64,000 nucleotides of DNA from Alphaproteobacteria bacterium (lineage in GTDB: Bacteria; Pseudomonadota; Alphaproteobacteria; SP197), in contig OZ219747.1 of NCBI GenBank assembly GCA_964291265.2, forward strand, positions 512,001 to 576,000, written 5' to 3'. A program made the position numbers and the translations under genes. Below, piece after piece: positions 1 to 64,000 of the stretch (position 1 is its first letter; the number at the start of each line of letters is the position of its first letter). Below the pieces are notes generated by a model. The model saw only the letters and a program-made list of their open reading frames with translations. It searched no databases and was not told the origin of the DNA.

Positions 1-250
1 AGGCAGACGAATACGTTGTCGGGCAGTGGTTGCCGGGCAGTGCGCGGGAGTGCGCACGTCGCGTCGGTGGCAAGACCGCTTCTCGACCGGACCGGTTACA
101 CCCGGCACGACTTCTGCCACGACCTTCCCGAGGCCGTGGCTCCATCCTTCATCCGCAGTGACTCACCGCCCCGACGGGCGCCTGTTCCGACGCCTGTCGG
201 CCAATGAGCGTTGCGGATGGACTTAACTTGAGCTGCAAGGAGACGAAACG

Positions 251-2713
251 ATGACGACAGGCATAACGTGGGCCGGTACGTCCGGCGACGACACCAAAGT
301 CGGCGGCGACGGCGACGACACGCTGGTAGGCAACGCGGGCGACGACACGCTGAGTGGCGGCAAGGGCGCCGACACGTTGACGGGCGACGATGTGGATTTC
401 CTGGTCAGCGGCGACGACACGCTCAATGGCGGCGAGGGCGACGATACCCTCGACGGCGGCAACGGCGACGATACGCTCCATGGCGACGAGGGCGACGACA
501 CTCTGTATGGCGGCGACGGCAACGACACCCTCGACGGCGGCGTGGGAGGCGACCTGCTCTACGGCGGCAACGGCAACGATACGCTCCGTGGCAACGCGGG
601 CGACGACACGCTGAATGGCGGCACGGGCGACGACGCGCTGTATGGCGGCACGGGCGTCGACACCCTCATCGGCGGCGCGGGGGATGACACCCTCACCGGC
701 GGCGCGGGCGACGACTTTCTGTTCGGCGGCGACGGAGACGACACGTTCGTGTTCAGAGCCGGAGACGGCGACGACATCATAGGCGGGTTCCAGGACGGCG
801 ACATCATCAAGTTCGACGGCGTGGCCGGGGTGGGCCAGTTCAGCGACCTGACGGTGGAGGAAAAGGACGTTACCAACAGCGGGGGTGAAAAGACCGGCAC
901 CAAAGTCGTCATCACCTACGGGGCCAACGGGGACACGATCACGCTGAACGGCCTGGGCTTGGGGGATATCGGCTCGGCCGACTTCGCGTTTGCGGACACC
1001 TCGGGCAACTACGAGCTGACCGGCGGCGCGGGCGACGACACCCTCACCGGCGGCACCGGCAGTGACACCCTCACCGGCGGCGCCGGCGACGACACCCTCA
1101 CCGGCGGCGCCGGCGACGACACCCTCACCGGCGGCGCCGGCGACGACACATTCGTGTTCAGAGCCGGGGACGGCGACGACACGATCACCGATTTCCAGGA
1201 TGGCGACACGATCAAGTTCGACAGCGTGCCCGGGGTGGACGATTTCAACGATCTGACGGTGCATCAAGTTGGCGCCGATGTCGTCATCACCTACGGCGCC
1301 GGCGGGGACCGGGGAACGATCACGCTGACAGACGCAGACCTCGGGGATATCGGCACGACAGACTTTACGTTTGTCGCCGCCCCCGCTCCCCGCCCCGCCT
1401 CCAATCCCGTGCGCGAGATCCCGGGGAAGACGCTGACGGGCACCTCGGGCAACGACGAGCTGATTGGCGGCGAAGGCGCCGACACGATCAGTGGTGGCGA
1501 AGGCGATGACAAACTGGTGGGCAACGGAGGCGACGACACCCTTAATGGCGACGGTGGCGATGACACCCTCTATGGCAACGCGGGCAACGACAAGCTCTAT
1601 GGCGGCGACAACACTGGCAATGGCTGGGAGACTCTCTACGGCGGCGAGGGCGACGACACGCTGTATGGCCAGGCAGGTGACGACACGCTGTATGGCCAAG
1701 CCGGCGACGACACCCTGTATGGCGGCACGGGCGAGGACGCTCTTCACGGCGGCAACGGCGACGACACGCTCGATGGCGGCGCCGGCGACGACAGGCTATG
1801 GGGCAAAACCGGCAACGACACGTTCGTGTTTACGGGCGGGGACGGCGACGACACGATCATCGACTTCCAGGACGGCGACAAGATCAAGTTCGACGGCGTA
1901 CCCGGAGTGACCACGTACGATGACCTGAATGTCGCTGTCGACCTTACTGAAAACCAGACCGTCATCACCTACGGCACCGGAGAGAACCGGGGTACGATCA
2001 CGCTCACCGGCGTGGTTTCTGGCTTCGACGCGAATGATGTCGAGATTGTCTCCCCCGACGACCTTGTACGCACCACTACCCCAGTGTCGAAGACGGGCAC
2101 GTCGGCCGACGAAAAGCTCAATGGCGGCGATGGCAACGACACGCTCAACGGTGGCGGCGGCAATGACCGCGTGAGAGCGTTCAAGGGCGACGACACGATC
2201 AATGGCGGCACCGGCGACGACTGGCTGGCCGGGCTCAAGGGCGACGACACGATCAACGGCGATGCCGGCGACGACACGCTCCGCGGCGGCGCCGGCGATG
2301 ACATTCTGAACGGAGGCGCCGGCCACGACAGGCTCAATGGCGGCGCGGGCAATGACACCCTGACGGGCGGCGACGGCAATGACAAGCTGTTTGGCAGCGA
2401 CGGCAATGACACCCTGACGGGCGGCGTCGGCGACGACTGGCTCCAGGGTGGCGCCGGCAACGACACGCTGACCGGCGGGGCCGGCAACGACACCTTCCTC
2501 TACAACGGAAGGGGCGATGACACCATCTCGGACTTCGCTGCGGGGGACACCATCGCGTTGAGGAACATTGATGGGGTCACCGCGTTCAGCGACATCACCG
2601 TTGATTCCACGGAAGGCGGCTTCGAGATCACCTTCGGTGACAGCAGCGCCGACACCCTGACCGTCACGTCCAGCCTGCAGGAACTTGACGCCGAACACTT
2701 CGACTTCCTGTGA
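251..2713 (+). CDS. RTX-type (hemolysin-type) calcium-binding repeat protein, 820 aa, no catalytic domain evident
   Basis: Dozens of GGxGxDxLx nonapeptides in four blocks, each closed by a DTIxDFxDGDxI...VITYG..GTITL..DF module; AAGGAG RBS upstream; no N-terminal signal peptide. Confidence 0.92.
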   Translation: MTTGITWAGTSGDDTKVGGDGDDTLVGNAGDDTLSGGKGADTLTGDDVDFLVSGDDTLNGGEGDDTLDGGNGDDTLHGDEGDDTLYGGDGNDTLDGGVGGDLLYGGNGNDTLRGNAGDDTLNGGTGDDALYGGTGVDTLIGGAGDDTLTGGAGDDFLFGGDGDDTFVFRAGDGDDIIGGFQDGDIIKFDGVAGVGQFSDLTVEEKDVTNSGGEKTGTKVVITYGANGDTITLNGLGLGDIGSADFAFADTSGNYELTGGAGDDTLTGGTGSDTLTGGAGDDTLTGGAGDDTLTGGAGDDTFVFRAGDGDDTITDFQDGDTIKFDSVPGVDDFNDLTVHQVGADVVITYGAGGDRGTITLTDADLGDIGTTDFTFVAAPAPRPASNPVREIPGKTLTGTSGNDELIGGEGADTISGGEGDDKLVGNGGDDTLNGDGGDDTLYGNAGNDKLYGGDNTGNGWETLYGGEGDDTLYGQAGDDTLYGQAGDDTLYGGTGEDALHGGNGDDTLDGGAGDDRLWGKTGNDTFVFTGGDGDDTIIDFQDGDKIKFDGVPGVTTYDDLNVAVDLTENQTVITYGTGENRGTITLTGVVSGFDANDVEIVSPDDLVRTTTPVSKTGTSADEKLNGGDGNDTLNGGGGNDRVRAFKGDDTINGGTGDDWLAGLKGDDTINGDAGDDTLRGGAGDDILNGGAGHDRLNGGAGNDTLTGGDGNDKLFGSDGNDTLTGGVGDDWLQGGAGNDTLTGGAGNDTFLYNGRGDDTISDFAAGDTIALRNIDGVTAFSDITVDSTEGGFEITFGDSSADTLTVTSSLQELDAEHFDFL
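1019..1150 (+). repeat. About 5 near-identical 27-bp tandem repeats encoding TGGAGDDTL
   Basis: Unit accggcggcgccggcgacgacaccctc repeated with few substitutions. Confidence 0.85.
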
Positions 2714-2754
2714 TGCGTTTCGCGCGCAGGGCCGCCACCCGCGGCCCTGCGTTG

Positions 2755-2912
2755 CGTCCATGCGATCGAAGGCAAAGTTGCGTGCGCCCGAGGGGAAGAC
2801 GCGCAGGAGCAGGCTGGGGATGGTATCACTGTGGATGTCGGTCGTAGCGCTTCTCGCGCGGTCTGGCGACGCGAACGCACCGTGCGACGATGGACTTCGG
2901 ATTGTCGCCCAT
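2755..2912 (-). pseudogene. Tyrosine integrase N-terminal arm-binding domain remnant
   Basis: MGDNPKSIVARCVRVARPREKRYD, frameshift, DIHSDTIPSLLLRVFPSGARNFAFDRM resembles Arm-DNA-binding domains. Confidence 0.55.
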
Positions 2913-2944
2913 AGTTGGCGGCTCCTGTCTAACCCGAAGTTCCA

Positions 2945-3838
2945 GATGACCATGTCGCCTCGGCCCGGATCTCGAGCGGCGGCGCCCATGCAGCGGGCGT
3001 CGTCCCGGGGATCGAGGAAGACCTCGTCGTTGCCGACTCCGCTGACCGCGCCGCGCTCCGGGAAGCGTTCCGCACCCATGACGACATCGCCGCTGCCATC
3101 ATCGAACCGACAGGGGCCACGTTCGGCCGGCTTCCGGTCGACCCGGACTTCGTCCGGCTCTTGCGCGACGAGACGGAACGTCACGGAGCCCTCCTCATCC
3201 TCGACGAGGTGGTGACCGGATTCCGCGTGTCACCGGGAGGCGCCCAGGAGTCGCTCGGCATCACGCCCGATCTCACGGCCCTGGCAAAGATCCTGGCCGG
3301 CGGCTTTCCCGGCGGCGCGGTGGCCGGGCGCCGGGACGTCATGGAGATGCTCGATTTCGAGGCCACGCGACGGGATGGCCGCACCAAGGTCGACCACTTC
3401 GGCACCTTCAACGCCAATCCCGTTTCGGCCGCCGCAGGCATCGCCGCCCTGGACCAGATTGCCGACGGCGCCATGTGCGAGCGCGCCAGCGACACGGCGG
3501 CCGCGCTCCGGGACGGCATCAACCGCGTCGTCAGCGAGGCCGGCGTCTCCTGGGCCGCCTATGGAACCCACTCGTCCTTCCACATCTTTCTCAATCCCCG
3601 GCGCCTCGACGTGGCGCCGGGATCCTTCGACGGTTCCGGCGTGGCGCCCGATGATCTCCTGTACCTGCCGAAACCACTCGCCACCCGTTTCGATCTCGCC
3701 ATGATGCTGGGCGGCGTCACCATGGGCGGATCGCCCGGCGGATACGTGTCGGGCGTCATGGAGGGCGCCGATGTCGACGTGACGGTGGAAGCGGTCCGCG
3801 GTGCGATCCGCATGCTGCGGGCCGAGGACGCCCTGTGA
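2945..3838 (+). pseudogene. 5'-truncated class III aminotransferase (glutamate-1-semialdehyde aminomutase-like)
   Basis: Frame open from about 2933 with no proper start: IAAAIIEP, LILDEVVTGFR, PDLTALAKILAGGFPGGA (PLP lysine), GTFNANPVSAAAG; N-terminal portion missing. Confidence 0.8.
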
Positions 3839-3995
3839 ATCGGCCGCGCGCCATGGTCCCCTCGCGAATCGGCAGGGCGGACCTCTCGACGCTCATGGCG
3901 ACGGAACCACTGTGCGAATAGGGAGTTTCGCTGGCCTTCAGTTGCAAGGTGGAGAGGTGGTGCGCAAGGCGATGGGTTGACCGGCCCATCTCGTC

Positions 3996-5219
3996 CTATG
4001 CCGTATCCCGGATCGCTGTCGCGTAGATGGCGAGGTCCGATGGGCTCATCCGAAGCTGTCGCGCTGTCTCTTGCCAACCGTCTATTGCGGATGCGACTTC
4101 ATCGATGATTGCATTGGCCCGGATCAGGTCCAGCGCGAAATACGGTGTAGCGGCGCGGGCCAGATCCAGATCGGCGTTCGGCCCTTCTTCCGATATCCAG
4201 GTCGTCAGTTCGCGCGCCTTTTCGGTCAGCGGCACCGGGTTCAGGTCATAGGCCGGCGAGAGGCGCCACTTGTCGTCGTGGTCGTGCAGGAAGCCATGGT
4301 TGTGGAGGTGATCGTCGAGATTGCCGACCATCACATTGAAGACGGTCCGCCTCCACAGTTCATGCAGGTCTTCGGTGGGTGCGCTTGAATACATTCTGAT
4401 GATTTCTGCGATATCCGTGTAGGTCGCTTCGTCACCGTCGCTGAGGCCGAGTAGGGTCATGGCGGAAATGAACGGGATTCTCCGGTCTTGATCACGGTCG
4501 AATCGCGTGATCAGGGACACCGGTCGACCGGCCACGTCCAGCAGTGTTGCCCGAGCAACATCGATGCCAGCAGCGGCGGCGAGTGTCATCGCGAGGACTT
4601 CGCCATGCGGGATACTGCGATCATCATCGTTCTTCGGAAACTTGGCGATCGCCAGGCGACCGTCATTGTCGATGACGGCGGACTTGGGGCGGGCGCCGCC
4701 GAGCGGCGAACCCTCGTTCAGCAGGAGCTTCAGGTCTTCGGCGGTTTCGGAGTTGGACAATACCGCATCGGCGGCGTCAAGGAGCGCCGGTAGCCGGATC
4801 AGGGGAGGCACACGGTAGCGGCCGATGTTGTGGTCGAAGGTCTCTTCGCCTTCCCGGCGATACCGGAGCGCGCCGATCCTCGTCTGATCGTTGATGGCGA
4901 GGAGATAGTCGATCTCGGACAGGGTGCGCTGCTCGCCGGCTTTGCGAAAGGCGCGCCGAATCAGCTGTTGGCCCCAGCGATCCGGGGCGGTGTCGCGCAG
5001 CGCGCCAGGCAATGCGGACTTGTTGGAGGAAGTATATATCTGGCGGCGTTCCAACGGCAGGTTCTCCGGATCCAGGGCGAAAGCATCGGCGCAGCCGTGC
5101 CACGTGTCGGCGTACTCGAAGACCGAGCTTTGGCCGTGTCGCCTGGCGATGTAGTGGCACCGGCCGACGAGAGGAGTCTGACCCTTGTGGTCGACAAGAA
5201 CCTCGATCGTGTCGGTCAT
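3996..5219 (-). CDS. hipA: HipA-family kinase toxin with N-terminal coupling domain
   Basis: DTAPDRWG, GSPLGGARPK, IAKFP, ITRFDR, NLDDHLHNHGF, LSPAYDLNP motifs. Confidence 0.9.
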   Translation of the reverse strand: MTDTIEVLVDHKGQTPLVGRCHYIARRHGQSSVFEYADTWHGCADAFALDPENLPLERRQIYTSSNKSALPGALRDTAPDRWGQQLIRRAFRKAGEQRTLSEIDYLLAINDQTRIGALRYRREGEETFDHNIGRYRVPPLIRLPALLDAADAVLSNSETAEDLKLLLNEGSPLGGARPKSAVIDNDGRLAIAKFPKNDDDRSIPHGEVLAMTLAAAAGIDVARATLLDVAGRPVSLITRFDRDQDRRIPFISAMTLLGLSDGDEATYTDIAEIIRMYSSAPTEDLHELWRRTVFNVMVGNLDDHLHNHGFLHDHDDKWRLSPAYDLNPVPLTEKARELTTWISEEGPNADLDLARAATPYFALDLIRANAIIDEVASAIDGWQETARQLRMSPSDLAIYATAIRDTA

Positions 5220-5551
5220 GACTGTGACCGGGAGCGGCGCCGCGGTTGCACCTTGCTGGGCAATCGATGCTCGTCGATGTCCAGTCCGAGGGAATCGTCG
5301 CGTCGGTCGGCTGCCTGGGCAAGACGGTCGGCGAGCCCCAAGATGGCCAATACGGTCGCATAAATGCCGATCGAGACCGACGGGTCGCCGCGTTCAACCT
5401 TGTAGAGAGTGCCGCGGCTGATGAATACGCGCTCAGCCATCGAGACCGTCGAGATACGACGTTTCTTGCGGGCGACCACGATGTCCTTGCCCAGCTTGGC
5501 GAGGGCCTGTTTCGCTGCTCTGGGAAGCGCATGTGACGCTAGTGTTTTCAT
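5216..5551 (-). CDS. XRE-family HTH protein, HipB-like antitoxin
   Basis: ARKKRRISTVSMAERVFISRGTLYKVERGDPSVSIG helix-turn-helix; 4-nt overlap with hipA. Confidence 0.85.
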   Translation of the reverse strand: MKTLASHALPRAAKQALAKLGKDIVVARKKRRISTVSMAERVFISRGTLYKVERGDPSVSIGIYATVLAILGLADRLAQAADRRDDSLGLDIDEHRLPSKVQPRRRSRSQS

Positions 5552-5604
5552 CGTCTGTCTTATCTGGCAATGAATAGGGCACTCTGTTGTTCAATATATA
5601 AGAC

Positions 5605-5828
5605 ATGTGAGAGAGCAGTCAACAGACACCCCGTTGCGGTTCTCCATCAGCGCATGGCCCATGTAGCTGAGCTTCGCTTCCTTGTCCTTCCCCTTGCGGT
5701 AGAGCGGGCAATCGTCGTCCGTGGTCGAGCGGTGCGTCGCATTCGACCAGTGCGCGCCATGGAAGTCGCGGGCGGTATTGCGACCGCCGCCGCTGGCGCC
5801 AGCTCCGTCGCCATTCTCCCCATCGCAG
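5605..5828 (-). pseudogene. Internal fragment of an IS5/IS1182-type DDE transposase
   Basis: GRNTARDFHG..SNATHRSTTDDDCPLYRKGKDKEAKLSYMGHALMENRNG. Confidence 0.75.
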
Positions 5829-5960
5829 GTAACTGACCAGGTACCCCGCCAAGTCTGAGTCTGTGGTGACGTTGGTCGCGTTGGGTACGGTTTGGGCGTC
5901 TTGACTTGCTTGGTGTCCACCTCCCGTCAGGACTCGTCCAAATCAGACCTGGGCAGTTAC
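5829..5960. mobile_element. 132-bp MITE-like element with GTAAC terminal inverted repeats (IS66-like ends)
   Basis: GTAACTGACCAGGT (5829-5842) versus ACCTGGGCAGTTAC (5947-5960), 13/14 inverted match; no target duplication seen. Confidence 0.6.
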
Positions 5961-6147
5961 TGCATCCGGCAGAAGGAAAAGAGTTCCGCTTTCGGGATCG
6001 ACAGTCGAGGGTTCACGCCGGGCCTCGTCATCCGGCCATGTCGAATTCGGACGTCATTCTCCTGAACGGCGACCGGTTCCGTTCGTCAATATCCTTGTGG
6101 GGGCGGCGGTGTCCGCTCGGCCGGTTGCACGGGAAGGTTCGGCCTCA

Positions 6148-6543
6148 TCACTCGCTTTCGAGGCGTTCCATGTCGTCGTCCGACAACCCGAAGTGGTGGC
6201 CGATCTCGTGGATGATCGTGTTGTGCACGAGATCCTCGAGGGAGTCGTCTCCCTCGGCCCAGGCATCGAGAAGCGGACGCCGATAGAGGTAGATGCGGTT
6301 GAGGTCGTCCATCACGTCGTGGCCGGAGGCCTGGTCGAGGGAGATTCCCTGGTAGAGTCCCAGAAGACCGAATTCGTTGTCGATTCCAAGGGAGTCCAGG
6401 ACATCGGCCTCGGGGAACTCGGTGACGAGAATGGCGATGCCTTCGATGCGGGCCTTCAGGTTCCCGGGGATCATGGCAATCGCCTCACCGGCAATCGCCG
6501 CAATCTCCTCGGCGTCGGGTGGTGGGCCGAAACGTCGCGTCAT
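6148..6543 (-). CDS. Zincin-like metallopeptidase (DUF1025/Zincin_1)
   Basis: LLGLYQG, RIYLYRRPL, HEIGHHFGLSDDDM (HExxH); start re-set to MTRRFGPPP. Confidence 0.88.
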   Translation of the reverse strand: MTRRFGPPPDAEEIAAIAGEAIAMIPGNLKARIEGIAILVTEFPEADVLDSLGIDNEFGLLGLYQGISLDQASGHDVMDDLNRIYLYRRPLLDAWAEGDDSLEDLVHNTIIHEIGHHFGLSDDDMERLESE

Positions 6544-6621
6544 GGAACCCGGACCATAGCCGCTCTTGCCGAGGCGGCCAACTCGCCGGACAATCCGTTT
6601 CGCAAGATGAGGACACGTTCG

Positions 6622-6933
6622 ATGGCAGACACACTTTCTCAGGCAGCGCTCCGCGAGGCGCTCGCCTCCCTGGAGGACTGGACCATGTCCGCAGGCGGGA
6701 ACGCGCTGCAAAGGACCTACCGCTTCAGTGATTTCATGGCGGCCTTCGGCTTCATGGGTCGCGTCGCCGTCTACGCCGATGTCGTCGATCACCATCCCGA
6801 GTGGTTCAATGTCTACAACCGGGTCGACGTCACCCTGACGAGCCACGATGCCGGTGGCGTCACGCGCCGCGACATCGAGATGGCTCGCTTCATGGACCGC
6901 GCGGCCAGCAAGTCGGGAGCGCTCGTCAGTTGA
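6622..6933 (+). CDS. phhB: Pterin-4a-carbinolamine dehydratase
   Basis: FSDFMAAFGFM, DHHPEWFNVYNRVDVTLTSHDAGGVT. Confidence 0.92.
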   Translation: MADTLSQAALREALASLEDWTMSAGGNALQRTYRFSDFMAAFGFMGRVAVYADVVDHHPEWFNVYNRVDVTLTSHDAGGVTRRDIEMARFMDRAASKSGALVS

Positions 6934-8885
6934 TCAACGACATTCTCTGGTCCCCCAGCGCGGAGCGCCGGGAGGCGACGGCCCTCGTGCAGTTCCGGCG
7001 CCTGGCCGAACAGGCAAGCGGGCGGACGTTCCCGGACTACGAGTCGCTGTGGCGCTGGTCCATCGACGATCGGGCGTCCTTCTGGTCGCTCGTCTGGAAC
7101 TTCGCCGGCGTCAGGGCCTCCCGGACATGGGAGACGGTCCTCGACAACGGCGATGCCATGCCCGGAGCCCGCTGGTTCACCGGGGCCCGCCTCAACTATG
7201 CCGAGAACCTGCTTCGCAAACGTGACGACTCCATGGCCATCGTGTGCCGTGGAGAGGGTGATCGCAGGCGCGCCTTGACCTTCCGCGAACTCCATGACGC
7301 CGTCGCCGCCATGAGCGCCTGGCTTGCCGGTCGCGGAGTTCGCCGTGGCGATCGTGTCGCAGGATATCTCCCCAATCTGCCCGAGACGATTGTCGCCAAG
7401 CTGGCGACGGCCAGTCTGGGCGCGGTGTGGTCGTCCTCGTCACCGGATTTCGGCACCAGGGGCGTCCTCGACCGCTTCGGCCAGATCGACCCGAAGGTGC
7501 TGATCACCGCCGATGGCTATTCCTACGGCGGCCGCCATTTCGACAGCAGGGTGAGGGTGGCGGAGATTCTGCAAGCCATGCCCGGCATCGGGCATGTCGT
7601 CGTCGTTCCCTGGCTGGAACAGGCCTGCGACATGGGGGGGCTGCGGGATGCCGTGACCTGGCAGGAGGTGATGACAACAACCCACGACGGCATCGCCTTC
7701 GAGCAGGTGCCCTTCGATCACCCTCTTGCCATCCTCTATTCCTCGGGCACCACGGGTGCGCCCAAGTGCATCGTCCACGGCCACGGAGGCACCCTCCTCC
7801 AGCATCTCAAGGAACATCGGCTGCATTGCGACATCGGCGACGGAGACCGGCTGTTCTACTTCTCGACCTGCGGCTGGATGATGTGGAACTGGCAGGTAAG
7901 CGCCCTGGCAACGGGGGCCACCCTGGCGATCTACGATGGCCATCCGGCGTCGCCGGACGGCAACGTTCTGTGGGACTTCTGCCAGGATGAGAGGTTCACC
8001 GCATTCGGCGCCTCGGCAAAGTACTTCGCGGCCATCGAGAAGGAGGGAATCCGGCCGGCCCTCCGCCACGGTCTCGAGGATCTCCGTCTCGTTCTCTCCA
8101 CGGGCTCACCCCTGGCGCCAGGGAGCTTCGACTACATCTATCGCGACGTGAAGGCGGATGTTCAGCTGGCGTCGATCTCCGGCGGAACGGACATCATCTC
8201 CTGCTTCGTTCTCGGCAACCCCGTGGACCCCGTGCGCCGCGGGGAAATCCAGGCGCGCGGTCTCGGCATGGCGGTCGACATCTTCGATGACCGCGGCAAC
8301 AGCCTGCCCGCCGGCCAGGCGGGCGAACTCGTGTGCACGCGGCCGTTCCCTTCCATGCCGGTGGGATTCTGGAACGACGACGACGGCAACCTCTACCACC
8401 AGGCCTATTTCGACACCTTCGACAATGTCTGGCGGCACGGTGACTGGGCCGAGATCACGATGTCCGGCGGCGCCGTCATTCACGGACGTTCCGACACCGT
8501 GCTCAATCCCGGCGGCGTGCGCATCGGCACGGCCGAGATCTACCGCCAAGTGGACGTCTTCGAGGAAATCCAGGAGAGCCTCGCCGTCGGCCAGGATGTC
8601 GCCGGCGATGTCCGCATCATTCTCTTCGTGGTCATGCAACCGGGCCAGGAACTCGACGAAGACCTCGTCTCCAGGATCCGCCAGCGAATCCGTACCCACG
8701 CCTCTCCCCGCCACACGCCGGCACGGATCATCGCGGTGGCCGACATCCCGCGCACCCGGTCCAACAAGATCAGCGAACTCGCCGTGCGTCACGTCATTCA
8801 TGGCCGACCGGTGAGCAACACCGAGGCCCTTGCCAATCCCGAATCCCTGGGCCTCTTCGAGAACCTGGAAGCCCTGCAGGACTGA
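6930..8885 (+). CDS. Acetoacetate--CoA ligase
   Basis: ARWFTGARLNYAENLL, SPDFG, YSSGTTGAPKCIVHG, ISGGTDI, GRSDTVLNPGGVRIG; TTG start overlapping phhB stop. Confidence 0.92.
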   Translation: MINDILWSPSAERREATALVQFRRLAEQASGRTFPDYESLWRWSIDDRASFWSLVWNFAGVRASRTWETVLDNGDAMPGARWFTGARLNYAENLLRKRDDSMAIVCRGEGDRRRALTFRELHDAVAAMSAWLAGRGVRRGDRVAGYLPNLPETIVAKLATASLGAVWSSSSPDFGTRGVLDRFGQIDPKVLITADGYSYGGRHFDSRVRVAEILQAMPGIGHVVVVPWLEQACDMGGLRDAVTWQEVMTTTHDGIAFEQVPFDHPLAILYSSGTTGAPKCIVHGHGGTLLQHLKEHRLHCDIGDGDRLFYFSTCGWMMWNWQVSALATGATLAIYDGHPASPDGNVLWDFCQDERFTAFGASAKYFAAIEKEGIRPALRHGLEDLRLVLSTGSPLAPGSFDYIYRDVKADVQLASISGGTDIISCFVLGNPVDPVRRGEIQARGLGMAVDIFDDRGNSLPAGQAGELVCTRPFPSMPVGFWNDDDGNLYHQAYFDTFDNVWRHGDWAEITMSGGAVIHGRSDTVLNPGGVRIGTAEIYRQVDVFEEIQESLAVGQDVAGDVRIILFVVMQPGQELDEDLVSRIRQRIRTHASPRHTPARIIAVADIPRTRSNKISELAVRHVIHGRPVSNTEALANPESLGLFENLEALQD

Positions 8886-9029
8886 TGTCCGCCACACGTT
8901 GTCTTGCGAGATGTGACAGGGATGGGCGTAACCCTGCGGAACGTGGCCGGGGCGGGCGTGAATCGCCGGGACAATCTGTGCTATGGGTCTCGCATGGCGA
9001 CGACACCCACAACCACGACACGGGACGGA

Positions 9030-9560
9030 ATGGCTGTCATGAACCCGAGTTCGCGCATCTTCACGAGCCTTCTGCTGGTTCTCGCAATCCTCGTGCCGGG
9101 TCCGGAAGCCGGGGCCGAGGAGCCGAGATCTCTGGGAACCTTCCGGGACTGGTCGGCCTTCGGCTACAACGATGGCGACACGCTTGTCTGCTTCATCGCC
9201 AGCCAGCCGACGAAGGCGGAAGGCAACTACACCCAGCGTGGCGACATCTGGATACTCGTCACGCACCGTTCTCCGGCAGGCGAGAGGGATGTCGTCGAAG
9301 TCCGAACGGGCTACAACTACATGGAGAATGCGCCGGTCACGGTGACGATCGGGAACGAGATCTTCACCCTGTTCGGCGAGGGCGAGAGTGCCTGGGCATT
9401 CACCCGCCATGATGACCGGGACCTCGTGACCGCCATGAAGGCCGGTGTCCAGATGGTCATCGAGGGGCGCTCCTGGCGGGGCACCGTGACCACCGACACC
9501 TATTCGCTGCTGGGCTTCACGGCAGCCTATGAGGCCATCAGCCAGACCTGCGCCGAATGA
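9030..9560 (+). CDS. Invasion-associated locus B (IalB) family exported protein
   Basis: Signal peptide, [29 protein letters not shown]; usual position upstream of rlmN. Confidence 0.75.
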
Positions 9561-10660
9561 CAGGTGCACCGGGGAATCTCATCGGGCTGGACCGGAGCCA
9601 ACTCGCTGACATCGTGGACGGACTCGGTGAGGCCCCGTTCCGTGTCAAGCAGCTCTGGCATTGGATCTATTGCCGCGGGGTCACCGATTTTGCGGACATG
9701 ACGTCCCTGTCGGGGCCCTTGCGCGAGAGACTTGCGGCGTCCTTCCGTCTCGACCGGCCCGACGTGGTGCGCCACCAGAAGAGCGCGGACGGGACCATGA
9801 AATGGCTGCTCGGCATGGACCGGCGCCACCTCGTCGAGAGCGTCTACATTCCTCAGGACGACAGGGGAGCACTGTGCATGTCGTCCCAGGTCGGCTGCAC
9901 GCTGACCTGCAGGTTCTGCCACACCGGTACGCAGCGTCTCGTGCGCAACCTGGAACCCGGAGAAATCGTCGGCCAGTTCATGCTCGCCCGCGACGCGCTG
10001 GATGAGTGGCCGGCGCCGGTGGACGGCAGACGGCTGCTCTCCAACGTCGTCATGATGGGCATGGGAGAGCCGCTCTACAATTTCGACAGCGTCAAGACAG
10101 CCCTTTCCATCATCATGGATCCCGAGGGCATTGCCCTGTCGCGCCGGCGCATCACGCTGTCGACCGCGGGGGTGGTGCCGATGATGAAGCGATGCGGCGA
10201 GGAACTCGGAGTCGATCTCGCCGTCTCCCTGCATGCGGTCGACGACGATGTCCGCACCCGCCTCGTCCCCCTCAACAGGAAGTACCCGATCGGCGACCTG
10301 CTCGATGCCTGCCGCGCATACCCCGGAACCGGCAACGCGCGACGCATCACCTTCGAGTACGTCATGCTCAGGGATGTCAACGATTCGGATGCCGATGCCC
10401 GGGAACTGGTCCGCCTGCTCAAGGGAATCCCGGCCAAGGTCAACCTCATCCCGTTCAATGCCTGGCCCGGGGCCCCGTTCGAATGTTCCCCGGCCAGGCG
10501 GATCGCCTCCTTCGCCGAAATCGTCAACGACGGCGGCTACTCCGCTCCCGTCCGGCGTCCGCGCGGACGGGACATCATGGCCGCCTGCGGACAACTCCGG
10601 TCCGACACCGTCAAGATGGCCCGCAGCGCCATGACTTCCACCCCGCCCCCTGCTTCGTGA
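9557..10660 (+). CDS. rlmN: 23S rRNA/tRNA m2A methyltransferase RlmN (radical SAM)
   Basis: [43 protein letters not shown]. Confidence 0.96.
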
Positions 10661-10667
10661 GGAACCG

Positions 10668-11897
10668 ATGGACAAGCGTCACAGTTGGCCCGACCACCAC
10701 TGGAACTGGCCGATCGCCATCAACCACAAGCACGGAGTGCGCTGTGGCTCGATGATCTGGTTGGGCGGTCAGGTCGATCTCGCCCCCGATGGGGCGGTCC
10801 GCAATCCCGGGGACATCGAGGCCCAGACCGGCAATGCGATGGCCTATCTCGTCCGGGTCCTTGAAGACCTCGACTGTGCGCCGCAGGACCTCGTCACGCT
10901 TCTCATCTTCTACGTCAACGACGGCTCCCTCGACGAGTCGGATCTGCTTGCCATGGTAGCGCGCCATCTCCCGGATGACTGCCGTCTCACCGTCAACGCC
11001 GTTCCGGTTCCCTGGCTGGCCTACGAGGGTCTCACGATCGAGATCGAGGGCTATGCCATGCGCCGCAGGAACGGCACGCCGACACGCAGGGACATCGCCG
11101 CCGGACGGTCAGGCTCTCCCCTCGCCGCACCCTGGGTGGAGGGATTGCGGTCGGACAGCATGATCTTCGTGTCGGCCCAGTATCCGTTTGACGACGAGGG
11201 CCGCGTTGCGGCAAAGGGCGACATCGTCGCCCAGACCCGGCTGGTCATGAAGCGCGCAGAGCATGTCCTCGACCACTTCGGCGCCGGATTCGACGATGCC
11301 GTCAAGATCAACCGCTGGTATTCCGGCGGCTCCGGCATTGCCGATTTCGAGGCAGCCGCCCTTGCCTGCGCGGCACATTTCCAGGAACCGGGACCGGCCG
11401 CCACCGGCGTCCCCATCCCGCGTCATGCCGACCGCGATGTCCTCATCAAGATCTCCATGGTCGCCATGCTCGGCGAGGACGGCGAGCGTCTCGAGCGCAC
11501 CCATGCATGGCCCGACAGCCTGTGGGACTGGCATGTCCATCTTCCCTACAAGCACGGGCTCAAGTGCCGGGACATGATCTTCCTCGGAGGCCAGGTCTCC
11601 CTCGACCGGAGGGGCGAAGCGGTTCACCCTGACGATCTCTCGCGCCAGACACACCAGGCGATGACCCATGTCGGCACCATTCTCGAGGCCCTGGGGGCCG
11701 GCTACAACGACGTGTGCAAGGTGACGACAGTCTACAAGGGCGATTGCGGCGCCGAGGCGCTCAACGCCAACCTGCCCATCCGCTCCTCCTACTTCCATGA
11801 TCCCGGCCCCGCCTCCACCGGCGTGCCGCTTCCGGTCCTCGCCTATGATTCCATGGTGATCGAGATCGATGTCTTCGCCATGACGGAATCGTCATGA
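10668..11897 (+). CDS. Protein with three tandem Rid (YjgF/YER057c/UK114) domains
   Basis: Three repeats of MI(W/F)xxxQ...QT...(I)EI-type modules. Confidence 0.8.
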
Positions 11898-13096
11898 GCA
11901 ACGTCAGGAAGGTCGTCCTCGCCTACTCCGGAGGCCTCGACACCTCGGTCATTCTGCGCTGGCTCCAGGACACCTGGCAGTGCGAGGTGGTGACGTTCAC
12001 GGCGGACCTCGGGCAGGGAGAGGACCTCGCGCCGGCGCGCGCCAAGGCCGCCATGATGGGCGTCAAGGAGATCTTCATCGAGGATCTGCGCGAGGAGTTC
12101 GCCGCGAACTTCGTGTGGCCGATGTTCCGGGCCAACGCCCTCTACGAGGGTGTCTACCTCCTCGGTACGGCGATCGCCCGGCCGCTCATCGCCATGCGCC
12201 AGATCGGCATCGCCCATGAGACCGGCGCCGATGCCGTGGCCCATGGCGCAACGGGAAAGGGCAACGACCAGGTCCGGTTCGAACTCGGCTACCAGGCGCT
12301 CGATCCCGACATCAGGGTGATCGCCCCGTGGCGGGAATGGGACCTTGCCTCGCGCACGAAGTTGATCGCCTATGCCGAGAGCCGGCAGATTCCCATTCCC
12401 CGCGACAGCCGGGGCGAGGCCCCCTTCTCGGTCGACGCCAACCTCCTCCACGTTTCGGCCGAGGGAAAGGTCCTGGAGGACCCGGCATCGGCCCCACCCG
12501 ATCACGTCTGGTCGCGGACCGTGTCTGCGCAGGACGCACCGGACGTTCCCACGGAAGTGGAGATCGGCTTCGAAAGGGGCGACGCCGTGGCCATCGACGG
12601 CGAGGGCCTGTCGCCGGCGACCCTCCTCGCCCGCCTCAACGAACTCGGCGGCGCCAACGGGATCGGCCGCGTCGACATGGTGGAAAACCGTTTCATCGGG
12701 ATGAAGAGCCGCGGCGTCTACGAGACCCCGGGAGGCACCATCCTGATCGCCGCCCACCGGGCCATGGAGTCGCTGACCCTGGACAGGGGCGCCGCCCATC
12801 TCAAGGACGAGCTCATGCCGCGGTACGCGGAGCTCATCTACAACGGCTTCTGGTTTTCCCCGGAACGCGAGATGCTCCAGGCGCTGATCGACCGCAGCCA
12901 GGAACATGTCTCCGGCACGGTGCGCCTGACGCTCTACAAGGGAAATGTCACGGTCACCGGGCGCCGTTCGCCGCACTCGCTCTACAGTCTCGCCCACGTC
13001 ACCTTCGAGGAAGATGCCGTCTACAACCAGCGCGACGCCGAGGGGTTCATCCGCCTCAATGCCTTGCGCCTCGCCCTCGCCAGCAAGCGCCGCTGA
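11894..13096 (+). CDS. argG: Argininosuccinate synthase
   Basis: [43 protein letters not shown]. Confidence 0.97.
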
Positions 13097-13100
13097 GCCA

Positions 13101-13994
13101 TCACCCTTCGGGCACATCGACCCGGTTCTGCCGGCACGCAGCGTGCAGCGTGTTCACCAGCAGGCAGGCGATGGTCATCGGTCCGACGCCGCCTGGAACC
13201 GGCGTGATGGCGCCTGCAACCTCGACCGCTTCCCCGAAACAGACATCGCCGACGAGTCGCGTCCTGCCGTCCTCGCGGGCCAGGCGGTTGACGCCGACAT
13301 CGATGACCGTGGCGCCCGGCCTGATCCAGTCGCCGCGCACCATCTCGGGACGGCCGACAGCGGCCACCACGATATCGGCCCGGCGCACCACGTCCGGCAG
13401 GTCGCGGGTACGCGAGTGGGCAATCGTCACCGTGCAGTGATCCTGGAGAAGCAGCTGCGCCATGGGCTTGCCAACGATGTTCGAGCGGCCGACGATCACC
13501 GCGTTGGCGCCCTCCAGGCCGTGCGCCCCGAGAGTTTCGCGCAGCAGGATGCGGCAGCCCAGCGGCGTGCACGGCACCATGGCGTCCTGGCCTGAAGACA
13601 GGCGGCCGGTGTTGATGGCATGGAAGCCGTCGACGTCCTTGAGAGGATCGATGGCGTCGATAACCTGGTGTTCGTCGACCTGATCGGGCAACGGCAGCTG
13701 GACCAGGATCCCGTTGACCTCGTCGGATGCATTGAGTTCGGCGACCCTGGCGAGCACCTCTTCGGCCGTCGAGGAGGCCGGCATGCGGAACTCGAAACTC
13801 TCCATGCCCGCTTCCCGGGTCGCCTTTCCCTTGCTCCTGACATAGACGTCGCTGGCCGGGTCCTCGCCGACGAGCACGACGGCCAGTCCGGGCTTCACCC
13901 CCGAGGTCGCCGTCAATCGCGCCACCCGGGCCGCCACATCCCGGCGCACCTTCAGGGCGACGGCCCTGCCGTCAATGATCGTTGCCTTGCCCAT
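13101..13994 (-). CDS. folD: Methylene-THF dehydrogenase/cyclohydrolase
   Basis: [43 protein letters not shown]. Confidence 0.96.
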
Positions 13995-14214
13995 GACTGC
14001 CGCTCCGCCCACGTCTTCCGAGGAGGCACCCATAGTGAACCGCGCGCCGCGCCGTCAAGGACGGATCGCACGCGCGTCGGCGGTCACGGTCTGGTCTTCA
14101 CCGTCACGGTCGACACGATCCACGGTCCGGGCGCCTGGTCGCTGACAGCACACCGCTTCTTCGAACGCAACTGTGGTACCGTGAAGATGCCCGGGGACCG
14201 GTGGTTCCGTAATG

Positions 14215-14945
14215 TCTCACCTTGACTTTCTGGGCCGTCGGCCCGTTCCGGGCTTGGGGCTTGGTTTGTTCGGCTCCGGCGCCACGCGCGTCGATCAAGC
14301 CCACGATCCATTCCATGTCGTGAAGCGTGTTAGTGATCCCTGCGGCCATCGTCGGCGTCACCCGGAGCGTCTTGTGGACGCGCACGAAGTTGTAATGAAG
14401 GTAGAGTGACAGCGCGTGAAGGTGGTTCTCGATCTTCTTGGAGAACGCATTGGTCAGCCGCATGAACCGGCGCATCCCCATCCGCATCGAAAGATTGGAG
14501 CGCTCCACGTAGGACATGCTGATGTGACGCTTGTCGGGATTGCCCTCGACCTTGCGCCTGCGCGTACCGATGCACTCTTCATGAACTCGATAGCCGTCTG
14601 GCCGGATCGGTCCCCGACTTCGTAGGCCAGGATCATCTTGCTGTCGGCATCGAGGCTCGTCCAGGTCCAGAAGTCCCCGACATCGGACGGCGCGGCCGTC
14701 GCGCACTTGACGTTCTTCTGCTTGGCATAGCAGAAGGACCAAATCTCGTCGCACTGGATGCGGCGGGTGTGAACATTCCGGACAGCCTCGTCATGGTAGG
14801 CCGCACAAGCCTCGCCAGCGTCGACCAAAAGCTTCGTCACAGTGTTGACCGAGACTCCGGCCGCGCGGTTGATAGATCGCATGGACATGCCTTCAACAAG
14901 CATGTTGAGGATCGGCACTCGCTTGGATGTTGGAAGCCTGTTTAT
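14215..14945 (-). pseudogene. IS1-family transposase (ATA in place of start codon, frameshift, internal deletion)
   Basis: ILNMLVEGMSMRSI, IQCDEIWSFCYAK, HISMSYVERSNLSMRMGMRRFMRLTNAFSKK, YNFVRVHKTLRVTP across two frames. Confidence 0.88.
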
Positions 14946-14989
14946 GCCCCTGATCTAGGGGCACAATCACCTGTTGTCAAGCATTATTT

Positions 14990-15229
14990 TCAGTTTAAGT
15001 AGGTATTCGGGTCCAAGGGCAGCAGGTCAAGACCATACGCCGCCAATGCCCGTTCGATCTCCTCAAGTTGCGCTTGTGTGTAACCGTCATCTTCCAAGGG
15101 GCGAGGAATCGAGATTAGTTTTCCGTTGTGGGTAAAGCGCAGGGAGGCCTCGGTATCCAAGTCCTCCCTGCGCTCGCACATTTGACCCACGATTCTAGCG
15201 AACACTACCTCTGCTGGGTGAATGACCAT
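14990..15229 (-). CDS. Small protein, weakly HicA-like
   Basis: ASLRFTHNGKLISIPRP...YTQAQLEEIERAL pattern; AT-richer than flanks; overlaps the upstream gene. Confidence 0.4.
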   Translation of the reverse strand: MVIHPAEVVFARIVGQMCERREDLDTEASLRFTHNGKLISIPRPLEDDGYTQAQLEEIERALAAYGLDLLPLDPNTYLN

Positions 15230-15546
15230 CAGGCCGCAACCGCTTCTCTCATCCATGGCACCACTCCAGCCAGACCCGGCACTGGCGACATGCGTGCCTC
15301 GTCACTGCGTTGTTCCACCCACTTCTTGAATGCTTGAAATGACATCTCGGGAACGAAAGTAACATCTTCGTTGTAGTTCTCTTTGAAGAGTACCGAGAGT
15401 GTGGGCGCGACTTCCATAAAGGCGATCTTCAGGTTCTTGTGGGCTACACAGAGACCTTGCGTCTTGGAATCGCCAGACGTGAAGAAGTGCGCACCATCCA
15501 CGCACTTGTACAGAACCTTAACGGCTTGCATGGTTCTCACCTCCAT
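15229..15546 (-). CDS. Small protein, weakly HicB/DUF1902-like
   Basis: AHFFTSGDSKTQGLCVAHKNLKIAFMEVAPTLSVL resembles the HicB N-terminal beta-beta-beta-alpha pattern. Confidence 0.45.
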   Translation of the reverse strand: MEVRTMQAVKVLYKCVDGAHFFTSGDSKTQGLCVAHKNLKIAFMEVAPTLSVLFKENYNEDVTFVPEMSFQAFKKWVEQRSDEARMSPVPGLAGVVPWMREAVAA

Positions 15547-15755
15547 CTCGCGTTCGCAGCCTTGGCTGCGGTCTCGCTTCGTTTCTCGGGCGTGAGCGCA
15601 TCCGCTCGCGCAATACCACCAACGCGACCCGCCTTGGCTCGCCCTGGCGTCTGATAGGTTGTCTCCTTGATCTCGCCTGTGGCGATCTTGGCGACATGGA
15701 CGGCGCAGCCCACGACACCAGCAGGGCGCATTTCGCCCCGTGGTCCTTCAGGCAC
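15537..15755 (-). CDS. Small basic IS-associated protein
   Basis: MPEGPRGEMRPAGVVGCAVHVAKIATGE...GGIARADALTPEKRSETAAKAANARW, a type commonly seen next to IS1/IS1595-like transposases. Confidence 0.7.
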   Translation of the reverse strand: MPEGPRGEMRPAGVVGCAVHVAKIATGEIKETTYQTPGRAKAGRVGGIARADALTPEKRSETAAKAANARWR

Positions 15756-15985
15756 GCCTTCGACGCCCCATTGTGCTGTCGATCATGATCTTGCTCCTCC
15801 TGTTGGGCCGCACACGATAGTGCGCGCGGACAACAAACCCACTCTACTTGGCGGCGGACCAGATTGTCTACATGTGGTGATTCCCTGGGAACTTCCCAAG
15901 GCGGTGTCGGGAAAATTGTTCCGTTGACCCCGTTTCGTCAAGTCCTCACTGTGTTGGGCCGGAACGGAACATCAGAGGACGAGAG

Positions 15986-16250
15986 ATGAGATGCCTTGCA
16001 CTCGCGGTCGTGGCACTGATCGCGGTTCCGGCGGTTGCCGAAGAGGTGAGCGATCAAGATCGTTTGAGTTATGGACCGGGTGCGGGAATGTGGATCTTCT
16101 AGTCGGGCACCTGCCCGACGACGCCGAGGCGATCGGACTTCACAGAGGAGACATCGAAACAGCTGTGCGGAGCCGTTTGCGCGGTGCCTGCATCTATGGC
16201 AGTCCCGCACGTTCGTATCTCCATTTGAATGTTCATGTCGTGGAATGCAC
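15986..16250 (+). pseudogene. Frameshifted, truncated exported hypothetical protein
   Basis: Signal peptide MRCLALAVVALIAVPAVAEE, frameshift near 16062 into FELWTGC...IETAVRSRLRGA. Confidence 0.5.
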
Positions 16251-16290
16251 CGGGCGCACGAGGACACCCGGAACCCTGGAGGAACCTGAC

Positions 16291-17961
16291 TTGGTCAAGC
16301 CAAGAGAAACCCCGACCTGGGACTACATCATCATCGGCGCCGGATCCGCCGGCTGCGTCCTGGCCAATCGCCTGAGCGAAGGCGGCCAGCACTCGGTCCT
16401 GCTCCTCGAGGCCGGTCCTGCGGACCGCAACCTGATGATTCATGTGCCAGCGGGCGTTCACAAGGTCTACAAGGACCCGAAGATCAACTGGGGCTACGTC
16501 ACCGAGGGCGAACCGGACGCCTTCGACCGCCGCATCGACACGCCGCGAGGCAAGGTCGTCGGCGGGTCCTCGTCGATCAATTCCATGGTCTACATGCGCG
16601 GTCATCCCCGTGACTACGACCGCTGGGGCGAGGACTTCAATCTGCCGAAATGGAGCTACGCTCAATGCCTGCCCTACTTCAAGGCCGGCGAAACGAGCGA
16701 CCGGGGTCCAAGTGACTGGCGCGGCGGGTCGGGGCCGCTCAACACGACACGCGGCAAGCTCGACTGTCCTCTCTTCGATGTCTTTCTGGAAGCCGGCAGG
16801 CAGTCGGATCAAGGATGTTCCGATGACCTCAACGCCTACCAACCGGAGGGCATCGCCCGTTTCGACAGCACCACGCGCAACGGCCGGCGCTGCAGCGCCG
16901 CCGTGGCCCACCTCAGGCCCGCCCTTCAACGGAGCAACTGCACGCTGCTGACCGGCGCCATGGTCCACAGGCTGCTGATCGAGGGCAACCGAGCGTCGGG
17001 GGTCGAATTCATGCATCGCGGCGAGCGCCGGACGGTCGCGGCGGAACGCGAGGTGATCCTCTCGGGTGGCGCCATCAACTCGCCTCAGACACTCATGCTG
17101 TCAGGCATCGGCCCGGCCGATCATCTGCGCGGGCACGGGATCGACGTGAAGCTGGATCTTCCGGGTGTGGGGCGCAACCTGCAGGATCATCCGACCGTCA
17201 TCGTCAAGTACGCCTGCACAAGGCCGATGACAATCCACAGGGCGCTCGCTCCGGTCAACCAGCTGATGGCCGGCATGCAGTGGATTGTGACGCGGCGCGG
17301 ACCCGCGGCATCCAATTTCTGGGAGGCAGGAGGCCTGGTTCGCAGCAGTGACGACATGGACTATCCCGATGTCGAGTACCACTTCGGCCCGGCCGGCGTC
17401 AGCTTTCGCGACGACGACAGCATCGTGCTCGATCAGGCGTTCTCACTGCATGTCGACCAGTCCCGCCCGACGAGTGTCGGGCACATCGACCTGCGGTCCG
17501 CCAATCCGGCGGACAAGCCGAGACTTCACTTCAACTACCTGTCGACCGAGGACGACCGCCGGCGTTTCGTGCGGAGCATCCGCAAGGCGAGGGAACTCGT
17601 CGCGCAGGAGGCATTCGATCCCTATCGCGGCGAGGAACTCCTTCCCGGCCCGGATGCGACGACCGACAAGGACATTCTCGACTGCATCAGGGGCCTGATG
17701 GAAACCGACTATCACCCGTCATGTACCTGCCGCATGGGCAACGATGCCGACGCCGTGGTGGACCAGGAAATGCGGGTTCACGGCGTGGAGGGTCTGCGTG
17801 TCGTCGACGCCTCGGTCATGCCCAGGATCACCTGTGCGAACCTGAACGCACCGACCCAGATGATCGCCGCCCGCGCCGCCGACTTTGTCCGCGGCAAGGA
17901 ACAACTCGAGCCCTTCCACGCGACGTTCCACTTCACCGAGGAGGCGCCCGCCAAGCACTGA
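16291..17961 (+). CDS. GMC oxidoreductase, choline dehydrogenase-like
   Basis: DYIIIGAGSAGCVLANRL, GGSSSINSMVYMRG, GVGRNLQDH, YHPSCTCRMG, GLRVVDASVMP; GGAGG RBS before TTG. Confidence 0.9.
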   Translation: MVKPRETPTWDYIIIGAGSAGCVLANRLSEGGQHSVLLLEAGPADRNLMIHVPAGVHKVYKDPKINWGYVTEGEPDAFDRRIDTPRGKVVGGSSSINSMVYMRGHPRDYDRWGEDFNLPKWSYAQCLPYFKAGETSDRGPSDWRGGSGPLNTTRGKLDCPLFDVFLEAGRQSDQGCSDDLNAYQPEGIARFDSTTRNGRRCSAAVAHLRPALQRSNCTLLTGAMVHRLLIEGNRASGVEFMHRGERRTVAAEREVILSGGAINSPQTLMLSGIGPADHLRGHGIDVKLDLPGVGRNLQDHPTVIVKYACTRPMTIHRALAPVNQLMAGMQWIVTRRGPAASNFWEAGGLVRSSDDMDYPDVEYHFGPAGVSFRDDDSIVLDQAFSLHVDQSRPTSVGHIDLRSANPADKPRLHFNYLSTEDDRRRFVRSIRKARELVAQEAFDPYRGEELLPGPDATTDKDILDCIRGLMETDYHPSCTCRMGNDADAVVDQEMRVHGVEGLRVVDASVMPRITCANLNAPTQMIAARAADFVRGKEQLEPFHATFHFTEEAPAKH

Positions 17962-18167
17962 GGCGACCATGCGGGCCGCCTGCGAAGAGGACCCGCATCA
18001 AGCCTCTATCCGTGGGTCCTGAGGCGGATCGTCATCGTCGTGACACCCGAAGAGGACGACCGGCTGGTCGGTCGGTCTCATGCGCCCCTGGCACGTTGTC
18101 CCGGCGCCGAGAATCGAACCGGGCAGCGTCCGGAGGTGGCGTCATCGGCGCGTTGACGAGAACCCGG

Positions 18168-18467
18168 CTAGCGAATCGAGAACGCCATCTCCGCCAGCAT
18201 GCGGCGGGCGAAGCCGACCAGAACGAGGGCGATCAGCGGTGAGGCGTCGATGCCGCCAAGGTCGCCGAACAGGCGGCGCAGGACCTGCCGTATGGGAGCC
18301 AGGACCGGCTCGGTGACTTGCCAGAGAAAGTGGCCGACCTGACTGACGAACGGCTGGCGGGCGTTGATGACATTGAATGCAACCAACCAGCTCAGGATGA
18401 CGTGCAGGATGAGAACCCAGAAGTAGATGCTGAGCAAGGCGTCAGCAAGCCAGAAGATGGACTGCAT
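18168..18467 (-). CDS. yggT: YggT family membrane protein
   Basis: ILSWLVAFNVIN, TEPVLAPIR, GGIDASPLI. Confidence 0.92.
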   Translation of the reverse strand: MQSIFWLADALLSIYFWVLILHVILSWLVAFNVINARQPFVSQVGHFLWQVTEPVLAPIRQVLRRLFGDLGGIDASPLIALVLVGFARRMLAEMAFSIR

Positions 18468-18486
18468 GGAACCTGCGTCTCCCTTG

Positions 18487-19886
18487 TCAACCGAAGCGGG
18501 CGAGGATATCCGCCAGTCGCTTCATGCCCTTGCCGAACACCCGCAGCGTATAGAAGGAACCCGCCGCCCGCTTGCTGATCTCGCTCAAGGTCGGATCAGG
18601 CGCGATCATCCCTGCCACGGCACCGACCTTCAACCCCGAACCGATCGCCAGGACCCAGGGCGCGATCAGCTCCCGGCATGCGCCGCCACGATGGTCGCTC
18701 CCAGGATCCGACCACGCGGCGTGGTCACGACCTTGATCAGTCCCCTGGTCCTGCGCTCGGCAATGGCGCGGTCATTCTCGGCGCAGGGGAACCTCACAAG
18801 CGGTGACAGTTGCGTGCCGCCTGCGTGCTGCGTCTTCCGTCAGGCCGACATGGGCCAATTCCGGGCCCGTGCAGGTCACCCACGGGAAGGCGTCGAGATT
18901 CACCTTCGCCGGAAGGCGCAACAGGGCATTCCTGATGACGATTCCCGCGTGATGCCCGGCCAGATGGGTGAACCGGAACGCTCCGGCACTTATCGCCGAT
19001 GGCAAAGACCCGTCGGTTGGTGGTACGCAACCGGCGGTCAACCCGGATACCGTTCCGGTCAGGTGCGATAGCGGCTGCATCGAGGCCGAGATCGGTGGTG
19101 TCGGATCGGCGACCGACCGCCACCAGGAGATGGGATCCCTCGAGGACGAGCGCCTCGCCGTTCCTGTCGCAGGAGACCGTGATCCCGCCGGCCTCGCCCG
19201 GCGCGTCGCGGACGGCAAGGAGCTCGACGATCTCGATGCCATCGTCCGTCAGGCTCTCCTTCACGACGGCGGTGAGTTCGGGGTCGTCATGGGGCTGGAG
19301 GGGATCGATGTCGAGAACCGTCACGCGGCTGCCCAGACGGCGATGGGCCTGGACCATCTCGGAGCCGATCGGTCCACCGCCGACGCCGTTCGGGTGCTCC
19401 GGGAGCTTCTGGTTGTCGAACAGCATCTCGTGGGTGAACAGGGATACGGGATCGAGACCGAGGATGGGAGGAACCACCGCCCTTGATCCCGTGGCGAGGA
19501 CGAAACGGCGGGCGCGGATCGTCCGCCCTTCCACCTCCACGAATCCCGGCGAGACACCGAAACTCCGGTAGCGCTCCACGGAATCGTTGGGCTCGATGCG
19601 GGCCATGACGTCGCGCACGTGCCAGTTGACCGCGGCAAAGTCGATCTCCGGTTCATGGAGCGTGATCCCGAAGCACCGGGCATGACGCATCGCATGGGCA
19701 GGCCTTGCCGGCGGCAAGCAGAGACCTGGACGGCACGCAACCGAAATCGAGGCAGTCGCCGCCCATCCGCATGCCCTCGATAAGAGCCGTACTGCGGCCC
19801 ATGCGGGATGCGGCGCAGGCGGTGACGGGCTCTCCTGAACCCCCGCCAATGACACGGATGTCGACGCTGTCGCGGTCCGCCGTCAT
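18487..19886 (-). pseudogene. Pyridine nucleotide-disulfide oxidoreductase (dihydrolipoamide dehydrogenase/MerA-like) with multiple frameshifts and deletions
   Basis: GGDCLDFGCVPS redox motif, ATGSR, GGGPIGSE, FAIGD, FTHLAGHHA spread over at least 3 frames. Confidence 0.85.
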
Positions 19887-20611
19887 CCGGAATCCTGTCG
19901 TCGGGCCTTCAACTTCCTGGCCGCCACGGGCACCAGGGCGATCACGGCCAGACCGGCCAGGCCCAGGACAATCTCCGTCGACACGGCGTTCTCCAGGGAG
20001 AACTCGCCCCCGGACTCGAACACCTCACCCAATCCGTCGCCGATCACGTTGTAGACCGTGGTTCCGGGAATGATGCCGATGAAGGTCGTCAGCATATACA
20101 TGCCGGTCTTCACTCCGAGAAAGGCCGGCAGGAGATTGACCACCCAGAACGGAAAGACGGGCAGCAGTCTGAGGAAGAGAAGGTAGTTGAACTCGCCGTC
20201 GCGAAATCCTTCCTCCATGCGGCCGGCAAACGGCTTGACGCGCTCCCACAGGGCCTCGCCGAAAGACGTGCGGGCCACGAGAAAGACCGCCGTCGCACCC
20301 GCCGTCGCGGCGACAACGGTCAGGATGGTCCCGAGGAGCCAGCCGAAGAGAAAGCCGCCCAGCAGGGTGACGAGGGAGGCGGCGGGGAACGAGATGCCAG
20401 TCAGGAAGGCATAGGCCAGGACATAGACCACCACCGCCAGCGCCAGGTTGCCCTCCACGAGGGCGCCGAGTTCGGAGTGATGCGCCTGCAGGGACTCAAA
20501 ACTGATCTGCCTGTGAAGCCCGCTGACGAAGAGGGCAACCAGCAGTGCCACCACGACAAGGACCGGAATCAATCGCCTGAGCCGCCGCACGGTCGTTGAT
20601 TGCTGAACCAT
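19883..20611 (-). CDS. TVP38/TMEM64 (VTT/DedA-like) membrane protein
   Basis: LLGGFLFG, ATAGATAVFLVAR, LFLRLLPVFPFWVVNL, GIIPGT. Confidence 0.9.
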   Translation of the reverse strand: MVQQSTTVRRLRRLIPVLVVVALLVALFVSGLHRQISFESLQAHHSELGALVEGNLALAVVVYVLAYAFLTGISFPAASLVTLLGGFLFGWLLGTILTVVAATAGATAVFLVARTSFGEALWERVKPFAGRMEEGFRDGEFNYLLFLRLLPVFPFWVVNLLPAFLGVKTGMYMLTTFIGIIPGTTVYNVIGDGLGEVFESGGEFSLENAVSTEIVLGLAGLAVIALVPVAARKLKARRQDSG

Positions 20612-20683
20612 CACGCACGCACCCCGTTTCGGACATCGACACGACACACTAGCGGCATGACAGGCATTGAGGAAATGTCGACA

Positions 20684-20712
20684 TTGACTTCAACCGGCTC
20701 CTCCCCTATACA
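20684..20712 (+). promoter_or_regulatory. Sigma70 promoter for the rpmH operon
   Basis: TTGACT-N17-TATACA ending about 54 nt upstream of rpmH. Confidence 0.65.
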
Positions 20713-20765
20713 GCCCCGCCGCCCGCACCCCGTCCGGTGCGTGGCCCATGCTTGGAGTCCTGACG

Positions 20766-20900
20766 GTGAAACGCACATTCCAGCCCAGCCGTATCGTTCG
20801 GAAACGACGTCATGGCTTTCGTGCACGCATGAAGTCCGTGGGCGGACGTGCCGTGCTCGCGCGCCGGCGCGCGAAAGGCCGCAAGCGCCTGTCAGCCTGA
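20766..20900 (+). CDS. rpmH: 50S ribosomal protein L34 (absent from the ORF track)
   Basis: GTG start; [44 protein letters not shown], 44 aa. Confidence 0.97.
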
Positions 20901-20903
20901 GTT

Positions 20904-21254
20904 ATGCCTGTCGATGTCGTGCGCCTCAGACGGAGAAGCGACTATCTTCGCGTGGCGGCGACGCGGCTGAAGGCGGTCACTCCGGGGATCGTCGTCCAGG
21001 CAGCGCCCCGCGACGACGATGCCATCGGTGTCGGGTACACGGCGAGCCGCAGGGTCGGCAACGCCGTCCGGCGCAACCGGGCGCGGCGACGGCTGAAAGC
21101 TCTCGCCCCGCCGATTCTCGCCCGGTCCGGGCACAGGGCCACAGACTATGTCCTGATCGCCCGCCGTGAAACGGTCCATCGTCCCTTCGCCTGCCTTGTC
21201 GGCGATCTCGAAAGGGCGCTCACCCGCCTCGGTAACGCTGCGCCGCGGTCATGA
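20904..21254 (+). CDS. rnpA: Ribonuclease P protein component
   Basis: [23 protein letters not shown] (RNR motif); synteny. Confidence 0.95.
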
Positions 21255-21490
21255 GAAACGCCGCCTCATCCGTTCTACAGGCCTTCATCCTGATCTACCG
21301 GTATGGCATATCGCCCCTGACGCCGGCGTCGTGCCGCTATCTTCCGACCTGTTCGGCCTATGCCAGCGAAGCCATTCGCCGGCACGGTCCACTGAGAGGC
21401 GCCTCGCTGGCGCTCCGTCGTATCGCGCGGTGCCACCCCCTAGGCGGAAGCGGCTACGATCCGGTTCCCGAGAGAACGAACGAACGATGA
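21251..21490 (+). CDS. yidD: Membrane protein insertion efficiency factor
   Basis: [33 protein letters not shown]. Confidence 0.95.
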
Positions 21491-23235
21491 TGCCCCAGGA
21501 ACAGCGGAACGTGTGGTTGGCCACGGCAATCATCCTCCTGATGTTCCTAGCCTGGCAGTTTCTCTACGAACTTCCGAGAATACAGCGGGAACAGGAAGCT
21601 GTCGAACGCCAGCAGGAACTCGCCGCCACCGGGGACGATTCCACCCTGCCCCGGGTCTCCACGTCCTCGGTCGGCGTGGAGGAATCCGTTGTCCGGGAGA
21701 TCAGCCGAAGCGAAGCCCTGGCGCAGTCGCCCCGCATTGCCATCCGGACACCGACTCTGAGCGGCTCCATCGCCCTTGTCGGCGGGCGCATCGACGATCT
21801 CACACTCCTCGACTACCGCATGGAAGTCGGACCGGACTCGCCGGATGTCATCCTGCTGTCACCGGTAGGAGGTCCGTCCTCCTACTTCACCGAATTCGGC
21901 TGGCTCGACGGGGGTTCGGGTGCGACCCTGCCGGATTCGACCTCCATGTGGCAGGCAGGCGATGTCGCGCTGACGCCCGAGACACCCGTCACGCTCTCCT
22001 GGAACAACGGCGAGGGCCTTCTCTTCGAGCGGACCTTCGCGGTCGACGAGCATTCCATGTTCACCGTGACCCAGCGTGTCATCAACCAGGGCGGGGAAAC
22101 GGTCTCGCTTCTTCCCTACGGCCGGATCAAGCGGTACGGGACACCACCGACGCTGGGATTCTACATCCTGCACGAGGGGCTGATCGGAGTCCTCAACGAG
22201 ACCCTCGAGGAAATCGACTACGACGATCTGTCGGACCCTGACGATGCGTCGGAAATCTCGTTCGACAGCCCGAACGGTTGGCTCGGCATCACTGACAAGT
22301 ACTGGCTTGTGGCACTGATACCCGACCAGGGCGATCCGTTCCGTGGCCGCTTTCTCCATCACCTCCAGGGAGGAACGACGGACACCTACCAGGCGGACTT
22401 CTACCGCAGCGCGCTCAGCGTGGCACCGGGCGCGACCGTCACCTCCGAGGACCGCCTGTTCGCAGGCGCCAAGGTCGTGACCGAGCTCGACAACTACGCC
22501 GAGGCCTTCAACATCCCGCTCTTCGACCGGGCGGTGGACTTCGGCTGGTTCTACTTCCTCACGAAACCCATCTTCTTCGTCCTGCTGTGGCTCAAGAACG
22601 CGATCGGGAACTTCGGTCTCGCCATCCTGGCGCTCACCGTCATCATCAAGATCATCTTCTTCCCCCTGGCCAACAAGTCCTACCGATCGATGAGCAAGAT
22701 GCGCAAGCTGGCGCCGAAGATGAAGGAGCTGCGCGAGCGTTTCGGTGACGACAAGCAGAAGATGCAGCAGGAACTGATGGCCCTCTACCGCCAGGAGAAG
22801 GTCAACCCAGCCTCGGGCTGTCTGCCGATCCTGGTGCAGATTCCGGTCTTCTTTGCCCTCTACAAGGTGCTGTTCGTCACCATCGAGATGCGCCACGCGC
22901 CGTTCTACGGCTGGATCGAGGATCTTTCCGAACCCGATCCGACGGTGATCTGGAATGTCTTCGGACTGCTTCCCTTCGATCCCGGAGTCTTCCTGCCGCC
23001 CTTCCTGATGATCGGCGCCTGGCCCGTCCTGATGTCCTCGACCATGTGGCTGCAGCAGAGGATCAGTCCGCAGCCACCGGATCCCATGCAGGCAAGGATC
23101 TTCATGTTTCTGCCGCTCATCTTCCTCTTCATCTTCGCCACCTTTCCGGCGGGGCTGGTGATCTACTGGACGTGGAACAACCTGCTCTCTATCGCCCAGC
23201 AGTGGTTCATCATGAAGCGGGAGGGCGTCGACTAG
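21487..23235 (+). CDS. yidC: Membrane protein insertase YidC
   Basis: [39 protein letters not shown]. Confidence 0.96.
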
Positions 23236-23256
23236 GCCCGTTGCCGTCACCTGGTG

Positions 23257-23290
23257 GTCACTGCCCAGGCGCCCTGCCAAGTCTGGGTAT
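23257..23290 (+). repeat. Second copy of the IS-end-like sequence found at 5829, at the left edge of the island
   Basis: gtcactgcccaggcgccctgccaagtctgggt versus gtaactgaccaggtaccccgccaagtctgagt. Confidence 0.55.
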
Positions 23291-23646
23291 GCGAGATGCG
23301 ATAGGACTGGAATTGACCCGAACGGTCGGCAATGCAGACATCCCAATCAACAAGGCGACCAAGCAAGAAGGCGCGGAATCGGCTTTTTCCTTCCTCGCCG
23401 CGCAGAATTCGTTTCTGTTCGCTCGAATGAAAACACGATTGTTTCCTCGATCCTCCCGGACGGGAGAACAACGCCTCGGTTTCGGCAAGGGGAACGCCAT
23501 GTCCGTTTGATCCCTGCGATGTCATTTTCGACCAGCGTCACGTCGATATGCATGGCCTCCGCATCAGGGCAAGGATGGGTTTCGGGTCTTACGCGGTCCG
23601 CTTCAGACGGCGAGCGCCTGAACCTGTATCTCAAGGGACTTGACGA

Positions 23647-26845
<3,199 letters not shown>

Positions 26846-26849
<4 letters not shown>

Positions 26850-26965
26850 GACGCCGCGGCTCTGCCCGCTCCCAGGACGAACCTTGCGCGCTCGCGGCGG
26901 AGCATCTCGTACGGGCTCATGCAGCGCGGGTTCCTGGCTCGGATGAACGCCTTGACGACCGTCAC
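26846..26965 (-). pseudogene. C-terminal remnant resembling DUF4411 (PIN-like) proteins
   Basis: RCMSPYEMLRRERARFVLG; overlaps both neighbours by 4 nt. Confidence 0.4.
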
Positions 26966-28698
26966 GGTTCAAACGGTCCGTATTCGATCAAGGCGGACCG
27001 GCCGAGGATGTCCACGATGGTGACCGACAAGTCCGAGCCACGGGCGTCCGTCAGCCGTATCGGTTTGCCGGGCCGAAACGGCACGGGTTGCGGACGTCCC
27101 TCGTCGATGGCGATGTTGTCGGCATACAGATACGTCCGGTCGGTCGTATCGCGTATCGGGTTCAGCCGTCCGTGCAGGCCAGGGAGGTATCCCGAGTCCT
27201 GAGAGAAAATCGCGGCGCCACCGGATTCGAGCGGTTCGAGTTCGAGCAGCAGGCCGCCCTGATGAGGGGTCCAGGCTCGTTCCAATCCGGCGGCATAGCC
27301 CGACCCGGCAGCATAGACCGTCATCGACAAATTCGTCGTATAGAGGTCCAGAGCCGCAGCGCCGGTCTCGTCGGTCGTCGCCCGGACCCAGGTCTTGTTG
27401 GGAAAGAGCGCGAGAACCTCGATACCGGTGAGGGGCTCACCTCCGCAATGCACCGTGACTGTTGCATCGGCAGGAACAAGCTCCAGCTTGGCAGCGGGAA
27501 TGCGGAGCACCAAGCTCGATTCATCAACCAATCTGTATTCCGGCGGCAAACCGGTGGCCTCCTGGGTTTCCGCGCGGATGATCGACACGCCGTCCCCGCG
27601 GCGTTCCATCAGGTACCTGCGATGACCGGACCCGGCCACACTGGCGATGGGGACGCGCCCGAACACGGATGCGATCACCTCGTTGCGCGTGGCCTGACTG
27701 TCCTCCATGCCTTCGATGGTCATACCGTTCGGAAGCTCGCCGGGCGAATCGATCTCCAGGCGATCCTTGAACATGGAGAGCCGAATCCTGCGGGACGACA
27801 TGGAGTAGTCGCGGTGCGCCACCGCGTTGACCACCGCTTCGAACACGGCGGCCTTGCTGTACTGGACAACATCTTCCCGTTGCGGAGTCTTGCGGGCGGA
27901 AACACGCATGTTGCGAACGACGAACCGGACCGCGTCCGCGATCTGTTCGGGGAGCGGTCCGGCGATCTCCTGCGCGTCCAGCTGGCCCGAGGCGCGATCC
28001 AGTCCGCGATAGTGTGTTGCCGCGATGGTCGCTTGCGGCAACCAGTCATGCGGAGAAGGAGTGCAAAGCAGAATGCCGGCCACGGTGGCTCGATCAACGC
28101 CCGCTTCATCCTGCGCCAGCAGGCGGAGATTGCGCAGTCCCCGCCGTGGATCCGCCGCCGCCGTCACGCTGAGCAACGGCTCCCACAGGCGTTCGCTGAG
28201 TGTCTCGAAGCCGGTTTCGGGAACACTCTGCTTGTCGAACCACAGGTAGCGGTTCTGCGCGCGCTTCTGCGCCAGCCTCAGACCTTCGTCCCTGCGCAGA
28301 CGCCGCTTGGTCGCACCGACCCGGACGAATGCCTGCCCGTTCCGTTCATGCAGGGCTTCGCCGCGTGGAACTGCGACCAGCAGGAATGCTCTGCCATTCA
28401 GTTCCCTATGGTGGACGCCGATGCGCAGCGGCGGCTCAAGGGCGTCGGTGCTGACCTCCACAAGAAGGTGATCCAGCGCCGCCATCTGCTCCCGCGACAT
28501 GCCTTGGACTGTTCCATCGTCGGACACTCCACAGAGCAATGTCCCGCCGTCCGCGTTGCCGAACGCGCCCAGTTCATCCGCCCAATCGTCTCTGCGTGGG
28601 CTGGTCGGTATGTCGCCACGGAACTCGACCCGCTTGAATTCCCACTGGCTGTCCTCACCCAGGCGGAGTTGGCGGCGGATGTCTTCGTCCGTGATCAT
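26962..28698 (-). CDS. Schlafen/AlbA_2 + HATPase_c_4 protein with a beta-rich C-terminal domain
   Basis: GEDSQWEFK, AFGNADGGTLLCGVSDDG, EAVVNAVAHRDYS, DRLEIDSPG, MERRGDGV. Confidence 0.88.
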   Translation of the reverse strand: MITDEDIRRQLRLGEDSQWEFKRVEFRGDIPTSPRRDDWADELGAFGNADGGTLLCGVSDDGTVQGMSREQMAALDHLLVEVSTDALEPPLRIGVHHRELNGRAFLLVAVPRGEALHERNGQAFVRVGATKRRLRRDEGLRLAQKRAQNRYLWFDKQSVPETGFETLSERLWEPLLSVTAAADPRRGLRNLRLLAQDEAGVDRATVAGILLCTPSPHDWLPQATIAATHYRGLDRASGQLDAQEIAGPLPEQIADAVRFVVRNMRVSARKTPQREDVVQYSKAAVFEAVVNAVAHRDYSMSSRRIRLSMFKDRLEIDSPGELPNGMTIEGMEDSQATRNEVIASVFGRVPIASVAGSGHRRYLMERRGDGVSIIRAETQEATGLPPEYRLVDESSLVLRIPAAKLELVPADATVTVHCGGEPLTGIEVLALFPNKTWVRATTDETGAAALDLYTTNLSMTVYAAGSGYAAGLERAWTPHQGGLLLELEPLESGGAAIFSQDSGYLPGLHGRLNPIRDTTDRTYLYADNIAIDEGRPQPVPFRPGKPIRLTDARGSDLSVTIVDILGRSALIEYGPFEP

Positions 28699-30365
28699 GG
28701 CGCAACCCCCTCTACAGCGCGCTCCCCATCCCGAAGGCTGATTTCGCCGGACATGAGCTTTGGGAGAAGCAGATCGCGGAGAGCGCCAATGGTCTCGATC
28801 TGGTGCAGATTGCTCAGGGCGCGTCTCATAATCGGCATCGCCCACACCTCAAAGGCTTCTGCGACGCTCACCGGTGGCAAGGCTAAATCGACCAGAGCAA
28901 AAGTCTGGCGTGTGATCGTGTCAAAAATCGTGCCGTGCGTCCGGTTCCGCAACTCTTCCACCATCATTCTGACAAGCCAGTATGTGAAGAAGTCACAATA
29001 GCCGCCGACGCCTCGTATCCCGTAGCAACTCTGATTCATGGCCATCGCCCTGCCGAGACAAGCCAACTTTCCGACAGTGCCCCTTGCGGTAATAACGGTC
29101 GTTCCGGCCGAAAGAACTTCTGCCGCACTGTTTTCAACCCCTGTTTGCGTAATGCTCCTCTCGGTCTCCAGGACGAACATGTCCGAGGAAGATGGCGCAT
29201 CTTTTGCCGTATACCAATAAATTTCGCCATCCCAATAATCTTCGATTGACGTTTTAGGCGTACCTCCACTGTGAATTTCTATTACATCATCTAAAACTCC
29301 TGCCTCCCACCCCACCGGTATCTCACCAAGTTCGGAGTTGACGAAGCGGTCAGGAAACAGTTCCCACAGGTCAGGGACGAGGTAAGGGGCACGCCCTTCC
29401 ATCTTCGCCCGGACCGGTCCGAAATCGACGAACCAGTCCTTGAAGATCGCCCGCGCCATCGCCTCCAGCGTCTCGTTCATGCACCGGTTCAGTTCGATCT
29501 TGTCTTCCAAACTCTCAACAAGTTGCAGAAACGTGCGACGAATGGGCGTTAGTGAAGGTATCGGAAAGGAAAGGAAGTCATCACGGGAGAGACCTAGGTT
29601 GGTCGTCCCCGTGGCGTGTGCCTTGCAATATGCTCGATACTGAGGAGTCCTCAGCATCCAGTAGATGTATGTTTTGACAGATTCGTCATCCTTGAAGTTC
29701 AGCTTTACCGTGTCTTGGGTAAGCCTTCCTTGCGAAATCGTATCCGGAACCCGTGCAATGGCGCCAAGCAGATCAGCAGATTGCGTTACGTCCTTCAAAG
29801 ACACATAGATGTCACCGGGCTCTAGAAGGATCCGTTTGTCGGAAGGACCACCATAGGTCTTGAGGTTGTCAGGTCGAAAGCCTCCATTGCGTGCAATGGA
29901 GGCCAACCCCAGCAAAACTGGCCCATCTTGTCCCAGCAAGGCACTCTTGTAGGTACTCCCCCTTTGCAAGTCGACATAGTCTCCGAGAGTACTGATCGAT
30001 TGGTCCAGACGACTGACCGCATCAGAGCCCTGCGCCGGAACATGGACACTCAGCCCGTCACGGCGGATTATTTTGCGGAAGGTTTCGTCAATGCTCGCCC
30101 AATCGACAATATCAACCTTAAAGGGAAGGTCGGACTCGCTAAACGCGTCGACCAGCGCCGTGCTTACGTCCAGCGGTAGCGACTCCTTACCTATAATGGC
30201 GAGATCGAGATCAGAGTAGTTCTTCGCCGTCCAGGTCGCACGAGATCCGAAAGTCACTACCTGCCGATCCGGGACGTACCGCTGCAGAATGTTCCGCACG
30301 ACTGCCCAATGATCGGGCCGAAGGTCAAGGTGCGTCGTTTCCTCGTTCATGCCAGACGGTCTCAC
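28695..30365 (-). CDS. hsdS: Fusion of a minimal nucleotidyltransferase (MNT) and type I R-M specificity subunit HsdS
   Basis: N-terminal FGSRATWTAKNYSDLD and LPFKVDIVD; then two TRDs with LEDKIELN..NETLEAMARAIFKDWFVDF, ELGEIPVGW, LRDLLLPKLMSGEI; ATG at 30350 or GTG at 30365. Confidence 0.9.
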   Translation of the reverse strand: MRPSGMNEETTHLDLRPDHWAVVRNILQRYVPDRQVVTFGSRATWTAKNYSDLDLAIIGKESLPLDVSTALVDAFSESDLPFKVDIVDWASIDETFRKIIRRDGLSVHVPAQGSDAVSRLDQSISTLGDYVDLQRGSTYKSALLGQDGPVLLGLASIARNGGFRPDNLKTYGGPSDKRILLEPGDIYVSLKDVTQSADLLGAIARVPDTISQGRLTQDTVKLNFKDDESVKTYIYWMLRTPQYRAYCKAHATGTTNLGLSRDDFLSFPIPSLTPIRRTFLQLVESLEDKIELNRCMNETLEAMARAIFKDWFVDFGPVRAKMEGRAPYLVPDLWELFPDRFVNSELGEIPVGWEAGVLDDVIEIHSGGTPKTSIEDYWDGEIYWYTAKDAPSSSDMFVLETERSITQTGVENSAAEVLSAGTTVITARGTVGKLACLGRAMAMNQSCYGIRGVGGYCDFFTYWLVRMMVEELRNRTHGTIFDTITRQTFALVDLALPPVSVAEAFEVWAMPIMRRALSNLHQIETIGALRDLLLPKLMSGEISLRDGERAVEGVAP

Positions 30366-30746
30366 AATTTGTCGCGCAAATAAGTCACCTCTCTGATGAA
30401 TTGAGAAATGCCTTCGACCACCTCGAGCGCGGTATTCTCATTGTAGGTGTGGCTGGTTTTCGCACGCATGCCACGAAAGTCGCGCCAACTCGGCCAGTCT
30501 CCCAACAAAAGGCCCTGCTCGTTGCCCGTTCGAATTAAATCCTGAAACGTCATCTCATCGAATTGCCCCGGGTTGGCCGAAGCATATTCGAGATAGCGCT
30601 TCAGACTCTTGTGCGCGAGCTCATAGGTGAACTCGAAACGCTGAATCAGACCATCGCGAATTTGTGTATCGCTCTCGTTGTCTTGATATCGCAGAAGCCC
30701 TTCTTCAAGGCGTTGAATTGCGCGTTCAAAGGGCGCAATCTCGACA

Positions 30747-30763
<17 letters not shown>
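30362..30763 (-). CDS. HI0074-family HEPN protein (nucleotidyltransferase substrate-binding subunit)
   Basis: [25 protein letters not shown] (RX4HXY). Confidence 0.9.
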
Positions 30764-32245
<1,482 letters not shown>

Positions 32246-32659
32246 GTGGTCCCTGACCGTTACTTTACCCACAAAGACGCAGTTTGCCCGGCCAGTCCTA
32301 TGAACACCACGTTGGTCCTGTCCGACGCGGCTCGAGCGGTTGACTGTCCCGCGTAACGCCACGTCAATGCTCTCGCATGGCCGACACTGCGCGGCAGAGT
32401 GACATGATAGCGGATCATGGGCTGAATGTCGTCCGACTCGCCGTTCGGTCAGCGAGCCATGGGATCAGGGTCACAACCAGTCCGAAGCCGGGTATCCGGT
32501 CGACGCATCCGAGTCACCATCCAACTCGATGCCGTCCGTCCACTCGGGTTCCTTGGGCCTCACGCAAAGCGGCGTTCGCTCCCCCTCGGGTTGAGGGGAC
32601 GGCCTGCCGGTGAACGAGAGCCCCGGGCATCGCGGCCAACATGTTGCCGTGGCGCCTCC

Positions 32660-32887
32660 GCCTTGTACCCCATGGCGCGCGCGATGACGTCCGCGGCTTG
32701 CGTGGCAACGGCCCGCAGCGCGCTGTCGCCGAGATGGACGCAGACCGCACGGTGGTCTCGCTCTGGCGGGCCGAGCAGGCCATCCGACCGTGGCGAGCCC
32801 GACGCCGTTCATGATGACGCCCTGCAAAGTCCAGGTATGGCGGCAGCCGTGGATGCGAAGACCAGGCTGCCCGGCTTCATCCCGCAT
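32660..32887 (-). pseudogene. Tyrosine integrase C-terminal remnant
   Basis: RDEAGQPGLRIHGCRHTW..GVIMNGVGLATVG, frameshift, VHLGDSALRAVATQAADVIARAMGY. Confidence 0.75.
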
Positions 32888-32975
32888 GTCGACCCAGAAG
32901 GTATGGAGCCTTGCCCTGCCCTTTGGTCACAAATCGTGCTGAACATGATGATTCGGATGGTGCACCCTGCCCTGC

Positions 32976-33885
32976 ATGGAAGCACACATTCCGATCAAAC
33001 GCGTCCTTGAGGACCAGCTCGAACGCCTGCAGTCGATCGTCACCGAGAGCGGCGATAGTAGTCAAAACCGCCTGGCGCTGGAAGTGTGCCGGCACTTCGG
33101 CCTGCGGGACGCACGGGGACGCGAGCGGGTATCGAGCTGTGTCGTGGCCCTGAAGCAGCTGGCATCGCAGGGCAGGATCGAGGGATTGCCGGAGCCCTCC
33201 GGTCAGCGGCGTCGGGCACCGCCCCGCCGGCTCGGCGAGGCGGTGGAGAAGCCGCGTGATGTGCCGGCGAGCGTGGCGGCGATCCAGGGTCTGCGGATCC
33301 TGCTGGTGCGCACGGATGCCGAACGGGCGTACTGGAACGAACTGATGGCGCGGGAGCACTTTCTCGGCGCCCCCACCCTGGCCGGTCATCAGCTGCGCTA
33401 TCTGGTGGATTCCGCTCACGGCTGTCTCGGCGGTTTCGGCTTTGCCGCAGCGGCGCTGAAGGTGGCGGATCGGGATGCCTGGATCGGCTGGGATGCCGAC
33501 CGGCGTCGTGCGGAGCGACACCGGGTGTTGTCGATGAGCCGGTTTCTGATCCGGGTGCCGGTTGCGAACCTTGCGTCGAAGACGCTGTCGATGTGCCTGT
33601 CTCGCCTGGGCGCCGATGTTGCGCAGCGCTACAGGTTCCTGCCCTGGCTGGTCGAGACCTATGTCGACCCGACGCGCGACGGTGCGAGCCTGCGGGCGGC
33701 GAACTGGCAGCTCGTGGGGTTCACCCGGGGCCGAGGCCGCCAGGACCGCGCGCGCGAGATGGCCGAGAGCGTCAAGGCCGTGTACACGTACGTTCTGGAC
33801 CGGGACTGGCGGCACAAGCTGGGGGTGGCGGAGCCGATGCCGGCCCTGTCCCCGGGGGAGGGTCTGGACGCCTCGACGTGGGCGC
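32976..33885 (+). pseudogene. N-terminal DUF4338 (DruA-like) part of the IS4 transposase fusion
   Basis: WNELMAREHFLG, QLRYLV, RDAWIGWD, SRFLI, NLASK, ETYVD, RAANW, TRGRGRQD; breaks after GLDASTWA. Confidence 0.8.
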
Positions 33886-34210
33886 ACCCGGATCCCCGCC
33901 AACGTGATCGTGCCGATGTTCCAGGCGATGACCGTGTCGGAACCCGACTGGGTCATGGTGAAATCGTCGAAGCTCGCTATCTCGAGAAATCCCGAAGCGG
34001 CCCTTCGTCCAAACCGGAATAGTCAGGGGGCATGGCTATGAGGCCCTGACCGTCCTGAAAGTCGGTGATCGTGTCGCTTCCTTTCTTTCTTTGTCCTGGG
34101 GCCTGTGCTCCACTTTTGGGCAAGACGAACCGATCACTGCCGGCCTCGCCCTCGAAGGTGTCGTCGCCTTTGTCGCCGATCAGCACATCGTCGCCGTAAA
34201 GGAGGCCCGA
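33886..34210 (-). pseudogene. RTX C-terminal fragment
   Basis: GDDVLIGDKGDDTFEGEAGSDRF, GSDTITDFQDG, frameshift, TQSGSDTVIAWNIGTITLAG. Confidence 0.7.
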
Positions 34211-34274
34211 TGTCTCACGGCATGGCGGAGGCTCCGAGGTCGCCGCCCTTGCCGCAACCCCGGCCGCCGACGCA

Positions 34275-36071
34275 CTAGGCGACAAAAACGAAGTCGAAGT
34301 CGTCGATGGTCAGGGTTTCCATACTGATGTTGACCAGCGTGATGGTGTCCCCCGCATCGCCGTAGCCGATGACGGTATCGTCGCCGTCCTGGCGGATATT
34401 CAGCGACTCGAAAGCGGCTTCGTCCGAGGTGTCGCCCGGAAGGCTGAGATGAAGCTGGATGACTTCCCTCACCGAAAACTCGCTCAACCCGCTCGCGATG
34501 CGGCCGAAGAGCCAGATCGTGTCCTGCCCGTCGCCCTCTTCGAACACGAAGTTCTCGATCCCAATTCTGCCGCCAACCATGGTGTCGTTGCCCCTGCCGC
34601 CAACCATGGTTGAGTAGCCGAAGTTGAAGAGTTCGGTACCAGCCGCCAGATAGTCGTCGCCGGCCCCGCCGTTCAGCGTGTCGTCGCCGCCGTCGCCCCA
34701 CAGATAGTCGTCGCCCTCGCCACCGTTCAGCGTGTCGTCGCCGGCATTGCCGTGGAGGGTGTCGTCGCCGCCGCCGCCGTTGAGAATGTCGTCACCGCCG
34801 AAGCCCCAGAGGGCGTCATCGCCCTCGCCGCCGTTCAGCGTGTCGTCGCCGTCGCCGCCGGAGAGGAAGTCATCGCCGTCGCCGCCGTTGATGGTGACGG
34901 CGTTTGGGCCGGCATGGTCAAGGAACGCCTTGCGATACTCACTGAAGACAATGGCAGGAAAGATGAAATCGTCCTCATCGAGGGATGCCGCCGATACGCC
35001 CGTCAAGGTGATCGTATTGTCGGCGCCGTAGTGAATGACGGCATCGGCGCCGTCCTGTTCGATGCGCAACGCCTCAAACCCGCCGTACCCGCCATGATCA
35101 ATCTTGATCCTGTCCCCGTCCCGGAAGTCGGTAATGGTGTCGCCGCCGTTGCTCACAAGGTATCCAAAATTCCCGTTGTACGCCGGGTTACTCACCGTGA
35201 AATGGAAGGTGTCGTTGCCGGCGCCGCCGGTGAGCGTGTCGTCGCCGGCGCCGCCGGTGAGCGAGTCGTCGCCGGCACCGCCGTGGAGGGTGTCGTCGCC
35301 GGCGCCACCGTACATTTTGTCGACGCCATCCCCGCCATGCAACGTGTCGTCGCCGTCGCCGCCCGACAGATGGTCGTCGCCGGCGCCACCGTACAGCGTG
35401 TCGTCGCCGCCTTCGCCTATCAGGCGGTCCCTGCCGTCACCGCCGGTGAGCGTATCGTCGCCGTCGCCGCCCCGGATCCTGTTCACGAGCGTTGCCCTGA
35501 CGAATGTAATGGGAGTGGGAGGCAGGATGAAGTCGTCCTCACCGAGGGAGGTCGCCGTGATACCGGTCATCCGGATCGTGTCGCCGCTGTCGCCGTAGCG
35601 GATGACGGCGTCGGCGCCGTCCTGTTCGATGACCAGCGCCGCAAACCCGCCGGATACGCCATCCAGGCGAATCCTGTCGCCACCCCCGAAGTCGGTAATG
35701 GTGTCGTCGCCGTCTCCCGCCGCGAACACGAAGGTGTCGGCGCCCTTGCCACCGGCCAGCGTGTCATCGCCGGCCCCGCCGGTCAGCGTATCGGCGCCCC
35801 TGGCGCCGCGCAGGGTGTCGTCGCCAGCTCCGCCCATCAGCGTGTCATTGCCCTTGCCGCCCCCCAGGGTGTCGTCGCCAGCCCCGCCGGTCAGCGTGTC
35901 AGCGCCCAGGCCGCCATAGAGGAGGTCGTCGCCGGCCCCACCGGTCAGCGTGTCGGCACCCCTGTAGCCCCGCAGGGTGTCGTCGCCATCACCACCTGTC
36001 AGCGTGTCCGCGTCCTTGCCGCCCTTCAGGGTGTCGTCGCCGGCGCTGCCGGTCCGCTTGATAGTCATCAC
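34275..36071 (-). CDS. RTX calcium-binding repeat protein, 598 aa
   Basis: Three GGxGDDTL blocks each followed by a DTIxxF..QDGxDxVIxYG..TIxL module; AGGAG RBS. Confidence 0.92.
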   Translation of the reverse strand: MMTIKRTGSAGDDTLKGGKDADTLTGGDGDDTLRGYRGADTLTGGAGDDLLYGGLGADTLTGGAGDDTLGGGKGNDTLMGGAGDDTLRGARGADTLTGGAGDDTLAGGKGADTFVFAAGDGDDTITDFGGGDRIRLDGVSGGFAALVIEQDGADAVIRYGDSGDTIRMTGITATSLGEDDFILPPTPITFVRATLVNRIRGGDGDDTLTGGDGRDRLIGEGGDDTLYGGAGDDHLSGGDGDDTLHGGDGVDKMYGGAGDDTLHGGAGDDSLTGGAGDDTLTGGAGNDTFHFTVSNPAYNGNFGYLVSNGGDTITDFRDGDRIKIDHGGYGGFEALRIEQDGADAVIHYGADNTITLTGVSAASLDEDDFIFPAIVFSEYRKAFLDHAGPNAVTINGGDGDDFLSGGDGDDTLNGGEGDDALWGFGGDDILNGGGGDDTLHGNAGDDTLNGGEGDDYLWGDGGDDTLNGGAGDDYLAAGTELFNFGYSTMVGGRGNDTMVGGRIGIENFVFEEGDGQDTIWLFGRIASGLSEFSVREVIQLHLSLPGDTSDEAAFESLNIRQDGDDTVIGYGDAGDTITLVNISMETLTIDDFDFVFVA

Positions 36072-36101
36072 ATGATCTCCTGATCCCAGCTATGGGAACA
36101 C

Positions 36102-36131
36102 ACTCTACCCCCCCCCCGCCGGTCAAGTCAA
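36102..36131 (-). promoter_or_regulatory. Sigma70-like promoter with a G10 tract in the spacer
   Basis: Minus strand TTGACT-tgaccggc-GGGGGGGGGG-TAGAGT (18-nt spacer); C10 at 36108-36117 on the plus strand. Confidence 0.65.
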
Positions 36132-36379
36132 GGGATTTCTTTCCGTCGGCGTCGCGCAGCTCGGCGCAGGCCGATCCCGGGCCGATCATTCCGCTTTTCG
36201 CACGTGACCGTGTGCCGGCCATGACGACGCCCGCGACCCCCGTTTCCCCCATCGACCCTTGCCGAGGCGACGGTCGAGCCCGACCCGTGGCGCACCTATC
36301 TCCCGGGACCCCGCTCTTGCCGACGTCGCCGTCATGGCGGGGGCATGCCCGCCCCAACCTTCATCGTACGCACGATTTC

Positions 36380-37696
36380 CGGGCCTATTATCGGTTCCTG
36401 GATCAGCCGGAGACGTCGGCGGTGACCCCGGCGAACATCCTGGCGCCGCACCGCCAGCGAACGGTGCAGCGGATGTGCGGCCAGCGGGTGGCGTTGTGCA
36501 TTCAGGACGGGACGGACCTGAACTTCGCGACCCGTCCGGGCGGCGACGGTCTGAGCATCATCGGCACGAACCAGACGGCCTCGCAGACCCTGGGCCTGCA
36601 CCTGCACGCCAGCTACGTTGTCAGCGGCGAAGGCCTGCCGCTGGGGGTGGCGCGTCTTGCCTTCGACGCACCTCCGCGCCCCCGGGCGAAGACCGGTTCG
36701 GGTGAGGATGCCGAGATGTCCCGGCGCAAGTCGCAGCGCTGGCTCGACGGTCTCGACGACATCGCGGACCTCGCGGCCCGGACGACCGGGGTGAAGGTCG
36801 TGTGCGTGATGGACCAGGAAGCGGACTTCTTCGAGCTGTTCGACCGGTGCCGGCAGCATCGCCGTCTGTCGATGCTGGTGCGGGCTCGACATGACCGGGT
36901 TCTCAAGCGCGGGGCTGCGAAGCTGTTCACCCGACTACGTACGTCTGCCTGCTGCGGCGCCATGCAGATCGACATACCCCGCCTGACGGCCCGGCCGAAG
37001 TCTTCGGGGCGCCAGAAGCAGCCCGGCCGCACTGCCCGGCGGAACGCGGTGCTGGAACTGCGCTGGTTGTCGACCACGCTGCCGGCGACTGCCGGCTGCC
37101 CCGATGCCGCGCCCGTGGCCGTGACCGCGCTGCATCTCCTCGAGACGGCCCCGCCGGCCGGGGAAGCTCCGGTGGAATGGTTCCTGTTGACCGACCTTCC
37201 GGTGGACCACGCCGAAGCGGCCCGGGAGATCGTCGGCTGGTACGCGCTGCGCTGGCGGATCGAATGCTGGTTCCGGGTGCTGAAGTCCGGCTGCCGGGTG
37301 GAGCACCTGGCGACGCGCAAGGCCTGCCGCCTGGAACGGCAGATCACCATCCACGCCGTGATCGCCTGGCGTCTTGCCCTGATGACCCTGCTCGGGCGGG
37401 ACGTGCCGACGATGAAGCCCGACTGCCTGTTCTCGGACCTGGAACTCCGCTTCCTCGGCGACTATGCCCGGCGATACCGGCTGGACCCGCCCGACACACT
37501 GGGGGCGGCGGTGAAGCTGGTGGCGATCCTTGGCGGGTATCTGGACCGCAAGCATGATCCGGCGCCGGGCAACCAGACGATGTGGCATGGCTATCCGCGA
37601 CTGGCCACCGCCGCCCTTGCCTATGAATGCCTGCTCGAGGCCATCGATCTGGATCCGACATCGCAAGGACATGATCATGACCTGCGCGATGTGTGA
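36380..37696 (+). pseudogene. IS4 (Tn5-like) DDE transposase, C-terminal part
   Basis: YYRFLDQP, CIQDGTDLNF, VMDQEAD, WFLLTDL, WYALRWRIECWFRVLKSGC (YREK), LGGYL. Confidence 0.88.
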
Positions 37697-37849
37697 GACC
37701 GCAAACATGACCTGCCGCCGGGCCACCAGACGATGTGGCATGGCTATCCGCGACTGGCCACCGCCGCCCTGGCCTGTGAATGCCTGCTCGAGACCCTCGA
37801 TCTGGAGCCGACGCCGCAAGGACATGATCACGGCCTGCGCGATCTGTGA
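37544..37849 (+). repeat. 153-bp tandem duplication of the transposase 3' end
   Basis: 37544-37696 versus 37697-37849, about 15 substitutions by manual count. Confidence 0.9.
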
Positions 37850-38081
37850 CTGAGGGCAAGGCAAGCGTTCGCTCAGTGGTTACGAGCAAAGGCAGCGGCA
37901 GAACGCATGGCGGTGATCGGAATGTCATTCTGTCGAGTGCCGCTCGACACGTTCATCGATGAGTACTGGCGCGTGAGACACTCGCGGAAGATCCTGGAGC
38001 CGGGAGAAAGGAAGGGATCTTTCAGATCAACAAGGGCGTGCTCCAGGGTAGAGTGCCATGCACGGGAAGGGAGAGTGTGAC

Positions 38082-38858
38082 ATGACACGCTTCAAGGGAC
38101 AGGTCGCGCTTGTCACTGGCGCTGCACGAGGCATCGGCCTTGCCATTGCGACGCGTCTCCTCGCCGAGGGTGCGCACGTCTGCCTCGCCGACATCGATGG
38201 TGACGCGGCATCCCAGGCCGTCGAGCAGCTGCCGACCCCGTCCATGGCCCGGGCGGCGGCCGTCACGCTCGACATCACCGACGAGAGCGCCTGCCGACGC
38301 CTGATCGCCGGGATCGACCGAGACCACGGACGCCTCGACGTGCTTGTCAACAATGCCGCGATTCTCGATATCAGTCCCGTCGACGGTCTCGTGATCGAGC
38401 ACTTCCGCAAGGTGACGCGCGTCAACCTCGACGGCGCACTCGTCTGCACACTCGCCGCGCTCCCGCTCATGGAGCGAAGCGGCGGACGCATCCTGATGAC
38501 GGCGAGCATCATGGGCCTTGTCGGTTCTGCCGATTCCATTCCCTACAGCAGCGCCAAGGGGGGGATGGTGAACATGGTGCGCGCACTCGCCTGTGACCTC
38601 GCGCCCAGGGGCATGACCGTGAATGCCATCGCTCCGGGTTTCATCGACACCCGCATGGCCCGGCTCCCCGACGGCAGTCACGAGCACGACAGCGAGTACT
38701 TCAGGACCGTGTACCTCGGATATCGCAAGATTCCGCTCGGCCGGACCGGTTGTCCGGCGGACCTGGCAGGGCCGGCGGCCTTTCTCGTCTCGCGAGATGC
38801 CGCCTATATCACGGGTCAGATCCTCGCTGTCGACGGTGGTGTCACCGCGACCTTCTGA
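38082..38858 (+). CDS. Short-chain dehydrogenase/reductase
   Basis: TGAARGIG, VNNAA, YSSAK (YxxxK), NAIAPG, ITGQILAVDGG. Confidence 0.92.
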   Translation: MTRFKGQVALVTGAARGIGLAIATRLLAEGAHVCLADIDGDAASQAVEQLPTPSMARAAAVTLDITDESACRRLIAGIDRDHGRLDVLVNNAAILDISPVDGLVIEHFRKVTRVNLDGALVCTLAALPLMERSGGRILMTASIMGLVGSADSIPYSSAKGGMVNMVRALACDLAPRGMTVNAIAPGFIDTRMARLPDGSHEHDSEYFRTVYLGYRKIPLGRTGCPADLAGPAAFLVSRDAAYITGQILAVDGGVTATF

Positions 38859-38977
38859 TCCGGGGGCGGGCGTCGTCGTCCGGGCCGGTGAATCGCTTGA
38901 CGCCCCGATGCCGGGATCCCGGTGAGTGACACCCGCAGGCGCCGTTGTTCACGAGGACCTTTCTGGCAGGAACCCCT

Positions 38978-39817
38978 TCAGGAGACTGGTTGTGGTTTCG
39001 GGGTCTCTTTCCGGGGACCCGGCCCACCGGTAACCACGTTCCGGCGCCATGCGAAGGCCACCGCGACGGTCATGAGGACCGAAAGGCCGAGAATGAGGGT
39101 GACGAGCGCGTTGATCGTCGGGGTGAAACCGACCCGCATCATCGCATAGAGACGCACGGGAAGGGTGGATTCCGTTCCGCTGAGAAAGAGCGTGATCATG
39201 GTCTCGTCGAAGGACAGTGCGAAGGCGAGCAACCCGCCGGCAAGAAGCGGCATGCGCAGGTTCGGCAGGACAATGAAGCGAAAGGTCTGGAGACGGGTGG
39301 CGCCGAGATCGTAGGCGGCCTCCACCAGATGATCACTGAGCGCGTTCAGGCGAGTCAGCACGAGGCGGTAGATGATGGCGGAAACGAAGAGCACATGGCC
39401 CATGGTGATCGTCGCAATGCCGCGGTCGACTCCCGCTTCCCGGAACCAGATGAGCAAAGACAGACCGGTGATGATGGGCGGCAACAGGAAGGGCAGGAAG
39501 ATCACGTACTCGAGCAGACGCGTTGCAGGCCTGTCGGGCCGCGCCTTGACGAACAGAGCAGCCGAGGTCGAGAACACGACGGCTCCTGCGACCGCGAGAC
39601 TGCCGACAAGGAGAGAGTTCCACAGGGCCTCGCCCAGCGCGTCACTGTGCACGAGTTCCGCATACCACTGCAGGGAAAAGGTGCCCCAGTCGACCTTGCC
39701 GCGCCGCATCGAGAAGAACGAGAGCAGGACGACGAGCAGGATCGGCAGATAGAGCGAGACGTACACCAGCACGACGACGACGGCGAGCGGGATGTCAACG
39801 AGACGGCTGCGCTTCAC
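38978..39817 (-). CDS. ABC permease, PotC-like
   Basis: FSLQWY, EAAYDLGA, FALSFDE, TLPVRLY. Confidence 0.88.
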   Translation of the reverse strand: MKRSRLVDIPLAVVVVLVYVSLYLPILLVVLLSFFSMRRGKVDWGTFSLQWYAELVHSDALGEALWNSLLVGSLAVAGAVVFSTSAALFVKARPDRPATRLLEYVIFLPFLLPPIITGLSLLIWFREAGVDRGIATITMGHVLFVSAIIYRLVLTRLNALSDHLVEAAYDLGATRLQTFRFIVLPNLRMPLLAGGLLAFALSFDETMITLFLSGTESTLPVRLYAMMRVGFTPTINALVTLILGLSVLMTVAVAFAWRRNVVTGGPGPRKETPKPQPVS

Positions 39818-40668
39818 GACTGCCAGCGCGGATTGGACAAGCGGCGTGCCGCGAAGATCGCGGACAGGGCGACCACCATCAGGACAACGGACAGCGCAGC
39901 CCCCAGAGGCCAGTTGAATGCAAGGCCGAACTGGCTGAACACCAACCTTCCGTAGGTGAACCCCTCGATGCCACCGACGAGCTCCGGTGCAAGAAAGTCG
40001 CCGCTGGCGAGGACGAGGGTGAACATCGCACCGACGACCGCACCCGGCAGGCTGAGCGGCAGGACAATCCATCGGAACGTCTGCACTTCCGTGGCTCCGA
40101 GGTCGGCCGCGGCCTGCAGGAGCGCGGGGGAGACACGGATCAGGGCGACATAGACCGGCAACACCATGAAAGGCAGAAGGACGACGGCGAGCGTGACCCG
40201 CACGGCGGTCAGGTTGAAGAGCAGCGCGCTCACCGGCTCGTCGGCGATGCCGAGAACAAGGAGCAGGCTGTTCAGAAGGCCATTGGTTCCGAGCACCCCG
40301 CGCATCGCGTAGATCTTGATGATGTAGCTCATCAGCAGCGGTATCGCGAGGGCAATGACGAGCACGTTTCGCCAGGCAGGCGGGCGCCGCCAGATGAAAT
40401 AGGCGGTGGCATAGCCGAGCACGACGTTGAATGCCGAAACTTCGAAGGCCAGCCGCATGGTCCGCAGGAAGGTGGCGCGATAGGAGTCGTTCGAAAGGAG
40501 ACCGATGAAATTGTCGAGGGTCGGCTGGTAGACGATGCTGTTGTCGACGACCGGGAGAAAGCCGTAGGCGAGAAAGCTCGCGAGCGGCGCCAGGATGAAG
40601 AGGCCGCAGACGGCCCAGAGCGCGAATGCAGCGCTCGTATGCGCAGACAGGCGCCAGCCGCGCGTCAC
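39814..40668 (-). CDS. ABC permease, PotB-like
   Basis: GLLNSLL, LPFMVLPVY, QAAADLGA, FNWPLGAALS. Confidence 0.88.
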   Translation of the reverse strand: MTRGWRLSAHTSAAFALWAVCGLFILAPLASFLAYGFLPVVDNSIVYQPTLDNFIGLLSNDSYRATFLRTMRLAFEVSAFNVVLGYATAYFIWRRPPAWRNVLVIALAIPLLMSYIIKIYAMRGVLGTNGLLNSLLLVLGIADEPVSALLFNLTAVRVTLAVVLLPFMVLPVYVALIRVSPALLQAAADLGATEVQTFRWIVLPLSLPGAVVGAMFTLVLASGDFLAPELVGGIEGFTYGRLVFSQFGLAFNWPLGAALSVVLMVVALSAIFAARRLSNPRWQS

Positions 40669-41765
40669 GCCGCGTCTCCCGTGACAAGCGTGCACGAGGT
40701 CGGATCGAAGCCGACCTCGAGGCGCGACCCGATCGCGGGGAGACGGGCCGAGGGATCGCTGCGGGTCTTCATGGTCAGAACCTCGCATGCGTGCGGGTGT
40801 CTGAGTGCGATGACAGTCTCCGAGCCGACGAAGGACACCTGGACCACCTCGCACGCGATCCGGTTGGCATGGCCGGCCGCGGCCACGACAAGGGCCTCCG
40901 GCCGCACCGCCAGCGCCAGCCCCTCGCGGACCCGGGGTGCGGGACCCTGAACCAGTATCGTGCCCATGGGCGTGGACACGGTCGTCATGGTGCCGTCGGT
41001 GCTCTCGACAGTGCACGGCCCGAGAACGTTGCTGGCGCCAAGGAACGCGGCCACGAAGCGGCTGCGCGGCCTGTAATAAAGGTCCCGGGGGGTGCCGACC
41101 TGCTCGATGCCCCCGGAACGCATCACGCAGATTCGATCCGATACCGTGATCGCTTCGGACTGATCGTGAGTCACGAAGACAAAGGTGATGCCACTCTGCC
41201 GCTGTACGGACTTCAGGAACTTCTGCATCTGACGGCGAAGCGCCGCATCGAGCGCGGCGAGCGGTTCGTCGAGCAGGATGAGACGCGGCTCGCAGATCAT
41301 GGCCCGGGCGAGCGCCGTTCTCTGTTGCTGTCCGCCGCTCAGCTGCGCCGGATAGCGGTCTGCGAGCTCACCGAGCTCGACGGTCTCGAGAGCCTCTTCG
41401 ACGCGCGCATCGCGCATCACGCGCGCGACGCGCCGCATCCGGAGGCCGAACGCGACATTCTGCCGTACCGTCATGTGAGGAAAGAGCGCATAGTCCTGGA
41501 ATACGGTGTTGAAGGGGCGGCGGTTGATCGGCAGGTCCCCGATGTCGCGTCCGTCGAACTCGATGCGTCCCGCAGTGGGGGGTTGGAACCCGGCTATCGT
41601 TCGCAGCAGCGTGGTCTTTCCTGACCCCGAGGGGCCGAGGATGGTCAGGAACTCGCCATTCAGGACATCGAGGTCGAGAGGACGGATCGCCTCGAAATCC
41701 CGAAAACGGACGCTGAGACCGCGAATCCGCAGCAGGGACGCGTTGTCGTCTGCCGCCCTGCACAT
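40665..41765 (-). CDS. ABC ATP-binding protein, PotA-like
   Basis: GPSGSGKT, FQDYALFPH, LSGGQQQR, LDEP, VTHDQ. Confidence 0.92.
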   Translation of the reverse strand: MCRAADDNASLLRIRGLSVRFRDFEAIRPLDLDVLNGEFLTILGPSGSGKTTLLRTIAGFQPPTAGRIEFDGRDIGDLPINRRPFNTVFQDYALFPHMTVRQNVAFGLRMRRVARVMRDARVEEALETVELGELADRYPAQLSGGQQQRTALARAMICEPRLILLDEPLAALDAALRRQMQKFLKSVQRQSGITFVFVTHDQSEAITVSDRICVMRSGGIEQVGTPRDLYYRPRSRFVAAFLGASNVLGPCTVESTDGTMTTVSTPMGTILVQGPAPRVREGLALAVRPEALVVAAAGHANRIACEVVQVSFVGSETVIALRHPHACEVLTMKTRSDPSARLPAIGSRLEVGFDPTSCTLVTGDAA

Positions 41766-41775
41766 GTGCCCTGGC

Positions 41776-42951
41776 TCATGGTTGCCCGTAGGCACGCACC
41801 GCATCCCAGTTGATCTCCACCCCGAGGCCCGGCCGGGTGGGCGTGCGGATGTGACCGTTCTCGAGGACAAGATCCTCCGTGGCGAGCTCGCGACGTAGCT
41901 TTTCGATACAGAGCTGCGGGGGAAGGTACTCGATGAAGGTGATTCCGGGAGTCGCGAACGCGAGGTGGGCGGTAGCCGAAAGGGACACACCGGTTTTCCA
42001 GCAGTGCGGCACCACCGGAAGATCTCGTTCGGCTGCCATCGTGCACACCGCACGTGCCTCGCCGATCCCGCCGACGCGTCCGACATCCGGTTGAACGACA
42101 CCGATCCGGCCGCGCTCGATCAGTTCCTCGAACTCCCAGCGGGTTGCGAGCCATTCTCCCGAGGCAATGCGGAAGGGCGCCCGGGCTGCCAACTTGGCAT
42201 GCTCGTCGAGAAAATCCGGCCAGATAGGCGTTTCGACAAAGTAAAGATCGAACTCGTGCCAGTCACGCAGGACCGACCACGCCGTCTCGGCGTCACGCCA
42301 GAGGTACTGCACGTCCACCATCAGCGTGATGTTCGGTCCGAGCGTCTCGCGCACCGCCGCCACGACCTCCGTGTGGCGATCATAGCTCTCGTTCATGCCA
42401 TCATGGGCGTAGGGGCCTGCCATGGTGCACTCGGCCTTGACCGCCCGGAAACCGAGTCGCCTGGCATTTTCGGCCGACGCACAGAGCGCATCCCGGTAGG
42501 CCTCGAAACTGCTGCCCGCTGGCTGCAGGGAAGCGTAGGGAACAAGTGGTGTCGGACGTCGTTCGCCGAGAAGCTTCCACAGGGGCTCGCCGGCGATCTT
42601 TCCACACAGGTCGCGGAGCGCCATCTCGACCGCGCCGAGGGCATGGATCAGGGCCCCTCGACGCCCGTTCATGGCGGTCATGGTGTAGACGTGATCCCAG
42701 AGCGCCTCGACATCGCGCGGATCCCTGCCTTTCAGCAGGTCCGTCATGCCGAGCCCCATGGTGTGCGTGCCGGACGCCTCTATGCAGGAACGCCCGAGCC
42801 ACGGATTGAGATCGCTTTCGCCATAGCCCTCGAGACCCTCGTCCGTCCTGACGACAACGAGAAGGCTGTCCTGCGCGGACGACGTCAAGCCCGGGTCGAC
42901 ATCATCCGCAACCAGCACATGGCACTCTATATCGGTGATCTTCACCGCCAT
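41776..42951 (-). CDS. Mandelate racemase/muconate lactonizing enzyme (enolase superfamily) dehydratase
   Basis: GYGE, GFRAVKAE, LMVD, FVETP, ASGE, QPDVGRVGG, PHCW, PGLGVE. Confidence 0.9.
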   Translation of the reverse strand: MAVKITDIECHVLVADDVDPGLTSSAQDSLLVVVRTDEGLEGYGESDLNPWLGRSCIEASGTHTMGLGMTDLLKGRDPRDVEALWDHVYTMTAMNGRRGALIHALGAVEMALRDLCGKIAGEPLWKLLGERRPTPLVPYASLQPAGSSFEAYRDALCASAENARRLGFRAVKAECTMAGPYAHDGMNESYDRHTEVVAAVRETLGPNITLMVDVQYLWRDAETAWSVLRDWHEFDLYFVETPIWPDFLDEHAKLAARAPFRIASGEWLATRWEFEELIERGRIGVVQPDVGRVGGIGEARAVCTMAAERDLPVVPHCWKTGVSLSATAHLAFATPGITFIEYLPPQLCIEKLRRELATEDLVLENGHIRTPTRPGLGVEINWDAVRAYGQP

Positions 42952-43082
42952 CGCTCCCTCGTCATCGCGGACAGCCCGGACAGCTTCGGTCGATGCGCCA
43001 TCGCACGAAGCTCGCAAGCAGGACATCCACGGACCCGCGACCGCGCCCCGCGTCCTGGCCAGGATCGAACGAAAGGCCCCGG

Positions 43083-43114
43083 GGGCGGGGTATTCGGCTC
43101 CCGATACCCCGCCC
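43083..43114 (-). terminator. Stem-loop downstream of the binding-protein gene
   Basis: GGGCGGGGTAT...ATACCCCGCCC, perfect 11-bp stem. Confidence 0.55.
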
Positions 43115-43126
43115 TCAAGGCTCAGT

Positions 43127-44131
43127 TCACTGTGCCGCCTTCACCTCGTTCCAGACCTTCACCCTGCGGTCGAAATCCTCAACAGGTCGCAGCCACACGA
43201 GCTTGTCGGCGTAATCCAGTCCCGAGCTTTCGTTCGTGGTATTGCCGTAACCGTTCGTCGCGGTCATGGTCGGGCCGGTTTCGCCGTTGAGGTAGTGATT
43301 GACCCACTGATGGGCACACGCGGAGTCCTGCACACCCCTGGAGAGGGCCCACGTGTCAAGCCAGCCGATGCCACCTTCCTTCGGAATCGAATAGACGACG
43401 TCATAGCCGCGACCGGAAAGTTCGACGGTCTGGAACTCACCCATCGAGAACATCAGTGTCGCCTCGCTCGACTCCCACATGTTCACGCCCTCTTCGAAGC
43501 CTGCGTAGTAGCTGATCAGATACTGCTTCTGCTCGATCAGCTTCATCTTGACGGCATCGAAGTCGGCGTCACTCAGGTTGAAGGGATCATCGAGTCCAAG
43601 CACGATCGCAGCATTAGTCACGTTGTTGTTGGCATCGTCGAGAGCCAGCACGTGTCCGGCGTTCTCGGAACTCCAGAGCGCTTCCCACGTATCGACTCCG
43701 CCGGGGAAGGCAACCCTGTCGTATATGAGACCGAGCGAGCCCCAGGCGATCGGAACCCCGTAGGTCTCACCACCCGACATGACCTCGTCCACCGACTCGA
43801 ATGAGGCAAGAAGGTTGGTCGTATTGGGTATCCGGGACATGTCGAAGGGAATGATCAGGTCCTGATCGAGGTAACGCTGGATGATCGAGGTATCGATGGA
43901 GATCAGGTCGTAGTCGGCGCCATCGCTGCCGACCATCTTGGCGAACATCTCGTCCACCGACCCGGTGTAGGCCACGCTCACCTCGCAGCCGGTGGCGGCG
44001 GTGAAGGGCTCGACCCACTCGGGTTCGGCGTAACCCTCGAAGCTGAAGAGCCGGACTTCCTGCGCCGAGGCCTGGGTTCCGGCAAGCAACATGAGAGCCA
44101 CTGCTAGTCTCCGTTCACGTGATCGAAACAT
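43127..44131 (-). CDS. ABC substrate-binding protein, PotD/PotF-like
   Basis: Signal peptide, FEGYAEPEWVEPF, YGVPIAWG, IPKEGGIGWLD. Confidence 0.88.
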   Translation of the reverse strand: MFRSRERRLAVALMLLAGTQASAQEVRLFSFEGYAEPEWVEPFTAATGCEVSVAYTGSVDEMFAKMVGSDGADYDLISIDTSIIQRYLDQDLIIPFDMSRIPNTTNLLASFESVDEVMSGGETYGVPIAWGSLGLIYDRVAFPGGVDTWEALWSSENAGHVLALDDANNNVTNAAIVLGLDDPFNLSDADFDAVKMKLIEQKQYLISYYAGFEEGVNMWESSEATLMFSMGEFQTVELSGRGYDVVYSIPKEGGIGWLDTWALSRGVQDSACAHQWVNHYLNGETGPTMTATNGYGNTTNESSGLDYADKLVWLRPVEDFDRRVKVWNEVKAAQ

Positions 44132-44758
44132 GGTTCATCTCCCTGTCAGTTGATTCGGCATGAGACACCGGCAAGCCCGCCAACGACAGATACCGACCGG
44201 TGATGTGATCGCTCAAGCATCGACGTCAGATTCCCGGGATCACCCTCCATCGGAAGACAGCAAGGCCCCCAGTGCTGCGCCACAAGGGCAAAACGATGCG
44301 GACCGGACCGCAGGTTCTTTCCCGGCCTCGAAGGCCCGGTGTGTTGTCCGCTGCCTCGAAGGCGGCGCGATGAGAGTCGACATCGACCCGCAGAACCTGC
44401 TTGACCCTGCCGTCCGTACGTTCCGGCGTCAAGCGCCGAACGAGGCGGACCGGCCATTGTTTCGCCCGGCAGCATCGTCCGGAGCGCGTGACGAACACCG
44501 CACACCTCGCGGAAACCGGCGATCATGGGACGCTGCAACCTTGCATCGTCAGCGCGGAAGCCGACCGGAACGCGGCCGAAGCCCTCTTCCACAAGGCGGC
44601 ACACGGTCTGCAGCACATCGGTCATGATGTCACGGATGAGCCGATCAATGATCCCGCGGGAACGAGACGCCGTTGGACAGGTGCCACCGGGGCTGGCACT
44701 GGATCGCTCATTCGCATACCGTCGCATTGCCGTTCCGCGACTGTCAAGTCAAGGAGGC

Positions 44759-45679
44759 ATGGCTCGGGGAGGATACACGGTGGCGTTCGAGACTCCGCGC
44801 CGCATCGCTGCCGGTGCCCACCTCGGAGAGGCGCCGTTGTGGCTTCCGTCCCCTGGCGTCTTTCTGTGGCTTGACCTCCACGGGCGCGAAGTGCACCGAT
44901 TCGACCCGCAAAACGGTGACGACCGGGTCATCGCAAGCGGGTTCGCCGAGAACCTCGCCTGCCTCGCCCGGCTGAGCGATGGATCGGCGCTCCTTGTGAC
45001 GGCGACGGCGTTTCTTGGCCTCGATCCGGCGAGCGGTGTCACGACACCGCTGCCGGCGCCGCTTCGCCCCGCCAGGGGGACCTGTTTCAACGACGGCAAG
45101 GTCGCCCCCGACGGCGCCCTCTGGCTCGGCATTTCGCATGTCGAGGAGACCGAGCCAGCCGGTTCGCTCCACCGTGTGAGCGCGTCCGGCAGCGAATGCA
45201 TCGACCGCGGGTTCATGGTCGCAAACGGGCCGGCGTTCTCTCCCGACGGCAGGATTGCTTACTTCGCCGACACCCTCCGCGGCCGCATCCTTCGCTACAC
45301 GCTCGATCCTGTGGGTCGGCCTGTCGAGCGCACGCTCTTCACACAGGTCCCCGAGAAGGAGGGAATGCCCGACGGCATGACCACCGACCGTGACGGACGC
45401 CTCTACAGCGCTCACTGGCAAGGCGGCTGCATCAGAGTCTACGATCCCGAAGGCACGGCGGTGGAGAGAATCACCCTTCCAGCGACCAACATCACCTCCT
45501 GCGCATTTGGCGGCGAGCACGGATCACTGCTCCTTGCAACGAGCGCCGCCCGGGACGGCGCCGGTGGCCCCGCATCACCGCACGGCGACGTGTTTGTGCT
45601 GCCAGACCGGGGAAAGGGGACGCCGGAACCCGAATTCGATCCTCGTTTCCTTGGACAAGGGGGAATCCGCGGAACCTGA
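44759..45679 (+). CDS. SMP-30/gluconolactonase/LRE family protein
   Basis: LGEAPLW, FNDGKVAPDG, ANGPAFSPDG, PDGMTTD, TSCAFGG; AAGGAGG RBS. Confidence 0.9.
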   Translation: MARGGYTVAFETPRRIAAGAHLGEAPLWLPSPGVFLWLDLHGREVHRFDPQNGDDRVIASGFAENLACLARLSDGSALLVTATAFLGLDPASGVTTPLPAPLRPARGTCFNDGKVAPDGALWLGISHVEETEPAGSLHRVSASGSECIDRGFMVANGPAFSPDGRIAYFADTLRGRILRYTLDPVGRPVERTLFTQVPEKEGMPDGMTTDRDGRLYSAHWQGGCIRVYDPEGTAVERITLPATNITSCAFGGEHGSLLLATSAARDGAGGPASPHGDVFVLPDRGKGTPEPEFDPRFLGQGGIRGT

Positions 45680-45961
45680 GACCACTGCCGCCGGCTGAGG
45701 CAACGGCTGGAATTCGGCATGCGTCTCGTGTAGCAGCCCGGCTGGTCGACCGCTTCAACAGCGCCGCCGGCAAGGAGGACGAGGCCTTGACGGTGTCCCC
45801 CGCGATACCCGACAACGACGCCGACAACACGGTCTTCGTGCGGAGGGCAACGAACCTCTGCCGTCTCCGGGACAGGAGGGTAAGACGAGCGAACTCCGTC
45901 GGACGGTTCGACCCGGCGCAGACACGTGCTTCGCTGTGGACCCCGCCCGCATGGCGCCCGA

Positions 45962-47050
45962 TCACGGGCTGCGATGTGCGTAGGCGCAGGTCAGCCGCTC
46001 CTTGAGGTCAGCAACAAAGCCGGCCGTTATGACCTCATCGTGGGCAATCGAGTGCCAGAGCCCGACCTCGCTGACATGGCGCCGCATGGCCATCAGCCCT
46101 TCTTCGAGTTGATCCCATGTCAGTCCCATGGCTTCCGGGCGGATGTCGAGGCCGATCCCCGAGATGGTCTCGAGCATCTCCTCGGCTCCGCAGCCGTGCA
46201 GCATCGAGCCGACGACGACGCCGAGGCAAACGGGCTGGCCGTGGAGGAACTTCCTTCCGGTCATGTGTTCCAGCGTGTAGAACAGGAAGTGGTCGGTGCC
46301 CTCGATGTGGCGCGGACACCACCCCGCTCCATGATAGCTCGTTCCCCACTTGAGACCGTCGACAATGACCTCGATGCCGCGATCGTTCATGGCACGGATG
46401 TTGTCGACGTTCTCGATGACAGCCCTCACCTTCGCCATCGACTGCCTCGCCAGATTCTCGTCGAAGCGCCACTTCTCCTCGATCTTCCCTTCCCGCTCGG
46501 CATAGCGCCAGTCCAGCACGCCGCTGTGAAAACACAGGATGTCGCCGATTCCGGACCAGTTGAGGGCGGGCGGACAGCGCGCAAGGACGTCGTAGTCGAT
46601 GTAGATCGCCTGCGGCACGGCCCACCCGCGATAGACCACGCGCCCGCCGAGACGGACGCCCGAGCGCTGGCCATAGACGGCGTTCACCGAGAGGGCCGTC
46701 GGCGCCTGGAAGAGCGGCAGGTTCAGGCGCCACGAGAAGTACTTCGCCACGTCGAGGGCCTGGCCTCCGCCAAGCCCGACGATGGCGCGCACCTCTGCGA
46801 GACCAGCGGCCTCGCGATCGAGATCGGCCTGTTCGATCGACCTGCAGAGATAGGACTTGCAGTCGGCGTGAGCGAAGTGATGGGCGAAAAGCGGCCAGAG
46901 ATCGTCCATCGTGACCACGAGGAAGGGGGGATGGACGAAGTTGCGGAACTCGTCCAGCAGGCCTCGACCGAAGACGGTCGGAAAACCATAGGCAAGGTCC
47001 CGGGCATGATCGTGCGGCAAGGGAGATCCGGGCGGGGACAGGTCGTTCAT
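45962..47050 (-). CDS. Glycerol-1-phosphate dehydrogenase-like (Fe-ADH/DHQS fold) enzyme, copy 2
   Basis: GLGGGQALDVAKY, PTALS, SGIGD, EGTDH, LHGQPV. Confidence 0.8.
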   Translation of the reverse strand: MNDLSPPGSPLPHDHARDLAYGFPTVFGRGLLDEFRNFVHPPFLVVTMDDLWPLFAHHFAHADCKSYLCRSIEQADLDREAAGLAEVRAIVGLGGGQALDVAKYFSWRLNLPLFQAPTALSVNAVYGQRSGVRLGGRVVYRGWAVPQAIYIDYDVLARCPPALNWSGIGDILCFHSGVLDWRYAEREGKIEEKWRFDENLARQSMAKVRAVIENVDNIRAMNDRGIEVIVDGLKWGTSYHGAGWCPRHIEGTDHFLFYTLEHMTGRKFLHGQPVCLGVVVGSMLHGCGAEEMLETISGIGLDIRPEAMGLTWDQLEEGLMAMRRHVSEVGLWHSIAHDEVITAGFVADLKERLTCAYAHRSP

Positions 47051-47105
47051 GCCGGTTGCCTCGCCCCCCGTCCGTTGTCCGGACCCGGATCCGCGTCCGA
47101 CCTCG

Positions 47106-48317
47106 TCAGCAAGAGACATCAGCACCCCCCGACCAACCCAGGATCTCGCCCTCTCGAGCCCGCTTGACATCGCTCCAGTCCTGCCGGCAACCGTCTCCCC
47201 GGGATCTGAACAACTCCGCTTCCTCATGAATGGCGACAGAGACGGCGGCGGTCTCCTCGTCCGTCAGGTTGCAGGGGTCGAGGTAGAGTTCCTGCCGCTC
47301 GACAAGATCGTCTCGCACCACGATTCGGGGCACCCGGCGGGCAAGTCGATCGACCAGTTCCCAGGCGTGGAAACCGGCACGTCGGGGCGCGATGGTGAGG
47401 CATACTCTCGTGATCGGGTTGCCGGTCCAGTCCGCCTGGGTCACGGCGGACACACCGGGCATGTCCGCGAGTTCCCGCATCCACAGGGCCACGCGCGCTT
47501 CCTCCGCCCGCCGAACGGCATCGTGATCACGACTCTCCCACAGCTCGAGCGCCGCCATGGCGCCGACAATGCTCTCCTTGCCCGCCTTCATCGTCCGCCC
47601 GATTCCCCGGTGCTGGAGATAGGTGGCGCGGATGAGCTCGGAATCTCCCGCGACCACGGCGCTCGTCACGCCCGACAGGAACTTGTGGCCGGAATGGATC
47701 ACGGCCGATGCGCCGAGGCCGACGGGCCCGGTGAGATCCTGCTCCGATGCCATGTCGATGATCGCTGGCACGTTGTGCTCGCGGCAGAGGCTGATGAAAA
47801 CGTCCATGGGAAGTTCGTTCTCGCGCACGGTGTGATGCGAAACGACATACATGGCAGCCGCAGCGCCAGCGGCCAGGGCGTCGGCAAGGTGCCAGGTTTC
47901 ACAGGCGGCAGCCGTGCCCACGGGAACAACCTCGGCCCCGGCAAGACGGATCGCCTGATCGACCGGTGCGCCATAGTTCACCATGTGCCCCATGGACAAC
48001 AGGACACGTCGTTCGCCGGACACTGCCGGCAGTGCCTCGATCCTTGCGAGACTCTCTCCCGTGAGGCAGGCGGCCACCGTCTGCGTCATCGCGGCGGCGG
48101 AGCATGACGCGACACATCCCGCCTGAGCGCCGGAGAGGCGCGCGATGACGGCTCCTGCACGCGACTGCAATTCGTCCACGTCGACGAAGGACGCGAGAAT
48201 TCGGTCGACACACGCACGCACCTCCTCCGGGACCGTCGACGCGCCGATGCGCGTCATCGTTCCGCAGGCATTGATGATCGGGGTGAGATTCCATCGCGCG
48301 AAGGGATTGTCCGTCAT
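47106..48317 (-). CDS. SelA/DgaE-like PLP-dependent enzyme
   Basis: PIINACGTMTRIGAS, IIDMASE, HSGHKFLSG, GIGRTMKAGKE. Confidence 0.88.
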   Translation of the reverse strand: MTDNPFARWNLTPIINACGTMTRIGASTVPEEVRACVDRILASFVDVDELQSRAGAVIARLSGAQAGCVASCSAAAMTQTVAACLTGESLARIEALPAVSGERRVLLSMGHMVNYGAPVDQAIRLAGAEVVPVGTAAACETWHLADALAAGAAAAMYVVSHHTVRENELPMDVFISLCREHNVPAIIDMASEQDLTGPVGLGASAVIHSGHKFLSGVTSAVVAGDSELIRATYLQHRGIGRTMKAGKESIVGAMAALELWESRDHDAVRRAEEARVALWMRELADMPGVSAVTQADWTGNPITRVCLTIAPRRAGFHAWELVDRLARRVPRIVVRDDLVERQELYLDPCNLTDEETAAVSVAIHEEAELFRSRGDGCRQDWSDVKRAREGEILGWSGGADVSC

Positions 48318-49369
48318 GCCAGCCTCTCTCCGGTGGTGCTGTCGAACGCATGCAGCCTGTCCGGCCGAAGGGCAAGCGGCAGCATCGCACCGACACGAAC
48401 CGTGCCGCGTATGTCGCCACTGGCCCGAACGGTCAGATGCGACCCGCGGGTGTTGTCAAGATGAACGAGCGCCTCGTGGCCAAGGTCTTCGATCCTGTTG
48501 ACGCGTGCCTCGCCGATCGGGAGCACAGCTTCGTGCGAGCCGATCAGGAGATGCTCCGGCCGGATCCCGAGGGTTGATCCGCGACCATGCGCGGACACGT
48601 GATCGACGGGCGCCGCGGCATCGCCGAGGAGGTCCTTCGCGGCAAGAATGTTCATGCGCGGGCTGCCGATGAAACCTGCCACAAAGGTGTTCGCAGGCTT
48701 CTCGTAGAGGTCGGTGGGGGTGCCGACCTGCATGATCCGCCCATGGTCCATGACGGCGATTCGGTCACCCATCGTCATGGCTTCGACCTGGTCATGGGTG
48801 ACGTAGACCGTTGTCGTCGTCAGCTGGCGCTGCATTTCGGAGATTTCGCCACGCATCTGGACCCGGAGCTCGGCATCGAGATTCGAAAGCGGCTCGTCGA
48901 AGAGGAACACGTCCGGCCTGCGGATCATGGCCCGTCCGAGGGCCACGCGCTGCGCCTGTCCCCCCGACAGCTGGCGAGGCTTGCGACCAAGCAGTTCACC
49001 AAGACCCAGAGTGTCGGCAACACGGGCGACCTCGGTCTTGATGGTGGCCGGATCGGTGCGCCTAACTCTCAGTCCGAAGGACAGGTTGTCGCGCACCGAC
49101 ATGTTCGGAAAGAGCGCGTAGGACTGGAACACCATCGAGATGTTGCGTCCGGCAGGCGGCAGGTCGTTGGCCCGCTTGCCGCCGATCATCAGATCGCCCG
49201 AGGAGATGGATTCGAGGCCGGCGATCATGCGCAGGGTGGTCGACTTGGCGCAGCCTGAAGGACCGACCAGCACCATGAACTCTCCCTCGCGGACGTGCAG
49301 GTTGAGACCGGAAATGACTTCGACAGCAGCGTAGCTCTTGGACACGTCGACAAATCGGAGGCTTCTCAT
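48314..49369 (-). CDS. Carbohydrate ABC ATP-binding protein (UgpC/MalK-like)
   Basis: GPSGCAKST, FQSYALFP, LSGGQ, DEPLSNLD, THDQVEAMT, FIGSP. Confidence 0.92.
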   Translation of the reverse strand: MRSLRFVDVSKSYAAVEVISGLNLHVREGEFMVLVGPSGCAKSTTLRMIAGLESISSGDLMIGGKRANDLPPAGRNISMVFQSYALFPNMSVRDNLSFGLRVRRTDPATIKTEVARVADTLGLGELLGRKPRQLSGGQAQRVALGRAMIRRPDVFLFDEPLSNLDAELRVQMRGEISEMQRQLTTTTVYVTHDQVEAMTMGDRIAVMDHGRIMQVGTPTDLYEKPANTFVAGFIGSPRMNILAAKDLLGDAAAPVDHVSAHGRGSTLGIRPEHLLIGSHEAVLPIGEARVNRIEDLGHEALVHLDNTRGSHLTVRASGDIRGTVRVGAMLPLALRPDRLHAFDSTTGERLA

Positions 49370-49881
49370 CGGGCCGTGTTCCAGTCCGCAGAAATCGTCA
49401 CGATCGCATCGATTTCGACGGTGATGTTGCCAGGCAGGGAGCCCATGCCCACGGCGGTGCGCGCGTGCCGTCCCTGTTCGCCGAAGACCTCGCGGAACAG
49501 GTTGGAGCAACCATCGATGACGGTCGGATGGTCGACGAAGTCGGGCACGGCGTTGACCATGCCGAAGACCCGGCGGATCTGCACGACATGCCCGAGCGAA
49601 CCCAGGATCTCGCGCATCGCCGCAATCAGCACGAGTCCGGTGCGGTGTGCATGGTGGATGGCCTGGTCAAGCGGAACATCGTCCCCGACCTTGCCGGTCG
49701 CCAGGGCGCCGCCTTCCAGGACCGGGCCCTGGCCCGACAGGTAGAGTGTCGTGCCGTCAACGGAACCGAGATCGAAGTTCCCGACGGACGCCGGTGCCGC
49801 GGGAATGACATAGCCGAGAGCCGCAAGCCTGCGTTCCGCAGCGCTTTCGGGGCCATCCGTCAGGTAACGCTGCGTGTTCAT
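49366..49881 (-). CDS. RidA-family (Rid1-3-like) protein
   Basis: YLSGQGP, GMVNA, VIDGCS, GRHARTAVG (catalytic Arg), LPGNITVEI. Confidence 0.9.
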   Translation of the reverse strand: MNTQRYLTDGPESAAERRLAALGYVIPAAPASVGNFDLGSVDGTTLYLSGQGPVLEGGALATGKVGDDVPLDQAIHHAHRTGLVLIAAMREILGSLGHVVQIRRVFGMVNAVPDFVDHPTVIDGCSNLFREVFGEQGRHARTAVGMGSLPGNITVEIDAIVTISADWNTAR

Positions 49882-50921
49882 GCGGAATAGGCTCCCTCGA
49901 TCCTGTTCCGGGCCGCATTCAGGAAATCGTCCGCCACCTCGAAATCGTTGGCGATGCCGTAGGCCAGACCCTCGTCCTCGACGAAGACCTTGAGCCCGCG
50001 CATGGCATCGAAGACATCACCCCACGTCATGCCCATGGCCGCAGGGCGAATGTCGAGGCCGACAAGGGTTACCGCATCGAGCAGTTCTTCGACCCGCCGG
50101 CCGTGCATCATGGCGCCGAGAATCAGGCCGAGACTGACGATCTGGCCGTGCAGGAACGTCTTTCCGGTTCGCGCTTCGAGAGCGTAGAAGATGTAGTGCT
50201 CGACGCCCTCGATGTGGCGCGGATTCCAGCCCGCTCCGTGATATGACGCACCACCCCAGCTGAGACCGTCGACAAGGGTCCGAATGCCGCGCGGCGACAG
50301 CGCTCTGATCTCGTCGAGATCGGCCAGCGCCGCCTCCGCCTTCGCCAGAGAGATGGCCGCGAGGCTGTCGTCATAGGGCCAGCGAGGCTCGCAGCGGCCC
50401 CTGGCCTCGGCATGGCGCCAGTCCATGACGCCGGTGATGAAACAGAAGACGTCACCGAGGCCGCCCATGTTGAGGTGACCGGGGGCGGCTTCGATGATGT
50501 CGAGGTCGATGTAGACCGTCTGCGGCACGGCCCACCCGACATATCTGACGATGCCGTCTTCACGGACCCCGGCGCGATGCCCGAAGACGGCATCGACGGA
50601 GAGCGATGTCGGGAACTGGAAGAGCGGCAGGTCGAGACGCCAGACAAGGTACTTGGCAGCGTCGATGGCCTGACCACCTCCGAGACCGACGACCGAGGCC
50701 ACGTCCCTGAAGGCCGCAAGGTCGGTCTCGAGCGTGCTGCGTTCCATGGAGCGCACCATATAGGGCATCGCGTCCACCGGCAGGGAGTCGCGGAAGAGGG
50801 GCCAGAGATCCTCCATCGTGACGATCAGCGTCTTCGGACGCACGAAATTCGCGATTTCAGGCAGCAGGCCGCGCCCGAAGACCGTCGTGAACCGCGGAAT
50901 ATCGGATTCTCTGTAAGGCAT
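49878..50921 (-). CDS. Glycerol-1-phosphate dehydrogenase-like enzyme, copy 1
   Basis: GLGGGQAIDAAKY, PTSLS, GLGD, EGVEH, LHGQIV. Confidence 0.8.
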   Translation of the reverse strand: MPYRESDIPRFTTVFGRGLLPEIANFVRPKTLIVTMEDLWPLFRDSLPVDAMPYMVRSMERSTLETDLAAFRDVASVVGLGGGQAIDAAKYLVWRLDLPLFQFPTSLSVDAVFGHRAGVREDGIVRYVGWAVPQTVYIDLDIIEAAPGHLNMGGLGDVFCFITGVMDWRHAEARGRCEPRWPYDDSLAAISLAKAEAALADLDEIRALSPRGIRTLVDGLSWGGASYHGAGWNPRHIEGVEHYIFYALEARTGKTFLHGQIVSLGLILGAMMHGRRVEELLDAVTLVGLDIRPAAMGMTWGDVFDAMRGLKVFVEDEGLAYGIANDFEVADDFLNAARNRIEGAYSA

Positions 50922-50924
50922 GGT

Positions 50925-51782
50925 TCAACCCTTGACTGCGCCGAGGGACAATCCCTTGACGATGTGCTTCTGAGCGATGATGGCAAACAGCAGCATCGGC
51001 ATGATGGCAACGATCGACGCCGCCGTCATCGCACCCCAGTCGAGCGCCGCGTAACCACGGAAGCTCGTCACACCCAGTGTGACCGTCTGCGCCCTGGAGA
51101 ACGTCAGGCCCAGCGCGATGGCGAGTTCGTTCCAGATCCAGATGGCATTCAGGACGGCCGTGGCGGCCATGCCGGGCAGCGTGCAGGGAACGTAGATTCT
51201 CGACAGGATCTGCCAGTGGGAGGCGCCCTCGATCCGCGCGGCCTCGTCGATGGCCGGATTGATCTCGCGGAAGAACGAACTCAAAAGCCAGATCGACAAC
51301 GGCAGGACATGCACCTGGTACATGAGGGCGAGACCCGCATGCGTGTCGTAGAGGCCGGTCCACTGGTAGAGCGAGAACATGGGGATGACAAACAGGAACT
51401 CGGGCAGCATGTAGGCCAGGATCAGCCAGGCGCCGATGAGATTCCGTCCCCGGACCTTCATTCGAACGATGGCATAGGCAGTCGGTATCGCGATGACGAG
51501 CGAAAGGACGACACCGATGGTCGTGACGATCACGGAATTCAGGAACGTTGACCTGAACGTCTCGTGAGTCCACAGCTTGAGATAGTGGGCTGCCGTCGGA
51601 TCGAAGATCCATAGCGGCGGACTGGCGAGGCCGTCGCGCCTGGTCTTGAGCGAGACGGTCAGAACCCAGTAGACCGGGAACAGGCTGAACAGGATCATGG
51701 CGCCGGTGAAGACATACGCCCACGTCAGGGACAGGCGAGATCCGAGGCCGCCGCGGAGCACCGGAACGGCCCGCAGCCTCAT
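50925..51782 (-). CDS. Carbohydrate ABC permease
   Basis: LFPVYW, DEAARIEGA, WIWNE, DWGAMTAAS. Confidence 0.9.
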   Translation of the reverse strand: MRLRAVPVLRGGLGSRLSLTWAYVFTGAMILFSLFPVYWVLTVSLKTRRDGLASPPLWIFDPTAAHYLKLWTHETFRSTFLNSVIVTTIGVVLSLVIAIPTAYAIVRMKVRGRNLIGAWLILAYMLPEFLFVIPMFSLYQWTGLYDTHAGLALMYQVHVLPLSIWLLSSFFREINPAIDEAARIEGASHWQILSRIYVPCTLPGMAATAVLNAIWIWNELAIALGLTFSRAQTVTLGVTSFRGYAALDWGAMTAASIVAIMPMLLFAIIAQKHIVKGLSLGAVKG

Positions 51783-52660
51783 GCTTCGGCCTCTTCGCGT
51801 CGCTGCAGCGACTGCAGCGCCAAGGCAATCACAAGGATGAGAATCGAGAACAGGATCATGGTCGCCATCGCCCTGCCTATCTGCTGATAACTGTAGGCGG
51901 TGCGGTAGACGAAGGTCTGCACGACCTCCGTGGCCAGGGCCGGACCACCGCCTGTCGTGCCGAAGACGATGTCGAAGACCTTGAGGGTGTCGATGGCGCG
52001 GATGATGACAACGACGATCAGCAGCGAGCGCAACATCGGCAACTTGATGCGCCAGAAGACGGTGAACTCGCTCGCGCCTTCGACCCGGGCGGCCTCGAGC
52101 GGCTCGCGAGGCAGGCTGCGCATTCCGGCGAGCATGATGATGAAGACGAATGCGGTCTGCCACCAGACATCGACCGCAACGATGGAGACCATCGCGGTGG
52201 AGGCGGCCCCGTAGAAGGCTGAAGGACCAAGACCGATGATTCCGATCAGGTGGTTGATGATGCCGAGAAAGGGGTCGAACATGACCTTCGACATCAGTGC
52301 GACGACGATGCCCGAAACCATGAGGGGCAACATGATGACCGCGCGGATGAGGTCCGTGCGAATGGTCAGCCTGTCGACCTGCGCGGCAAGATAGAACCCG
52401 AGCGCGACCTCGACAGCCGTCGCCGAGGCCGCGAACACGACCGTGTTCTTCACGACGTTCCAGAACTGGCCATCGGCCAGAAGGCCGAAGTAGTTCGTCA
52501 TGCCGACGAATTCGAACCGGTGACCCCAGTTCCAGTTGGTCAGCGACACCACGAGCCCGAAGCCGACGGGGTAGAGCGAGGTGAAGGCGAGAACCAGGAG
52601 GCACGGCAAGACGAACCAGGCAGCGGACGCGCTGGCGAGAAGCCTGGGCGCCGACGTCAT
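51779..52660 (-). CDS. Carbohydrate ABC permease
   Basis: FVGMTNY, DVWWQTAF, EAARVEGA, TGGGPALATE. Confidence 0.9.
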   Translation of the reverse strand: MTSAPRLLASASAAWFVLPCLLVLAFTSLYPVGFGLVVSLTNWNWGHRFEFVGMTNYFGLLADGQFWNVVKNTVVFAASATAVEVALGFYLAAQVDRLTIRTDLIRAVIMLPLMVSGIVVALMSKVMFDPFLGIINHLIGIIGLGPSAFYGAASTAMVSIVAVDVWWQTAFVFIIMLAGMRSLPREPLEAARVEGASEFTVFWRIKLPMLRSLLIVVVIIRAIDTLKVFDIVFGTTGGGPALATEVVQTFVYRTAYSYQQIGRAMATMILFSILILVIALALQSLQRREEAEA

Positions 52661-52750
52661 GGTGCTCTCCTCCTCAACGCGATGCGCATGCACGCTGCAG
52701 GAAGGCGCCCCGGACGGCAGGGACACGCCATCCGGGGCAGGGCGACCCGT

Positions 52751-54121
52751 TCAGCGGGCGAGAATCGTCTCGAAATCCGCCTGGGCCGCAGCGCCCGCCT
52801 CGGCAGGGTCCGCGCCGCCGTAGATGTCCTGAATCACATCAACGATCCGCAGTGCGAACTCGCTCCAACCGGCACGCTGGACGACCGAGGTCTGCGAATT
52901 CGGCATCGCTGCCGCCACGGCGTCGACGTAGGCCTGAGGAAAGCTCGACGCGTACTCCGGATCCTGCCACGTCGAAAGACGCGGAGCGCCTCCGTGCAGC
53001 TTGCCGATGGCGGTCGCATTGTCGACATTCGACATGTACTGGATGAAAAGCCATCCGGCCTCGGGAGCCGCAGCATTCTGAGGAATCCCGAAACCCCACT
53101 GCCAGTGCGCCGAGTAAGGCTCACCCTCGTCATTGTCGACGGGAATGACCGAGTAGCCGATCCTGCCGGCAACCAGGCTGTCGTCAGGGTTCTCGAAGCC
53201 GGGCGCAAAAAGGCTTGCGTCGATGAAGAACGCGGCGCCGCCGGCCATGAAGAACTGCGAGGCATCGGGCCAGTCCATCGCCTGGATGTTGGGCGGACCG
53301 GACTTCATCAGCTCTGCGTAGTTTGCGAGGCCCCGCACGATATCGGGATCGTTCATCCTGGGTTTCGCCCAGTCACCGTCAAACCAGACATTGTAGGGCG
53401 CCGAGCGGTCGGCTGCGCCGACGGAGTTGTTGACAAAGCCGGTGACCGTGTCGATCAGCGTGTCCGAGCGAATGCCGCGGAGAACAGCGCCGGCCACCGC
53501 GCCGCCGCTTTCTTCCTTCACGTCATGTGCGGCCTTGATCAGACCCTTCATCGTCGTCGGCACCCGACCGTCGAGGTACCGGTCAACGTGGTCCATGTTG
53601 GCGAAGAGGATGTAGGTCTCGAACGATGCCGGAATGCCGTGATACTGCCAGCGACCGTCGACCCTGTACTTCGTTGCATCGAGGAATCCTGCCGGTATGT
53701 CGTCAAGATCGTAGTCAGGCGCCGTGAGGTCGGGGCTGTCGATGAAATCCTGCAGGGAGTGGATGAGGCCGTTGGTGTGCTGGGTGTAGGCTGTCGAATC
53801 CATCGGCAGGAAGTAGACGTCCATCTGCGCATTGCCGCCCGAGCCGCGCAGCGCCACCTCCATGCGGTCAAAGTAGAGGTCCTCGGCCATGGTCTGCAAC
53901 GTGACATCGATTCCGGTGTCACTCTCGAACCGATCAAGCACCGTGCGCACCCCGTCCGTGACAGGGTGTTCGGGCATCATCACCGTGATCGACTGCCCCG
54001 AATGCCGATCCCACGAAAACTCCGCCACGGCAACCGTGGCGCTGACCACAAGCGCCATCGATGTCGCGGTGATCAGTGTGCCTGCCCTGACGAGGGCTTT
54101 TCTCCGTGAAGTGCTCATCAT
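52751..54121 (-). CDS. Carbohydrate ABC substrate-binding protein
   Basis: N-terminal export signal (SRRK..., possibly Tat-like), GIP..FETYILFAN, FMAGGAAFFIDAS, WGFGIP, AGWLFIQY. Confidence 0.88.
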   Translation of the reverse strand: MMSTSRRKALVRAGTLITATSMALVVSATVAVAEFSWDRHSGQSITVMMPEHPVTDGVRTVLDRFESDTGIDVTLQTMAEDLYFDRMEVALRGSGGNAQMDVYFLPMDSTAYTQHTNGLIHSLQDFIDSPDLTAPDYDLDDIPAGFLDATKYRVDGRWQYHGIPASFETYILFANMDHVDRYLDGRVPTTMKGLIKAAHDVKEESGGAVAGAVLRGIRSDTLIDTVTGFVNNSVGAADRSAPYNVWFDGDWAKPRMNDPDIVRGLANYAELMKSGPPNIQAMDWPDASQFFMAGGAAFFIDASLFAPGFENPDDSLVAGRIGYSVIPVDNDEGEPYSAHWQWGFGIPQNAAAPEAGWLFIQYMSNVDNATAIGKLHGGAPRLSTWQDPEYASSFPQAYVDAVAAAMPNSQTSVVQRAGWSEFALRIVDVIQDIYGGADPAEAGAAAQADFETILAR

Positions 54122-54144
54122 ATTCTCCGTGTCATGATGCTTGC

Positions 54145-54225
54145 GGACCAAATCATGGGTCAACCGAATGCTCCCATGGCTCAAACCGGTTGACCACCAT
54201 GCGCAAATGAACGACCAATTGTCAA
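54145..54225. promoter_or_regulatory. Putative GntR/FadR operator region between divergent genes
   Basis: GGTCAACCG (54158-54166) and CGGTTGACC (54187-54195) inverted pair plus further GACCA half-sites. Confidence 0.5.
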
Positions 54226-54293
54226 TCCCCTGCCGATCACGATCAGGCACCGAACGCTGACATCCTCGCCAGCGGGAAGGGTCAAGCGAATGG

Positions 54294-55010
54294 ATGACCG
54301 ATTCGAAAGGAGCCGTCGTGTCGATTGCCTTTGGTGTGACCGAGCGCGTCTATAGGGAGATCCGCGATCTCCTGCGTTCCGGCGACATCCTTCCCGGTCA
54401 GAGGCTCCCCAACGAGCGCAAGCTCGCCGAAATGAAGGGGGCGTCTCGCACCCAGGTGCGAGACGCCCTCCTCATGCTTCAGAAGGAAGGGTTGGTCGAG
54501 CGCAAGATCGGCAGTGGCACCTACCTGTCGGAACGTGCGCCCCGGATCATCGAACTGGTGGATGCCGCGGTGCACGTGTCGCCCGAGCGCTCCCATGGCT
54601 TTCATGAGACGCTGGAAGCTCGTCTACTGATCGAACCTGCGGTCGCGGCCCGTGCCGCCGAGGCGCCGACGCCGCAGTTCTGCAGGGATCTCGACGCCGC
54701 GCTGGAGCGCATCCTCGCCGCCCCCACCTGGCTTCAGTTCAAGGAGGACATCTACGGTTTTTCGCGACTCTACTACGTCGAGGCGAACAACGAGTTCCTA
54801 TGCTGGACCTTCGATCAGATCGTGGCGGCGCGGCGCATGAACCAGTTCGACGGCGGCAGCACCCAGGCGCCGGTGGCCCACCTTGTCCGCAAGCATTTTC
54901 ACGAGCGCCTTTCGGAGATCGCGGACGCGATTGCCTCCGGTGACCCGGAACGAGCGAAGGCCGAAGTAGAGAGCTTTCTTGTCGGGATGGCTGCCTCGTC
55001 GGCCCTTTGA
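54294..55010 (+). CDS. GntR/FadR family transcriptional regulator
   Basis: PGQRLPNERKLAE..GASRTQVRDAL, GSGTY, EARLLIEP. Confidence 0.92.
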   Translation: MTDSKGAVVSIAFGVTERVYREIRDLLRSGDILPGQRLPNERKLAEMKGASRTQVRDALLMLQKEGLVERKIGSGTYLSERAPRIIELVDAAVHVSPERSHGFHETLEARLLIEPAVAARAAEAPTPQFCRDLDAALERILAAPTWLQFKEDIYGFSRLYYVEANNEFLCWTFDQIVAARRMNQFDGGSTQAPVAHLVRKHFHERLSEIADAIASGDPERAKAEVESFLVGMAASSAL

Positions 55011-55084
55011 GGGCCCCGCCTCGAACGCACGACGGCCGTGAGCGTTCGGTCACGCGGTGATTGGGGCGATGACAGCACGGAGCG

Positions 55085-55551
55085 AATGCAGGAGAGTTCC
55101 GGAGCCATACGTCGTTGGCATCGAGCGGCTCTCGCCGGGCGTCTTCGTCCGTCCCGGGAAGAGTCGCACACATCGTCGGCAATGTTCATCCGAGCGTCGC
55201 CGAGGTGGTCCGGGCCATCGCCCGCGACAATGGCGAGATCGTCCAGGTCCACGGCGCCGATGGAGCCCGTGTACCACACGAGCGCATCGAGCCGCACGGT
55301 CCGGATCGGCAACACCACCACCGTCAGGATGATCCACACCTCGAACCGCCGCCGGCTCCAGTTCGCTGGCGAGCCGGCCGGCCTCGCGCTGGCGGCGCTG
55401 TGGTATCTCGGCAAGGACCACGCGACGCCGGAGGCAGGTCGCCGGGATCGAAGCCGGGATCGGTCCGCAAGCGTTCGCCAGGCTCCGCTCGGCCGCCATG
55501 CCGGCCTGGATGGCGGACGCGCTCGACGCGGGGGTCACCTCCCGTGGCTGA
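55085..55551 (+). pseudogene. DUF6088 (AbiEi-like antitoxin) pseudogene
   Basis: Across three frames: IERLSPGVFVRP, VAEVVRAIARDNGEIVQVHGA, PVYHTSASSRTVRIG, ALAALWYLGK, MPAWMADAL. Confidence 0.65.
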
Positions 55552-56031
55552 CGCCTTCCTGTTGCTGCCGGCCGACGAGATCGATGAGGAGGCGTCTTGA
55601 GTTCGTGGCAGGATGTCGGGCTTGTCGCTGTCGGCACGTTCGCCGACACGGACATGGCTGGCCAGGGTTGAGCGGCGCTCCTTGAGTTCGGCGAGGTCCT
55701 CCTCGATGGCGCCGACCTCGGCAGCGAGAGCGTCCGTTGTCTTGCCCCTGGCTTATCCGCACATGCAGCCGAGCGAGGCGCGCCTGGCTCTTCACGGGAT
55801 GCTTGCGCACGGTCCTGATGCCTGGATTGACCACGAGGGTGTCGTCATCGAGCGTCACGAAGCCATGCTCCAGCTGAGCATCAAGGTTCCAGGCGTTACG
55901 CATAGGCTTGATGTCCCCTGAACCCGACGCGAGAACATGGCACCGGCACCATGGTCATCAACCGGCTCCGAAAGAGACCACTGCTGTCGGTCTTCCACGA
56001 AGACCTCTTCGCCGAGGGAACCGCCTCGGGG

Positions 56032-57930
56032 CCTTTCAACCGCCCATTGTTGGTTCAATCTATTTCAGCATATCGAGTTTCCGCATATTTCGGTAATGTT
56101 GGACGAAGGCGAGGAGGAGCTTGTATCCCTGCCAGAGTTTCCCGGTCCCCGGCAGGGGTTGGCGCTTTTTGGGAATGAAGCCTGCCAGGCGTGCGACATC
56201 GACGGCGAAGGCTTCGATGGTCGGTTCGGGATCGGGAGGTCCATGCGGCGTGCGCTGTCGGCCGGTCTTGTGAATGTTCAGGACCGTGATCTCGTCGCGG
56301 TGGACGATGCTGCTTGCCGGGGTGTCGGGTGCCGAGCGTGCGAGACGCTCGACGGTCATGACGTGGCATGCGGTGATGACGTCGAAGGCCAGGCACGTCC
56401 TCAGATCGTCGTCCTGGTCGAAGCGCCGGTCCTCAATGCGGGTGCCGACCTTCAGGGCCTTGAAGTACTCTTCGATCCACCATCGCCTCTCGTAGAAGGA
56501 GACGGTCTTGAGGGCATCGTCTGCGGTGACGTCGCCTTCGGTGGTGAGCAGCATCCAGTCCTGAGGATCGCGGCCTGGCGGTGGGGCGGGTTCCGTGACC
56601 CGCACGGCCATCATGGAGAGCGGCGGCGTTGCCTGAGGCTTCTTGTCCGGCGGAGCCAGGTCGACCCTTGCGGCGCGGACTTCGAGGCGCACGCCCTTGC
56701 GCTCCTTGCGACGACGCGGCCCTCCGCAGGCTGCGATGTCGATCTGCTTCGTTGCGATGCACGGCTCGTCGGCCATGTAGTCCCAAAGGTCCCGGCGGGC
56801 GCCCGTTGCGGTGATCACGCGGCGCCGTGTCGAGCGCTTGACACGCACCAGCAGACCGGCCTCGTGCTCCGGGCCAGCAGGTCCCAGATGTCGCCTTCAC
56901 GGTCACAGATCACCAACACCCTTGTCGAAGGACAGGCAGCGGCCAGTTCCACGGCCTTGTCGTACCCGTCGAGCCAGCGCCGGCTCTCCTTGTCGTCTGG
57001 CTCGTCCTTCTTCTGATCCGGCTTGAGGCGGAAGTCGGCGTCGAGATGGAACAGTCCGAGGGATGAGCCGCCTTCGCTGAAGGCAACCCCGGCATGGACC
57101 GCTATGCCAAGGGCGTCCGAGCCGCCGCCGACACGACCCTTGGTCGCCTCCAAGCCATTGTGCTTCAAGAACGTCGTGTCCTGGATGGCAAGAATCAGGC
57201 GCTGCGAACGGCAGCGTTCCACCATCGCTTCCTGGTGCTCCTCAAGGATATGGTCCATCGTCACCCTGCTCCGCCTCGCCGGGGAAGATCACCGGCAGGA
57301 TCTCTCCGGGACGATCGTCCCACGCCCGACCCATGGTGACAAGGCGCTCGCGGATGCGCACGTCACTGTGGCTGCTGCGGGTGTACTCCTCATCGCCCAG
57401 TCCGCCGACAAGGGGTGCCGCCCGGCCCATGACACGCTTAGGCTCCCGTCACAGCAAGGGCGCGCCAGTCAGGCGTCAGGGGCTTCATCCATACGGCGCG
57501 CTTGACACCCTGGCCAGTGGCCCCGGGAAGCCGACCCGAGGTCATCTCCTCACAGCGCTCCCAGCCCGCCGCCCGGTAGCTCACGCTGCTGTGCTCGGGA
57601 CCCACATACGTGTACGCCAGAACCGGCGTCACCCCGTACTTCTCGTGCCAGTCCGCGGCAAGACGTCGGCAGGCACAGGCCAGGGCATGGGAGGCCAACT
57701 CCTTCACATCCACCGATGGAAGAACCAGGAAGAGAGCGTTGCAGACGATCTCGCCGATGTGGACGTCACGCTCTCACTATGACCAGCCGATGAAGTCGTC
57801 GCGCGTCTTCTGGCACCAACTCGCCGCACAGATCACCAAGCCACCGAGACGACCGTGGCACGACGAGGTGACGCTCATGGACCACTATCAAGGCCTCATG
57901 AACGGCAGGTCAAACACGGACTTTGAAAGG
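56032..57930 (-). mobile_element. Internally deleted, frameshifted IS4-family element (DUF4338-DDE)
   Basis: Ends CCTTTCAA (56032) / TTGAAAGG (57930); fragments WHEKYGVTPVLAYTYV, AIQDTT, CDREGD, YERRWWIEEYFKALK. Confidence 0.85.
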
Positions 57931-58128
57931 TCATACGGTGGCGAGACAGACCGTGGCCAACGGCGTGCCGCTGCCGACCGTGGCCCGGATGCTCGGTCAT
58001 GCGCAGCCATGACGCTCAGATACGCCCATGTCGGTGACCATGAGGTCGAGCATGCCGCAGAGCTCATCGGGACCAGAATCGTCAGGGCTTTGGCTGGCGG
58101 GCCAGTCGATGACGGGTGCCTGCCCTGA
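57931..58128 (+). pseudogene. Tyrosine integrase C-terminal remnant
   Basis: HTVARQTVANGVPLPTVARMLGHAQ, frameshift, MTLRYAHVGDHEVEHAAELIG. Confidence 0.8.
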
Positions 58129-58166
58129 CACCTGGCGTCCAGAGACCCACGCTGCCGATACTTCCA

Positions 58167-58604
58167 TCAAGGAGGACCAAAATAAAACTTGAGATCCTGC
58201 GGGTCCAACGCAAACCGGATCCGTGACAATAGTCCCGAATACCCCAAAAAGTTTCCCCGCCCCCAGTCATCGCAAACAAACACCGTTGCATCCACTTCCA
58301 GACCACATCCTTGCTCCGCCGTGAGAGTAATTCTACATCTTTCCAGACTGCCTTTTTTTACTCCCGCCACGGTGTGCAGGGTAATTAAATCTGTGCTCCC
58401 TTTGAGACCAATTAGCTCGTTAATTTCCGAGTTGAGAACCACCCACGGGGTAGCTGGATCAACTCTGGCTAGAGTTGGGATATCCTGGTCACCATGTAGC
58501 AATATGCTCACGTAAACTGACGCTTGACTGGAGTCTAACGTCGGGTCTTCCTCAAAATATCCCGCCACACCACAAACAAATGGTTCACCCTCCCGCTCCA
58601 GCAT
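58167..58604 (-). CDS. Retropepsin-like (clan AA) aspartyl protease homologue
   Basis: TLARVDPATPWVVL (variant of DTGA), NFLGYSGLLSRIRFALDP (hydrophobic-LG motif). Confidence 0.6.
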   Translation of the reverse strand: MLEREGEPFVCGVAGYFEEDPTLDSSQASVYVSILLHGDQDIPTLARVDPATPWVVLNSEINELIGLKGSTDLITLHTVAGVKKGSLERCRITLTAEQGCGLEVDATVFVCDDWGRGNFLGYSGLLSRIRFALDPQDLKFYFGPP

Positions 58605-58606
58605 AC

Positions 58607-59350
58607 CTAGTCGGTTCCTGACCCTATATATTGAATCAAAGGCATTCTCTCTTGTCTCATAAGATTCATGTTTTCCAGCAATTGCCTTAGCGTATCGGAG
58701 AAAGCAACTAGTTCATCACCATCCAATGCGATCCATTTCCCCTTATATTCCCTTCCATGCGTTTTGATCCAAGACGTTTCCTTCTGGCGATTTTTGGTAA
58801 ACGAGTTGACCTTTCTAGCCCTACCCTGGGGCAAAATTACTTTCAATAGACTAGCTATTCTTGAATCGCTCGGGAATTGTTCAACTCCAGCTTGGAGAAG
58901 GCAAACAGCTTCCCGAACGTTACACTCGCCAAGAAGAATTTTGGCCTTCTCCAATACCACCAACGGAAGAGTATTGGCTCCGACCGGGTGCCCCATGACA
59001 GCTCGCGCTGAATCCCGTGCATGAGAAGATGTTGTTCTAGAAAATAGATCAACCGAACATGTGAAACCGCGATTTACAGAACGCTGCCGCAGCTCAAAAA
59101 TATCTGTCAATTGTCTTGGGTCACTCAATTTGACAGTGGAAACCTCTCCACTTAGGGCTTGGGACAAATTCTCTCTTCGCGCTCGCTGGTGGATCTCAGG
59201 TATTTCGTAAGAGAGATGAAGTGAAGACTTTTTTGTATTGGATGCCAATATGTCTGACGAACGAAATCGATCACGAGAGGCAGAGACAGGCCGCCTCGCA
59301 CCAGATCTCAGGGAAGTCGATTGGTAGGGCAAAGAAAAATTCACTATCAT
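58607..59350 (-). CDS. Hypothetical protein with a helical hairpin and C-terminal DUF5678
   Basis: WIKTHGREYKGKWIALDGDELVAFSDTLRQL; AKILLGECNVREAVCLLQAGVEQFPSD is TPR-like; start uncertain. Confidence 0.6.
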   Translation of the reverse strand: MIVNFSLPYQSTSLRSGARRPVSASRDRFRSSDILASNTKKSSLHLSYEIPEIHQRARRENLSQALSGEVSTVKLSDPRQLTDIFELRQRSVNRGFTCSVDLFSRTTSSHARDSARAVMGHPVGANTLPLVVLEKAKILLGECNVREAVCLLQAGVEQFPSDSRIASLLKVILPQGRARKVNSFTKNRQKETSWIKTHGREYKGKWIALDGDELVAFSDTLRQLLENMNLMRQERMPLIQYIGSGTD

Positions 59351-60042
59351 TCGTCAGATTCCAATCCTACGAGAGCGAGAAGACGACGGAAATGCTGAAC
59401 CACAGATCTCATCATTTCCTCTAGGGATATTCTTGATGCATCGAAAGTGATCGATATTCTTACGAAAACACAATCTGAAAACTCACTGGATAAATCCAGT
59501 GCTATGGAGGAGTGTGTCTGTGGTCCTTTAGGTCCCAAGTAATAGGTAACAGCATTTCCTATGATCCAATTGGTATCGTCCACTAGTGGAGACACATATT
59601 GGCGAATATGGTCCGCTGGGGATGCATCAATGAGCTGGTAGTGACATACAAAATCTACCTGAAAAGACGCATATGAGCAGTCGAAGATGGTAGATTCGAC
59701 AGCCGACAGGAAGGCTTCAACAGCCTTCAAACAGGTTTCGGACAAAGAGATGATGGATGTAGCATCAGCGACATGAGGATTGAAAAATACAATGAAAGCC
59801 TTGTCAAGATTGAGTCGAGCGAAGCCTCCCAAACCGGTCAAGTCGTAGACGACGTTGGCATTGCTGAGTGGCAATGTGTCGGTCTCAATCCGGATATCGG
59901 CCGCACGGATCCGGCAGAAAGGGGAGAATGCAGAGGCGACCTTGGCATGCAGATTAGAGTCAGCGTGCTGGAGATTGAAGGCAGGTTTGGTAAATCCCGC
60001 TTCTACACCAAAGTCGCATTTTCTGATCAGGCGATCAACCAT
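59347..60042 (-). CDS. Hypothetical protein, 231 aa
   Basis: AGGAG RBS, ATG at 60042, intact AT-rich ORF with a 4-nt overlap to the next gene. Confidence 0.7.
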   Translation of the reverse strand: MVDRLIRKCDFGVEAGFTKPAFNLQHADSNLHAKVASAFSPFCRIRAADIRIETDTLPLSNANVVYDLTGLGGFARLNLDKAFIVFFNPHVADATSIISLSETCLKAVEAFLSAVESTIFDCSYASFQVDFVCHYQLIDASPADHIRQYVSPLVDDTNWIIGNAVTYYLGPKGPQTHSSIALDLSSEFSDCVFVRISITFDASRISLEEMMRSVVQHFRRLLALVGLESDE

Positions 60043-60049
60043 CGTGTTG

Positions 60050-60412
60050 CTCCTAGATAGCAAGGCGAGGCTGAGGACGGCCCCGCCCGGCAGCAGCGCC
60101 CGCGCCATCGTCGACCGGCAGCCGCGCACGGTCAGCGCGTTCGTATTTCCCTCGCCACGCAACTCCGCACGGCCCTAACCTACCGCTCTGGACCGGATTC
60201 GGCGGGAAGCCGGGATCAAGGATGTACACCTGCATGATTTTCGACATACAATGGCAAGCCATACGGTGATGAACGGCGTGCCCGTCTTGGCCGTCTTCCG
60301 TCTGCTCGGACAATCCGATGTGCGGATGATGATGCGTTACGCCCATCTCGCCGACCACGACATCGACGCCGCGGCGGAACGCGTCGGAACAGCGATGAAC
60401 GGCAATCTGGAG
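60050..60412 (+). pseudogene. Tyrosine integrase C-terminal remnant
   Basis: LDSK..RT...ARAIVDRQPR..FVFPSP, IRREAGIKDVHLHDFRHT, RLLGQS, MRYAHLAD. Confidence 0.82.
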
Positions 60413-61081
60413 ACAAAGCCGGGGCCGCCTTCAATGAGGTCGTCACCGGCCTCACCATGGAGCCAGTCGGTGCGGTCGCTGCCGTAGAGAATATCGACCC
60501 CCGCACCGCCGTAGACCTCGAAGTGCTCGCCGCGACTCACGGTGACGCTGGGAGGGAGTATGAAGTTGTCCTCGCCGAGGGACGACGACGCCAACACGCC
60601 CGACAGGGTAATCGTTTCGCCGCCGCCGACATAGCGAATGACGTCATTGGAGCCGTGCTGCTCGATCACCAGATCCGCGAAACCGCCGGACACGCCGGCG
60701 ATCTCGATGCGGTCGCCTGCCTCGAAACCGGCGATGCGTTCGGCCCCGTCCCCCACCGCGAAGGCGAAGACATCGGCTCCCATGCCGCCATTGAGGTTGT
60801 CGTTGCCCCGGCCGTCCGTCCGCCGGTCACCGCCCTGCCCGCCGAACAGGCGGTCGGCGCCGTCACCCCCCTCGAGTATGTCGGCCCCAGTGCCGCCGTT
60901 CAGCGTGTCATCGTCCGAACTACCGGGGTTCATGGCGAGAAAGTCCGCGTCGGCTCCCGGATTTACGGTTCTGCCCGTCAGCCTGATCATCGCCGAGGCC
61001 ACACGTTAGAATATCGTTGCCGAGACCGCCCGTCAAGGTGTCGTTGTCAGAACCGCCGGTCCAGGAAATATCCTGTGTCAT
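60413..61081 (-). pseudogene. RTX repeat protein pseudogene (frameshift, 3'-truncated)
   Basis: MTQDISWTGGSDNDTLTGG, frameshift near 60990, GGTGADILEGGDGADRLFGG, IEQHGSNDVIRY..TITL. Confidence 0.82.
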
Positions 61082-61417
61082 CGCGCTCTCTCCTCAACGG
61101 CTGGGGCTCCACGGCAGGGCATGAAGGCATCCCGAGGAGAAAGCCTATTCCATGCCGTCAGCCGCGGCAAGCGCCACCCGGTGGAGAGCAGGACCATTCT
61201 GTTGTCGCGATCGGCGGCGGACAACCGCGTCAGAGTGGCCGTTCTTGAAGTTGGTGGCACCTTCTCGAGGTCGGAACCGGCATATCGACAACGAAATCCG
61301 GTCCCGAATGGACCTCCAGATCTGCCTGGAACGCCCCCTCGTCGGACGAAACATGACAAAAGAAGAGCCCTGCGGTGGAGAGGTTCCTGGCCGCCTGATC
61401 CCTTGACCCGTCCCACC

Positions 61418-63741
61418 CCTTTCAACCACCCACGCGTGTATAGGGATCTTAGTCCCGCCTTCTTGCGCCAAGTGCGTCACGCACCTGGATCGCCCAGTTC
61501 AGCCTTTCGAGACCCTGCCAGAGCTTCTTCGCTCCCGGGAGCGTCTGGCGCGGCGTGGGATGCCACCCGACGAGGCGCCCAAGGCCGATGACGACGGCAC
61601 GGACATCGCCCATCGCCCGGACCTCCCGGTGACCCTGGGATTCCAGCAGCGTGCGGAGCAGGTCGATGTCCTCCTCGGCAAACACCTCGCTCGCCGGGGT
61701 CAAGGGACGCTCGCGCGCAAGCACGGTCAGGTCGGCAACATGGACGGCGGTGACGGCGTCGAAGGCAAGGCACGTCTTCAGGTCGTCGGCCCTGTCGAGC
61801 CGGCGGTCCTTGATCCGGGTCCCGGTCTTCAGCGTGCGGAACCAGGTCTCGATGCTCCATCGCGTCCGGTACCAGCCCAGGACGGTCGCCGCGTGCACGG
61901 CCTCGGCCTCCCCTGGTGCCGGGCGCTCGGTGGTCAGCAGCAGCCAGTGCAGGGCCTCGTCGCCGTCACCGGTTCCGGCCTCGCTGGCCGAGACCGCGAA
62001 CATGGACACAGGCTCCGCGTCGCGCTCTTTTTGCGGCGGTGCCACCTCGACCTGTGCCGTGCGGATCTCGAGACGGGCGACGCGCTCCTTGCGGGCGCGC
62101 GGGCCGCCAGCGGCCGGGATCGTCAGCTCCGTCACCGCGACCAGCGGCCGGGCCGCGACATGCTTCCACAGGCACTTCTTTTTGCCGTCGGGCTCACCCA
62201 CGCGCTGTTTCGCCGAACGGCTCGCACGCACCAGCAGCGCGGCTCCGGCGTCCGCGGCATGGGCGAGCAGTTCCCAGAAGTCGCCCTCGCGGTCGCAGAC
62301 CGAGACCACACGCGTGTCCGGGCAGGCCGCCGCGAGCTCCCGGGCCCGCTCGAGCCCGGTGACCCAGCGCTGACTGTCCTCCCCGGGCTCCTGCCGAAAG
62401 GCCGCATCCATCGTGAACAGGCCCAGCGGCCGGCCCTCCGACGTCACCGCCAGACCGGCGTGGGCGAGGATGCCGACGCTCCCCTTGCCGCCGCCGCCGA
62501 GCTTGTCCAGACCCTTCGTGGCCTCCAGGCCGCTGTAGTTGATCGCCGTCGTGTCCTGTATCGCAAGGACAAGAGGCTCTGTCCGACAACGCTCCACGGT
62601 CGCCTCAACATGCGCTGCCAGAACGTGCTCCATGGATACCCTCGGGTTCGACAGCAACCGATAAGCGGCCTTCTGCTCCGCCTTCTCGGGAAAGATGATC
62701 GGCAGGTCCTCCCCCATGTTCTTCATCCAGGCCCGGCCCATGTCAACGATGCGTCGCCGCACCCGGCCGTCGGTATGGCGCGTGCGCCCGTACTCCCGCT
62801 CCGCCCAGTCCGCGTCAGTGCCGTCATAGACGCCCGCCAGGGCGCCGAGTGGACGGCGCTGTATCCCGTGGAGCACCGTCCGCCAGCCGCTCTCCAGGGC
62901 CAGGACCCGCACCGTGCCAACCTCGCCGCGGCGCCCGCTGGTCCGCCCGGCCACGGTCCAGCCGGCGCAGTGGTAGCAATAGCCGCTGTGCTCCGCACCG
63001 ACATGAGTGTAGGCCGCCACCTTAGCGCACCGCGTAGCGGGCCTCCCAGTCGTCGGCGATGCGCTCCGCCGCCATGCGCAGGACCCTCAGACGCCAGTCC
63101 GTAGACCCGAACGCCGGGAAGCAGGAGAAACCGATGACCGCAGATCACACGCTCGATGTTGGCGGCACGGGCGTCGGCGGACCATGCGATCCACTCATCC
63201 CGCGCCCGCAGCTGCCAGGTCGCGGACCCGAAGCCGATCCCGCCGAGGGTGCCGTGGCGCTGCGAGCGGATCCAGGTGCGCACCTGGCCGCCGGGCGAGC
63301 GCGTCCATCCCAGCGGGTGGTGCGTCGCCATCATCGCCTCCCAGAGACGGCGATCGTCGGCCTCGCCCACCGGTTCGAGCGAGACCGGGCCGAGATCCTC
63401 CAGCAGGCAGACCAGCTTGGTGTCGGGGACGTCACCGGCCGGGACGGCGGGCACGACGGTCGGATCGGGCACGCTCCGCGGCAGCGGAAGCTCCAACCCC
63501 ACGCGCTCGGCGAGCGCCGGCAGCACCTTCGCCGCCGCCGACAGGCACGGACGGCCGAGCGCGTTGCGCCAGCCGGTGCGCTCGCAAAGCTCGCGTGCCA
63601 GACCGTGACGGGTGGCGTCGGCGGAGCGCAACGCGCCGGCAAACCAGTCAAGCGTCTGCGAATCGAAATGGCGGAGACCAACCTGCATGCCCGCAGCATG
63701 CACGAAACGAATCACCTATGCAGGTCCGATCCTTTGAAAGG
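61418..63741 (-). mobile_element. IS4-family element with a DUF4338-DDE transposase (frameshifted near 63020-63090)
   Basis: Bipartite TIRs CCTTTCAA-N11-TG(T/C)ATAGG at both ends; ORF 63688 to 61449 with RDEWIAWS, AIQDTT, CDREGD, WYRTRWSIETWFRTLK. Confidence 0.9.
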
Positions 63742-63766
63742 CGCCCGGCGAAGTGAAGCGCCACGG

Positions 63767-64000
63767 TCTGCCCATTAGTCACAAAAGGTGTCATTACAAG
63801 TGAACTGAGAGGGGGTCTTCGCCACTGCCGCCGCCTGCCAGAAGCACGCCCGGCGATCGTGCGGACCGAATGCTTGACAAGACCAGCGCACCCTGTCAGG
63901 CTGCCCAACGTCATGGACTACACTCCCCTGCCGATCCGGTCAACATTGGACCAACCCGAGGCCCTGGCCCGGCTGCAGCCGATCCTGGATGGCTCGTCGA
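63767..64000 (+). mobile_element. Probable left end of another IS4/DUF4338 element running off the window
   Basis: TCTGCCCATTAGTCACAAAAG resembles the TIR at 32915; ORF from 63913 (MDYTPLPIRSTLDQPEALARLQPIL) resembles the N-terminus at 32976. Confidence 0.55.

Follow-up and report, generated by a model that had tools for sequence, protein, structure and literature searches.

Type VII HEPN/MNT toxin-antitoxin modules are abundant. HEPN backups for restriction-modification (R-M) systems were reportedly predicted in 2013, and to our knowledge worked examples of them are few. The trigger of type VII HEPN/MNT modules is described as an open question in the passages of PMC7641770 covered here. In characterised relatives, the MNT protein AMPylates the tyrosine of the RX4HXY motif, and the HI0074-type HEPN is a Mg2+-dependent RNase that cuts rRNA (passages of PMC7641770 and PMC11586414). 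Shewanella oneidensis HepT/MntA shares with the locus described here an RX4HXY toxin adjoining a GSX10DXD nucleotidyltransferase, and PF08780/PF01909 pairs are counted within class I HEPN/MNT (PMC7641770, same passages). The Legionella HEPN does not need the R and H of RX4HXY, and its catalysis relies on a Q/E-Mg2+ site (PMC11586414, same passages). A HEPN RNase gene inside a type I R-M operon is shared with PrrC/EcoprrI (passages of PMC12707154 and PMC3710099), and Ronin is an HsdMS-linked toxin causing cell death upon anti-restriction proteins, independently of HsdR and of NPPF catalysis (passages of 10.1101/2023.04.06.535777).

HEPN, MNT::HsdS and R-M genes of the window

The window is a stretch of 64,000 nucleotides from an alphaproteobacterial genome. 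Its toxin gene (30362..30763, minus strand) encodes a 133-aa HEPN protein of the HI0074/NTase_sub_bind family, with QRFE (Q41/E44) and an RX4HXY motif reading R100-AKTS-H105-T-Y107. In profile searches it matched PF08780 (E 1e-34, 119.7 bits) and, above cut-off, TIGR01987 HI0074; PF08780 was its sole domain, the ABC-ATPase of PrrC-type ABC-ATPase-HEPN proteins being absent. These matches, together with the similarity of its model to 1JOG (TM 0.86-0.88) and to the Legionella HEPN 8XDJ (TM 0.80), bear out the initial annotation of an upstream HI0074-type HEPN with RAKTSHTY. R100, H105 and Y107 were invariant in 72 aligned HEPN rows chosen for the motif beforehand; in an unselected count, RX4HXY was kept by 47 of 53 complete HEPNs.

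The neighboring ORF (28695-30365, minus strand) is uninterrupted from MNT (PF18765/PF01909) into HsdS (PF01420). Its HI0073-like MNT antitoxin domain (30030..30350, minus strand; alternative in-frame GTG at 30365) carries the GSX10DXD motif (G34, S35, D46, and D48) and a third Asp (D79), and scores 35 bits against the NCBIfam MntA equivalog, under its 60-bit cut-off. A linker and a complete HsdS follow in frame (28695..30029, minus strand), with TRD1, a central conserved coil, TRD2, and a distal coil, the two TRDs and two conserved coils of a type I specificity subunit. The structural model has the same order (MNT, low-confidence linker at 106-115, TRD1, coiled coil, TRD2, coiled coil), so that single open frame, Pfam domains, and model all uphold the MNT domain continuing into a two-TRD HsdS that had been read from the sequence. 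No in-frame ATG or GTG was found in the window MNT-HsdS linker. Since the MNT is continuous with HsdS rather than a free small protein, the locus is a variant and not a canonical member of class I HEPN/MNT. The GTGA overlap of the 2 genes, also noted initially, is present, but 5 relatives speak against it as the original junction: they have a sense codon at the position of the window HEPN TGA and, in all 5, an ATGA overlap five codons downstream. Because all 5 read through and use ATGA, the ancestral MNT start appears to be the ATG at 30350 (551 aa), and the premature TGA would leave the window HEPN short by ~5 C-terminal residues. The GTGA overlap is then probably secondary, a product of the premature HEPN stop.

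Both hsdM and hsdR are frameshifted in the window. Relative to the intact paralogue L001, the hsdM gene (30747..32245, minus strand) is broken by a 1-nt loss at ~31445 in motif IV (NPPF), lacks 15, 30, and 24 nt in frame, and carries a +1/-1 pair near 30900 whose members compensate each other; hsdR (23647..26849, minus strand; HSDR_N, ResIII, SWI2_SNF2, and T1RH-like_C) has a 1-nt loss at ~26456 relative to L001. Here the toxin-antitoxin part has probably outlived an R-M part that is decaying into a pseudo-operon. The persistence of HEPN and MNT::HsdS beside broken hsdM and hsdR weakens a reading in which the toxin is coupled to R-M. The same genome holds a second near-identical operon, but with an unrelated HEPN/MNT pair; the initial annotation had overlooked this operon, the hsdM and hsdR frameshifts, and the premature HEPN stop. 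Between hsdS and hsdR sits a cargo gene encoding Schlafen AlbA_2 and HATPase_c_4 domains (26962..28698, minus strand), ATGA-coupled to hsdS and found in a minority of fusion loci, whose product is a candidate second effector. Upstream of hsdM, a decayed stretch (32471..32893, minus strand) shares 78% identity with the corresponding position in L001; it had no match in a Pfam search and, judged by its motif, resembles a tyrosine-integrase C-terminus. A promoter and terminator scan gave nothing beyond chance. A search of sequencing runs gave three holders, all from a single study, and no RNA holder among those listed. A 577-aa frame at another hsdS of the source genome was considered as an MNT fusion and rejected, its extension being an upstream open frame and not MNT.

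Recurrence, origins and pairing of the fusion

We found 587 long MNT proteins, and HsdS was present in 120 of 120 of those among the matches listed. The search for MNT and HsdS fusions, with a count of HEPN neighbors, gave 62 MNT::HsdS fusion loci across several phyla, 58 with HEPN immediately upstream and 61 with GSX10DXD kept; the fusion is recurrent, not a one-off. Nor is it an assembly accident, because hundreds of independent sequences carry it. Everything was whole within the fetched flank in 23 of the 62 loci. hsdM and hsdR are intact in paralogue L001 and on Zymomonas mobilis ATCC 10988 plasmid pZMOB01, which bears a complete, intact fused operon (WP_014466415, WP_014466388, WP_014466389, and WP_014466390). 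In another Z. mobilis strain, ZM4, deletion of the pZM32 HsdSp is viable (PMC8432527); pZM32 was rejected as a test case, its hsdR-hsdM-hsdS operon with a 420-aa HsdS and no HEPN/MNT being irrelevant here.

The MNT-HsdS junction was fused in 62 loci and unfused in 9, in a set enriched for long frames whose loci are not independent, and in MNT-only scans fused and unfused junctions numbered 12 and 4; Acetobacter plasmids are among the carriers of unfused operons. The HsdM-HEPN junction was fused in 0 of 58 loci. MNT was also fused to HsdM (L227) and to HsdR (5 MNT::HsdR clusters), and in each of the 60 loci where HsdM was usable, it falls within a single family (at least 55% identity to L001). 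Most MNT domains were standalone (115/140); a long non-Hsd fusion occurred only in L056 among 121 standalone MNTs, and a co-directional ORF, in some cases spurious, lay close behind 38 of 132 HEPN/MNT modules. Standalone MNTs nested among fused ones were considered as truncated fusions, and no TRD remnant was found behind L006, L007, L011, L014, or L066. The phage collection gave no fusion and 7 records with weak TRD-only matches. No methylome of a fused example was found. The PADLOC HsdS model PDLC03138 contains an MNT-matching N-terminus, which shows only that such sequences were present in its training set. A search of the openly available literature found no description of the fusion, in keeping with the initial statement that no characterised example was known; figures and supplement of PMC3710099, bioRxiv supplements, and subscription journals may show the architecture.

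A single origin of the fused MNTs was rejected (AU p=0.007; 22 fused versus 26 other MNTs), and they form four clusters at 50% identity, which points to fusion in at least 4 lineages within one R-M family. MNT co-varied with HEPN (rho 0.66, Mantel p 0.001), the lineages of the two matching in 56 of 56, and was uncorrelated with HsdM (-0.16) and TRD1 (-0.04). HEPN and MNT are exchanged as a pair without regard to HsdM, TRD1, or TRD2. Similar TRD1s were attached to unrelated MNTs via differing linkers, which vary in length and sequence and have low pLDDT, and unrelated toxin pairs were found on HsdM proteins at least 85% identical; unrelated HEPN/MNT pairs have been freely exchanged on near-identical HsdM/HsdS bodies. 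A single mobile HEPN-MNT-TRD1 cassette, prompted by the genome's two copies, was rejected, as TRD1 was independent of MNT over 40 loci. Both genes were under purifying selection (median dN/dS 0.16 for HEPN and 0.18 for MNT, 54 pairs). In tandem MNT-MNT proteins, the outer motif was intact in 120 of 120, and the inner one was broken in 38 and retained in 82, showing that MNT motifs decay after displacement of the cognate toxin. Because MNT tracks HEPN, both are under purifying selection, and the outer motif stays intact while the inner one decays, the fused MNT most probably serves HEPN and not the Hsd subunits. The record of HsdS-fused MNTs would then be one of serial capture of HEPN/MNT pairs, with dead inner MNTs as its trace.

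Of the 62 fusion loci, 8 had a decayed HEPN and 4 had none; since 5 of these 12 retain intact hsdM and hsdR, the module is dispensable. Truncated fusions lie beside a motif-intact HEPN in L199, L227, and L230, the N-terminal position of MNT meaning that HsdS breaks leave it whole. Motif-intact MNT::HsdS without HEPN was found in 3 loci (L218, L226, and L231), whereas toxin-less L198 has lost the MNT motif, and MNT::HsdR locus L240 has only a HEPN-like remnant. Many linkers, going by the examples seen, retain an in-frame Met, from which some loci may produce free HsdS as well.

A proposed link through antitoxin supply and its alternatives

We give an even chance to the reading that HEPN and MNT::HsdS constitute a type VII toxin-antitoxin module in which the supply of antitoxin depends on HsdS. 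By analogy with characterised relatives, HEPN Tyr107 is the predicted AMPylation target of the MNT carried on HsdS, and silencing of the RNase would thereby depend on supply and survival of the specificity subunit. The toxin would be translated from the upstream gene, and its antidote would share the synthesis, M2S/R2M2S assembly, and turnover of HsdS. If the locus were lost, the host shut off, or HsdS degraded or sequestered under phage attack, HEPN would stay unmodified and arrest the cell, giving a backup and maintenance function for which specific HEPN-HsdM contact would not be needed. Against it stand the unfused operons, the truncated fusions beside motif-intact HEPN, and the dispensability of the module; further, as covalent AMPylation is hard to reverse, coupling through antitoxin loss may be slow.

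The initial annotation had proposed that HEPN activation is tied to the state of the R-M complex. Recurrence, a cognate HEPN, and purifying selection sustain that proposal in part, but because exchange of the pair follows neither HsdM nor either TRD, there is no sign of a PrrC-like co-evolved HEPN-Hsd interface. Strict addiction to the specificity cassette, suggested at the same time, is unlikely given the persisting truncated fusions and the 9 unfused loci; truncated, unfused, and toxin-less variants argue against both obligatory PrrC-like coupling and such addiction.

The main rival to coupling through antitoxin supply, well short of an even chance, is that the modules are selfish passengers colonizing the hsdM-hsdS junction, a variable site in one mobile R-M family, with ordinary addiction and no functional link to restriction; in-frame fusion would be favored only because it keeps hsdS translated after an insertion or deletion has taken away its start, HsdS tolerating an N-terminal domain. 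The lack of correlation of MNT with HsdM and TRD1 fits this, as do the stacked or nested modules at one spot (L010, L212, L225, and L233), dead inner MNTs that remain fused, toxin-less and decayed variants that keep R-M intact, a pair that outlives R-M decay in the window and in L213, and the predominance of standalone relatives. However, every other operon junction uses translational coupling, HsdM-HEPN being unfused in 58 of 58, and at least 4 MNT lineages and all three Hsd subunits are involved in fusions that non-Hsd neighbors almost never share.

A direct guard is improbable, in which HEPN is bound to MNT on M2S, and binding of Ocr, ArdA, or an Stp-like peptide changes the complex so as to free active HEPN or block MNT, leading to abortive infection; loci with hsdM but broken or absent hsdR would then be decoys. 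Precedents are PrrC/EcoprrI and Ronin, whose action requires neither HsdR nor MTase catalysis (passages cited above). All usable HsdMs belong to one family, and hsdM, HEPN, and HsdS are intact in 8 of 62 loci where hsdR is broken or unseen in the flank, beyond which it may simply fall. In contrast, no co-variation with HsdM is seen, linkers are variable and of low pLDDT, unrelated toxin pairs occupy closely similar HsdMs, and the Legionella MNT requires a HEPN tetramer and modifies it covalently, without caging (passages of PMC11586414). That MNT has taken on a new role, nucleotidylating HsdM, HsdR, or DNA ends to regulate restriction, with HEPN incidental, is very improbable: toxin-free motif-intact fusions, the 82 retained inner motifs, and MNT::HsdR in L240 are compatible with it, but only the toxin-distal copy (38 versus 0 of 120) and toxin-less L198 show motif loss, and L212 shows that a HEPN belonging to an intact inner MNT can still be present farther upstream.

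More tentatively, and on balance unlikely, HsdS of one type I family could carry a third exchangeable module beside its two TRDs, a covalently tethered enzymatic antitoxin serially replaced by new HEPN/MNT pairs. The methyltransferase complex would then act as a swappable tripwire, unleashing an RNase when struck by anti-restriction proteins or proteolysis. If true, hundreds of genomes conceal such a guard behind genes annotated as 'restriction endonuclease subunit S'. MNT::HsdS physically joins the type VII module and the idea of R-M backups, with repeated origin, and its dead inner MNTs are a readable history of toxin replacement. Pipelines seeking two small neighboring ORFs would likely overlook such pairs, and removing such an hsdS to raise transformation is predicted to delete an antitoxin as well. 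The pZMOB01 operon makes the architecture directly testable, with the Acetobacter plasmids as natural unfused controls.

Comparison with known systems

The initial annotation had drawn on HepT/MntA pairs. In S. oneidensis, HepT belongs to DUF86/PF01934, with TM ~0.54-0.66 to the window HEPN, and MntA is a free protein (passages of PMC7641770), whereas the window antitoxin is an HsdS domain. In class I pairs MNT is usually upstream (passages of PMC3710099), while in the window the toxin comes first. The Haemophilus influenzae HI0074/HI0073 and Legionella pneumophila pairs are of the same subfamily (HEPN TM 0.80-0.88), and the window MNT is 49% identical to 1NO5. Window Q41/E44 align with the Legionella Q44/E47 Mg2+ site and Y107 with the AMPylated Y105 (passages of PMC11586414); as Q/E is catalytic and R/H dispensable in this closest characterised relative, S. 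oneidensis HepT is not the best template. In the sources covered, both pairs are two-gene modules, unlike MNT::HsdS, and the passages of PMC11586414 contain 0 mentions of 'restriction'. FhepTA is likewise a fusion within type VII toxin-antitoxin systems, but joins toxin to antitoxin, with 0 mentions of HsdS or restriction in the passages of PMC13000451 covered.

In Ronin, HsdMS itself keeps RonA, a membrane toxin of 61 aa, in check, without antitoxin enzyme or fusion (passages of 10.1101/2023.04.06.535777). Unlike the Ronin type without hsdR, most fusion loci have hsdR, and their toxin is unrelated to RonA. PrrC is an ABC-ATPase-HEPN anticodon nuclease restrained by non-covalent contact with the R-M enzyme (passages of PMC12707154 and PMC3710099), whereas the window system has a small HEPN and a separate enzymatic antitoxin on HsdS, exchanged independently of HsdM.

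The window operon and other copies in the source genome

On the minus strand of the window, the operon runs hsdM, HEPN, MNT::HsdS, a Schlafen AlbA_2/HATPase_c_4 gene (hereafter the AlbA gene), and hsdR. The HEPN gene (30362-30763, minus strand) passed both PF08780 and TIGR01987, and the MNT::HsdS ORF (28695-30365, minus strand) matched PF18765/PF01909 and then PF01420; the motifs cited for these 2 proteins in the initial annotation are present. The GTGA overlap of the 2 frames, also reported there, exists but is secondary rather than the original coupling, as in 5 close relatives the window's TGA codon is read through and coupling is by ATGA to Met at 30350. The predicted HEPN model (pLDDT 94) matched HI0074 (1JOG, TM 0.86-0.88) and the Legionella HEPN (TM about 0.80), whereas Shewanella HepT was a poorer fold match (TM 0.54-0.66). 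In the MNT::HsdS model, an HI0073-like MNT (1NO5, TM 0.84, 49% identity) is followed by a low-confidence linker and a complete HsdS with two TRDs; because pTM was 0.44, the model does not fix the domain orientation.

A second operon, L001, was identified in the source genome at about 3.811-3.822 Mb of C2 (G000:C2:3806000-3825000). Compared with the window, DNA identity was 99% for hsdR and the AlbA gene and 88% for hsdM, and protein identity was only 26-27% for HEPN and 31% for MNT::HsdS, with a sole close match within these cassettes of 160 bp (90%) in the central conserved region. The hsdM and hsdR frames of L001 are whole, and its AlbA gene is interrupted by an IS66 element that bears a gene for a D12-class adenine methyltransferase; L001 is a largely intact operon copy with an unrelated HEPN/MNT pair. 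Relative to L001, a single base is missing from NPPF in the window hsdM, which also carries three in-frame deletions, and hsdR is 1 base short. As background, frame changes were found in 5 ORFs of the assembly among 147 orthologous ones (65,471 aa), and 2 of the 5 were judged to be real mid-gene shifts; from sequence comparison, the pair of shifts within about 1,600 aa here, together with the deletions, indicates probable decay, not sequencing error. The window copy is poorly suited to testing, and the copy to use is the operon on pZMOB01 of the cultured Z. mobilis ATCC 10988, which is intact and fused.

A third remnant (L002, G000:C2:3762000-3780000) retains a stop-containing hsdM and part of hsdR, with transposons between them, and no HEPN, MNT, or hsdS was detected in it. 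L003 (3874-4831; G000:C2 about 1.212 Mb) is a standalone HEPN/MNT pair of a lineage fused elsewhere, and similar standalone MNTs (115 aa) with HEPN occur in several same-genus genomes. Proteins with a DruA domain (PF14236) were found in several copies (window 32976-34022, 36092-37696, and 61452-63715; L002 5568-7217 and 11185-13539), either joined to IS4/Tn5-like and ISAs1-like transposases or separated from them; one element is apparently divided by an RTX gene (34275-36071). This gene is 1 of three encoding RTX calcium-binding repeat proteins in the window (others at 251-2710 and 60340-61002), which also carries a HipA-like kinase gene (3999-5219).

Distribution and census of the fusion

The MNT-part search identified 587 matches among 688 candidates (proteins of 305-973 aa), and the 120 listed comprised 105 MNT-HsdS, 14 MNT-MNT-HsdS, and 1 HEPN-MNT-HsdS. 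With a broader profile, 3,957 of 7,997 scored sequences matched (189-2,000 aa), and 120 of the 3,957 were listed. Fusions were present in 7 of 22 same-genus genomes, 15 of 201 genomes from the phylum of another genome (G402), named Pseudomonadota and Nitrospirota records, and the source genomes of one Rhodothermales and one Dehalococcoidia locus. Many of the closest named carriers belong to lineages that we take to be sponge symbionts. Cultured Acetobacter plasmids carry hsdM-HEPN-MNT-hsdS-hsdR, unfused.

The locus census, a set enriched for long frames from which duplicates L074-L102, L228, L186, and L002 were left out, contained 62 MNT::HsdS loci. HEPN lay immediately upstream in 58 of these, so the arrangement first noticed in the window is not a one-off, and GSX10DXD was kept in 61. 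In 9 further loci of the census, an unfused module preceded hsdS (L019 and L158 probably add two more); MNT was joined to HsdM once and to HsdR once, and 121 MNTs stood alone. Two MNT-only scans yielded 115 standalone, 12 fused, and 4 unfused modules, the remainder being 7 after hsdM without hsdS and 2 HEPN-MNT fusions. RX4HXY was retained by 47 of 53 complete HEPNs of fused loci, and catalysis may differ between HEPN lineages because K replaces the Q-x-F-E site in some.

A usable HsdM was available for 60 loci; each was at least 55% identical to that of L001, and these loci therefore represent one R-M family. Five MNT::HsdR clusters form a separate set of the EcoR124-like family, with MNT joined to EcoR124-type HsdR (L240 3863-7156 and P0245-P0249); in L240, HEPN was seen solely as a HEPN-like N-terminal remnant, and the operon also includes presumably RhuM-like and Fic-like genes. 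A single operon in L227 (3575-6882) encodes HEPN, MNT::HsdM, HEPN, and a truncated MNT::HsdS, two different pairs each tethered to another Hsd subunit. Some MNT::HsdS proteins are longer (713-896 aa, with one of 455 aa), namely those of L010 and L224 and the proteins P0045, P0071, P0074, P0124, P0125, P0129, and P0226; in the P proteins, DUF559/PF04480 nuclease domains appear to lie between the TRDs.

Evolution of the MNT, HEPN, and Hsd parts

Fused MNTs formed four clusters at 50% identity, interleaved with unfused MNTs, and a single fused clade was rejected (p-AU 0.007; 22 fused vs 26 other rows subsampled from 188, without nine standalone rows that sat within fused groups); fissions could explain part of the interleaving. 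Across 40 complete loci, MNT identity tracked HEPN identity (rho 0.66) and not HsdM (-0.16), TRD1 (-0.04), or TRD2 (0.02). Among 181 pairs sharing at least 80% HsdM identity, 136 had MNTs <45% identical, and linkers between similar TRD1s and unrelated MNTs differed in length and sequence. Median dN/dS was 0.16 for HEPN and 0.18 for MNT (54 non-independent pairs). The two domains of tandem MNT-MNT proteins (n = 120) came from different lineages in every case; the outer motif was intact in 120/120 and the inner broken in 38/120, in 4 of the 38 through a two-residue insertion, possibly a functional one. Stacked and nested modules (L010, L212, L225, and L233) can illustrate how tandem forms may have originated. 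Catalytic constraint thus tracks the toxin and not HsdS. L194, L195, L197, and L198, of one clade, form a possible decay series, in which HEPN without RX4HXY (dN/dS still about 0.2) is followed by HEPN deletion and MNT DxD loss.

Proposed mechanism, alternatives, and known systems

Our preferred reading, to which we give about even chances, is that HEPN and MNT::HsdS form a type VII pair, with the antitoxin made and turned over as HsdS. By analogy with systems in PMC7641770 and PMC11586414, MNT would AMPylate Y107 of HEPN, and HEPN would be a Mg2+-dependent RNase acting via Q41/E44. Loss or shut-off of HsdS would then release HEPN. Among the 62 MNT::HsdS loci, 8 have a decayed HEPN and 4 have none; truncated HsdS lies beside intact HEPN in L227, L230, and L199; and HEPN with MNT::HsdS persists in L213, where hsdM and hsdR are not detectable, and in the window, where both are broken. 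These patterns count against tight coupling. The rival that the pair is a selfish passenger is a serious though less probable reading. Conversely, no hsdM-HEPN fusion occurred in 58 loci, of 121 standalone MNTs L056 alone showed a long fusion to a non-Hsd partner even though a co-directional ORF lay close behind 38 of 132 standalone modules, and MNT joined all three Hsd subunits (HsdS, HsdM, and HsdR). The unfused hsdM/HEPN boundary, rare non-Hsd fusions, and MNT on every subunit appear to favor selection on the fusion, and the data fit both selection for tethering and selection to keep hsdS translated, with the fusion tolerated. L056 (2459-3805) itself joins MNT to a NACHT N-terminal helical domain (PF22735) and a P-loop, with a HEPN gene ahead. 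A direct PrrC/Ronin-like sensor is unlikely. Less probable still is action of MNT on the Hsd subunits.

A general use of HEPN proteins as backups to R-M systems was predicted in PMC3710099, whose consulted passages enter R-M clustering for HEPN-T and not for the PF08780 group and gave no match for HsdS. In PMC12839542, Schlafen-histidine-kinase proteins are listed as backup effectors in BREX-related loci, a role with which the AlbA cargo gene would fit. In the text and part of the supplements of openly accessible papers, no description of an MNT-HsdS fusion turned up, and the architecture is apparently undescribed so far. It is real, widespread, and convergent, and combines two known kinds of system.
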